A stretch of DNA of 60,838 bases, counting the filler, from Sphacelaria rigidula (taxonomy: Eukaryota): NCBI GenBank assembly GCA_964200075.2. It is 7 parts of 7 records of this genome, joined end to end, with 100 filler letters (N's around TTAATTAATTAA, not from the genome) between each part and the next. Parts side by side here need not be neighbours in the genome. Positions count along the whole stretch, not along the records: positions 1 to 8,606 come from CAXNAA020010616.1; 6 more parts are not named here. The stretch is one strand, 5' to 3'. Below, piece after piece: positions 1 to 60,838 of this stretch. Position numbers and translations under genes: made by a program. The notes beneath the pieces are model-generated. The model had not been told where the DNA came from, made no database searches, and was given only the letters and a program-made list of their open reading frames with translations. Every line of letters begins with the position of its first letter. The stretch's first letter is position 1.

Positions 1-89
1 ATAAAGCCTAGGGATTGATTCGTCACGAGTTGACTCATCATACTAAAACCAAGTAATTTTCAGAGGAATCATCAGTTGTCCGACCCTTG
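1..89. mobile_element. Truncated end of a MITE with TIR CAAGGGTCGGAC (family of 11797-12058)
   Basis: The reverse complement of 1-89 matches 11797-11885 (CAAGGGTCGGAC...GAATCAATCCYTAGGCTTT). Confidence 0.6.
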
Positions 90-417
90 CAACAAAGCAC
101 ACATCACCCTCACGAGTGGGACAAAAGTGTGACTGAAGAGCTACAAGTTAGAAGGCGTCGGTGACGCTAGCAATTGAAACAAGATCTGAACACTTCCGTA
201 CACATTGCTACAGGAATAAAGCGCAGGCAAGGCGAATCGAGTCTTCTCCGTGTCGCAAGGCACATGATATCATTATACGTGCGCCTAGTAGAACTGCATA
301 GGTGGAACATGAGTCAGTCCCACATGAAATAACTGTGTTTAAATGCACGCGACAATATCACGCCATCATTTGGTGAGTCATGCAAAACGCAAAACCCACA
401 CGCAAGCACATGAATAC

Positions 418-2199
418 CTGACTTTTCGCACTTGATGCTGGCCACTTGCCAACAACGTCCATCAGAAGGCTTCCCACCTCCGCGCTTGCCTTGGCTCGCG
501 CGGCGGCCCTATTTGCTACGCCCGCCGCCGCCGCCACCGCCGCCTGCGGGGGCAACCGACGGAGTTTCGTGTCTACACTATTCAACACCGGACTAGAAGC
601 CACCCCACGGGTTCCACCCGCCACTCCGGCAGTACTCGCGCTCGTGCCCCGTCCTGCCGGATGCTCCTCGCCATTGACCTTTGCATCGGACAGGTTTTTC
701 CTTGCATCTCCGCCCTCCTCTGCGACCTGCATGGTCGCCTCTGGTATCTTGGGGCCGCCGTCCTGAGGGTCGTTGCCGCCAAGCCACTCACCGAGGGTAC
801 CCGCGTCCTGGTGATTTTGTTCTCCGACAATGAGAGGTCGTGCTCGAGGGCGGGGAGTCAAATCGCGCCTGCGGTATCTCAAAACCGACGCGCTGTTGCT
901 ACGACGGCGCGCCTCGGCGGAGGTCAAGCTTCTACGACCAACCCCGAGCCTGGAGTTGCGCGACGGCGTTCGACCGGCCACCAATGAAGTCGCCGCGAAA
1001 GACTTTCGGGCGGACGGGGGACGACGGGGTGCTGGGGTGGAGGGTGCAAAGGAGGCGTGCCCAACCTCATCATGCTCACTCAGACGATCGCGCCTGGGGT
1101 TGTCGTTGTCGTGCCAATCGGACCCGTCGGCTCTTCTTTTCTCGTAAGGGGACTCACCTCGCTCAGGCCCGAGGTCCGTTGGATGGAGCTGCGCCGCACC
1201 AGTGACTTCACCTTGTCCGGAGCCCTCCTCCGAGCGCACGCTGCGGGATACAGCGCCAAACGCCGAGCCACACATGCCGGGTGACTGCGATGGGCGTAAT
1301 GATGGCCTCATCGCGCGGGGCCCACGTCTCATAGAAGGCACGACGTCGAGTATACTCGGCCGCCCCCCGTTGTTCACGCCGTGCCCCACGGTTGTTTGCG
1401 GCGGTTTTGCCATGTGTGCAGTTAGATGCTCACGCGCCAGCTGGAGAAAGGGGTTCGATGCTAATATCAGCTCAACGTCCCACTTACTTGCTGAAGACGG
1501 GGTATTGAGCAGACGGGCCTCCTGCTCGGTGCTAAGGATGGGTAGAGACTCGTTCACCGGGTGTGACTCGGGATTCGCCAAGAATTTCATAACATCTTGC
1601 TTCTTATCGTACCCAACTTCTTTGAGGATGGCTCCAAATTCCTCCATGCCTGCTCTGGGATCTACGTTTTTCATGTCTACTTCCTCTACCCCAGGCCGGA
1701 TCATTCCAAGAGTTGGAGCAGGTACTGTTGCTGGTATTGGTGTGTCAGTGGGTGTCGGTGCCCGTGCTGGTACATCAGTGCCAACAGCGTCATCAGTGCT
1801 TGCACCAACAACACCAACAACACCACGACCAGCACAAGCGTCACGACCAGCACTGGCCGGAGCAGTCCCGCCTTGTGAAGCACCGCCATCTGGATCAGCC
1901 TCCTCCATGGCAACATCGTCCTCCTCACCGCCAGCGAATGCTCGAGACGCGTTGTCGCCAACATTTTGCCCTGTCGCAGAGCCTGTGGTTACCACAGCGG
2001 TCGGGCAGTCTGAGGACTCTGCACTGTCTTTTTCTGGCTGAGCCACGGAGGCAACAGCATCCGCGACAGCGGCGGGCACGGACGCGGATGTCATCTCGAA
2101 GGAAGGCGCTGATTCACCGCCTGAAGCTTCGGCATATTGCTCTTCATCGATCTCTGCATCCTCGTCACGCGAGGGTGCATCAGCAGGTACCACCGGTTC
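418..2199 (-). CDS. Exon C of the acidic/disordered gene (EPVVPADAPS...SSAKSQ); gene probably continues beyond the contig
   Basis: Acceptor TTTCCTGTCGGCAG| at 2200 and donor CAG|GTATTC at 417. 1782 bp, phase 0-0, inside the 669-aa ORF. Confidence 0.65.
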
Positions 2200-2555
2200 C
2201 TGCCGACAGGAAAGCGAGATGAGAACGAAAGTGAAGGAGATAGTCAGGAGCGAATACACGAAAATAAATACGGGCATGGGACTGGCACGCCTACACAGGG
2301 AAACGGAACACATTTGGCTTATACTATTCCAGGGGGCAACTCTCCTGAAAAACACGCTGGACATCAAGGAAACACCGGCGAATCGAGCTACGGTGGGTTA
2401 ATCAGGTCAAGCAAGCATAAGGAACGATATTATCGAAAGGCAGGGTATGATCAAGTGATTTACACATGGGTTATGTGTACGTGCGGTGCCACCAAATCCA
2501 AGGTCCAAACCTATTGTACTGTCGAATCCGTCCAGTATACACGAAGTACCAACTA

Positions 2556-3105
2556 CAGTAGTGGGCGGTCTAACTATCATTTTGAGGCATTTTGGTATTT
2601 CTTCGTAGTTGGCGATTTTCTTAGGCTCTTTCTGCTTGCCACTGCTTATCACATTGGGGATCTGAAGATATTTTTATCAGCTCCACATTCCAGGGGGAAA
2701 ACATCATCTGTACTCGATATTGAGTGACTTACCGGCTGACCTGACATCGGGGGTCCTGTGACGTTGCAGCCCAAATTCTTACTCTTCGGTGTTTTAGGTC
2801 GATTGAGCCTGTCCCGATCATATTTTTCAAAAGATGTACAGTTTCATTTCTTTTTTAATTCTGCCTACTCATTGCACTAGAGCCAAAAAACTGTGCTTCA
2901 CGGCCAATACCACCCTCCTGATGAACGGGGTATTTACTTGTTTCGCCCGATAACACCCACTAGCACTGACTTGGGCACTGTGTTTTGAGGATGATCTGTT
3001 CTTTGTACCAAAATATACCGACGCTAGCAATTTCGAATTCTATCGAAGAATAGTACGAGAGCAAAACTCCAAAACCCCGCTGAATAGTTGGACCGCCCAC
3101 TACTG
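2556..3105. mobile_element. 550-bp Tc1/mariner-like MITE, TIR CAGTAGTGGGCGGTCTAACTAT, TA TSD (intronic)
   Basis: TIRs at both ends, flanked by TA. A homologous full copy lies at 13880-14428. Confidence 0.88.
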
Positions 3106-3161
3106 TATGCAAAATTGAAGAAGCATGACCAGTACATATTGCAATCCAAATCGACACCCAC

Positions 3162-3869
3162 CTCCTCCGACGAATCAATGAGGTCAATTACAGCCTCCCC
3201 GCCACTGTAGCCGCCGGTACCAGCCGCGGCATCGTCACCGTCAACCTCATGCCCTTCACTTTCCTCCTCCTCCTCCTCTTCGTCATCATGGTTGTTGTAG
3301 TCATCATCAACCACGTCTTCTTCACCCTCCTCCATCTCATCTTGCTTGTCTTGAAGCATCTCATCCTCGTTCTCTTCATCGATTTCGGCCTCATTGTCTT
3401 CGTCAGATCCGTCTTCCTGGCTAAACTCCTCGTCACCCTCAACCATGTGATGCCCACCCGATGTGGCTTGCGCCTCCCTATCAACCTCCTCCTCATCCTC
3501 TTGATCCCTCCCGTCCTCCCCCTCTTCATAGTCAACCACCCCGTGCCCCTCTCGTCGCTGAAATTGTTCCTCCTCGCTAGCCCCGTGCTCATCGTCTTGG
3601 AGGTGAGGAATAGCTGCCGATTGGCTGTCCTGCAGTTGTGCGCCTTCCATTTCGTTCACATCGTCGTCTGACCTTGCGGAAACGTTTGCCAGCTCATCGG
3701 GTTCGTTTACAACTTGACCTTCTTCCACGTCAGTGTCGGGTTCGTCGCCGTCCCCCGAATCGACGATGGAAGCCGGCGCCGAGCCTTGCCCCGTGTCCAT
3801 TTCCTCATTATTTATAGGGTCACCTCCGTTGTCATCTCCGCCATCACCTTCACCGGCCTCGGCCTCCTC
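3162..3869 (-). CDS. Exon B of the acidic low-complexity gene (EEAEAGEG...IDLIDSSEE)
   Basis: Acceptor CTCTCGTAG| at 3870 and donor GAG|GTGGGT at 3161. 708 bp, phase 0-0, D/E-rich like exons A and C. Confidence 0.65.
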
Positions 3870-6112
3870 CTACGAGAGCGACGATACGAGTCATGGCGAG
3901 GGTAAAGCAGGACGAGTGTAACCTTTCGAACTCAGCAGAAAACCGGCATAAGTTAAAGCGTAAAACGCTGGTAGCATAGACCTATGTAGGTATTCCGAGG
4001 ATTTTGACATTCACTAGCAGTGGGGCCATAATATAAGTGTGGTGCGCTGAAGTCAGAATTAATCTTTTGCTTCGATGTTTTTCCCACTTCTGCTCTTTTG
4101 GTCGAACAGTCACCACAGATGGAACTAGGAACAGCACATGCAAGATAGTGAATGTGAGCCTGTACACGTGCGAAAACGACAGTGGACAGCGAACAAAACG
4201 AGGGGAAAATAGCTGCAAGTAACACTGATTTGAATGTTCCAACTAACGCACACGATCGTACACAGGTTGATTGACGCTTTCGAATCGAAATTCACTAATA
4301 AGCAAATACCTTTTGAGGTACCTTCCCAATTATCGAATGTATGGTATCACACTGACTGCTATGGACAATCGAAGACGGTGACATAGCCGGACCTTTGCTC
4401 AAGACGATAGGAGTGGCGCTATGCGCGAAAAAAAGGGTGAAAAGGTACCTCGACCAATCAGCGGTCGTGAAATTGCTTTGGTTTCAAAAATGCGAATTCC
4501 CAATCCATTCTTTACCGAATTTCCACATGCTTCACATTGTAGGCACAGTCATCAGTTCGGGAACCTAACAGAAGAGAAGCATATTTGAAGACGATTTCCA
4601 ATGGGTCGAATTAAACCAAAACCGTGGTATTTCGGTGATGTGGGGTTCTGGCGTCGGATTTTCACTGATATACCCATCAAGGACGCAGAAAACCTCCTAA
4701 CGGTTCTCCTTCCATCTGTCATGAAAAAGCTCCGACCGCTCTCGACCTTGGCAGCTCTTGTTGATACTCCAAAGGATGAATGAATAGTTGAAAACATTTC
4801 AAACTTTCTGCGCCTTCTACCGGCTTCTGAAGGTACCCGCGTGAAGACCCCCGGAAGTCGATACAGAATGCCCAAAATGTAAAAAATAAATAAACTATGC
4901 TCCCCGGCGTAGCCCAACGAGACATTTTGGCGTCGAAATCACCCGAAAAAATCGTTTCAATACTAAAACCAGTAATGAGGAGATTATACCTTCCAAGCTC
5001 CACTGTGTCGCACACAGTCCAAATGTTCATATCATTTCTTGTAGTTAGACGCTGATCATTAGCACACAGACGCTCTGGGGCAGTTCAGAACTTCTCAAGC
5101 GTGGGGTTTTCTATTTGTTTTTTTCGTCGGATTTCGGAGGTCCAAGGATGGCATGATATACCCCAGGACCTTGGAACCTCCAACAACCGGCTGACATAAA
5201 CAAACAACATTCCCTATAAGTTTTGAAATGCTCCATAGTGTATGTGTGCAAACTTTGCGGATGAGTAAACTTGGGTCGAAAGCGTGAACCAGCGTGTAAG
5301 ACGTGTCTTTTAAAATGATCACTGATATATAATGTGGAGAGTAGCTGTCATGTATTGACAACGAAATGCTTTACAAACAGGCACCGAGCCCGCCACTTTT
5401 ATTTTTACCCTGCTACTGGACGAGAAGTTCTCCGCCGATTCGAAACCAATTCGACGCAATCACGTACAAATAAAGCCGTCGCGTGTGGGGACCCCTGGAT
5501 TTGACGACATTGTTTCACATGTCCAGATGGTCTCGTCGCCGGGCTTCACGACCCCAAGATGGGCTAGCCCTGATTGAAAGAGGGTGCACCTTACAACAGT
5601 AAAAAAACGAAACAACAGAGCAGTAACGCCAGGGGGTGGCACCATGTTTTATCGCGTCGCCATAGCTGCTACTATGCGCACTCTCTGGACTATCCTTGGA
5701 GTGATCTACGAGTCGGGGGCGATGGTGTCAAAAACCTGCGCTGCTTCGAATAACAACAGGCGCGGTGATACCGCCCTCAGGAAACATGTCGAATATCGAT
5801 AGCCTCTACGAAGCGCCAACACGGGAAAAACAGTGGACTCAGAGGGCCCGAAATGCGACAGATCAGAGTTAGATCTGTGAAAATCTGGCAACCCAACCAT
5901 TTTAGCCTAACGGGGATTGATGACCTCAAAACATACGGTGTGTTCATACTTGAGGGTGACGTTCGCACATAGAGGGGAGCTGCTCAGCCACAGCAACGGT
6001 CGTTACCGGTGTCGAAGATCAGCTATCGATGCTGTTCCAGAAATGATCTCGTGCTCAAAGGGGGAACTATTGCCGTCGTTCACTTGATACTCTTATCGCT
6101 TCACCCATGTAC

Positions 6113-6924
6113 AGTAGCAACGGAGGAAGAGAGCCAGCACCATGATGGGCAGCAGTGAAGAGCGCCAGTGCGCCGGTAGAGGGGCTACTTGCGGGGCATG
6201 AGCAACTCCAACGAGAGCCGATTGCGAAGCAATATCACACGAGGGGACCAGATGCAGAAGCACAGCAACTTCGTCGAGGCAGCTAGTGCTGAGATGCTCA
6301 CGGAGGAGGTGTAGGAAGAGCAGTTCAAACTTTTGACGAAAGATGGGGTGGAAAGCGACGTTGAGAAAAATAAGCAAAATCGTAATCGTTCAGCGGCGAG
6401 CATGAGGTGAGCAGGGGCGCATGAGGCAAGCCAAGAGAATGCACCATCAGCTAGCGGCGAAAACGAGGTGGGGACGACAGTTTAGAAAACCACCAGTGGT
6501 GCGAGCTCAGTACCTGAGGTAACCGCCGGTACTGAGCATATTCCACGGGTGATTTTCTACACTGGGCCCCAACTCATTTTCGTCGCTGACCGACGATGCA
6601 TCCTCTGGATCTACTCCATGCGCTCCCACCCACCTCATATCGCTGCTCACCGATTGCACGTTTACTTCATTTTCCTCAACGTCCCTCTCCACCCTGTCCT
6701 CTCCCTCAGTTATACCTGCTTTCCTGCACGTCATCCATAAGCATCTCAGCACCAATTGCCTCGATGACATATGGTGCTTCTGCGTCCAGTCCCCTGGTGT
6801 GATATTGCATCGCAATTGGCTCTCGCTCGTGCTGCTCATGCCCGGCAAGTAGCCCCTTCACCGGCGCCGCTGGCGCCCCTCGGTGCTGCTCATCGTTGTG
6901 CCGACCCTCTTTCTGTACTGCGAC
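6113..6924. repeat. Long imperfect inverted repeat (~400-bp arms, 13-nt loop), intronic
   Basis: GCTCAGTACC(6505-6514)-loop-GGTACTGAGC(6528-6537). The arms align throughout, e.g. GGGGCTACTTGC.GGGCATGAGCA...GCAATATCACAC.AGGGGAC on both strands. Confidence 0.9.
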
Positions 6925-6936
6925 TTCCTGGCTTAC

Positions 6937-8606
6937 CATCAAAACGTCTTGAGCTCCTTGCACACCAGAGGCGATGCCAGCTCCTTCCTCCGCGGGCGGG
7001 GCAACATCAACCGGGGCAAGGTCGGGGGAAGGAGGGGTGTTGCCGTCAACGTTCTCCATACCCATATCCATGGCTGCGTCATCACTATCCAAAGGGAAAC
7101 TATACTGCGAAATGAGCGCAGGGGCTCCCGGCGCGCCAGTATCTTCTATTTGGGGCTGCGGCGCAACATCGGCGGCGGCGGCGACCGCGGCGGGTCCTGC
7201 TCCGTTGTTCGCGGTGATAGGTTCTGCTTCGCTGTCGGCCGCGGCAACTTCTGCTTCGGTATCCGCGGACATGGGCTCCGCCTCGCTGTCAGCTGCGGCA
7301 GGCCCTGCTTCACTGCTATGTGTAGCGGGTCCTGCTTCGTTGGAGGCGGCGGCGTGCCCTGCTTCGCTGCCAGCTGCGGTGGGTTCAGCTTCGTTGTCCA
7401 CAGACATGGGTTCTGCTTCGTTGGCGACGGTAGAGGGTGCTGCTTCGCTATCAGCTGAGGCGGGTTCCTCTTCGTTATGCGCAGACATGGGCTCTGCTTC
7501 ACTTTCAGCTACGGCGAATTCCGCTTCGTTGTCCGCGGACACGGGCTCTTCGGGTTCTGATTCGTCCCCGGCGGCAGCGGGCCCCGCTTCGCTGTAAGCT
7601 TCGGCGGGTACCGCCTCGTTGCCCGCGGACATGGCTGCTTCGTCCCTGACGGCAGCGGGCCCCGCTTCGCTATAAGCTGCAGCGGGTACCGTCTCGTTGC
7701 CCGCGGACACAGACTTTGCTCCGCCGTCAGCTGCAGCGGCTTCTGCTTCGTTGACGGCGGCTGCAGGCTCCGCTTCGCTGTCAGCCGCGGTGGGTTCCGC
7801 TTCGTTGTTCGCGGCAGCGGGTTCTGCTTCGCTGTCAGCTGCGGCGGGTTCCACTTCGTTATCCGCAGACACGAGCTCTGCTTCTTTATCCCCAGCAGCG
7901 GGCCATGCTTCGCCGTCAGCCACGTCAGCTGCTGCGGATTCAATTTCGCTGCCTTGGTCATTTTCCGGCACCCCCTCATCCTGACCGTCCTTTTCATCTT
8001 CATCGTCCACCTCTTCTTCCTCGACAACCTCCATGCTTCCTTCACCCGGCTCGTCATCACCGTCGTCACTCCCCCCATCAGCACCGCCACTGTTGCCCCC
8101 ACTGTCGCCACTTCCAGGACCGTCAGCACCCTGACCTTCTCGATCCTCATCTCCAGAACCACCCCCCCCTCCGGTGCCCTTACCCTTACCATCGGCCGTG
8201 GTCTCTGAGTTGTCCTCACTCGGCTGACCAGATTGCCCGTCCATGCCGCCGGAGTGGTGACCTCCTGCAGGTGCCTCGCCATCTTCCTGAGGCCCAACAC
8301 TCACGTCGTCTTCAGAGGCTGTATCAACGTTCGCCATCACTGATGGCCGAGGGGGACGTGCCGCCTTGCCGGTCACAGCGCCAGCTTCCTGCTCCATCAC
8401 TTCACCACCCAAGTCCACGTCAGAATCTTCAGCCATTTCAACGTCGCGTGGAGGTGACGTGGCCTCAGGCTGTGGGTGACCTGCAGGTGCCTCGCCATCT
8501 TCCTGAGGCTCAACACTCGCGTCGTCTTCAGAGGCTGTATCAACGTTCGCCATCACTGATGGCCGAGGGGGACGTGCCGCCTTGCCGGTCACAGCGCCAG
8601 CTTCCT
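6937..8606 (-). CDS. Exon A (5'-truncated) of a large acidic, low-complexity protein of unknown function
   Basis: Open frame from the contig end, rich in E/D/A/G. Strong donor ATG|GTAAGC at 6936, phase 0, compatible with exon B. Confidence 0.6.
7180..7900 (-). repeat. Coding 27-bp minisatellite (9-aa unit ~AADSEAEPA)
   Basis: Repeated GCTTCG(C/T)TGTC...GCGG units; the translation repeats xADSEAEPx/xADNEAEPx. Boundaries approximate. Confidence 0.8.
8266..8606 (-). repeat. Coding 216-bp (72-aa period) tandem duplication at the contig end
   Basis: 8266-8390 is nearly identical to 8480-8606 (AVTGKAARPPRPSVMANVDTASEDD...DGEAPAG). Confidence 0.9.
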
Positions 8607-8706
8607 NNNNNNNNNNNNNNNNNNNNNNNNNNNNNNNNNNNNNNNNNNNNTTAATTAATTAANNNNNNNNNNNNNNNNNNNNNNNNNNNNNNNNNNNNNN
8701 NNNNNN
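8607..8706. other. Artificial contig linker (N44-TTAATTAATTAA-N44)
   Basis: Identical 100-bp spacer with six-frame stops. It recurs at 17313-17412, 26019-26118, 34724-34823, 43429-43528 and 52134-52233, and the flanking contigs are all 8605-8606 bp (size-sorted). Confidence 0.98.
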
Positions 8707-9102
8707 GCACCGCGGGGAATTGCCGCGGTTTGTGCGGATTGTTCCACGGAGGGGGGCAATCCGCTCCGTGAAAAAATCCATGCCACGGATATCCGCTCCG
8801 CAATAATCCGTGACATTTTCATTGGCGGATATCCGCCCCGTGAAAATCCGTGAGTTTTCCCACTGACGGATATCCGCTCCGCTCCGCTCCGTACCATATA
8901 AAAAAAATCCGCACCGCACCGTGACATTTTCGTTGGCGGATATCCGCTCCGCAATAATCCGTGACATTTTCAGTGGCGGATATCCGCACCGTCATAATCC
9001 GTGATTTTCCACACATACGGATATCCGCTCCGCTCCGCTCCGTGAGGTTTCGAAAAAAAAAATCCGCACCGCGGAGCGGATTGTCCTCCGTACACATCCC
9101 TG
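8707..9102. mobile_element. End of a hAT-like element with subterminal CGGATATCCG/ATCCG repeats
   Basis: Terminus ACACATCCCTG (reverse complement CAGGGATGTGT, Ac-like). The same CGGATATCCG motifs occur in the hAT at 43865-44902. Confidence 0.65.
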
Positions 9103-9376
9103 AAAAATTTGGGCCAATTCTTTCTCGTTGATTAAACCTCATGTCTAATAATTCCTATACCGTACGGAAATAGCGTGCACACTAAAATCTATATGAAACC
9201 CCGAAGGATGCATCCAGCAGATGATGACGATTTTTTGTGTGGACCTTCCCTGGAGGACGGGGAGACGATAGATACCCTCAGCTTCACCTAGTTCGAACTC
9301 TATTCCGAGATATGGCGCACATAAGTTTCCATACAAAAATCCATATATTACAAGCAGAGGCACTAGACGCCCTCAA

Positions 9377-10391
9377 CCCTTTTGGGACCGGACCCCCACT
9401 AACACAAAAACTAAGTCTTCGAGCGACCTACCCAATCACAGCGAGGCGAAAATTATCGACCAGACCCGAACGACTAGCGCGGGGATTGTTGTCGGATATG
9501 ATGCCACTGCAAAGATCGTGTGGGGCCCTATCCCTGGCCCAGATAAGCCTTCCCAGGTTTCCAAGTGCAGGGCGGTCGCAGCTTGGTTTTGTGGTATTAT
9601 TTGCAGTAAGGATACCGTCCCCGAGTTTTTCCGGAGCGTTTTTTGGGTCCCAGATCTATACTGAAACGTAGTTATTTACGCTAACACAGGGTGGCCCGGA
9701 AAAACCCGGGAAGGAGTGTACATGCTACCATGTGGTCATTTTCACCACGCCCTAAAACCAGGTGGGCTGTGGAAAAACAAGAGGATCTACTGTCATGAGT
9801 TCTGCTTATCCCTCTGGCGATGACTTGCAGGGTGCAGTGAACAACTACGTGGTGGATGGGGATCAAGAAGCTGTATATAGGCAGTTGATCACGGTAGCCG
9901 AAAACTGCCCAGAACGTGCAAGGGTGTATGCAGCGGCAGCTGCTGCTTCAGTCGGAGAGGGGTACTACACTGTACTGTATACTATACTGTTGTATGCATG
10001 AGCGCTGCAACGTTGATTCCCTTCGAAGAGAATTTGCCGCATGCAACAAGGGGGGAAATGGCGGCCCACCCCGACAACAAAGGGCTGTGTGGCAAGGTGA
10101 TGGGGACAATAGTATCATCCAAAGCCACAAGTGGCGGGCGGCCCGCCGGTCGCCGCACCTTTTTGGAAGCTAGCTCTCTACCAGGACTCATACTGCTTGC
10201 CACATCAGATGTACACCACCTAATGCACACCCTGTACCTGAAAATAGTTCGGATTAAACTTTCGGTCTTCGTCATAGCCCTGCGGTTACATACGCGGATT
10301 TTCAGCAACAGGCCACTGTTTTGTGCAGACGCCAGATACGTCATTCCTGACCAGCCTACTTGGTCGTTCTGGAGGCCCGGTCCCAAAAGGG
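9377..10391. mobile_element. Non-autonomous piggyBac-like element (TIR CCCTTTTGGGACCGG)
   Basis: CCC...GGG termini flanked by TCAA/TTAA. Homologous inverted copy at 44910-45803. Confidence 0.8.
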
Positions 10392-10514
10392 TTAAGAAAA
10401 AGGAAACGTCTTCGCGGGGTTGTGCAACATCAATATTTTGCGTGGGAGAACAACCCCGACATGGAAAAAAAGAAAGAACGGAAACAATAAAAAAAGTTAA
10501 AACGCTCTCACTTG

Positions 10515-10625
10515 CTGTGTTGCTACTAGTACTGCTGCTGCTACTACTACTAGTACTAGTAGTAGTAGTACTACTACCACCACCACCACCACCACCACCA
10601 CCACCAAGAACAACTACGACGACGA
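10515..10625. repeat. Compound trinucleotide microsatellite (CTG/CTA/GTA/CCA)
   Basis: Read directly from the sequence. Confidence 0.9.
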
Positions 10626-10673
10626 CACTCTAAACCATGCCTATCCACCGTACATCGTCTGCACCGTGCGCAC

Positions 10674-10766
10674 CTGTGGCCCCTCCAGTCGTGTGACGAG
10701 GTGGCCTTCAACCGTCCAGATGTAGATGCTGCACCTAGCCTCAGCACGACTGCCCCCGGCGATGTA
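10674..10766 (-). CDS. RBBP5: RBBP5/Swd1 exon (YIAGGSRAEARCSIYIWTVEGHLVTRLEGPQ)
   Basis: CCAG| acceptor, CAG|GTGCGC donor, 93 bp, phase 0-0. Matches 'YIVAGSARQHALYIWEKSIGNLVKILHG'. Confidence 0.88.
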
Positions 10767-11461
10767 CTGGTTCAAATGTTCGTTTCATCCGATGCCGTCA
10801 AATAGGGTCACGCCGCCGGGCAAAAGAAAACAACGCAGCGGGGGAGAGGGGGAGGGCGGAGGGGGTATTTTCGGACGCTTTGGGCAACTCTGGTAACTTG
10901 ATTCTTTCTGGGCATGTCGGACCACCCCCATGGGACAAAAAAAAATGCAGCAGGAGAGGACGGGGGAGGGGGGATTTCTCAGACGTGTTCGACAACTCTG
11001 GTAACTTCATATCTTCTGAGCATGCTGAACCACCCCAATTACGAGTCAACAATACGGCAATGTCGTGACGTTGGTAGAACTTCATTTTCAGCACTGTTTT
11101 CGTGTAGTTCAAAATTGGATTTACGGAGACGGGAAATATTGAGTGCAACGCCTATACCCCTTGACCGCCCAGGGGAGGTGATGAACTGAATCGGCAATTT
11201 TTTTACTTGAAAAATGATCGTTGAAGAACTTGAAAAATGACAGATTGGGACTCAAGAACCTCGTCTACTGGCAGTCACAACGTTAATCCTGTCGAGGGAT
11301 CATTGACAACCCACGGCAGGAAGAATAAACATGAGAAGGTTTTTCCAAACAAATCCCAGGGCGTGAAACGACGGGAAGAGGAACATTTCTTGTGTTTGGC
11401 GTAAGCTCTATCGCTCATACTTTCCCTCCTAGATAGATGCATGTGCTTCAGTATCCAAACA

Positions 11462-11716
11462 GAGTGATGCCATGGTAGGGGTTGCACTTTTTTTAGCGAA
11501 AATGTTTCTCGAGGTGTTGGAAGGACCATTTTGAGAATCGGCATCATTTTCACTCGAAAAAGACTGAAATTGATACTGATTCACGGAACGGCCTCTGCGT
11601 GCATCTCCATGTCCGGTCCCCGAAGATTTGGGTTGCACAGTAAGCCCCATATATCTGGGCATCTACGAAAAAGAGACCCAGAGACAAAAAGTGCAACCCC
11701 TATCGTAGCATTGCTC
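11462..11716. mobile_element. ~255-bp MITE, GAG...CTC termini (Sola-like family)
   Basis: TIR ATGC...TAGGGGTTGCACTTTTT. Inverted homolog at 36168-36421. The TSD is not conserved in this copy. Confidence 0.75.
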
Positions 11717-11796
11717 AGTAGTCAGCTCGGGCATACTGTGTCCAGCTGTTTGATCCCACGCCAAAACAAAGGAAGGCCAACAAGTAGCGATACCTG

Positions 11797-12058
11797 CAAG
11801 GGTCGGACGAATGAATGATTCGTCTGGAAATTACTCGATTATAGTGTGAATGATTCGTACCGTACGAATCAATCCTTAGGCTTTGTTTTCAGCGTTGCAA
11901 CCCAGGTACGCACAGCCCAGGCACGTGGAATGGAGCAAAGATTGCGTGGGGACCTTCTTGATCTGCGGTCGACTTTTTTGTTTCTCTCTTTCAAGCAACC
12001 AGGCCCGAAATACCGCGGATTTGGTGATTCGAGCCGGCGATGATTCGTCCGAACCGTG
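11797..12058. mobile_element. ~260-bp MITE, TIR CAMGGKTCGGACGAAT (possibly hAT)
   Basis: Imperfect TIRs, a degenerate 8-bp flank similarity (GATACCTG/AACACTTG) and a partial copy at 1-89. Confidence 0.6.
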
Positions 12059-12217
12059 AACACTTGCAACAAGTAACACTTGTTAGCGCGAACTAAAGGC
12101 CGACCTCTCCTCATCTTCGAGGATTGAATGTCTCAACTCCTGGTTTTCTGAGATATTTGACTGCTCATGCATTCAAGTTGCCTCTGTGTTCTGTTTTGAA
12201 AAAACGACAAACGTTAC

Positions 12218-12290
12218 CTCTGAGTCTCCGGTGAACCGGCAGCATTGCCACCGTGTCCTGTTGACGACATCTTGAAACTCTCGGACGGAC
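12218..12290 (-). CDS. RBBP5: RBBP5/Swd1 exon (SVREFQDVVNRTRWQCCRFTGDSE)
   Basis: CAG| acceptor, GAG|GTAACG donor, phase 2-0. Matches the signature 'KLQDLVNRTPWKKCCFSGDGE'. Confidence 0.9.
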
Positions 12291-12405
12291 CTGGGTGGGA
12301 ACAAGAAATCGGCGTGGGCGGGTGCGTGGGGTCGTCGAAGGGAATCAAAGTGGCAAACTCGAACACATCCTGATCTAAATTGCGTGAACGTATCGTATTG
12401 TATAA

Positions 12406-12704
12406 AACAATGTTTTCGTGAGATTGAGAGTAGAAGATACGATTGAGAGTAAAAAGCTGTCAATAGTGAATTAATCATTTCACTTCCGAAATAACCCTCC
12501 ACAAGGCCCGATATGCTTCCTGTAGTAGCTTGACACTGAGGCCCTTGATATCCCTGAGTAGGATATCGGCGTGTAGCTGTAAGCACACGCTAGTGATAGA
12601 GGCAAAGAAAAGCACACACGGAATGATAAACTGACTAGGTTAAAGTGAATGACCAAAGCCACTCTCAATCCGCGTTCTACTCTCAATCTCACGAAAACGC
12701 TGTT
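12406..12704. mobile_element. ~300-bp MITE, TIR AACARYGTTTTCGTGAGATTGAGAGTAGA
   Basis: ~40-bp TIRs. A truncated copy lies at 25944-26018. Confidence 0.75.
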
Positions 12705-12714
12705 ATAGGTCGTG

Positions 12715-12818
12715 CTCTACCTTGGGTACGTTTATCTTGTGGATGATGACCACGACTGCGTCCCTCGGGGATCGGTACATGTGCGACAACCAATCGATCG
12801 ATCAATCAATCAATCAAT
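12715..12818 (+). mobile_element. 3' end of a non-LTR retroelement with (CAAT)n tail
   Basis: Homologous fragments in reverse orientation at ~15795-15900 and ~28925-29030, each ending in (ATTG)n. Confidence 0.5.
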
Positions 12819-13366
12819 GACACGCCATCTTCCTCTCCATGCGATGAGGTTTAAGCTATTATGCGCTGTCGAGGTTTCAAAAAGTGTAAAAAAATTAACC
12901 TTCCTTTTGCTAGAGGCTCTGGCACTGGATTGTCGCATCACCCTTCGTGAGTCCCTCAGTCTTGTCAACGTATCCATCTACGCTTGCTGGGCCTACAGTA
13001 CGCTGCGATACCCTGTGTTATTTTTTGCAATCCTCACTCTCACATTTTCAGCGATTTTTTTTGTCATCTGTGCGCATCTTCGGGGTTGGCCGTACTACTC
13101 TGATACATATGTATGTATGCATATATAGGGGAATACTGTGCTGCAATGCACTACCACAATGAACAGGGGTATTTCCTTGAACACTCGTTCGATGAGGAAG
13201 TAAGGGGTTTTGAACCCATGAAAGCAAATCAATGCGAACGCTTGTGACTTGGTTCTCTATGGTGTGAATGCTCTTGCAGGAAAGATCCCGGAAGCTTTGT
13301 AGCCGGAGCAAGGGTCAGAGAATCAACCATGAACGACCCGCTCGCTCATTCGAACGGGTGGCATAC

Positions 13367-13464
13367 CTTCCAGTCGTTTCTCCCCGCCCTAGCATTCGCA
13401 GAACACGTTCCCCAGCGTTCACGAGCATGTACTTCCCGTCTCTGCTGAAGTCAAGTTGCTTCAC
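13367..13464 (-). CDS. RBBP5: RBBP5/Swd1 exon (VKQLDFSRDGKYMLVNAGERVLRMLGRGETTG)
   Basis: TAG| acceptor, AG|GTATGC donor, phase 0-2. Matches 'IKSIEFARKGSCFLINTADRIIRVY'. Confidence 0.85.
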
Positions 13465-13879
13465 CTATCAGTTGGAAGATGGGGCAACATACACACACAC
13501 GCACCCACCCACATCGGGACATCGGGATATCGGCACATCGATCGGCTGTGACCACATGTGACGGTGGGGCCCATGTCGGCAGGGTGGATCTAAGGAGGGT
13601 ATGCTAGAGCCTACGCTACCATCATTGTTTGGAGCCCTTTGAGGGACGATCATCGTGGGTGTTAAGTGTATGCGCGCGCGACGCTTCGCGTTTGTTTCAT
13701 CAAGGCGTTGGCAGCACTCGACGACTACAACTGTGATCATGGGAGTAGCAATTGACACGGTAGGTCGGACGGACAGTTTGAGCCACAGCAGCAAGTGCAC
13801 CCTCCAAGTATGTGAACCTGGCCGCGTAACCTAAAACGCTTCCTACACCATACAGATACAAGAAGCCGCCTTCGCCATA

Positions 13880-14428
13880 CAGTAGTGGGCGGTCTAACTA
13901 TTCATTTTGAGGCATTTTGTTATTTTTTCATAATTGGCGATTTTCTTGGGCTCTTTTTGCTTGCGACTGCTCATCACATTGGGGATCTGAAGATATTTGT
14001 ATCCACTCCACATTCCAAGAAAAAAATATCATCTGTACTCAATATTGAGTGACTTACGGGCTGACCGGTCATCGGGGGTCCTTCGACGTTTCAGCCCAGA
14101 TTCTTACTCTTCGGTATTTTCGGTCGATCGAGCCTGTCCCGATCATATTTCCAAAAAATGAACAGTTTTATTTCTCTGAAATTCTGCCTACTCCTTGCAC
14201 CAGAGCCGAAAAACTGTGTTTCACGGTCAATAACACCCTCCTAATGAACGGGGTATTTACTCGTTTCGCCCGATAACACCAACTAGCACTGACTTGAGCA
14301 CTATCTTTCAAGAGTGATATGTTTCTTGTACCAAAATCTACCGACGCCAGCAATTCCGAGCTCTATCGGAGAGTAGCACGCGAGGAAAACCCCCAAACCC
14401 CGCTGAATAGTTAGACCGCCCACTACTG
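13880..14428. mobile_element. 549-bp Tc1/mariner-like MITE (second copy), in an RBBP5 intron
   Basis: Perfect TIR CAGTAGTGGGCGGTCTAACTATTCA with TA TSD; colinear with 2556-3105. Confidence 0.9.
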
Positions 14429-14475
14429 TACCTCATCAACATCGACCTCCCGGTCTGAACACAATTGTCTACCTA

Positions 14476-15075
14476 CTTCCTCTGTCCCATAAGTAAAGGT
14501 ACCTAACGGCGATATATTGTTTAGGTATGCCAGTGGTGGCGACGATGTTGTGGTTGGGTTCGTTAGATAGGCAAAGCGCAGACGAGGCTGATGAAGGAAA
14601 AAAACGAAAAAAAAACGAAAAAAAAAAATTGTTTTAATCACTAAAACTGTGTCGAGATATACCCCATTTTGACCCTTTTTTTATCAATTTCCCCCCCGTC
14701 ATTGACCGATTTTGGACGTTTTCACGCCGAGCACTAGCAATTACATGCTAACAAAATGTTGGATGGGGCGTGCGTTAGTTAATATTACGGACATGTCCAA
14801 CATCAATGGTGATTTCGCGATTTTCATATTTTTTGGCCCATTTTTCGCGATTTTTCGTGTTCCCGGGTCCATCATGCGTTCCTGGGAAAACGAGCGAAAA
14901 ATGGCCATTTTTGGACCGACCTACTTTTTCTCGGCCGCGCAGCTGCATGGCAAATTTTGAACACATTTTCTTGACCAAAAAAACACTGTAGAGTTCACTA
15001 AAAAAAAAGAAAAAGCGATCGGACATCGTTAAGGGCCCGTACAATTTTAGGTACCTTTACTTATGGGACAGAGAA
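14476..15075. mobile_element. ~600-bp Stowaway-like MITE (TA|CTTCCTCTGTCCCATAAG)
   Basis: 26-bp TIR core CTCTGTCCCATAAGTAAAGGTACCTA. A related element lies at 54615-55208. Confidence 0.75.
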
Positions 15076-15982
15076 AAAATGTGGATAAGGGTATCACATC
15101 AACACCAAAGACTAAGGTACTTATATGTCGAGTAAAGACGAATAGGCAACAAACGCGCCCACATGAAGTGATACTCCCTCCCCCCCCCCCGTTCTCTCAA
15201 ACCGTAACTTTATGTCACCACTTTTATCGTGGCATATCCCTTGGTGTTTCCACATATATGTGAGATTCGAGCAGATGCCGCGAAAAGCTCGAAGCCACTG
15301 GGAAAAGAAAAAAATGTTTTTGGTGTCGCGTGGAGTGCCTCGACGCATTCAGCCGCAATATCGTATTTCGGAACAATATCGTTGTCCAACCTCCAACCAT
15401 GATACCCCGATGCTGTCGCTGAACACCTTCTTTCTGCCTGCGAGAACCGTCCACAATGACAGCGCACAGCACCGTGTGTTTCATGATCTCAAAAATCCAG
15501 ACTCATGTTCACAATGTTTGAATCGAAGCAGTTCTTTCCCACACATTTCCAGTGTTGGATCGATGTCTTCTGCGCTGAGAGGGAATAAACGCGATAAACA
15601 AGGGCACAGAAACAGAGCATTCTGCGAACACACAGCCTCCAGACCAGGCAAGAATTTGGAGCTAGAAGAGAGTCGACACGATTTATTCCGAACACACACA
15701 CCAATGTTCAAAGAAAACAAGGTTGCCATGTTCTCCTCGGTGACGGTCCATGACTGTGAGACGACGGGCAGAACTATTCTGCACCCTTGATGAGTGGTTG
15801 ATTGGTTGATTGTCATTATCCACTTCAACCGGCCCCCCAGGTAGTCATGATCCGCATGATAGACGTGCCCGACACAAAAACAAAACTGAAACACCTACAG
15901 AGAACTTAACATGCGAGGCACGACGGATGGTTGCTCACTGGCCATTTTCTGGGGACAAAATGAATGTTTAGTCGGCACGCAC

Positions 15983-16039
15983 CTTTGCACAACCGTTCAC
16001 AGAGAATGAGCTCGAGACTTTGGAGGTCGTAGAGCTGAC
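15983..16039 (-). CDS. RBBP5: RBBP5/Swd1 exon (VSSTTSKVSSSFSVNGCAK)
   Basis: CTGCAG| acceptor, AAG|GTGCGT donor, 57 bp, phase 0-0. Corresponds to 'DSQDLVASFRV'. Confidence 0.75.
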
Positions 16040-16775
16040 CTGCAGACCATAGAGATGAATGGGGGTGGGGAGATCGATGGAGGGCACCCGAGAAGCAGAG
16101 ACAGGGGCGACCACACACGGAAGCGCAAGCCCGTAGATATACAGGAGGAGGAGAGGCAACAACAGCCGACAGAAGAAGGGCGTGACATATCAGTGCTCAC
16201 GAGAAAACGCGTTGTCCGGTACTTTGACGATACACCACATAACATGCATGAAGCGCATTTCCACTACTGTAATGCGCTACTGTACTGTCCGGACCACCAA
16301 CCCTGCCTACCCCCGTACCCACTGAATGCACAGGATCCTTTTATGATAGACCTTCCGATAGACCTCTTCTCAGGAGTGCTCAACAGCACACTAGGGCCCA
16401 CTCGGTACACGGCCTTGCACAGCACCGTAACATGGCCAATGCATGTCTTCGCTCCAATTCATGCAATAAACATCTGCACATTCATGATCCTCCCTTCCCC
16501 CCCCCCCCTCCCTCCTCCCACCTGCCCGCTGTAACAAGGATATCTATATTACAATTTTGATTTATTATTCCGATATATATTCCGCGATCTCCAAAAAACA
16601 GGTGAAACAGGCATAAAAAACTTGATCCCCATCATCGGCGTTGACGAATCTGTGCCACAGGTAGTCTGTCTTACATTTATCCCCGATACTATTTCTGCAA
16701 TTTCAAATAAAACACATATATTTCCCTCCCCCAATCCCACCCATTTCAATACCTAACGATTTTTCAGGGTCTCAC

Positions 16776-16985
16776 CACGATGACCCTTCCGTCGGCAGTT
16801 CCGAACACCACGCTAGGGCCCCTTCGATCCACGGCCATGCACAGCACCGCCGTATGGGCAGATGCCGTCATCTTCTCTACGATCCTCTGTATCCCAGTAG
16901 TGGCTTTCTTGGAAGGGCTTGGCTTTGCCGTTAAAGGGGTCGACGGTGACAGCTCACGTGTGTCGATAAGCGGCGCAATAGCAGA
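16776..16985 (-). CDS. RBBP5: RBBP5/Swd1 exon (…HTAVLCMAVDRRGPSVVFGTADGRVIV)
   Basis: TAG| acceptor after a pyrimidine tract, |GTGAGA donor, 210 bp, phase 0-0. Matches RBBP5 'ASFDRRGEYIYTGNAKGKILV' (recalled). Confidence 0.8.
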
Positions 16986-17412
16986 CTAGCATATATGCAA
17001 ATACGGGGAAACGGGACCGGGGACGGGGCGGGGCGAGGTGGCGGGCAGAGGGTATACTCCTTTACACTAATTTGTTGCTTGCGTTAGTCATTTGATCATT
17101 GAACATGCATCTCTTTCGAGACGGAGCACCGTTCCTACTCCCAATAGAGGCATCTGTAACATCTGGGCGCTCATGACGTTTCTTCCATACATCGCGTACA
17201 CAAAGGCCTTTACATATATCGGGGGGGGGGGGGGATGTCTTCATGTTTTGCCTGCCTTCGTCTGATCAATCGTTGATTCACCCCGCGTCCCCGGGAATTC
17301 CGAGCCGTTTTTNNNNNNNNNNNNNNNNNNNNNNNNNNNNNNNNNNNNNNNNNNNNTTAATTAATTAANNNNNNNNNNNNNNNNNNNNNNNNNNNNNNNN
17401 NNNNNNNNNNNN

Positions 17413-19846
17413 TGATACACTTATGAGCCTCTTTTTTTCGCGCAACCAAATACCCCCCCCCCTATCGTAGGATGACTCATTTCTTGTGATGGGACAGGTT
17501 CGCTGCCACCGTTTACCGTAACCGAAATCAAAGTGCGGAATGCCTTGAGGTAGTGGTCAAAAGGGGTGTCGACGGGTACCTTAAGCAACAGTAGGCGTTT
17601 GAGTGACTTGCCTTCGTGGGTGGTGTCCAGGGATGAACTGATGAGTCTGAGAAGGAGGGTGAAAGCGGCGTAACCGCCATTGCCGAGGGTGAGGGAGCGT
17701 GCGGCTTGTGCGAAGTGGTGATCGAGCATGTTGGACAATTTAGGTGCCTCGGGAGAGCTGAAATCGATGACATCCTCCAAAGGCTTTTGTGAAGGTCGAA
17801 GCCAGCCATCTACCCAATCACTGGTCTCAAGGTCGACGAATGTATCGTCGCAGTGTTAGAGGATATCAGTAACTACAGTAGTGAGGGATTGTCGTAACTG
17901 GCTGCAGGAAAGGCCTACGTCAGATCCCGCAGGAAAGGGTAGTGAAGGCTTGACTTTGTCTACAAATTTCGGGTCCAAGTTTTTGTACTGGTGGCGTACA
18001 GCCTGAATGTGTGCCTGTCTGTCCGTGGAAGAGGGGGAAGGGTCACTGGATTGAGGGGTGGGAGCCGAAGGGGCAAAGCGTACGCGGCGGGTAGCAGATT
18101 TGGTGTCTTCCTTCGCTTGCTTGACTTTGATCTGAGAGTGACGCTGTTTGGCGACAGTGGATGATAGCGGAAGGAAATTGCTCAAAGTGGGGGGCGTCGG
18201 ACGTGAAGCGGCCGCACTCGTGTCATTATGAGACCCGTCAGTGCTGTCCGACTCACTTTTGAATGAAGGGCGACGATGACGGCGAGATCGTGACTGCTGC
18301 GAAATGTGAGATTTACCACTATCCTTGAGACGGTTTTTCCCTTTCCCTTGAACAGTCCAACTGCCGCCACTATCCGTTGAATTGTGCCCTACGTGACCTG
18401 TCTGAAGGTGACTAGTGGTAGTAGGGTATGAACGGTCCGTACCATCAGCAGAGCCGTGTACTGTCATGCGTACCTGCTCAATTTCCGTGAATAGCCCGAT
18501 GAGGGGCCCGATGCACTCATGCCGTAGCGCGAGGCTAATTTCGGAACGAGGGTTGGAAAGTATGTATTGAACGACGCCTGCTAACGTGACGGTCTCGGTG
18601 TGTTTCGGAAACCAATTGAGGATCTTGATCGAACTGTCAGTGACGGGAACAGTGAGGCGCTGTGCCTGACATGCGTAGGTAAGGAGGGTGTCAGGGTCGT
18701 GGACAAAATCGTAGTGGGGAACAGCTGCCAAAGTTTCTACACCAGAAAGATCAAGACCGTCGGAACGAGTAGCCTTAGTAACCAGCGTTGGGTGAGTGGG
18801 TTTAGTGGAGAGTGAGTTGTCCGCTGTGGAGGCAAACGTAGGGGGCGTTTTTCCGCGGTGAACTTGGGGGAGTACACCAAACGTGGTTGAAACGCCGGGT
18901 GCGATCGTCTCAAGTGGCATGAGAGGTAGTTCCGTGGCTAGAGGGGCAACATTCGGAGTGGCATTGGAAAGTGCAGGTGAGCCAGTGGATGAGTGATCAG
19001 AATCGGATTCAATGTCGATTGGATCGCGGTGAGCAGACGTAACTGTTTCATCTGCTCGTCCAGAGAAGATTGAGTGACGGAAATGCGACAGGTGGATTGT
19101 TCCGCCGTCGTATTGTGTTGTTGTAAAGCTTGTTCATATCGGGCTTTAGCCGCCTGCAAAGTCTTGGCGGTTTTCCGGAGGAGGCGGGCTTCTTTGTTCT
19201 GCCCCTCCGCCAAGGCTTCGCGTTTGGCTTCGACCTCACGACGGACGCGCTGGATTTCTTGAGCGTGCTCGAAAGCTTCACGGTTCTTACGTTCTACTTG
19301 CGCTTGTACGGTCTGAGCCAACAAGTCGTCCCAGTACGCGACTTGTTCCTCGCGGGAAAATTTGTCCCACGCATGGGCTGGAATAGCAGCGGAACGGCTA
19401 TGTTTGAACTGGGTCTTAGCTTTGTCGCGTGCTTTGTTGGGTAGGCGCGTAGACGGTTTTTTTCCCGATTCACGACCACTCGTCGAGGCTACAACGTCAG
19501 AAGCGTAGGGCTCAGCAGGGGAATGATCACGAACCGAATGGTCACCACTAGCAGTAGAGTCGACGTGCTTAGTGTCACTGGTAAGAGTTTGAGCGGTGGC
19601 GGCATGCAGTGGGGAATCAAGTCCCGGCTGTACGTCGGGCACCATAGAGAGGGGAATTCCTCCCGACTGAGATTGGACATGATCATCATCCTCTACACTT
19701 TCGATGACTGGATCATGCAAGACTGTGTCCGACGTAAGCAGTGGTCCACCGGATTCGGAAGAGGATGTGCCTTCTTCATCGACACGTAGCTCTAGCGAAG
19801 CCGGGGAATTAGACATTGCTTGTGTACCTGCGCGGGTGCGCGTCAC
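17413..19846 (-). pseudogene. Long intronless gag-like retrotransposon ORF (~800 codons), disrupted
   Basis: ORFs 18938-19846, 17856-18920 and 17421-17780 join through one frameshift (~19020) and one in-frame TAA (17856-17858). Coiled-coil plus low-complexity N-terminus, capsid-like 'PVDTPFDHYLKAFRTLISV' near the contig end. The family assignment is inference. Confidence 0.45.
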
Positions 19847-22800
19847 AGTCAGTGTAGAAAGACGGAGGGTAATGAGTGACCGGGGTGTTGCATTGGAAAT
19901 GGAAGAGGAAAATAATCTACTGTAGGAGCCTGTGGGCGTGGTGGGGGTCGGCCAGGCCCCCGTGAAAGACAGGGAGGGGCGATCTAAGAAGGTACGAGAG
20001 AGAGGGTGTGGACGAGTTGTCCATACCGGAGTCCACGAAATGTACTAGATGAACACAGGACCGTGGGAAGAGGGTGGTACTGTAGTGTTATCACGGATGT
20101 TTGGTTCACATACATAGTACAGGGTGGGGTCGGATGATGTACAGTCAACACCCAGGTTGGGCACAAAAAAATGTGCTGCACGGTGAGCGTATTTTGAGAC
20201 AGCAAGAGACGGTCAACATTAGCTATTGAAGAATAAAAGGTAGACGGTACATGCGGCGGGGTGGGTATAGCGAAAGGATGCACGCTGATACAGTGCCGGT
20301 GGTGGTAGAAAAGAGTTGGTAGCTGATAATGTACGGGCAGCTCATGTGGGAAAACATGTAATGGGGCAGGAGAGTCACGGTATAAAATTAGACTCTACAT
20401 GGTGACTTGCATCCGCTACAGAGTAGATGGGTATCATTACTGGGGCGATTGCCACAGAGAGTCAGCTGGGACGAGCAGGTGAGGATGATGGGGGGGCAGG
20501 TGCTATTGCTCGCGTACGTTCGCGTCGGAGTCGGCGCAGGGTGCGAGCATCTAGTGTATCAGAGGCCGTTGAACTCATGTCGCCAGGGATAGATGACAGA
20601 GCAATAGCTATAGACGGCTAGACGATGAACAAACAAAAGAGATGCGCATGCAAAGCACACAGTGGTAGTGTAGTATACACGGCAGCTCGGCAGTCCGAAC
20701 ACAACGCAACTAAAAAAAAAGTACAGCAGAGGCAGTGCGGGAGCTCCAACTGTGATGTGAGAAGGGTGAGGCACCTTGAGAAGGGTGTAATGGTGTTCAT
20801 CACAATTGTTCCAGGTTCAGACCTCTGTGTACGTTGTTTGTTTACTCAGCTCAGCAGCGCGGGCTGACCACAGTCGCTCTCATGTATTTCACACAAGGAG
20901 ACAACAAGCAAACACGGACCAGAATAGCACCGTTTTATCACGCAATTGATTGCATCCAAATTCATCTACAGAACAGGGAGATACAACACAAACCGAAACA
21001 AGCCGAAACCTCAATCAATAAAACACACCAGACAAAACAGCAGTCCGACTACTGCTCTTATATCTGGGACTCACTTTCTCGCGGTTTGTATATACTCCAA
21101 TGGGGAATTGTTGAATCGCAGCCAATAGTCGGGAATGAAAAGAGAGTGAGCTCGTTGGAACTGCTTACAGCTTCAAACGTGTTTCGCCGCCCCCTAATCA
21201 TCATAAACTGAGGTCATACCATAAAATCTAAGAGCCGAGCTCTGCAATACATGCCCTGGTTGGGTCACTACTTTTTTTTTTCGAATTCAAATACATGCTC
21301 TCCGTAGAACGTCAACTCAAGGGGCAGCCAATTCTCCGCAATTTGAATATGAAAACGTCCATCATTCAATGTCACCTTTGCCCAAGACCATGGCTACGTC
21401 CTGCAGTCACATCACATCACAGTACATAGCGGTGTTGAAGAATTTTCATTGAAGTCGCGGTATAATCGGTCGCAAACGTCTTCTCATACAGGGCCATTAC
21501 GTATCATGATCAGGTAGATTGCTCTTCCGGAACTGTCCGTTCCGCCATGTCGATATTCGACCGTTGGTACAGCCTACAGGCTCAGAGTCCGCCACTCGTT
21601 ATTTTCCTTCTGTCTGTTTTACCAGCTTTTTGCGTACAATTACCCGCCCCTGAAATCGGTCGGTGGTGTCTTGTTTTTATCAGGGATTATTGGAATAAGT
21701 AACGTGACGATACGACCGGCTGTGGGTTTTACTCCAGTCAGTTCTCGGGCCAGTCTCGTTTTAGTCCGAACGGGCAAATACTGTGAGGAGTGGGTTGCAT
21801 TGGTCCTCTCTGTCCTGTGTATTTGTCGTGGTTAAGAAATGTGGTGGGCGATCCGCCTCGGAACTACGTAGTAGGCCCGAAGGTTGTGTATTGACTCCAC
21901 CACGTTTCTTTTGACATGTACGGATACCTGACCTCACAAACCGGTCGTTTGTTTTCGTATCGTCGTGTGAAAAAAACGAAAATGCTGTACGGCTGGATCA
22001 CCAACCAGACGTCCCAAGCAAGTCGTTGCTCTCACAAACATGTACCGACAATTAACTCACGTCAAACGGGTTGATTTTTCGGCATCATGCTATATTTTCT
22101 TTTTCAACGTACGGTTTTCGCGGGAAACTACCTTTTTCGCGACGATATCGGCTGTACGTTGCTGGCTTTTGCTGATGACTGGGACGAGTGATTAGCATGA
22201 ACTTGGTTATCGGAGTGATATAGTGCCTTGGCGGGCTTGCTTATTTTTTAACTAGTGGCCAAAAGCAAATCGGACATCCACAAGAGAGTAAACTATTATG
22301 TTTATGATATAGTTATGGCAGAGTAGGATGATCGCTTTAATGATGGGTGTCTGATTTCCTGTGGCTATCCCGGAAATGCTCACGGCATTCGGAGGACACT
22401 GCACATTTTTTGGTATATGGTTTTGATTGTTGTTTTTGGATTTTTTATTTTGGGATTTCCCATGACTCCGTCTGAACGGCTCACGGAACATGAGGACACT
22501 GAATTATTGTATCGGTTCGATTTTTTTCTCTTTGCTTTGTGCTTGTATTTGTATTTTATTGCTTTTTTTGTGTTGATCGCCGCTTCCCGTTCCCCGTACC
22601 AACGAAGACTCGATCTCCAACATGATTCTCAGTTTTCTGTGGTGTGGGAGTGGTGTGGCTCGATGCAAGTTCGTCCCTTCTGAAAAGAAACTGTATTTGA
22701 ACGATTCAGTGTGGGCTAATATGATGGTATATGACCGAGTGCGTGAATTAAACTAGTTCTTTGAGAATTGTCGATGGTCCCCAGAAACGACCGGCGGGCA

Positions 22801-23947
22801 TGAAAATATTCTGGTCGGATGTGTGCTTGGGTACGATAGAAATCGCATTGTTTTATTGTTGACGCAGCTGCTTGAAGTTAGATACAAGATTGTACCCGAT
22901 TAGCCGTGTGTACCTGCTGCTACTTCAGCTTTGACTGGCTAAAGGCACGGCGCGTCACGGTGATTTTGTATTATGACGAGATTGTAAGCGGGGCAGAAGG
23001 GCGTACCGATAGAACAGCTGCCCCCAGCTGTTCTACCCATCTTTCTCACTCGACCCACCGACCAGTCTGCAGGTATCTATTGGATATAAGAAGGGCGTTT
23101 AACCATCACCCACCACCTTTGGTCTCTCCTGGCTTCAGTGTCGCGAGCCCACAGCCTTGACGTGTGTCTCTAAAGCTGTGCTGTATTATCTCCCTCATCC
23201 ACAATTGTTATTGTATTCTGGCTTTGGGCTGTGTGATTTCTCATGAACAGCTGGTTATTGCATTGAGAGAAAGAACCCTCAGTTCAATATTTCGAGCCAA
23301 ACGCAGGACAGGCTTGTCACAATCCCTTCTCATCTATCTTGGGGTGTGGCTTGCTCTGCTAATGTATACCACGACAAACTTGGGTTGTCGATTTCTCGTC
23401 TGTGACTGCGTGTTCCATTATGAAATTCTAGTAGGGCACAAAACAGGCAGAGTATGCCCAAAACATCCGCGTGGTTGGGCCGGAGAACACTGAAGCTGTA
23501 CAACATGGCCCAAACCGTTTGTGGGGGATGCCGCCTATGCGCTCTCAAATCGGCCATGCAGCTGCCCAGACTTTGCGCACTACAGGTGAATGCATTTGTG
23601 CACGCGCAGATGTATAAACTTGGACCTTCAGCCCGGATGGGCGGCCGATGTGGTATAAAACTGACACCTGTCTGTACTGCGACCCTCTTTGGATCATGAC
23701 CATATGTAGTGTACCGATCGGCATACAGTCATTAGAGCTGTGCAGATCATGACGCACGGCCCTACGCGCGCTGTAGCCGCTGCGAGGCGCTAAACCTTTG
23801 CTCACGTGTTGTGTGAACCGCAGTCAATAGTTCCACGTCGCTATATCTGGTACTGTGCGCTGCAAGTGTGCGCACTGGAGGGAAATATGGTCAGGTTCTG
23901 TTCCGAAACAAATGTTTGTTTTCTTCTTTTTGCGCAACACTGCACGT

Positions 23948-24104
23948 TTCACGTTTTACGTCAAAAGTTAAACCAGGCTAGTACTCCGGTGGGGGACGGG
24001 GACCACGTGAGGAGCTCTGTTCAAAGTTGAGTCAAGTCAGGGCTCCCGACGTGGCCACCCCACCGTATTACTAGAGTAGCTTAACTTTTGACGTGAAACG
24101 TGAA
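23948..24104. repeat. Inverted pair of 5S-rRNA-derived fragments
   Basis: Each arm carries AAGTTAA(G/A)C...CTAGTA.T.CGGTGGG..G.CCACGT..G.AGC.CTG, resembling the 3' half of 5S rRNA (recalled). Confidence 0.6.
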
Positions 24105-24429
24105 TCTTGAATGCGTAATAGCGTGTGGGGCCCTAGCTGCCTCATTTCGCGCATTTTCTTTTTCCGACCCAAGACCCCCCTTTTCGGCATGATCTTAACG
24201 CTGGGGGGTCATTCTGTGTGCAAACTCCCAGCGCACGCGTTCGTTGCTGCTTCGCGGACTCTTAGACCTTCTTATCTTCTCATCTCTAAGCTGTACAGCA
24301 GCAACATACGAGCTGGGCCAGCTGACAGTGATTTGCGAATGTATCCGGGACGGGGAGTGGGTGCTTCGAAGCATTGAGTGCTTAAATTTTGACACAACAT
24401 TTTTATCATTACGCACATCCTTCCCGGTG

Positions 24430-24430
<1 letters not shown>

Positions 24431-24470
<40 letters not shown>

Positions 24471-24817
24471 TTGCCGTCACATCTTTTCTGGACGCTGGTC
24501 TACACATTTCGGTGTATGTGGGCGCACCAGCCGGGGTCACACAGGAGGAAAATCAACACAGGAGCTTTTTTCGTTTTTGTTTGCTTCTGGTACTCCATCT
24601 TCCTTCTGCGGTGCTTGACTCTATTTTTCATCGCGAGAAGGGTTCAGCAGTCCCTTTCCCTCGTCGACCGGTACGTCGAATTGTGTGTACCTGCGACACA
24701 GTCGCTCTCAACTGTTCGGTATGGTTTGAGAAAAAATCCCAGACCGCTCCGAGGTTTGAACCCGCGACCCAGCTGTCAGAAGGTTTCGAGGTCAACAAGT
24801 GAGTCACAGGAGCGACC
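24431..24817 (-). mobile_element. tRNA-derived SINE with (CA)n tail
   Basis: Minus-strand head GGTCGCTCCTGTGACTCACTTG...GGGTCGCGGGTTCAAACC (degenerate A box, good B box). The body ends in the (GT)n run at 24431-24469. Confidence 0.6.
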
Positions 24818-26483
24818 GGCACAGGGATGTCGAGAAAAAACCCCAGAAAGTTACCTGTAGAGAGATTTGAAGTTTCCGCAAAAATTTAAATAATTCTTCA
24901 ACTCTGTGAAAACAAAGAAATGCAGGGGCATCCCTAGCCTATATGTGTGTTCTTGTGTGGAGGAGATCCTGGTAGAATTCCGGCCAATAATTCCAGAAAT
25001 TTGGCGAAGCATCCAACTTTTCGGGTGGCACGGCTACGCTCGTTTAATCCAAGTGATGCAGTTGATTCGAGCTATGGAGGTCGCGAGTTCAACTCCGACG
25101 GATTGCTTTTTTTCGTTCCGTCGGTTAGGTGATACATTATGTAGTACGTTGTTTTCATTCAGCGGTGGTCCCGTGTGTTACCATGTTGGTCTTCAGGTCA
25201 CACCGATAAACTCAAGTTGGGCTGATTTGGTAAACTTGGTAAGTTATCGTGTGACCTGCAAATGCGGGATATACAGCAGTCCGCACACACACGCACACAC
25301 CATAGACTACAGACAGTAGACGCTACACACAGATTCACACATATGGAGGCAAAGAAGGGTGCGGGATCTGGGGCGAAGGGCGGGGAGATGGAGGGGGAGA
25401 AGATTGAAGCTTGAAGCTTCAACAGGAGGAAGGATAAAAATAAGAGTAGTGGAAGCTGAAAGAGGCACGCCGATACCATATTTTTTTCAAGGTACCGGCG
25501 GCGAGGGTGGCGGGGTTTGGTCGATCTGTCCAAGTTATTCATTTTGTGGGAGGAAATCGTTTGTTCAGTATGCGAAGGCCATGGCGAATTCCACAGCAAG
25601 GCGTGACTGTTGATACTCGAAGTATGCACATGTCTCTCCATGGATCATGTGGGATTTTGTATTGGTTGAGACGAGAAACACAACACATGTCAAAAACATC
25701 GCCGAGAAATGTATGCGAAACATGAGATACGCGACAGGGATGTGCGGTAGGGGCGTTGTCTTCGACAAGGGGGGCAGAAAAAGGGAAGGGGGCGCAGAAG
25801 AGCAAAACAAAAAGCGCAGCAAAGCGAAAAAAACGAGCACATAAAAGCAAGAGAGCGCAGAGAACGACATTTGTTTTTCGATCAAAAAAGTGCGGTCGAT
25901 TGTTTTACCACGTTGTTAACGCGGCACTGCTCAGGCCACGTTGAACAGTGTTTTCGTGAGATTGAGAGTAGATGATACGATTGAGAGTGGCTTTGATCAT
26001 TCGCTTTAAGTGAGTCATNNNNNNNNNNNNNNNNNNNNNNNNNNNNNNNNNNNNNNNNNNNNTTAATTAATTAANNNNNNNNNNNNNNNNNNNNNNNNNN
26101 NNNNNNNNNNNNNNNNNNCAATCAGGCAGAAGAAATCGTGAATTTGGTGATTTCGAGTCGTGATGATTTGTCCTAACCGTGGAAACCTGTAACTGGCGGA
26201 AGGAAAATCAACTATTTTTTCAGTGTCTTTGGTACCCCTGGTAGTGGTGGGCGCGCCGGCTTCGCATCGTTTCTGGGCTGCCGTTACATCACTTCCAAAC
26301 CCCCCAGAATCAAGGAGTGTCAATACATGCCTTAGAGGCGTACGAGATATGTCCTGTAGCCGTGCCCAGAGAACGGAGGCCAAGACGATCTCGGTTTGAG
26401 GGACGCTTTTCACGTCAAAGCTTGCCGTTTCGCCGTCTACAACAACAGACTGACCAATGTCTGCGCATAGACTGCCTGCTTAA

Positions 26484-28252
26484 CCCTTTTGGAACCGTTG
26501 ATGGAAAATTGACGATTTACATATGAGGTTTTTTCGGGCAAGAACTAGTTGTTTTTCTACAGCTTTTGAGCAAACGATTCGCCCAAAGTGTGTCTTTCAG
26601 ACCCGTGCGAATGGAACGTGGAAGAAAAGAAGGTTCGAAGGTTCTCTATTTTACGGGTATGACGAATTATTCGACCCGTCGGTGTTTTGTAACCCCGGCT
26701 AGAGTGCACGGCTGACTCTCCGTGAAGCAACCTTCACGCCGCACATGCAGTAGATGCTTTGCACCGCATCATAGCAAGCTTGCGCCTAAGTTGAAGTACC
26801 AAAGGCGAAACTGACGGCACATTTACCTCACTTATGCCCCCGTCTACTATCTGTATTCGCAGACAGTCACCGTCAGGCCCTGTGGGGATGTTTTCACCTA
26901 CTCCTCTGTACTGCGTGTGATCATAATATTTTCAGCTTATGTCGAGGGTAAACTCATGCCGTGCACGATACTGTACTCTGTCGTACGCGTTTATAAGGCA
27001 CCAGACTGCGATTTGATCATTCATTCCATAACGGCGTCGAGGATGTCATGTACCCCGCCGTTATACATCCTCCTGGTGCAGCGTAGGCGGGGGCCGTTAC
27101 TTTGGCATATCCGATACAGGCAGTCACTTTCTAGGCTGTGATCTTACGGTATATCTCATCCTGCGCTTTGTGCTGTACGTTCTCACGACACCACCTCTAT
27201 ACTGGGGGTTGGTCATGTCTGAACGTTGCACAGCCGTACTTTGTGCGGCGTGAGGTGTATTACTCCGGCTGGCGCTATCGCCTTTGGACCATCTCACGTC
27301 GTGAGTGGCGTTGGGGTTTCATGCAATGACATTGCATACCTTCTGTCTTCTGGCATGGAAAACCCTTACATCGTTCTTCAGTTATACTGGACTATAGTGA
27401 GGTGTTGTTACTGACTGTAGTTGTGGTTGGGTTAGGCTGGTTGCGAAAGGCTGTCCCGGTCGTTTGTCGACCGTTTTGCTAGTACATCGCCTGTCTGGAA
27501 GCTTGCAACCACCTCTGCTTGGTGTGTCGTACATAATCCTGCGTGCCTCGCAGCGTTTTCACTTGCCGCGGTTACTGTGTTGACGTTTAGTAAGCGAGCG
27601 GGGGGAGCGGTGTGCGCCGGGGGGTATGGGCTGCCCCAACCGCTCTTGAAGCTTTTTCAGCAAAATGCGTAGCAGCGTCCTGGCCGTGCTTCTCAGCCAC
27701 CTCTTCCAGCTGAACGTGAATTGCATATGGGTCGCTCTTCAGCGCTTCCACATGTGGCGACGGGATTTCCACGTGCTCCGTCATATCATTGTCGCCGGCC
27801 GTGTAGTGTGGCTTCCTACGCTCGCGAAGTGTTGACGATGCGGCCCACCAAAACGGTGCACCATTCTAATTTCAAGTATACTCGTGCGCCACTGTAAGTT
27901 CAAGTATACTAATGTGACGGGTTCGTGCACCGACCTCGAATTGAGGTATTTCACAGATTTTACCGACAAAAATCACATGTATACGAGTTTGTACTGTTTT
28001 GCGAGAGTTCCGCTGATGCACACAATTGGACACACTTCGCCCGTCGCGTGACATCATTGGACAAACCCAACCCGACCGCTGCGGGGTTTCATTTTCGGTA
28101 CATCCATGGCGTGTGCGTCTGGAGTCTTCTTTGATCTTCCACAGTGAAAATGGTTGCCGTCTGTCTTTTCTGTTACCATCTTTTCTTCTTTGTCAGGGCT
28201 TCTCATAAGGAGGCGTCTGGCCCGGGGACGGGAGGGGAGGGTTCCAAAAGGG
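26484..28252. mobile_element. 1.77-kb piggyBac-like non-autonomous element (TIR CCCTTTTGGAACC)
   Basis: TTAA|CCCTTTTGGAACC ... GGTTCCAAAAGGG|TCAA. Related end fragments at ~29680-29748 and ~33398-33435. Confidence 0.7.
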
Positions 28253-30318
28253 TCAAGCTCGGTCTGCCGTGCCGCGTATTTTCTACGCACAGGGGTAGAA
28301 CAGTACAGCACAGTACAGTACAGCATGTCGTGTTTGTAGTAACTATACGTCGAGAATGCACGCAAGGCACGGCTGCGCGACTGGGTAGTGTTCTCTGCTT
28401 CAACACATGTACCTGCAATACTTATGCTTTGCACAACACGCGCACACAGTGAGAGCCGGAGAGCACACCACAGCCCGCAACGCACATGATATGCGGTATG
28501 TTTGTGCACGAGGAGCAATAGGCAACGATGAACCATTTACAATATCCCAATTTTGATGGAACATGACCCAACAAGTAAACCAAAGCTGAAAATACCCGAT
28601 GACGCGCCCAGCCAGTGTGAAAAACCCGAACCGTGACGAATGGAAGTCGTGCAGGTAGCCACTGCGCACATGTTTGTGAAAGCTCGAAGTCATCGTTCAC
28701 AGTTGCTACAGAGAAACCCGGGTTTTCTTGCTTGTAATGGTTTCAGTGGGAACAGCATGACTCCCGAGTGGGATAGGAATCCCTCATTGCCGAAGGCCCC
28801 AAACATCGCATATCTTGTTTGAAAGTTTTGAATTGGATTCTTCCCAAAAGTGTAAAAAAACTACCTGAGAGCCAACCGTGACGTCCGAAAACAAGCATCC
28901 TCCTATATCTCAGATAGATAGAAACATTGATTGATTGATTGTCGCACTTTAACTGACCCCCCAGGGGTCATGATCCAGTCGTGGTCACATGATAGACGTA
29001 CCCAAGAAAAAACAAGACTGAAAACTCTCACTGAAGATAAGAAGGAAGAGAAAACGTCGAACAGAACGACATCGTAGTTCACAACAATTAATTCGGCTGT
29101 TCTTTTTTGTTGCTCATCAAGCGATTTCGGGACTTTCCTCGACTCACTCAGGTTTTTTGTACACATTTTTCGGAAAGCTGACGGATGACGAGAGCTTTCG
29201 AAGAACCCCACCTACGATGTTGGGGGCCTTTGACAGTGAGCGAATGAATCCAAGACGCTCCCGTTCGGGGATTACAGGTGATTCTACCGTACCAATATGA
29301 CTCGCGAAAAAAGAAAAAATATCACCAACCTCGATTTTCAGGGCATTCATCGACGTTTGTGCTGACGCAACTTTCAGAGTGGCTTTTGTACGTCGCGTTC
29401 CTAATATCGGCAGCTGCACAACGATATCGTTGACCTGCCCTTTCGGAGCATTATTTCTATCAAATATGAACCCTTTCGTTACTGGCAATGGAAAAAGTGT
29501 GGATTTCGAGGTGCTGTTTTTTTGAACGATATATGGTTGAGTATTTACTGCTTTCACGCAAAACTATTAGCCCGAAGCATGTATTTCAGATCCGTATAAG
29601 AATGTGCTCCAGTGCCGCACGGGACTCAGTATATAGAAAACGAACGGGTGGTGCCGATTTTTGTTTGCATAGACTTTCTCCTTCGTCAGGGCTTGGAATA
29701 ATGAGGCGTCTGGCCCGGGGACGGCAGGGGAGGGTTCCCAAAGGATTAAAAAACATCGGAAATTTCACCAAATAATCACTAGTCATTTAAATACGGGGTA
29801 CCACTACCGCACATTCGGTAATCTCTCGTACCGTTAACAAACCCCAGTTCGTCGTTCATCGGGACAGTGCTGTCCCTTTTTAATAATATGGAGGTACTTG
29901 CGTCGGAGACGTGTACGTTCCAGTAGTTTGAGTCATGTTCCGCAGTTTCAATTTCTTCGTTCTCAGAGAGGTCATCGTGGGAAGAGGGGTGGGCACTGTC
30001 AGCTTCAACTGGTGGCTTTACGGGCGATGCGCCACGTGTAAAAGGCCGCATTACGCACGAGATCTGTGACAGCACATATCGCACGCGATTGCTGCTGAAA
30101 AGATGTATGTTTACACTAGAACGGGGTGAAGTTGGTGCAGGGTTCAGGGTTCTCCAGATGTGACTGTGAGATCTTGCTGTTGTAGCAGTCAACACATCCT
30201 CCAAGCGTCGGCGTCATCACGAGCCAGGTGCGGATTTTCTTCACGCCCAACATTCAAAAACACTGCCTCCATATTATGAGAAGGAACAACACTGGGGAGT
30301 ATACAGGCTTCTACTGAA

Positions 30319-30478
30319 CCGATTTGAGACCGAACTCCCACTAACCAGGGGTGAGGATCTGGTTCGCACGCAGGGTCCATTTGTGAATCGGCACCATTTT
30401 CAGTCGTTTTCAAGGAAAAATTATGGCGATTCACAAACGGCCCTTACCCCCGCTTAGTCCACTCCGGTCCCAAAAGGG
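30319..30478. mobile_element. Short degenerate piggyBac-like MITE related to 9377-10391
   Basis: Right end CCGGTCCCAAAAGGG|TTGA; degenerate left end GACCGAACTCCCACTAACC. Confidence 0.55.
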
Positions 30479-31573
30479 TTGACGCGCCGTGCCTTTTGGT
30501 TTCCCACAGAAAAATAGAGAAGTCCGAGGGGCGATCCGCCGAAATGCCGTTGTTTTGTCCATTTTTTTCGATCGCGAACAGTTGACAGTGAACCGCTTCT
30601 GGGTACTGTTGTACACGTCAGTGCCCTTTCATGGCAAAGCACGCTGCATCTACACATCCAGTACAATCGCCAAGTTTGTCGCCGTGGTGAAACCGACTCA
30701 TCTATTCTTAGCTGCCAGTAAGGCTGGTCTAGGGCACAGAGTCTAACATAGGACACAGCACTCCCTGTACAGCTACGGTATGATATACGGGGTATACCAC
30801 CCTTACACTACGCAACCTGTGGATAGATTGAAAATTGCAATGTGCATATCGTCACAGACTTGGTATGACTGTAATTTAAACTCTGCATGTTATGGTATCG
30901 GAAACTCTGTTTGCGTGAAAGACATACATCGAGAAGTCGCTAACATTAACCTGAATACCAAATTGACAACAGTGCAACAGGCACCATATTGTAGTAGCCC
31001 GCTCCGTATTTTTGACTTCATTGATTCGGTCCCCGGTCCTGTTCGCTTTTTTACGGTTCCTTATTACTCACCTGGCCCGCCACACCAGGAGGTGGCTGGC
31101 CACACGGCCGATGGATGACTTCGCGAACCATATATAAACACGCCCTCGATCTTTGAAGGGTGCAGCACAGCCGTGGCGCACGGCTCCTGATGCAGACAAC
31201 CATTATATTTTTCAGACCCGCGGTGTGTGTGTGTGTGTGAAAAGACAAGATGATGACGTTTAATCAGGTAGGTAAGCAGGAAACTTCAGGGAAACTTATT
31301 TATGGTGTTTATTGTTTGGGGAGACCATCCGCTGTCCAAATGAAAACTCCGCCACTTTTCTTCTCTTTCTTGTTATTTTTTGAGGGGACGACGCTGTTCC
31401 TCCTCCCAAAAAGTTGTTCCTTGCAGCTGTCGGAAAAAAGAGCAACAAAATATCCCATGGTCGACGTCCCCGAAAATTAATCGAGATCCAAGTGCAACTC
31501 ACGCAACACGCCAACACAATTGCTACTCACAACACAGCAAAACTCGCCACCACGGTAATAAGCGTTACTGATC

Positions 31574-31990
31574 ATGTCTCCTCTACACCAGCCTTTGTCG
31601 CTCCTCTTCCTAGCTTCCCTCGTGCATACCACGCCAGCCTTTGTGCGCCCCCCCGTCGGCCTCCTTGTCAACCCGAAAGAGTCCATACATCTCTCCGCCT
31701 CCACAACCCCGACCTCAACTGGCCGGATGGGCGTATCTGCAAGCAGGGACGACAATGAAGGAGACATCCTTGAACCCGAGGGCACCCATCACCCTTGGTG
31801 GTCCCTTGCCCCGCTAGTCGAGGCGGGGCTGTGGAGCAGCTCGCCTGGGGAGTACTTCCAGATGAAGAGCAATGCGGTAGGCGGTGCACCAGTGTTCAAG
31901 TGCCACCCTGGGCTTGCCAGCATTGCCGTGCTCGATCATGCTGCAGGGGAATGGTTCTTCAATCAGCCAGACAGCGTGCTGGATCGCCAG
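31574..31990 (+). CDS. First exon of a plastid-targeted cytochrome P450, probably CYP74-clan (CYP5164-like oxylipin enzyme)
   Basis: ATG, hydrophobic signal peptide, 'PAF' cleavage motif and S/T-rich transit peptide. Then PEG..P....L...PGEYFQ....GGAPVFKCHPG..IAVLDH....FF, resembling CYP74-type N-termini. Donor CAG|GTAACG. Confidence 0.55.
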
Positions 31991-33641
31991 GTAACGGTGT
32001 GCAACAGCAGCAGTACCGTACAGAAAGGAGAGCGCCGTGCAATCTTTGTTGCGATGGCTGGGGTAGTTGTTGTGCTTTGCCATGAAAGAGCGCGCGCGGG
32101 GGGGGGGGGGCAGGGTGTCATTTGCGTGTGTGATCGTTCCAGTGGTGTCGATGTAATCTGGTGCGGTATTGTTCTGTCTGGTGCCTGAACAGCCTGCCCC
32201 ATGGCGATGTCATGTTTCTTGATCAAGAGCCAGCCTGCGGGGCAAGATCAGGTCGGCATTTTTGGGTCTTCGAACCAGCTTTTTTTCTGTTCAATTACAA
32301 GTTATTTCTTTGAGTTGGCTCATTCCACCGCCACCGGTGTTCTTTCACCCGGCTGAAGTACACGGGCTAAAGAGCAGGGAGTCGCTTGCACAGTAGACCT
32401 GGGGGAATAGCGGTCTATCCGTGCTTCCACACAACACAGTACACATAGATTTTTCTTGACGCCTTTCGGAAGGGAAGAGACAGTTCATCCGAACATGCGT
32501 ATATGTGCGGTTGGTCCGTTTGTCTCATGTCCTGCTGTCAGCTGTCATGCACGTTACGCCGCAACTTGACTCGCACCGTGGACCGAGCCCGTCATACGCC
32601 CGATATATACGCTGCCATGATCGCCGCCACCTTTGTTTCTACTTCGATTTGGTGAGGACAGTGGCCATGAAACCGGAGTATTCCGATACTTGTGGACCCC
32701 CGGCGTGAGTCACCATACGCGCGTACCCACGACGCAAATGTTATACAGTATTCGTATTCGAAGAGATGTGGACGAGGAGGGCCCCTGTGGAAAATCTCAA
32801 CTGTCAACTTTTAGAACTATTATGCCTGTCTGTACAGATTCCTGGTTCCACATGTAATGGGGCATTAGAGGGTGGCCTGCGAGAAATTGGTTTGCGGATC
32901 GGGGACGAATCGTCCCTACTGCACATGCAATTGTCAATGATAGAGCTGCATCATCAGTTTGAATCCGAAGTAGCTGGAGTGTGATGGCTAACGCGGATGG
33001 AAAACCTGTTGTGGTAATTTCGGAGGAATTCACAGTACAGTGACAAAAAGTCAACGCTTTGATTTGGGCAACAGACGCAGCCCTTCATGCCCCGATATTA
33101 GCTTCCCTTCCGCGGATATTCTAGATTCATGAGAGGGTGAACACCCCGCCTCTCCCCCCCGCCCGCGCTAATCCCGACCTCCAGCCCCGAACCAAAATTA
33201 AGAATACTTGCGCACCCAAATTTTGCAATTTATAGTACCTGTAGATTTTTTCGGTATCGCGATTGCGTGTGTCCTGTTTGGTTTTCTTGCGCCATCTCTC
33301 TGCATGGTACCGTACGCCTGGCAGGCTGCGTTACCTTTATGTACATGAGCTTCACGGAGGTGGTGAGGTACAATTTTTGTGCGCTGTGCGTTTCAAGCCT
33401 TTTGGAACCGTTGGTTGAGAAGTAACGATCTACAAACTCCCACGTGCGAGCTTTCGTCACTGGGAAAACGTTACCTCGAGTTTGGTCATCTGTCACATTA
33501 TTAGTATACTTGAACTGAGAGTGGTGCACCGTTTTGGTGGGCTGCATCAACGCTTGCAAAAAAACAACCATACAGTACGAGTATCTTGTCCGACAAAACG
33601 CCAATCGTAACTCGTCACTTTTCCATCACGGCCCTACTTAA

Positions 33642-33740
33642 CCCTCAGACCGCGAGGGTAGTCCACCTGGATCATGCGTACTTTTCAAGAAGTGGAATGA
33701 ATGCCGATTCAACAGATGACCTACTCTCGCTGTCCAAGGG
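33642..33740. mobile_element. 99-bp piggyBac-like MITE with TTAA TSD
   Basis: TTAA|CCCTCAGACCGCGAG ... CTCGCTGTCCAAGGG|TTAA. Copies at 35064-35168 and 39333-39633. Confidence 0.85.
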
Positions 33741-34475
33741 TTAACGACGGGGATTATCCCATTTTCACCATCCTTTTTTGCCAGGGGATTGACCCTATAT
33801 AACGACCAGTCCTGAATCCGAGCGAGAAGCAGTTTTGTACAGATTGGATCCCAGATCTGCACGCAGGTTCAGAAATGCGGCGGGTCTGGAAGTGGTCGTT
33901 AGTTCAAGGTCTGTGTAAATCTGCAGACAAGACGCAACAAGGCAACAAAACACCTACACACCCGGCCTCGAAAAAACACGAACAGACACCCACCACGCAC
34001 GCGCATTAGTTTCATTGCCAGCCCCTGCTAATCTACACACGGCAGTCTTTGTTTGATGGAAATCCGTTCTGTTTTGGACAAATGGAGTCTGCACGCGTCT
34101 CAAAAAACAGCCGGAAACGTGTTGTTGTTGCTGACCGTTTTGCAAGCGTGTGCTGTACGCGCGTCTCACACAAATCATCATTTCTCAATGAGTTCTATAT
34201 AGAGTTGAGCAAGGTCACGCACAAAGTGCAGAGCTGATGAGCAGCTACGGCTCGAGCAGTGTGTCTTTGGTTTGCGAGGCCACCAAGTTCCTCATGTTCA
34301 GCTCTAATTGTGTTGGGTTGTGTGGTAAGCCTTTGCATGTGCCCCTGTCAACGAGAAATGTATGTTCCCCTTCGAGGTGCACAGAAATCCCCTTTTCAAA
34401 AGGGGATTTCATGATGTGTGTTTATATTCCTGAAATTCCCCCCCCGAAAGGGATCTCCGTGCACGCTGTTGAGGC

Positions 34476-34723
34476 GGGGTCTTATCAGAAGTGATAATCA
34501 CTTTTCATAAAATCACTTTTGGAGAAGTGGTTGACCCCACAACGACCAGTGCTGTGTCTTATCAACAGGCAGTTTTATTCAGATCGAAGCCCAGATCTGC
34601 GCACAGGTAAAAAATGCGGCGGTTCTGGAAGTGGTCGTTAGTGCAAAATCTCTGTACTGCCGCGCACGAGACGCAAAGAGGTAGCACAGCGCCAACACAC
34701 CTAGCCATGAAGATAGACGGATA
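34476..34723. repeat. Abundant dispersed repeat family (core GATCGAAGCCCAGATCTGCGCACAGG)
   Basis: Diverged copies at ~33845-34150, 37585-37830, 37855-37989 (inverted), 38698-39050 and 57400-57700. Probable DNA-transposon end GGGTC(G/T)TATCA. Confidence 0.75.
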
Positions 34724-35063
34724 NNNNNNNNNNNNNNNNNNNNNNNNNNNNNNNNNNNNNNNNNNNNTTAATTAATTAANNNNNNNNNNNNNNNNNNNNN
34801 NNNNNNNNNNNNNNNNNNNNNNNGGCAAGAATAGACTACGGGATTTCTCCGCACATCGATGCTCTGGCATATGAAAAAATTGGCACATGCTGGTAAGATC
34901 AAGGACGCCAGTCTCTCGAGAGTTTGGTAATCGCCGAGCGGGGACACACAAAGGGCACGGGCGAGGAGCTTCCTCTCTGTCTTTGCTTCTCTTTCTGGTG
35001 ATATCGTCATCGACACGCGTGTACACCGCATTTCGTTGGGTGCACCTAGCCAGAGTTGCTTAA

Positions 35064-35168
35064 CCCTTGGACCGCGTTGCCCGTAGTTCATCTGGACCTC
35101 GCGTGTACTTTTTTCAAGTGAATATTGATGCCGATTCAGCAGGTGACCTACTCTCGCGGTCTAACGGG
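35064..35168. mobile_element. 99-bp piggyBac-like MITE copy
   Basis: TTAA|CCCTTGGACCGCG...GATGCCGATTCA...CTCGCGGTCTAACGGG. Confidence 0.75.
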
Positions 35169-36167
35169 TAACTCCTGCTGCGGAGGTTTGGGAAGGAAGA
35201 TACTTTCGATCTGTCTTACTCTTTCGTATCTTCCCTGCAATAGAGAAATGGGACTTCAACCTCATTTTTTGTTTCAACCCCAAAAATTAGGATCGGCTGT
35301 TTTTTTGTGGTTCGGGTTCCAGTTCCAAGTCCTCCATGATCTTGAAGAGGGTATTGTTGTGGTTCGAGATCGACGCCCCACGAAAAAGGGCCAGTTTGAG
35401 CGACTTTCGGTGGCCAGAACACACGCCACAAGTATCAGAAGGCGCCCAAACCTGAATGGTGATGGAGAGTCTCGGGAAAAGTTTGCTCTCATCTCAGAGT
35501 CAGAGTGGAAGGCAAAATAACGGGTAACGGTGCGCATTCCACTTTGATTTCTTTATTGGAGCGAGTTTTTCAGATGCAGAGTGCCGTTTGCACCACTTCA
35601 CTCTGAAAACCATTGTACCTCTTCAGAGTTCATAGCGTAATGAAAAAGAACCACGCCCACCTTCACCACCATGGTCACGTCGAATCCAAAGTCAATACAC
35701 CCTACCAAGCAAAGTGGAACACTCATTATCTATCAAAACTGCCGTGCCCAGGCCGCTTCTTATAACAGGCAAGAATAAAATTATGGAAAAGTGCCTTCTT
35801 CAGCTTCCACGTCGTTTTACGCCCCCAAAGAGAGCTAGGCGGAGTTTCACACCTTGGAATGACTTGCTCTACTAGTTGAAGCGGTTCCAGGACATCTTAC
35901 CGTTTTGCGGTGGCCGCAGTTTTTATTTTGGCCCAACGAGACTTTTTGTCCAAAAAAGGTGAAAACAGTCAAATCCAGAGGAAAGTTGGTAATCTAGATT
36001 CACCTCTTTTTTTATGTTTATTCAGGGGGTAACGGAATTTTTTTTCACGACTCGTAGGCCCCAAGATTGAAAATTTGGGTTTTTGAGGGGGGGCAGGGGA
36101 GGGGGAGGGGGCACCCAGCCGTGTGGCGGATGTGGTCAGCTGCCGTGGACAGAAGAGATCTTTATAT

Positions 36168-36421
36168 GAGGCATGCTACGATAGGGGTTGCACTTTTTTA
36201 TTTTTAGGTCTCTTTTTTGTAGGAGCCCGAATATATGGGGATTACTGTGCAATCTAAATCCCCGGGGACCGGACATGGAGATGCGCGCAAGGGCCTTTTC
36301 GTGAATCGGCATCATTTTCAATCTGTTACAAGTAAAAATGATGCCGATTCTCAAAATGATCCGTACACACCCCGAGAAACATTTTCGCTAAAAAAGTGCA
36401 ACCCCTACCGTAGCATCCCTC
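36168..36421. mobile_element. 254-bp Sola-like MITE (GAG...CTC, 4-bp TSD ATAT)
   Basis: ~30-bp TIR GAGGCATGCTACGATAGGGGTTGCACTTTTT, flanked by ATAT on both sides. Confidence 0.75.
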
Positions 36422-36540
36422 ATATACATATGTGCACATGTATCATTTCACATTTCTCACCACTTTTGCCGAGTTTTCTCTCGCGGCAAGGCATCTTATC
36501 CCGCCTTTTTTTTGCAATAACAGGGGATTCTGTGAACTGG

Positions 36541-36849
36541 GGTTGATTAATGAAACGAGGATCGAGGAGGTTGGCCAGTATGCGACAAAAAACCGAGAAA
36601 AGTACCGTCCGCGAGTGCCTTCGATCATTTTCTTTGGGGGGGGGCGTACTCATTTATTACTTGCCTTTGTCGTTTGACTATTGACTTTTCGAGACGGGGC
36701 GTTGTCAATGGTCAAACGACTAAGGCAAGCAACGAATGAGTACGCCCCCCCCCCCGCGAAAATGATTGAAGGTACTTGCGGACGGCACTTCCCTCGAGTT
36801 TTTGTCGCATACTGGCTAGCCTCCTCAAACCTCATTTCATTGATCAACC
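36541..36849. repeat. Inverted repeat (~145-bp arms) made of two facing copies of a dispersed element end (GTCAATGGTCAAA...GAGTACGCCCCCC)
   Basis: The arms are complementary around an 18-nt spacer. Single copies occur at ~17070-17103, 43332-43384 and 52068-52121. Confidence 0.8.
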
Positions 36850-39332
36850 TCATTCCATTTTTCAAATTGGTTGATGTCTCCGGCTATTCCAGATCCGGTA
36901 TTGAATTTCTGTGACAGAAACACGAGCAGAACGTTTCGAGAACTTTTCGAAAAACAAACAGAACTCCTCAAGAACCGCTCAAAAGATGACCCCATTAACT
37001 GGAGTACAGGGTGGTCACTCAGCACAAGACAACGCTGCAGTGGTATATGAAGTGTAGAGTAGTACACTGACCACGATATAAAGCAGATCTGCAGTGTGCG
37101 GAACCATTCACAGCAATGTTTTTTTCAGAATATGAAGACTCACCGCGAGGGCGGGTCACGTGCAAAAGTATGTGCTGGCCCTTTTGGGACGGGGTCTCGA
37201 AGGCGATCAATGGGGCTGCTTAAAAGTTATTTGTCTCGAGTCCGTACTACACAGTCGGCCGTACTACACAGTCGGATCATGTTGCTGGTGAAGCTGCTGT
37301 ATACACTCATTTTTGTCGTTGCATCTTCTACGTGCTTACCGTTTTCCTTGAACTGTGCGATCATTTTTAAAATAGACGTTCCGAGTCATGCGAAGGGGAT
37401 TTGTACATGCGTTCGAGATGTTCATCATCGAGAGACTCTCGAAGTTGATAGATGATGAAATGATTAAGGCCGAGCATTTCAGATGCATTTGAAGAAGTAT
37501 GTGCTGACCCTTGCGGACGGGGCCTCGAAGACGATCAATGGGGCTGGTTAAAAATTAGAACTGTATTCAAATGCAAAAACTTGTAACCCAGGTCTGCACG
37601 CAGGTTGAGAATTGCAGCGGGAGTGGTAGTGGTCGTTAGTCCAACCAGGTCCAAGGTCTGTGTAATGCTGCCGACAAGATGCAACAACGGAGCACAACAC
37701 CTACACACCTGGCCCTGAAAAAACACGCACAGACACGCACCACTCACACGCATCGTTCAAGTGATACCTCATTATCCACACACAACAGCCTTTGTTTAAC
37801 GGAAACCCGTCCAGTATTCGATGAAAGACGCAAATTCAAAAACTTGGAACCCAGACGTGCGTGCGTGGATCTGGGCTTCGATCTTAACATAACTGCTTGT
37901 CGATAGAACTCATCACTGTTCGTTGTGGTGGCATCACTTCTCCGCAAGTGATTTTTTCAAAAGTGATGGGGGCACTTTTGATACGACCCTCGTCTTCACT
38001 TCGACCGCATGTTGGGCTTGAGCTTGGGCGAGGCCAGCGCGCCAGTCTGTCTGTTTTTCTGCACGGTTAGTGATCTCTAGCGGCTTTTTTTCGGTAGGTA
38101 TGACCGAACGCGATTATCGGTAATCATGATCAAACGCGATTGAACGCGGTGAGTGACTTGGGAAGATTTATGGGTGTTCCGGACTGCTGTTCTTGAGCCT
38201 GCCTGTAGCAGGGCGACGTACACAGTATATCTTTCAATTTTCTACAAAATGATATTTTCTTCTTCGCGCGTTCACATATTCACATATTTGTGGCCTATGG
38301 ATATTCGAGCGCGTATGGGGCATGGCCGACCTACCACGTGTGGAGGGGTTAGTGGTGAAATCGCTCACGCGTAGTGTGTCTACTGCCGTGAGCCCTGGTA
38401 TGAACTATAGTCCCGTGGTTTTCATGCTTTATATCCGCAGGTGTTATACGGGGTTAAAAACACGCCGTCCCATATTTTCTCGTCGGTGTATATGTGTATT
38501 TAATTGTTTCTCTTTGCACAACCCAATTAAACCTTGTGGCGACGTGCCCAAACGCCGGTAGCGTCTGCGTGTCGCTCACGATCGAGCAAACAGACACACT
38601 CTTCGTTGCAGACCTTGTTTGTCGCGACAGTCTCTCTGCATTGCTGTGTTGCGTCGGGGAGTAGGGTCTCCGGTCGAGTGAACACGTCTCCGGTCGTGAA
38701 GTGATGCCACCATAACGACCAGTGATGAGTCTCATCAACAAAAAGTTATGCTTAGATCGGGGCACAGATCTGCGCACAGGTGGAAATTGCGGCAGTTCTG
38801 GAAGCAGCGTTATCCCGGAAACTCTGTAGTGCTGCGGACAAGACCAACCAGGTAGCACAGCGCCGATACATCGAGCCACGAAAACCGACGCATAGACGCC
38901 CACATCCCACGCGCCTTTTTCAAGCGCTAGCTCATCTTCTACGCAAGACAGTCTTTGTTTGAGGGAACGCCGTCCAGTATTTCATTAGGGGCGGTTGCGT
39001 GCGTTTCAAATAGCAACCGAAAACGTAGTGTTGCCGACTATTTCGGTATACAACAACTCTAACACTCTCTCATGTTTTTACCCTTCACGCCGTAGCCTGA
39101 GCTACTGGCAATAGCGATGCTGCTGATACTGCTGCTGTTGGTTCTTCTTCTCGTGCGGAAGGCGGTCCGCGTTTCGACCTGCGACAATACCCATACCCCC
39201 TTGCGCGTGATTGCCGCCCTCGTTGAAGTCGCTGGTCTGTTCGCGTGCTGTTTTACCGGTTCTGTATCACTTGTTTCTCACCCTAGCATACTCGATTAGA
39301 ACGGTGCGTAATTTCTCGTGATGATGAAGTTA

Positions 39333-39633
39333 TTAGACCGCGAGGTTAGTCTTCTGTTGAATCGGCATCAATTTCGAGTGAGAAAAAGTATGCATGATCG
39401 AGAAAGACTAATCTCGCGGTCTAAGGGTTAACCGTTAGAACGCGAGGGCAGTCCATCTGGATTGTGCATATATATTTTCAAGTGAAATGGATGTCGATTC
39501 AACAGATGAACTACTCTCGCCGTCTAGGGGTTAACCCTTAGACCGCGAGGGTAGTCTCATCTGGGTCATGCGTACTTTTTTCAAGTGAAATTGATGCCAA
39601 TTCAACAGATGACCTACTCTCGCTGCCTCAGGG
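39333..39633. mobile_element. Three abutting 99-bp piggyBac-like MITEs separated by single TTAA sites
   Basis: Units 39333-39427 (inverted), 39432-39530 and 39535-39633, with TTAA at 39428, 39531 and 39634. Confidence 0.85.
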
Positions 39634-40909
39634 TTAAAACACGACCTCACAACCCATTTTGATCATTCCTAACTAGCCATAGATTATATAACCCACACGC
39701 AGGTGTTTGAGCATCTTCGGTAGACTGTGCATGTCTGTCTGTTCAGTACTGCCTGAGCGTCGTACTAGCTCCACACCTCCATCTGGTATCAAACGTCATG
39801 GCGCAACACGCGAGCAGCGGCCACGAGTACCCGACGCACGTAGATGTAGACAAGTACTTCGACGGTGAGGCGACCGCCATCGCCGAGCAATCGCTCTACG
39901 GTAGTCAGGGGCGTTCGCAGCGGTAGTCATGGTGCGATATCCAAACGCATGCTGCATATACTCGGCACGTTCAACACTGCAAGATCTAGTACGCCACAGA
40001 CCGCACGTGCAGCCGCGACACGATACACTACGGACTGCACAGCAAAAATATGAGGCGTAATAATCAGGTGGTCGACAACCACACCACCGTCTGTGTTATG
40101 ACGCAACTACGTACCTCTTATGCACTCCCGGTCCCTTCCGCCCCAGAGTAGGCGTTTTGAGTTGTGACAAAGGAATGATTCTGAACCTCAAAAAGTGTAG
40201 TGTCTACCTCAGTCTACCAGCGGGGGGGTCGCTGTCTAAGGGTTGAAGTGAATTGTGAAAAAGGGGAATTCCCTTCGTTAAAAAGGGCTCTAACAGCTCT
40301 AGCACTCTCTCTCCTTCACGCCGGCGGCTCAGATGCCGCCAAAGAAGGCGAGTCCCGTCGCTCTTCATTGGAGGCGTCTGTTTCTTCTGTCCCTTTTCCA
40401 TTACATTTCCAATATTAAAAAGGATGGGGAAATTGGAACCGCAATGCGAAGCAGAGCGATCTATGATATCAAGCCGTAGGTTTCAGTGTAATCGCATTTA
40501 TGATTGGAGCAGTCGCAGGGAACAGGGCATCCTGGATTGATGACCTTCATCTGTGTGGCCCCTTGCTGTCTGGCTCTTGATGTGGTCTGTCGAGGATCAC
40601 CCCGTGATAATAACAATTGAGAAGAAAAGACTTGTCCAGCACGAGACCAGTGCTACTGGAGGTGTCCCTCGTGGATAGTCCTCTTGTCCAGATCGTCTGG
40701 CAGATGCTATAATATTTAGATACTATTCTTTCTGCACTCTGTTAGAGCAGCTTTGGCTGAGGAGAAGTGGGTTGCAGCTGATCACCAGATCAGCCCGCAG
40801 AGAGGAGTAGACCAGTTTGAAGCGCACTGCAGTGGGGGACGCTTCGTGAGCTGGAGGACACACAAGTCAGGCAAGAGTATCTCCGTGAAGTGTTTGAAGC
40901 ATAGGCGAC

Positions 40910-43325
40910 ATGGCTCAAGCGGCGGCAGCGCCGCTGGTGTTGGGTGTACCACTACAGCCGCCAAAGTATGGAAAAGGATGGACAGAAGAGGCATCACGCG
41001 TTTTTTTCGCAGGATATCTTGAATACATACAGCATTGGAGTCTCGCGAATTTACATGGAATTATACGGCATGAGAGAGTAAGCATAGGGCAACTCATTCC
41101 TGTCTACATTCGCCGCTGCTTCAAAGACATGCACGAGGAAGGTCGGGCTATGACCCCCGATGAATTGCTTGATCCTGTGAAGCAGCATGCCGGGTATACT
41201 ACAACCGGTGGAAAGTATGACGCTGCGCGGGCTGCAGCAGACCTGAGTTGGGTACTTACGACGAAGAAAGACGGGGGGAAATCTGTCAGGGATCGTGCTA
41301 TGATGGTCAGTTCAGATATGGAACGGTGTTTTGCAGAGAACCTGATGGTGCAAGCCATGGACCGTGCGGAGGATAGGAGTTGGTTGCCAGGCCCGGCCGA
41401 GTCGGTTTCCATAGCTGTGGTGGACGGACGGGATTTCGCCCCCGGAATTCAAGGCGTATGTTAAAAGTGTACCAACGTATGTTGACGGCTGGAAAAAGAA
41501 CCCGACGGTGATTTTCAAAAAAATTTGAGGCGGCCGACCAGTCGAAGTTTATTGAAGCACATGGCCGGCGCGACTCTGCAACAAGTGCAGGTGGTATGCG
41601 CCGCAAACACCAACATCAACAGAAATAGCAGCCGTCTTCGCGACAGTCGTCCACTTGCGCGTGTTACAACTGCGGCGACACCGGACATATGATCAAGGAC
41701 TGCCCCAAGTCTCGCGCTCAAGGGGCGGCACAGGGCGATGCACGAGATTTGTCAGGATCTCGGGGCGGTCGTCACGGTGGACGGGGTCGTGCCAATCAGG
41801 GACGCAGGCGCGGCAGGCGCGGCAGCAAGCAATCGGCGGTGGATGGTGGTTCCTCCGCTGCTGCTTCTTCCACTACGTCATCAGGTGGTGACTCTGGGTC
41901 TTATGGTTCATCCGTAGCGGGGTGGACAGTGTACGTGGGAAATTCAAATACCTCGGTGGGGAGTGCTGGAGCGAATAGCTCGTAACCCCTCGACCAGGCA
42001 GGATCCATGTCTGGTGCATTCCCTACTGCTGCGACGGCGGTAACAGCGCCGTCTGCATATTCGGCGACGTGGTCTGGTTGCACCGACGATTCGCAGCTAT
42101 CGATGCCAAGTGCTGGAGGGCAGCCCTGGCGTCAGGTGACTCTTGGGACAGAACAGGGTTCTTCGGCAGGCGTAGTACCTCTCGATCGTAAGGCTGAATG
42201 CTTACGCGCAGATTTAGCCTTACCTGGTTCTGTCGGTTCGTTCATGGCCCGTGTTATTCTGAATTCCGGGTCCGCTCTCACGTCGATCAAGGTGGGGTTG
42301 CTAGAGCAAATGTCTTCGCAGTTTGGCGGCGCTCAGCTTCAGATTCCGGTCGAAAACGGACCGCAAACGGCACAGACCGCCACGGGTGCTCCCGTGGAGG
42401 TTACACACGAAATTGTGCCGATTACGGCTAGCGTGCGTACGCCGTGGGGGGCTGTGCAGTTGCAGCCCATTACTTTCGCTGTCATGCCCGGTAGGGACAA
42501 CGTGGTTCCATTTGGGATAGCGACAATGAAGGAGCTTGGGATTGATCTATATCCGCTGGCGTTGGAGAAGTTACGTCCGCGTGCTGTGCCGGTGCAAAAC
42601 GGCGTGGAAGATCCCAGTTACCTTGCTGCAAGGCGTGTGATCGTATCCATACGGTCATTCCAGAGCGCCAATAAGGAGGAGGTTCCTGCTGATGAAGCGG
42701 GGGAGCGCTTGGTCGATCGGGGGTCGGACATGTTCATGGACCCAGCAGAGGAGAGAGGTGCACGGGAACGTGCGCTTGAGGATAGTGTGCGGTAGGCCGG
42801 GCAGAACGGCCTGAGCACCGATGGCGCACATTGTCTGCGCGATGTTTTGGCTCGTCGCGTAGATATACTTCGTCATGCATTGCGTGGTGATCCGCCAGCG
42901 CGCGTGGAGCCAATGAAGGAGGCTGTGAAGGCCAAGCCTCGCCGCTGCGATCTGGTGAAGATCGTGTGGCTTGCCTCATGCATCGCAGTTTTGGTGGCAT
43001 TCGGTTTGTTTGTTAGGAATATTCAGACTGTGTGGGCGAGTCCGGCGATGGCGGTATCGAAGAGGAACACATTCCGTTTGGTCAGCGACTATCAGATGGT
43101 GAACGCGCAAGTGGAACAGTCTCCGGGAGTGATGCCAAGCCAAGAAAGCATGCTGGAGTTGCTGGGAGTCCAACAACACTATCGGTATGTCAGTGAACAC
43201 ATTCCTGGAGAGCGCATTTTTGGGGAGATTCGTTTACTCGCTTTGTGAAGGTTCCTACCGTGCCTGTTCGTTCGGTTGCCGTGTACAGCCCGTGTGATGC
43301 CGATGATTCGCTGCCGAGTCATCCT
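40910..43325 (+). mobile_element. Degenerate, internally deleted Ty3/Gypsy LTR retrotransposon (gag-CCHC-protease-RT start-RNaseH end)
   Basis: Gag N-terminus 40910-41464. Zinc knuckle CYNCGDTGHMIKDC (~41662-41703). Protease-like ARVILNSGS. RT start WASPAMAVSKRNTFRLVSDYQMVN fused to RNaseH end YRY.SEHIPGER. Contains stops and frameshifts. Confidence 0.88.
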
Positions 43326-43864
43326 ACGATAGGGGGGGGGGGCGTACTCATTTGTTGCTTGCCTTAGTCATTTGACCATTGACCACCGATCCGATGGGAG
43401 TCGGGTGGGGAGGGGGGGGGGGTGTCGGNNNNNNNNNNNNNNNNNNNNNNNNNNNNNNNNNNNNNNNNNNNNTTAATTAATTAANNNNNNNNNNNNNNNN
43501 NNNNNNNNNNNNNNNNNNNNNNNNNNNNCAACTTGGCGCAGTACACGCGCCGCCCTGCTACTGAGAGCTTCGGCCCTAGGTCCACGGGTATCATGGTGTT
43601 GTTTGGAGGGGAATTCGGAAGCTAGTCAGTACCTGGATAGTGGCTGATAAGGGGCCTTCCTCAGCTCGCATATCCATAGAAAAAGTGATATAATATCGCT
43701 TCCAGAGTTGCAAACTTTCTGCACACCACCACAAGTGTACCGTCAGTACAAAACTACACGCCGTTTTCGTTTCCACTGTAGCTCACACACGTCACAGCAC
43801 AGTTGCTGCTGCGGACAGATTCTTTGCACAGCATAATGTTGGCGATTCCTGTGCTAATATTAAC

Positions 43865-44902
43865 TAGAGATGTGCTCCGCTCCGTCCACTCCGGGTATCC
43901 ACTCCGTGTGACTTCAATTTTAATCCGCTTCGTTTGAAAAAAATCAGCGAATAAATCCGTTTATTATCCGGACAACGTGTGACCTGGGAGATCAGAAATC
44001 CGGCCACTCCTGCAGCTCACAATCCAAATAAAGGCATCCGACAAGCCCGTCCTATACTCAACTCTAGAGAGTGCTCTGCTTCGTCAACTCCCGATATCCG
44101 CTCCGTCTGAAAATAAAATCCGTGGAATTTTATTTTTATTTTGGACATTGGATGGAACCTGCTCTGGCCATCAACATCAACGAGAACCCGCCCATGTGGA
44201 GGGCGCTGAATGCGCACAAGTACCCACTAATTTCGTATGTCGCTCGGGACGCCCTGGCTGTTCCGGCATCGTCAGGTCCCTCAGAGCGAGTATGCTCGCA
44301 GACTGGGCATATTTTGACGCAACGAAGAAATAGACTCAAGCCGGAACAGCTTCTTGGGAGGCGGCCGAGCAGTTTACTCGACCAGCACTTCACTGAAAAG
44401 AATCCGACATAGTCGTTGCCACCAATACTTGGTCGTGAGATCGTAAATTGTGTCTTCGCGGGAAGAGATGGAGCAGCCGATGCAGCTAGTAATGAAGCAC
44501 ATCACACGCGCGCTGTGGTTTGCAGTGGTCTTTCGAAAGTTGGATGTCGTGGTCGTACTTGGTTTTTCTGGTCTGCCATGGAAAAGGCGTTCATTCTTGC
44601 ATATCGCTGGCACAATGCGGGGATAACGACGACAACATTTTTCACTTCAATATTCATTTTTTTTGTGCATCTGACTCGTGATACGTGATCCAAGGCTCCA
44701 CTACCCCTTTCAGACATGCGCAACATGCATGTGGGGAGAGTTGAGAAGTGTTCATCGCTTGTTTTCCTCGAAATCCGTCTGCAAATCGGACATCCGGATA
44801 TCCGGATCCGCCACGTTTTTCACTCCGCGGATTGATCCAGATAAGGTTGCCGAAAATCCGAAATCCTCTTCGTTTGAAAAATTCAAACGACGCACATCTC
44901 TA
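43865..44902 (+). mobile_element. Non-autonomous hAT element retaining the transposase C-terminal dimerisation domain
   Basis: TIR TAGAGATGTGC/GCACATCTCTA and 8-bp TSD ATATTAAC/ATATGAAC. ~44194-44355 encodes WRALNAHKYPLISYVARDALAVPASSGPSERVCSQTGHILTQRRNRLKPE. Confidence 0.92.
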
Positions 44903-44909
44903 ATATGAA

Positions 44910-45803
44910 CCCTTTGGGGACCGGGCCTCCAGAACGACCGATGAGGCTGGTTAGGAATGACGTGTCTGGCGTCTGCACGAAACAGAGGCGTGTTGCTGAA
45001 AATCCGCGTATGTAACCGCAGGATAATGAGGAAGACGGAATTTTTCATCAGATCTATTTTCAGGTGCAGGGTGCGCATTAGGCCACACAGCCCTTTGTGG
45101 TCGGGGTGGGCCGCCATTTTCCTCTTTGTTGCATGCGGCAAATTCTCTTCGAAAAGTATCAGCGTTGCGGCGCGCATACATACAGTATAGTACAGTACGG
45201 TGCAGTACGCCTCTCTGACTGCAGCAGCAGCTGCCGTTGCATACTCCCTTACACATTCTGAGTAGTTTTCAGCTACCGAGATCAACTGCCCATTTCCCGC
45301 TTCTTCATCCCCGTCCACTACACACATGTTAACTGCACACTGCAAGTCATCGGCAGAAGGATCAGCAGAATTCATGACTGTAGCTCCTGTTGTATTTCCA
45401 CGGCCCACCTGCGTTCAGTCCCTCGTGAAAATGGCCATATTGTAGCATGTACACTCCTTCCCGGTTTTTCCCGCTCCACCCTGTGTTGATGTAATTACTG
45501 CGTTTTCGTATAGACCGGGGAAAATCCCGGGAACCCTATACTGAATGCAAGCAATACCATAAACCAAGCGGCGACCATCCTGCATTAGGAAGCCTTGGAA
45601 GGCTTATCTGGGCCAGGGATAGGCCCCCCACACGATCTTTGCGGTAACATTACACCCGGCAACAGTCCCCGCTCTGGTCGTTCGGGTCTGGTCGATAAAT
45701 TTCGCCCTGCCCTGGTTGGGCAGGTCGCTCCCTGACTTATTTTTTCATTACTTTACAAACACAGGGTCAACCCCGTGTTAGTGGGGGATCGGTCCCAAAA
45801 GGG
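44910..45803. mobile_element. piggyBac-like element, inverted copy of 9377-10391
   Basis: CCCTTTGGGGACCG ... CGGTCCCAAAAGGG. Colinear with the contig-2 copy apart from a ~120-bp indel. Confidence 0.8.
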
Positions 45804-46437
45804 TCAAGGCGCGAGGTGCTGACGGTGACAAGGGCAGTAGGCAGAAAGTGTATTATGTGTGAGGTGCCAACCATTGTTTGTGTGTTCTAGTACGAATAGC
45901 AGCACAATATAGCGTCATATGTGTTGTAGCACGCCAGCACCAATCCGTTTTACGCAGCACGGACCATGCGTGCCCTCGCCGGCTTCACCGCGATAGCCAC
46001 GGTGGCTGTTTGAGTGTTCCTTGTCCTTGTTCTGCTCTCACGCGTGCTCAAGTAGCCGTGAGATTCACGTGGCAGTTTGTCTGCAGATCCATAGATCGAA
46101 GCATACATTTGCTTACACAACTGCGTTTCTTTGGGCATTAAAATGAATGAGATGCTCCTTGGGGACGTTCCATTTGGCAGTAGCTTTCCCGATCACCCGG
46201 CACCTGAAAAACGCTTGTACCATTCCCCTGCACGATTGAATGAACCACATCTTTGAGGGTAAGAGTAAGAACTGACGAATATATCGCTGGTTGTGATCAA
46301 AATAAATCTCTTGATTGCTGTCACCATACCCCAGACGGGCTACATGCGACGCTAGAGGTGCTGACGGATAAGATGTGTACCGTCTCTCGTGCGCCGCTCG
46401 TTCTTCCAAACCCCACGCAAACCGCGCCCCTCATCAG

Positions 46438-46847
46438 CGCCCAAAGTTTGGACAGAGCTCCTGCAAGCCGCAAAGAGCACCCTTGCTCCACATACCCGTG
46501 GCGAGTCACATGAAAAGGGGTCGCGCCATGATCCAGACAGCCGGCGGTTGCTCGACATTCTCTGCAACTTGTCGCGATTCGCTCTTGACCCTGCAAGCAG
46601 CGCCAAAGCTCGAACTCGAAAGCTGACCCTCGACTGTCTGAGCGCCGGCGTAGACCTTGCCAATGGAGGCAGTGCAGACATGGCCGGTGATGCCCTCGCA
46701 CAATCCGCAACGGGTGCCCGGGACGAGAGATGGGGAGTTCGGGCCGCAGCTGCTTCCTTGGCGGGAACGGTCGTACACAGCGGGGGCGGCAGCGGGGGGA
46801 GGGGTTCGGATGATGGAAGGCTGCTAAACCTGCTATCATCAAAAGAC
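46438..46847 (+). CDS. TTI2: Upstream exon of the TTI2-family gene (HEAT-like ARDERWGVRAAAASLAG)
   Basis: TCATCAG| acceptor and GAC|GTGAGG donor in phase 0, compatible with the next exon. The 5' boundary is uncertain. Confidence 0.55.
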
Positions 46848-47240
46848 GTGAGGATGTCTTTCGGAAGTGCAGTTTGAAGTACAAAAACTGAAATTTGAGA
46901 GGGTAATCTTGTCTTTCTTGACTGAAACTGTATTTCTCCCGCTTTCCTTTCCTGTACAAGTCTGCCAGCTTGTGCATTGGCGCTCTTTTCGGTTCCACGT
47001 GGAAAGTAACGTGAGGCTTGATAACTCCAGCCAGAGACGTTGAAAACATCCACGGGGTGGTCGCCCATGTGCTGTTCCCTTGTATTTTTTGGATCGAGAA
47101 CTCCCTTGTGTTGTTGGGATGGAGAACTTCCTTCGTGATCGGTCTCGACGTGGAGTATGATCTCGGCCGTTTCTCGCATCTACTACTGTTTCCTCAGCGC
47201 GTTCATAACCCTTGTTGTACGTCATTTTGTGCTTTCTCAG

Positions 47241-49313
47241 GGCTTATGGCTTCCAGCGCTCGTAGCCGATGAATATCCGGAAGTGCAGCAATGTGCACGC
47301 GCCGCCGTGTGCGGCCCTGCCGCCGCTACAGCACCCATCCTTTTGCCATCGCACAGCGATTCTGTCGCTGCGTCTCTGCCGGCCCCATGCCTGTGGTCTA
47401 CGGCTGCATTGGTGGCCACGGTTCGGCTTGCTAAGAATGCCTTACTGGAGACGATATCATCATCTGACAACGGCGGCGAAACAACTGTTGGAACTGTGAA
47501 ATCCGCAATCACTACCCGCACGGCCCTTCGCGCCTTACGCGGCGTTTGCTCCCTCGAATCACGCTTTCCCTCCTTTTCGCCGCGGAAAGAACCAACGGCA
47601 GCAAGCCCCGGTGTGTTCGTGGAAGGCTTGGAAGCGATCGAAGCTTGGTTGGCCAGCACGCAGGAAGGACCACCGTCAGCGCCTCCGTGGACCATACAAC
47701 CGCAAAGCGCCACTTCATCTGATTTTCCCTGTGATAGTTTGTCCATCGAAGCCCGTGATACTGTTCGGGCACTGGCTAGCCGAATCAGAGAGCGAACGAG
47801 AGTCGAGGCATCAGCCGCGGCTGCGATTGAGGCATTCCGGGAGGAGTGCTGCAGCCGGAATGCCGGTGGGCCCACTCAGGATGAAGGAGATGCCGGCTCT
47901 GACTATGATGATGAATGGCGACGGTTGTATGGAGGCCTGCTGGTGCGGCTGGAGGTGCTCCTGTTCTCCGCCGATAGTCCTGCGACGGATGTCAAAGATT
48001 TGGATTCGCCCGGCGGGAAATCGGAGCATGATGAGAGTAAATTCATTGTGAACAACGGCGATTTTGCTTCATTGCCAATCGAACTTGTCGCGGAAACACT
48101 AGAGGAAGTGCCGTTTGCATGCGAGAGAGCTGTCCCGACCTTTTATGACGACGACAAGAGGCCGAGCAGTGAACGAAAAACTATGGTTCAGCTGGGGGAA
48201 ACACGGCGCCGGTGGATCGTCTCTTGCGCGCAACTTCTCCTGCGGGCGGCGACCCGAATTTGCGGGAAACGAGCTGGCTCAACAGCATCCGTGACAGCAC
48301 TCGGGTCTCGAGGTATAGAAGCGGTGACAAGGCTCATGGTGACGGTACTACCATTCGAGCGCGGTTCTTTGCGTGCTGATGACCCTGTCGAGGCCTGGCT
48401 GTTGAGCGTGCGGTCTGGTGGTTTTCAAAGCTCGCCCGTTGCACGAGGCGCCTTCAAATCTTTCCAACTTACATCAGATACGTTGAACATTGCCCCGACG
48501 GACGATCCAGCAATGTCGTCTGACACGGGATCCCCGTCAAAAATCGCCACGCCGATTCCTTGGCAGTCTTGCGTATATGGACTGCGTCACTTGCAGACGC
48601 ATGAGCTACCAGCGCCCTGGGCAGCAAACCCGCGCACCCGCCAGCTAGCTTCGGACATCGTTGATGCCTGTTGGGAACGACTATCTTTGAATACCGACAG
48701 CCCATTGGCGACGCAGAACACCGAGGCATTACTTCGGGCCCTGCGCGCAAAAATCCGCAAGTCGGGGTGGCGCGAGGGGCCGGGCGTTGGCGGAAAGCAC
48801 GCCGTGGCTGCCACAATACGCCGCCTGAAATTTCCGCTGCTAGCCGGTCCTGCCCTGGGACACCTACTTCCGCTCGCTTTGCCCCTCGCCGACGATCACG
48901 ATGTCGCGCATCAAGCCATAGGGTGGTCGCTTCTCCTGCACGTCGAGATGGAGTGCATGCCTTCTGAGCTCGCGTGGCACCGCGGGCTGCTCTTGGAGGT
49001 GCTGGAAATAGGTTTGCGCGGCGGTGGCGGTCGGGACGCTTCCTCCTCTCTTCTGCTGCTAGCTGCGGCTGCAACTTTGCTACGTCGTAGTTGTAGTGAG
49101 AAGAGTGAAGCGGTTGAAGAGAGCGTTGCGCGCGCTGGGCTCCGGTTAGCGCGGGAAGCGTTGTCGCAGGCCGGGAAGACGAGGGATGGAGAAGTACGCA
49201 TCGTAATGGTAACGGGGGCTGCCGCGCTGCTAGAGGTACCAACGGTGGCAGCTGGATACGCGCTTTGTGAGATCCTGCGACCGGCCTTGCTGTGTCTTCT
49301 TCCTATTCTTCAG
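47241..49313 (+). CDS. TTI2: Main exon of a TELO2-interacting protein 2 (Tti2) family gene
   Basis: TTTCTCAG| acceptor, CAG|GTACCA donor, 691 codons. PW...RTRQLA and W..GP..KHAV...LLPLALPLADDHDVAHQAIGWSLLLHV...PSEL parallel TTI2 'WKNNPAIKHVF...VLPASLVISDDY...KILGVHCLHHI' (recalled). Confidence 0.8.
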
Positions 49314-49697
49314 GTACCACTTGCTTATTTTCATGCGTGTGAATTCAGGGTTGTACTGTCTGACGTACTTGGCATCGGATACATGTTTTTGATTCTCCAA
49401 CAGCTCAGGGTTATCTCTCAGATATCCTGTCAAAAGTATCATATCGTCAAAACTCTTGGCAGTAGGTCCACGGTGCCCTTGTGCAGGAACAAGCAGGACG
49501 CCTAGGTCTCAGGCGGTGCACACGGTTAATTTCATTTCTCCTGTTCTCTCGTAAACACGGACTGAATACAAAGCAATGACACCGTGTACCATTGCTCTCT
49601 AGAAATTGCAAGTCGCTAGCCTTGCCTCCGAGTCTGGACTTTCTGCGTACCACAAAGTCTTTTACCCAGGCGACTACAAATCATCAACACAACTCTC

Positions 49698-50865
49698 CAC
49701 GGTTGTGTTCTGAAGGTACGGGTACGTTCTGTAGGGTATGAAATTCCTTACAGAACTTACAGAACTGTCGGGTCCCGGTATGAAAGTCTTATAGAGACTA
49801 CAGAACTGTTGGGTACCGGTATGAAAGTTTTACAGAAATTACAGAACTTGTCGGGTACGGTATGGGAGGCTTACAGGAAACCGGTACCGGCAATCGGGTA
49901 ACTCTTTTAGGGCATACCCGCCGCTCGGTTTAGGGTAGTTTTTGTGCAGAACTCACAGAAACTGTCGGGTATGGTATGGAAGTTGCACAGAAAACCGTAC
50001 CCGCAACCGGGTATCCTTTTAAGAGCATACCCGTGCCCTCCGGTGACGGTACGGGAGGTTTACAGAACTCACAGAACTATCGGGTAGGGGTATGAAGGTC
50101 TTACAGAGATTACAGAACTGTCGGGTACCGGTACGGAAATCTTCCAGACCTTACAGAACTGTCGGGTACGGTAAATACCCGGCAAATACCCCGGGTATAC
50201 AGAAAACCGTATCCTATAGAGCACGACCTTGGTATTATCATCATTACCCCTGTGGTGGCATATTCCGTCTGATCCCAAACTAAATAACTTTTCAACATTG
50301 AATTGTATTGTTGGTATGCAGTTTTGAATTAAGGAGTTAGGCGGGTTGATCGATGGGAGGTACATGTTCAGGTCATGAGGTTGTGTTTAGATTGAACCAA
50401 TATCCGTACCTCCTCGAGGTATATACCTGTGCTCATACCTGCAATCGGGTATATCTATATCGGTGTACCCTTACCCCGGGTAGGGGTATGGGGAGCTTAC
50501 GGAGCTCACAGAACTGTCGTGTACAGGTACTGGATGAAAGTCGTACAGAAGTTACAGAACTTGTCGGGAACGTTATGGGAGGCTTACAGAAAACCGGTTC
50601 CGGCAATCGGGTATTTCTCCAAGAGCATACCCGCACTCCGGGTACGGGTAAACATTCTGCACAGAACTCACGGAACTGTCGGGTGAGGGTATGAAGGTTG
50701 CACAGAAAACCGTACCCGCAATCCGGTATCTTATCAAAACCGTACCCGTGCCCCCCGGCAACGATATGGAAGTCTTACAGAGATTACAGAACTGTCAGGT
50801 ACGGTAAATACCTGGGATAATACCCCGGTTATACAGAAAACCATACCCGACAGAACACAACCTTA
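49698..50865. mobile_element. Intronic hAT-like composite element with ACAGAACT/GGGTA tandem arrays
   Basis: TIR CACGGTTGTGTTCTG / CAGAACACAACCTTA and 8-bp TSD CAACTCTC/CAACTTTC. Two internal repeat blocks (49715-50231, 50470-50865). Confidence 0.7.
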
Positions 50866-50932
50866 CAACTTTCCTCCCCCGCATTGCTTCCTCCCCTCCC
50901 CTGCGCGGCACTACGTTTCCACTGTATACCAG

Positions 50933-51430
50933 TCGTCGGCTATCTACGTGAAGCTCGACGCTCGAGCGGCTGCTCTGCGTGCAATACACGCGCTGTGCCT
51001 ATCGTGCTGGCCGAGAGTGCGCGCACACTCCGCAAAGCTTCTGTGCGCCTTGCTGTGGACATGCGGATACTGTCGGCGAAGACAAACGGAGAAGGATTTC
51101 TCGGCGTCGAAACATGGCGCCTACGCCTTCGAGAAGCCGTCGGCGACATTATTATCCGCAGACGAAGTAGTGTCGGAGTACGCAACGAGGATGGGTGCCA
51201 TGATTCTCCTGTTGAGCGGTGACACGGGGCGTTCGACTCTGAAAGAGGTCTGCGTGGTGCTGAACACGTTGCGACCTGTGGCTACGGCCATAGAACAGCT
51301 TGCGGATAGCGCTGGCGCTGATGCCTCGTCGGAAGATATGCTTGAAACCGGAGGAGACACGGCATCGAACGATGGGAGTGACAGCGCGAGACTTTCACCT
51401 CTCGGACACGAAGCTGACCCTTGTTTTTGA
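50933..51430 (+). CDS. TTI2: Terminal exon of TTI2 (…ARAAALRAIHALCLSCWPRVRAHSAKLLCALL…)
   Basis: CCAG| acceptor in phase 0, the Tti2 'WPR(I/V)..H' motif and a TGA stop. Confidence 0.8.
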   Translation, partial: SSAIYVKLDARAAALRAIHALCLSCWPRVRAHSAKLLCALLWTCGYCRRRQTEKDFSASKHGAYAFEKPSATLLSADEVVSEYATRMGAMILLLSGDTGRSTLKEVCVVLNTLRPVATAIEQLADSAGADASSEDMLETGGDTASNDGSDSARLSPLGHEADPCF

Positions 51431-54400
51431 CGTATAAAATGATTTTTTTCCTCGTGTGTCTGGGAAACTGTCGATAGCCTTGGTGTTGATGACATTGGTG
51501 TGGGTTGACTTGGGACCCCCCCCCTTGGAAAACGTGTGATGTTTCATTGTTATAGATTACCCTGTGTTCAGGGCGCTTCCAGTTCCAATTTATATTGGTG
51601 TTTGTGACGTTGCGGTCTCGGATCTCGGCGATGAAACCGGAGTGGTCTCGGCTGGGCCCATCTACTCTGAAATGAAGGTCTGCCGCACGCACCCGGGGTA
51701 TGGTGATGTGTCGTTGCACGGAGGCGTGAAGTTGTACTGAAGCATCAATCGTGTTCGTGTTATCACCGTCGCCCTACATGCGCAAGGGCCCGCAGCAAGC
51801 CGGCGCTGAGACGCGAGCCGTTTCTCGGCAAATTCCCGCTAGGTCGTCCCACACCAGTCCCAGCCACTACCATTCCTTTTTTGAATGACACGTACACGAC
51901 TTCCTTCCCGATATGCCATAGACTAAAAGTTGCAAACTGCTGTTTGTCGGGCAGACAGGAGTCAGTGTCAAGCGTCAAGCAGCTGCACGCTGAGCCGAGG
52001 GGCCCCATATCGGGAAATGACGGCGCCACGACCCCCCAGGTCGCCCAAACCTCATTCTGGGGCCGTAGGGGGGGAGGGTGTACTCATGATCATGCATGCC
52101 ATAGTCATCAGACCATTGACCTCGCATCCCTATNNNNNNNNNNNNNNNNNNNNNNNNNNNNNNNNNNNNNNNNNNNNTTAATTAATTAANNNNNNNNNNN
52201 NNNNNNNNNNNNNNNNNNNNNNNNNNNNNNNNNCACTTCAACCCCATATTTTGTATCAACCCCATTTTCTAGGATTCACTGTTTCAAGCTATTCAAAACA
52301 TATCAATTTACAGATTTTGTATCAAAATAATTTGGGATAATGAAAAACATTGGAATTCTCAAAGAAAAACAAGGATTTGTGCAGGGCTTTGCCGACAAGC
52401 CCACACAGGGCCGCAAATTCAACCCTGGGGAAAACACAACCACAACGCTTTGACAGGTACAGATTTGCCTTTTCACTCTCAGGGGTTTTGACAAAGACTG
52501 GGGAGGACCCTGTACGGACCCTGCACAGTGCACCCCACAGGGTGCTATCTGTCCACGTGTGAGGTCAGCAGAGTCACAATGTTTCGACCAGCTGCCTGCA
52601 CATACTGAAAATAATATGTAAACCATGCGATTTACACCAACGTACATCTTCGACCAAACGCTATGTTTTGGCACCAATGTCACGATATTTGCTTCGGTGG
52701 CGGTCCGCCATGTGCTGCTCTGTTCTGTGGGGATGTGTACAAAAGACAACCTCACGTATCATGAGCGAATGTCCTTTCACCCCTTAGCTTGTAGAGGATG
52801 AGTTCACCGATGAAACGCAGCCGTCTTGTGACAGACGTTTTCGAGACAGAACCCAAGGGATGCGCGACGCTGCTGCTCATGGTATCCAAATTTCCGTACT
52901 TTCTCGTTCTAGCACAATGTGTCAGGCACGCCTTTCACTGCAGATGCGTTGGTGTGTGGCGGTCACAACTGCTGCTGTTCGTGTTCCTGTCTGGTTATCT
53001 TCGCAATGGTGGTAAACGTGGGGTGGAAGCTCGGGGGTGTGCGCTTCCCGAGTGGCAGCTGAACACTAGTGTACCAAGAGTTTCCACCCACTGATCTGGA
53101 GCGAGTTATCCGGAAGAACAATATCATCTCAATACCGAGCACTCACAGGCTTGAATATATGTACCATGTTTATAGTACATCTTATGTGAGCCAGGTCGTT
53201 GTTTCTAGGTGACGCATGTATTTTTGATGGATATGATTCGCCTGATTACGACCCACTCCTTACACATGTAGCGTTCGTGATCCATTTTCCCGAAATATAG
53301 CACCCCAAATCGGGCCCCATTCCCACCCATAACAGTGTCTATAGCGCACATACAATATACCCCACCATAAAGCATGGGCATGGTAATGGCAGAAAAAACG
53401 GTCGAGATGCGGCAGTGGTATGTATCGAACTCACGTGAACCCGGCGAGTTGAACATCAAGCTACCCGATTTGATGTTGACGAACGGCACCCTTTCGTACT
53501 TTCGTAAATATCAAGCAAAACCTCCATAAACAAAAGCATAATTGAATGAGTGATTTTTTCTGAACATGATTTGGTTTGTCTTATTGGTAGGCACACGACC
53601 ACGGAGTTTTTATGAACTATGTCCATTGATATGCGAGGTATACACCATCATTCCAGCATCCGTGCCTGAAGCCAAAGCGTCGTACCTAAGCTCAGGTGTG
53701 TGGACATACAATCGTAAGCAGTGTTTGAGATTCGTATTCAGCAAAAGTTACTGAGAATTTATCCCGTGGCCCTATTGATATATAACTTGGGGGGCAAGAG
53801 GATGAATTATATTCAACAATCTTTGCCGCATCTCGAATCCCCTCCGCTGATTATGGCGCAGTGTGCGGAACTTGCACAGTTGAGGCTATTCGCAATAAGT
53901 TATCTTTTTGTCCAATTTTTTTCCTGATGAATCAGCGGGCAAAGTGAGGGTTCATTTCGAGTTTTTTCTCCTGTATATATTCCAAATCTACCGGTGTGTA
54001 TCGGATTTGTGGAGCAGATGGAGCTGTTCAAAATGAATCATTTTTTTGTCCAATTCAATTTGAATTGGGCAAAAAATTGATTTAGTTTGAACAGCTTGAT
54101 CTGCTCCACAAATCCCGTACATGTGTATGGGACTTGTGTAGCAGATGAAGCTGTTCAAGATACTGTAGATCATTTTTTTGCCCAATTTTATTGAGCCAAA
54201 AAAGGATTTATTTCGAATAGCTCCTTCTGCTGTCCGAAATAATGTCTCTTTTTGCCCGATTGCTCAATTTGAAATCGGGCAAAAAGAGGCATTATTTCGG
54301 ACAGCTTCTCTATAAAAACAACTTTATAGATTTTGTCACAAAATAATTGGGAATTTTCAAAGTGGGAGTGCCTCTTCACAGGGTTGGTTACAGGGCTTGA

Positions 54401-54614
54401 GAAAAACGCTACACAAAATAGTAGAGGTACGAGGGTTTGCAAATGCTGTACCGGGGTTTTCACAAAGACTGCGAAGAACCCTGTGCAGCACGTCCTACAG
54501 GTTGCTATCTGTCCACGTGTGTAGTAGTTGGCACAGGCGCTGCAGGGAGATCAAAAGCCAGAGTAAGTTCGAGCAGCGGCATTTGCCATGACTAAAGTCA
54601 CAACAACAGTTATA

Positions 54615-55208
54615 CTTCCTCTGTCCCATAAGCCTGGTCGGTTAGGTTTAAGCGAGCCCTTAACGTTGTCCGATTTGATTTTCGATGTTTTTTTTCGACT
54701 TCTTCGCAGTTTCTTTAGGTAGAACAACATTGTTTTTGCAGCACGCTGTTGAACCATGCAGCCGAACGGCCGCAAAAAAATCAGTCGGCCGAAAAGTGGC
54801 CGTATTTCGCCCCTTTCCCGGGGGAAAAAAAGTGTTGGAAAAGAAACGTTTATGTTAACCGTCCTCGGCCTCAGCCAGGAAGTCCCAAGCCCTTTTAAAG
54901 GCATCCGCATCGTATTTGGCCACCCTTTCCAACGTCCCCGCCCTCTGCCGTACCCCCATCCCGGTATGCCCTACACTAAAGTCATCATCGCCCATCTTTC
55001 GGAGTGTTTGGTCACAAATATTCTCAACAATGGCCAAAATGGGATGTATTCTGACCTAATTTTAGTATTGAAAACGAACTTCATTTTTTTTATCCGCTGC
55101 GTCTGTGTTTTATCTTTCTATAGTACCCAACTATAGAGTAATCGTCAAAACCGTTCCACTCCAACAAAAAAACGCCCGTAACCGACAAGACTTATGGGAC
55201 AGAGGAAG
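54615..55208. mobile_element. 594-bp Stowaway-like MITE
   Basis: TA|CTTCCTCTGTCCCATAAG ... CTTATGGGACAGAGGAAG|TA. Confidence 0.88.
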
Positions 55209-55316
55209 TAGTTACAGAGACGCCAGTCATATGTATAAATCCTCCGCACATCCTACGATTCCACATCATGTAGATAGTACAATACAGTGTGGTGGTGCAG
55301 TCTTGCTCAGTATTGA

Positions 55317-55735
55317 CAGTAGATTTTCAAAAATGGGGCTGAAAAAAGAATGAGGTTCAACTCAAAAGCCGTGCTTTCCCTGACCTAAATTCATGAGAAA
55401 TGACTTCCGTACGGACGAGCTCATCCCTCCCGACCCCCCGTAAATTATTTCGGAGATTTCTAGCCTTCCGTTCCCCCACAGGGTATCTACGATAGCACGA
55501 TTTTTGAGCCAAAAAACTTCCTTTTTCCACCCCGAAATCGAGGCAAAATTGTGCTTTCGCACATACCCTTTGGGGGAACGGAAGGCTACGAACCCCCCGA
55601 AATAGGTTTTGGGAGATCGGGAAGGATGATGTCGTCCGTATGAAAGTCGTTTCTCATGAATTTAGGTCAGTGAAAGCACGGCTTTTGAGTTGAACCTCAT
55701 TTGTTTTTCGACCCTATTTTCGAAAATCCACTGTT
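55317..55735. mobile_element. Fold-back element (~190-bp arms, ~30-nt loop)
   Basis: ACAGTAGATTTTC...AATGAGGTTCAACTCAAAAGCCGTGCTTTC pairs with its reverse complement at 55660-55735. A similar end lies at 52255-52285. Confidence 0.8.
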
Positions 55736-56270
55736 CATTTCTGCAACCTTGACACTCACTACAGCGAGCAAGTCTACACACGACTCGAGTCAGAGCCCAT
55801 AGCATATCGTGAGGACCACCGGCGTCCTCATACCCACCAACACTGTTAGACCGGTGCAATGCATAGGCGTCTGTGTTGCCCTCTGTGTACCCGTGTCTAC
55901 CGGCTCTCACATTTTCGGCGCCAGGCTCGCCAGCTACCGGAAGTGCTGTTTCCTGCTTGATCGTTCATGTACACAGTTATGCACACAATCTCAACCAATC
56001 GTGTCGCACTCAGAGCGGTGCAGTCCCTGCATTCATCTACTGCAGCACAGGACTGCAGCGAAGCCAGCATCTCCTCCGGGTCTTTTGGTCGGCGGAGAAC
56101 AGTTTCACGACGTCTCTCTGACTGTATTCCAATTTTCAAATTAATTGTTGTGGCAGGCTATTCCATATTCGGCATTGGGTTTCTGTGACAGAAAAATGTC
56201 GAGTTTTTTTCGGAATACTTTAAAAAAACAAGCAGAACGTTTCGAATAGCTGCTCAAAACGTGACACCGT

Positions 56271-56725
56271 TATATGGAATACAGGGTACTACGCTGATCA
56301 CAACACAATTCTGTAGTAGTAATATGGAGTACAGAGTACTACACTAAATAACACAACACAGCACAGCTTCTGCAGTGTTTTTGAGAACCTGAACACGAAC
56401 TTTATATAGTATGCATCAGCTGCTTTCTCTTGTTGCAACGATGGTATATGGAGTACAGGGTACTACACTGAACACAACACAATTCTGCAGTAGTATATGG
56501 AGTACAGAGTACTACACTGAATAACACAACACAGCACAGCTTCTGCAGTGTTTTCTAGAACCTGAACACGGACTGTATATAGTATGTATCAGCTACTTTC
56601 TCTTGTTGCAACGGTGGTATATGGAGTACAGGGTACTACAATGAACACAACACAATTCTGCAGTGTTGTTTAGAAGCTGAACACGGACTGTATACGGTAT
56701 GCATTAGCTGCTTTCTCTTGTTGCA
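56271..56725. repeat. ~174-bp tandem repeat (about 2.6 copies) within a dispersed repeat
   Basis: TATATGGA(A/G)TACAGGGTACT at 56271, 56445 and 56618. The upstream part (56125-56330) is homologous to 36850-37075. Confidence 0.85.
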
Positions 56726-57824
56726 GTAGCCACGCGTGGAAGACACACTCCACGTGCACAGCTCCTCCAGAGAGATGCGCACAGCTATATCTCCCAGAAC
56801 TTCGCCGAGTAAGCAAGCATAGACCCATCGGCGGCTAGTACGTACCCAGCGCTGTCCAGCACGGTGGCTATCACTCGCAAGGTGCGTCGGTGTTGTCTCA
56901 CGGTCGAAACGCGGACCGTCTACGATCAAGAGCAGCAGCAGCAGCAGCAGCATCGGCACCGGCACCGGCTGATTCAGACCCACCCCCAGCCGCGTACATT
57001 TACTGTCAATAAGCATGCTGCTGATACTGCTGATGCTGCTGCTGCTGCTGCTGCTTCTCGTGCGGGAGGCGTTCCGCGCTTCGTCGTGTGACATTACCCA
57101 TGCATCCGGCACGTTACGTTATATGCCGCTGATACTGCGGCATGCTTATTCTTACAAAAACAATTAGGTGATCGGAATTTCCCCCTGTTTTTTATATCGC
57201 TTGACCGTTTCCCTCTCACTCTTACACTTACATGGTGTGTTGGCTATTTCGTCTCGAGTCAAACAACACAAGGCGCTTTCCACACTCATCATTTCTATGC
57301 TATAGGTGTCGCTGTGCTGTTGTGGATCTAAATACTCTACGACGATCACGGTGCGATGTGCGCTGGAGAGTGCCTGAACAGCTGCAGTGCTAGAAAAGCA
57401 GTTATACCTAGATCGAAGCCCAGATCTGTGCACAGGTAAACCATGCGGCAGTTCAAAAAGTTGATGTTAGTCCAATATCTCTGTGGTGCTGCGAACAAGA
57501 CGCGACGAGGTAGCACAGCGCCGATACACCAAGCCACGAAAACCGACGCAGAGACAACCACCACTCACGCGCATTGTTTAAGCGCTAGCTCATCATCCAC
57601 ACAAAACAGCCGTTGTTTGACGGGAATACGTCCAGTATTGGATGAGAGGCGGTCCCGTGCGTGTCAAATAGCAACCGAAAAGTGCCGTTGCTGACTGTTT
57701 TTATGAGTGTATGCCGTTCTTGCTCTTCTTCATTGAGGGCGGCTGTCTGTTCTGTCTCTTTTCCATTCCATTCCAATGTAGAAAAATATGAGAAAATTGG
57801 AGGCACGAAGCGAAGCAGAGCAAT

Positions 57825-58500
57825 CCATGAAAATAACTTGCGCATTCGACAGATCGTGCAGTGCACGCCCACGTTTCGAGCATCCTCGACGCGGCAGCGG
57901 TACTTCTCGTGAGCTTGCAGAAAGCTCAGTGAATCCTCTTGAAGCAAAATGTTCCCGCTCAGTCTCGGCGGATTACGTTTGTGTGTCACGAGATTCAACT
58001 GCAAGTGATGAACTCGGCTCACAGATCGCTGTTCACTCGAGCAGCATCTCCATGGCCTCCATTTAAGTTTCCGTTGCCTTTCATCACTGCTTGTTGTCGC
58101 CTACCTCTGACTCCGCCAAGCCTGAACATGTTCACTTGCCGTCATCCCCGCCGAGATTCGATTCGGAAAAAAAAAAACTACGGTCCCTGGATATTCAGTA
58201 ATTTGATCACACTGTGACGTCTGAGGATCGATATTGCTTTGAGGGCTACATATGATAAAGCTTGGAGGCGTTGCAGGATATACGCTGTGCGGATCTGCTC
58301 GTAGACCCTGGATTCCGTGACGCGTTGTTATCGCGTTTGCTATTGCCATTAGTTGGGATTGTTCCGGCTTCGTCACAGGGCGTGGATCCATCTCAATCAG
58401 TCACCGGCTTGCCTTGGTCTCTACCCTGGGCCATCACTACGCTCTGCTCCTATGGCTGCGCCCCGGCTATACTGAGTAAGAGAGGCTTGTAGATATAACA
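57825..58500 (-). mobile_element. 5' remnant of a Gypsy-like element: candidate LTR (58213-58500) plus gag N-terminus
   Basis: Minus-strand TG...CA segment followed by GTGTGATCAAA (degenerate iMet PBS?). NPPRLSG...SLSFLQAHEKY resembles the gag start at 40910. Confidence 0.45.
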
Positions 58501-59079
58501 TGACGCTATGAAACACGTGAGTTCCTAATCAACAGTCTGCACATGGATGAGCCTACTGTGTGATTGTTCTTGGTGGATAGCTATAGGTCGTACGCTGTGC
58601 CCACGTGGGACCTTGGGTTAGCTGGACCCAATGGCATCTCCTGGTACTCGTACTGAGAGATTTCAGCCAGTGCATTAGCTATCCTACCATGATAGCATCA
58701 ACCCTGTGCGTCTCATACAGGCCCACATGCTCGCTGCACACAAAGAATATCCTTTGAAGGGTAGGTCGAGTAGAGTATACTCAATACTCAGTATTTTTTA
58801 AGAGTCATACTTTTAGTACTCGGAGTTTGAGTAGAGTTTCTGAGGTCGTACTTAACCTACTCAATGAGTCGAGGAGAGAATTTGAGATCATACGCAGTCT
58901 ACTCGAAATATGAGTAGAGTATTGAGGCCATATACTCAAGTGATACTCTATACCAAGTATTACTGAGAGTGCTTACTCAAAATTCGAGTAGAGTACTTGA
59001 GGCCGTACTCGATCCACTCAAACTCTGAGTGGAGTACTTGAGACCATACTCAACCTACTCAAAATTTGAGTAGAGTATT

Positions 59080-59337
59080 GAGTGATGCTGCGATAGGGTC
59101 AGCACTTTTACGGCCTGAGATTAAAATTGTTAGGAACCCTTCATCTCATCCAAAACACTACTTTTGAGATAGGTGAGAGTATGCCAGGGTTTTTCTTCCA
59201 ATTTGCTAGGGATATCCCGAATGAATTTGCAAACGGGGATATCCTCGCCTATATTCTTGAGTAGTTCCTAATTTTAGGAAGCCCTGAATCAGGTCGGTTT
59301 TGGCCCCAAAAGTGCAGACCCTATCGCAGCATTACTC
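59080..59337. mobile_element. 258-bp Sola-like MITE nested in the 41-bp array (TSD TATT)
   Basis: GAGTGATGCTGCGATAGGGTC...GACCCTATCGCAGCATTACTC. Removing the element and one TATT restores the host unit GAGTAGAGTATTTGAGA. Confidence 0.85.
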
Positions 59338-59764
59338 TATTTGAGATCGTAATCGACCTCCTCAACATTTGAGTAGAGTACTGGAGGTCGTACTCAACGT
59401 ACTCAAAATTTGAGTAGCGTATTTGAGGTCGTACTCAACGTACTCAAAATTTCAGTAGGGTATCTGAGGCCGGGTCCGATGTACCGAGAATCTATAACTT
59501 CAACGCCTTCCTTCCTCTGGCGACTGTTGCGATGTTCCCCCATCTTGCACTGTTTCCACCTCTGACTCTCCCATGGAAGAGTCACATATGTGGCCAGTAG
59601 AGTCGCTCATTTTCATACTACCTACTCGACTACTCTTCCATTTGATTAGTCGATGATGATGAGTAGCGCTCTGTTGTACCGAAAGTGATATCGAAGGCGT
59701 TGCGAGGTATCGAGTATGAACTGCCGTGGGTGGGGACTGGTGAGATGGGGCGCTGGGGCAGGTA

Positions 59765-60093
59765 CACACGCGACCATTTGGCTGCACCCCAGAATGTCTC
59801 CAGAGGGATGTGCGGTCCTTCAGGGGGAAAACAAGCCTCCGGAGGCCTTCCATCCCTGTAGAGGAGACCAAACTCTACAGACCCGGAGGGCCGCGCACTC
59901 CTTCGGAGGAATTTGGGGTTACGCGCGGTCCTCCGGAGGCAAGAATAAGCCTCCGGACGCGTTCAACCCCTCTGGAAGGAACCAACAAATTTTCTCTGGA
60001 GGGCCTCGCACCCCTCCGGAGGCGTTTACTCTGGAGGCTCGAAAAGTGTACCCACCCGGAGGAAGTTTGGAGGTAGCCAAATGGCCGCGTGTG
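59765..60093. mobile_element. 329-bp TA-flanked MITE with internal CCTCCGGAGG palindromes
   Basis: TA|CACACGCGACCATTTGGCT ... AGCCAAATGGCCGCGTGTG|TA. Confidence 0.8.
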
Positions 60094-60838
60094 TAGGTTC
60101 GTTCACGTGCACGCTTTTTTCATATTTTTTAGGGTCATCATTCGCTCATACTTCTTGTTGGTATACGCCGCCCATCTGATTGATGGCCGTCGTTCGTCCA
60201 TGCATTTAACATAGTCTGTGAAATGACGTCGCGACGTCGCCGACTGTCAGGGGTACTCAGCATACCCAAGGGTTACTCTATACTCAAGTACTACTGAGAG
60301 TGCTACTCGATATTCGAGTAGAGTACTTGAGGTGGTACTCGATCTACTCAGAAGTTTAGTAGAGTATTTGAGACGATACTCAACCTGCTCAAAATTTGAA
60401 TGGAGTATTTGAGGCCGTACTCGATCAACTCAAAAAATGAGTATTTGAGACTATACTCAACCTACTCAAACACCGAGTAGAGTATTTGAGCCCGTACTCG
60501 ACGTACTCAAACACCGAGTAGAGTATTGAAGTCATGCTCAAGTGATACTCTGTACTCGAATTTTACTGAGAGTGCTTACTCAATATTTGAGTAAAGTATG
60601 TGAGGTCGTACTCGACGTACTCAAAATTTTATTCGAGCATTTGAGGCCGTACTCGACGTACTCAAAATTTGAGTAGAGTATTTGAGACCATACTCAACCT
60701 ACTCAAACACCGAGTAGAGTAAATACTTGAGTGTTTTACTCGAGTATTCAAAAGAATATACTCTACTCTACCTACCTATTGTGACGCTAGCAGGTCTGCT
60801 AGTACTGCAGCGTCTGAATGCTGTTGAGGGACTCCCCA

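Follow-up and report, generated by a model that had tools for sequence, protein, structure and literature searches.

The locus studied here raises the question of how a long hairpin made of coding-like sequence came to lie inside an intron of a single-copy gene of the brown alga Sphacelaria rigidula, and whether it is the remnant of a past event, an inserted element or a functional RNA structure. The hairpin belongs to the first of seven contigs of assembly GCA_964200075.2 that were joined end to end with N spacers to form the window, as we call the whole stretch of 60,838 nt that was analysed; this contig (G000:C10616) occupies positions 1-8606. The spacers (8607-8706, 17313-17412, 26019-26118, 34724-34823, 43429-43528 and 52134-52233) each carry a short AT core, and the repeats or apparent "inverted repeats" at these places are joining artefacts. 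The explanation that we prefer, with a probability of roughly 55%, is that the hairpin is the relic of an old single-copy inverted duplication that removed a coding segment of its host gene from the mRNA.

On the minus strand, which is the sense strand of the host gene, the hairpin consists of a coding-like 5' arm (6528..6925), a terminal loop of 13 nt closed by the innermost stem (6515..6527), and a 3' arm that is the inverted copy of the first (6113..6514). Local alignment of 6925-6530 (minus) with 6113-6512 (plus) gives 300 identical columns out of 403 (74%), with 10 gap columns, 61 transitions and 32 transversions. At a total of 813 nt the foldback is an extended hairpin, purine-skewed and of 55% GC. 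When both strands were folded, as the preliminary description had advised, the minimum free energy was -547 kcal/mol for the gene strand (z -31.0) and -501.2 kcal/mol for the opposite strand (z -28.0), neither value being equalled in 20 shuffles; a strand gap this extreme arose in one of 40 swap-simulations. On the gene strand 84% of the columns are paired, the longest perfect run is 13 bp, the longest run of Watson-Crick and G-U pairs together is 22, and 47 of the 383 windows of 21 nt have at most one unpaired column. The mismatches are evenly distributed along the stem, with no protected duplex seen in their distribution, and the 3' side does not pair further into exon A (score 46 vs a shuffle mean of 45). 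Alignment and folding thus confirm what had first been described as a fold-back of about 810 nt with arms of about 400 bp and a 13-nt loop. An assembly artefact was considered and rejected: X3, which comes from a separate study and differs from the window elsewhere, has a single DNA contig (4627-8293) that crosses the entire hairpin with one difference in 3667 nt, and contigs of X4 cover both arms in two pieces.

The host gene is read on the minus strand. The 3' part of exon A (6937..8606) is an open frame, acidic and with 27-nt repeats, covered by RNA-type contigs over 6936-8293; exon B (3162..3869) has 236 codons and is likewise acidic; and exon C (418..2199), with 594 codons, is the portion of the gene that is conserved among other brown algae. 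Exon C has 16 other matches among the representatives, with E values up to 0.001, the last of which resembles chance, and one match in the genome, so the host is without a gene family. One cluster of its homologues includes a 1679-aa protein of Undaria pinnatifida that has three RanBP2-type zinc fingers, a tail that is FG-rich by eye, and named matches to Nup153 proteins covering 3-7% of its length. From this orthologue we infer that the host is a Nup153-like protein, its own exons downstream of position 418 not being located. The acidic N-terminal part is much shorter in the Undaria model. The 5' end of the host gene probably lies on an upstream contig (G000:C24887), tied to ours by a repeat at the contig ends, which has a 1027-aa open frame with a SAP domain and contains the likely gene start.

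Several further features of this setting were observed. Exon A (8264-8606 plus G000:C24887:2651-5731) is apparently very large, with about 1000 codons on C24887 and 554 here, and apparently split in the assembly at a tandem duplication; besides the SAP domain, its N-terminal part shows further SAP-like repeats by eye, and the Undaria gene model is without this SAP-bearing part. Within exon A, 7198-7947 is an array of 27-nt (9-codon), Ala/Glu-rich repeats. The second intron holds a high-copy repeat (2577-3107) that is 87-88% identical to 13902-14430 on the next contig. Contig C18381 was considered as the host's 3' end but not adopted as such, the RNA continuation after 418 being absent from the 6000 of its 6729 bases examined. 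The minus strand of this contig (L095) has a 1138-aa open frame with repeated units bearing C-x2-C zinc-finger motifs, which match the Undaria RanBP2 fingers, and, by eye, EF-hand-like stretches; it is probably a second nucleoporin-like gene.

The splicing of the host determines where the hairpin stands in it. In X5 and X6, runs that belong to two different studies, contigs connect 6937 with 3869 and 3162 with 2199 at GT-AG ends, and these contigs are regarded as RNA only because their joints fall at GT-AG; contig depth was not taken as an expression level, and hairpin parts without RNA-contig cover prove nothing. Since the first of these joints, whose verification had been proposed at the outset, is present in contigs of two runs, the whole hairpin lies inside a GT-AG intron of 3067 nt (3870..6936, minus strand). 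The 5' splice site in use (6928..6936, minus strand) is GTAAGC in phase 0 with CAG directly after it, and the stem starts at 6925, 11 nt past the exon end, in agreement with the earlier placement of the hairpin just after the GTAAGC donor at 6936. This donor is the first outside the stem and, with a mean unpaired probability of 0.65, is the least paired of six candidates, the other five, in or at the stem, having values of 0.00-0.42.

The closeness of stem and exon end gives some ground to a reading in which the structure regulates its own host, either through small RNAs of the stem that silence the host or its family, or through a switch between donor use and read-through. A low-depth X5 contig (6715-6958) does pass the donor unspliced, and small RNAs of the 3' arm would find a 74% match, with wobbles in addition, in the unspliced pre-mRNA. 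However, low-depth contigs occur in the other intron too, and the switch, which the preliminary description had suggested, fits poorly with a used donor outside the stem and with read-through that meets a stop at 6708, ahead of the conserved exon C. Silencing is opposed by the single-copy state of the host: with the arm spliced out, a search of exons A (both contigs), B and C, the exons down to position 418, found no complementary site, the best match being 16 of 21 nt, and the earlier suggestion that the hairpin could target this gene family does not survive. We consider self-regulation in either form very improbable. The end of the unspliced X5 contig coincides with position 6715, where a cryptic GT donor begins; no joint is seen there, and the coincidence may be chance.

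In another reading the hairpin is unrelated to host coding; it would be a foreign fragment or rare mobile element, placed head-to-head in an intron that already existed, and its open read-through from exon A would be due to chance. Long fold-backs are indeed common in this genome. A sample of 80 stretches of 10 kb, taken in even steps through the contig list, was combined with the window (860,238 bases), and it holds, in about 852 kb, 25 other fold-backs with arms of at least 200 nt, all of which are repeat-derived: 22 have copies within the sample, and for the remaining three a search of the whole genome gave 81, 7 and 77 matches. One of the 25 (L043:6789-7650, on G000:C4050) is an 862-nt hairpin of similar size to ours, in which two units of a dispersed, coding-like 430-nt repeat stand head-to-head; this repeat has about 40 loci, the other loci listed appearing as single units. 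Against this reading, the same genome search that returned 7 to 81 matches for the three control fold-backs gave no copy of the hairpin elsewhere, the arms matching only themselves (one candidate scored), and protein searches of the genome with the arms gave no second copy, although the assembly is fragmented and a missed copy is therefore possible. No target-site duplication is present in the 30-nt flanks, where the longest shared word is 5 nt and lies away from the ends; age could have erased one.

These searches extend to the whole genome the first impression of a fold-back with neither target-site duplication nor other copy. The arms thus match no high-copy fold-back transposon, which would have spoken against a hairpin-RNA locus, and the search for paralogous targets proposed earlier returned only self-matches. 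Long hairpins are ordinary in S. rigidula, and a single-copy one is unusual. Fold-back transposons and MITE-like palindromes, which are very common in this genome, share with our hairpin a long palindrome with a tiny loop; however, the MITE-like palindromes are multi-copy, mostly of 39-54% GC and without purine skew, whereas the hairpin is single-copy and coding-like, and it fails the copy and target-site tests for this class. Elsewhere in the window we observed further MITE-like palindromes, 280-420 nt long, of which the genome sample contains copies (55316-55734, 36538-36852 and 39340-39623), and two families of degenerate 41-nt tandem repeats (49707-50808 and 58817-60757).

Special attention was given to the coding ancestry of the arms. 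Past the donor, the 5' arm continues exon A in frame, as had been noted from the start, with 76 codons open before two 1-nt gaps relative to the other arm. The 72 codons past the donor score 0.29 bits per codon under the host codon model vs -0.17 for dinucleotide shuffles (1/2000, p=0.0005); towards the loop, a further 56 codons reach 0.30 once the frame is shifted (p=0.001 for the best of three frames). Models built from other exons give a smaller signal, still above that of all 794 host-intron windows, and the signal is exceeded by 0.4% of random genome windows under the host-gene model and by 2.5% under the other-gene model. The host frame is the best-scoring of the three for the 5' arm, whose base composition, purine-rich and with acidic codons, is that of exon B and not that of the intron. 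A foreign insert would not be expected to share both the acidic-codon composition of the adjoining exons and exactly the frame of the host, and the coding signal in that frame supports the original view, in which coding-like sequence of the host itself was duplicated in inverse orientation. In favour of an insert, 5.7% of shuffles also have an open 72-codon frame, and brown-algal intron positions are mostly ancient, according to the part of the Phaeoexplorer preprint relied on here. The control hairpin L043, the only one of 25 with a comparably high coding likeness (0.16 and 0.18 vs 0.24 and 0.10 here), equals ours in this respect and so leaves room for a captured foreign coding fragment. On all of this evidence, we regard an origin by insertion as unlikely.

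Neither arm is intact as coding sequence any longer: two 1-nt gaps disrupt the 5' arm, and stops and frame breaks disrupt the 3' arm, whose plus-strand reading is a diverged peptide in which 4 of the 116 aligned codons are stops. With respect to protein, the two arms have diverged in a nearly neutral way, 70 of 116 residues being identical vs 67.1 expected. The diverged peptide of the second arm is as first described; the synonymous differences that had been cited with it carry no weight as evidence, codons with synonymous differences only numbering 13 of 116 vs 13.1 expected by permutation. Second-position differences are slightly few (20 vs 26.9, p about 0.03), and stops number 4 vs 1.9 expected in the 3' arm (p=0.11) and 0 vs up to 2.5 in the 5' arm (p=0.06); these statistics are not strong enough to place the loss of coding in time. 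A raw dN/dS of 0.43 between the arms was dropped because it disregards transition bias. In indel load the hairpin resembles a repeat-derived one of equal identity (8 vs 9 gap openings).

Relatives of the arm peptide were also sought. The 5' arm scores slightly above all shuffles against exon C (84 vs a maximum of 78) and against contig C24887 (90 vs a maximum of 79.5), which we put down to a codon make-up that they probably share. No relative was found among 950 and 169 candidates or in the Undaria protein, these being weak negatives for a fast-evolving region; no Pfam family matched the peptide, and no orthologous loci were found in metagenomes. One weak match of the peptide in its own genome (E 0.0075) contains a stop and was judged chance. 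As no relative was found to carry the segment as an exon, its exon ancestry rests on codon statistics.

Under the inverted-duplication reading, a stretch of about 400 nt in the host's acidic coding region, or about 130 codons, would have been copied inversely beside itself. In the pre-mRNA, the two copies would pair in the 84%-paired, 400-bp stem and bury the splice sites of the segment, so that the spliceosome would take the free donor at 6936 and leave the segment out of the mRNA; as this loss was in frame and within a length-variable acidic region, it would have been tolerated. Both copies would since have decayed as coding sequence, and the present hairpin is, most likely, a relic in decay from which some Dicer products may arise without a cognate target. 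An open donor outside the stem would be the expectation if an inverted copy buried the splice sites, by analogy with the human alleles discussed below. The segment would then once have been translated from the host gene, and pairing would have caused its loss from the mRNA; in an alternative order of events, it may have been intronic before the inversion.

Two versions of this mechanism are equally likely, namely a donor shift within one long exon and the skipping of a phase-0 exon of its own, beginning at 6927. In the latter, the upstream intron would later have collapsed to 9 nt, of which GTAAGC and CAG at 6928..6936 are possibly the relic. The CAG is followed by a phase-0 GAA codon, resembling the starts of exons B and C, and 61 of 2787 GTRAGN sites in the sample have YAG directly after them. 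The outer flank of the inverted copy (6073..6112, plus strand) is pyrimidine-rich, with 70% C+T; this fraction of 0.70 compares with 0.70 and 0.77 at the real acceptors of the gene and falls, depending on window choice, in the top 1.6-6.7% of intron windows, and the flank may be a copy of the acceptor tract that belonged to the lost exon. Both features hint weakly at a separate exon and were spotted post hoc.

The same origin could also have left a retained structure, in which the stem is kept as an intronic precursor of small RNAs (a long-hairpin siRNA or transitional miRNA) and the excised intron would be diced to 21-nt, AGO-loaded RNAs acting on unrelated, partly matching mRNAs. We hold this to be a possible but minority outcome. 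The excess of G-U wobbles counted in the preliminary description (18 vs 10) is real but weak: G-U-compatible transitions on the transcribed strand number 39:22 (two-sided p=0.040), the only p<0.05 among 34 fold-backs, and they are mostly C-to-U changes in the 5' arm (18:7). Among 22 repeat-derived hairpins with enough transitions there is no over-dispersion (chi2 15.95, 22 df), and this speaks against a strand bias of such size being general; a 64:36 bias in half of the 22 would give such a low chi2 in 0.16% of simulations, assuming them to be transcribed. However, a single p<0.05 in 34 is the chance expectation, and the bias was first noticed in the same data. Transcription-linked C-to-T change affects the non-template strand and would yield a G-U bias of the same sign. 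The bias and the strand difference in folding energy suggest that the RNA fold has been under some selection, for which a pure relic has no need.

The remaining evidence on retention is similarly divided. The 47 windows with at most one unpaired column suit a small-RNA precursor, and the short perfect runs and even mismatches, with no protected duplex, do not; Rfam gave no match other than a chance one (E 0.28). In X4, among the matches listed, the 813-nt hairpin has one difference vs 16 in 1188 nt of the 3' part of the intron (Fisher p=0.002). X3, among the matches listed, is equally invariant in the adjacent non-hairpin intron (one difference over 4627-8293), so the low diversity may be that of a shared haplotype block, and the contrast was set aside as a sign of constraint. 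Small-RNA output is plausible here because Ectocarpus is rich in several-hundred-bp palindromes giving small RNAs (PMC4513859), and its AGO-bound RNAs are enriched for intronic sources, in the portion of the 2026 Ectocarpus AGO paper (PNAS) used here. A fuller version, in which about 130 codons folded themselves out of a nucleoporin-like mRNA, became fixed and were kept as a gene-derived, AGO-loaded small-RNA locus, seems to us doubtful; in it, the fold would remove its own source from the mRNA and the new locus would thereby escape self-silencing.

Inverted copies are known to cause exon loss in alleles of patients, and a fixed, old case would represent a route from coding sequence to intron. 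Should self-excision be true in full, the locus would be an instance, natural and fixed, in which RNA pairing drove the loss of an exon, as well as a gene-derived brown-algal small-RNA locus, arising by a route for which two surveys (Tarver 2015, PMC4513859; Cock 2017) report no case. The prevailing view derives brown-algal miRNAs from "genomic hairpins", themselves of obscure origin, as opposed to pieces of genes. Since the source of our hairpin is gone from the mRNA, searches against current mRNAs would miss such hairpins. It is important to note that this is one locus and that any small-RNA function of it is putative, being read from sequence.

Long imperfect inverted repeats made from gene sequence are known from other small-RNA systems, and plant miRNAs are reportedly born through inverted duplication of their target genes. 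Loci of this kind are recognized by 21-nt siRNAs that depend on Dicer and come from both arms. Our hairpin resembles such loci in being, on the statistical evidence and with no orthologous exon found, a gene-derived long inverted repeat. Drosophila hpRNA loci, as far as the source used describes them (PMC10317233), retain a complementary target gene elsewhere, and plant target-derived miRNAs keep one too, whereas the source of our hairpin has left the mRNA and has no paralogue: neither the second-copy search nor host exons A, B and C gave a complementary target mRNA.

With regard to brown-algal miRNAs, foldbacks have mean lengths of 170 and 183 nt and most loci are intronic and on the host strand (Tarver 2015, PMC4513859; Cock 2017, for the parts of both consulted); our hairpin is likewise intronic, with the gene strand folding better. 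At least 15 nt of a 21-mer are paired in it, as Tarver 2015 asks of a miRNA, although this holds for any long stem and is not diagnostic. Tarver 2015 further asks that miRNA and miRNA* are both expressed, with 2-nt 3' overhangs and at least 66% of reads sharing one 5' end. In the same parts, these surveys give no miRNA locus derived from protein-coding genes, whereas our hairpin is apparently gene-derived; no brown-algal exon-derived hairpin appeared in the limited literature searched. The 813 nt far exceed the mean foldback, and the class of extended palindromes seems to fit better. As far as the two surveys were consulted, both set this class apart from miRNAs, the exclusion in Cock 2017 also being read-based; Tarver 2015 (PMC4513859) describes such "weak candidate miRNA" loci in Ectocarpus, on palindromes of several hundred bp with many small RNAs, 65 of which its supplement (Fig. 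S3) displays. Our hairpin is also a several-hundred-bp palindrome in a brown alga; the Ectocarpus loci are defined by mapped small RNAs, and ours by its predicted fold.

Finally, intragenic inverted duplications cause skipping of human CHM exon 12 (PMC8756506) and MANBA exons 8-10 (PMC6549551). According to the portions of these case reports drawn on here, they share with our locus an inverted exon copy in the downstream intron, a foldable pre-mRNA and an mRNA without the paired segment, which here is the joint of 6937 to 3869 across the stem in X5 and X6. The human alleles are, in the same portions, new, near-identical in their copies and pathogenic, with a normal allele for comparison, whereas our hairpin is common to the runs examined, 26% diverged and in frame, with a 13-nt loop; with no un-inverted allele at hand, causation is inferred here. 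By analogy with these systems, the hairpin may act like an extended-palindrome small-RNA locus, and would have acted on its host gene like an inverted-duplication splice block.
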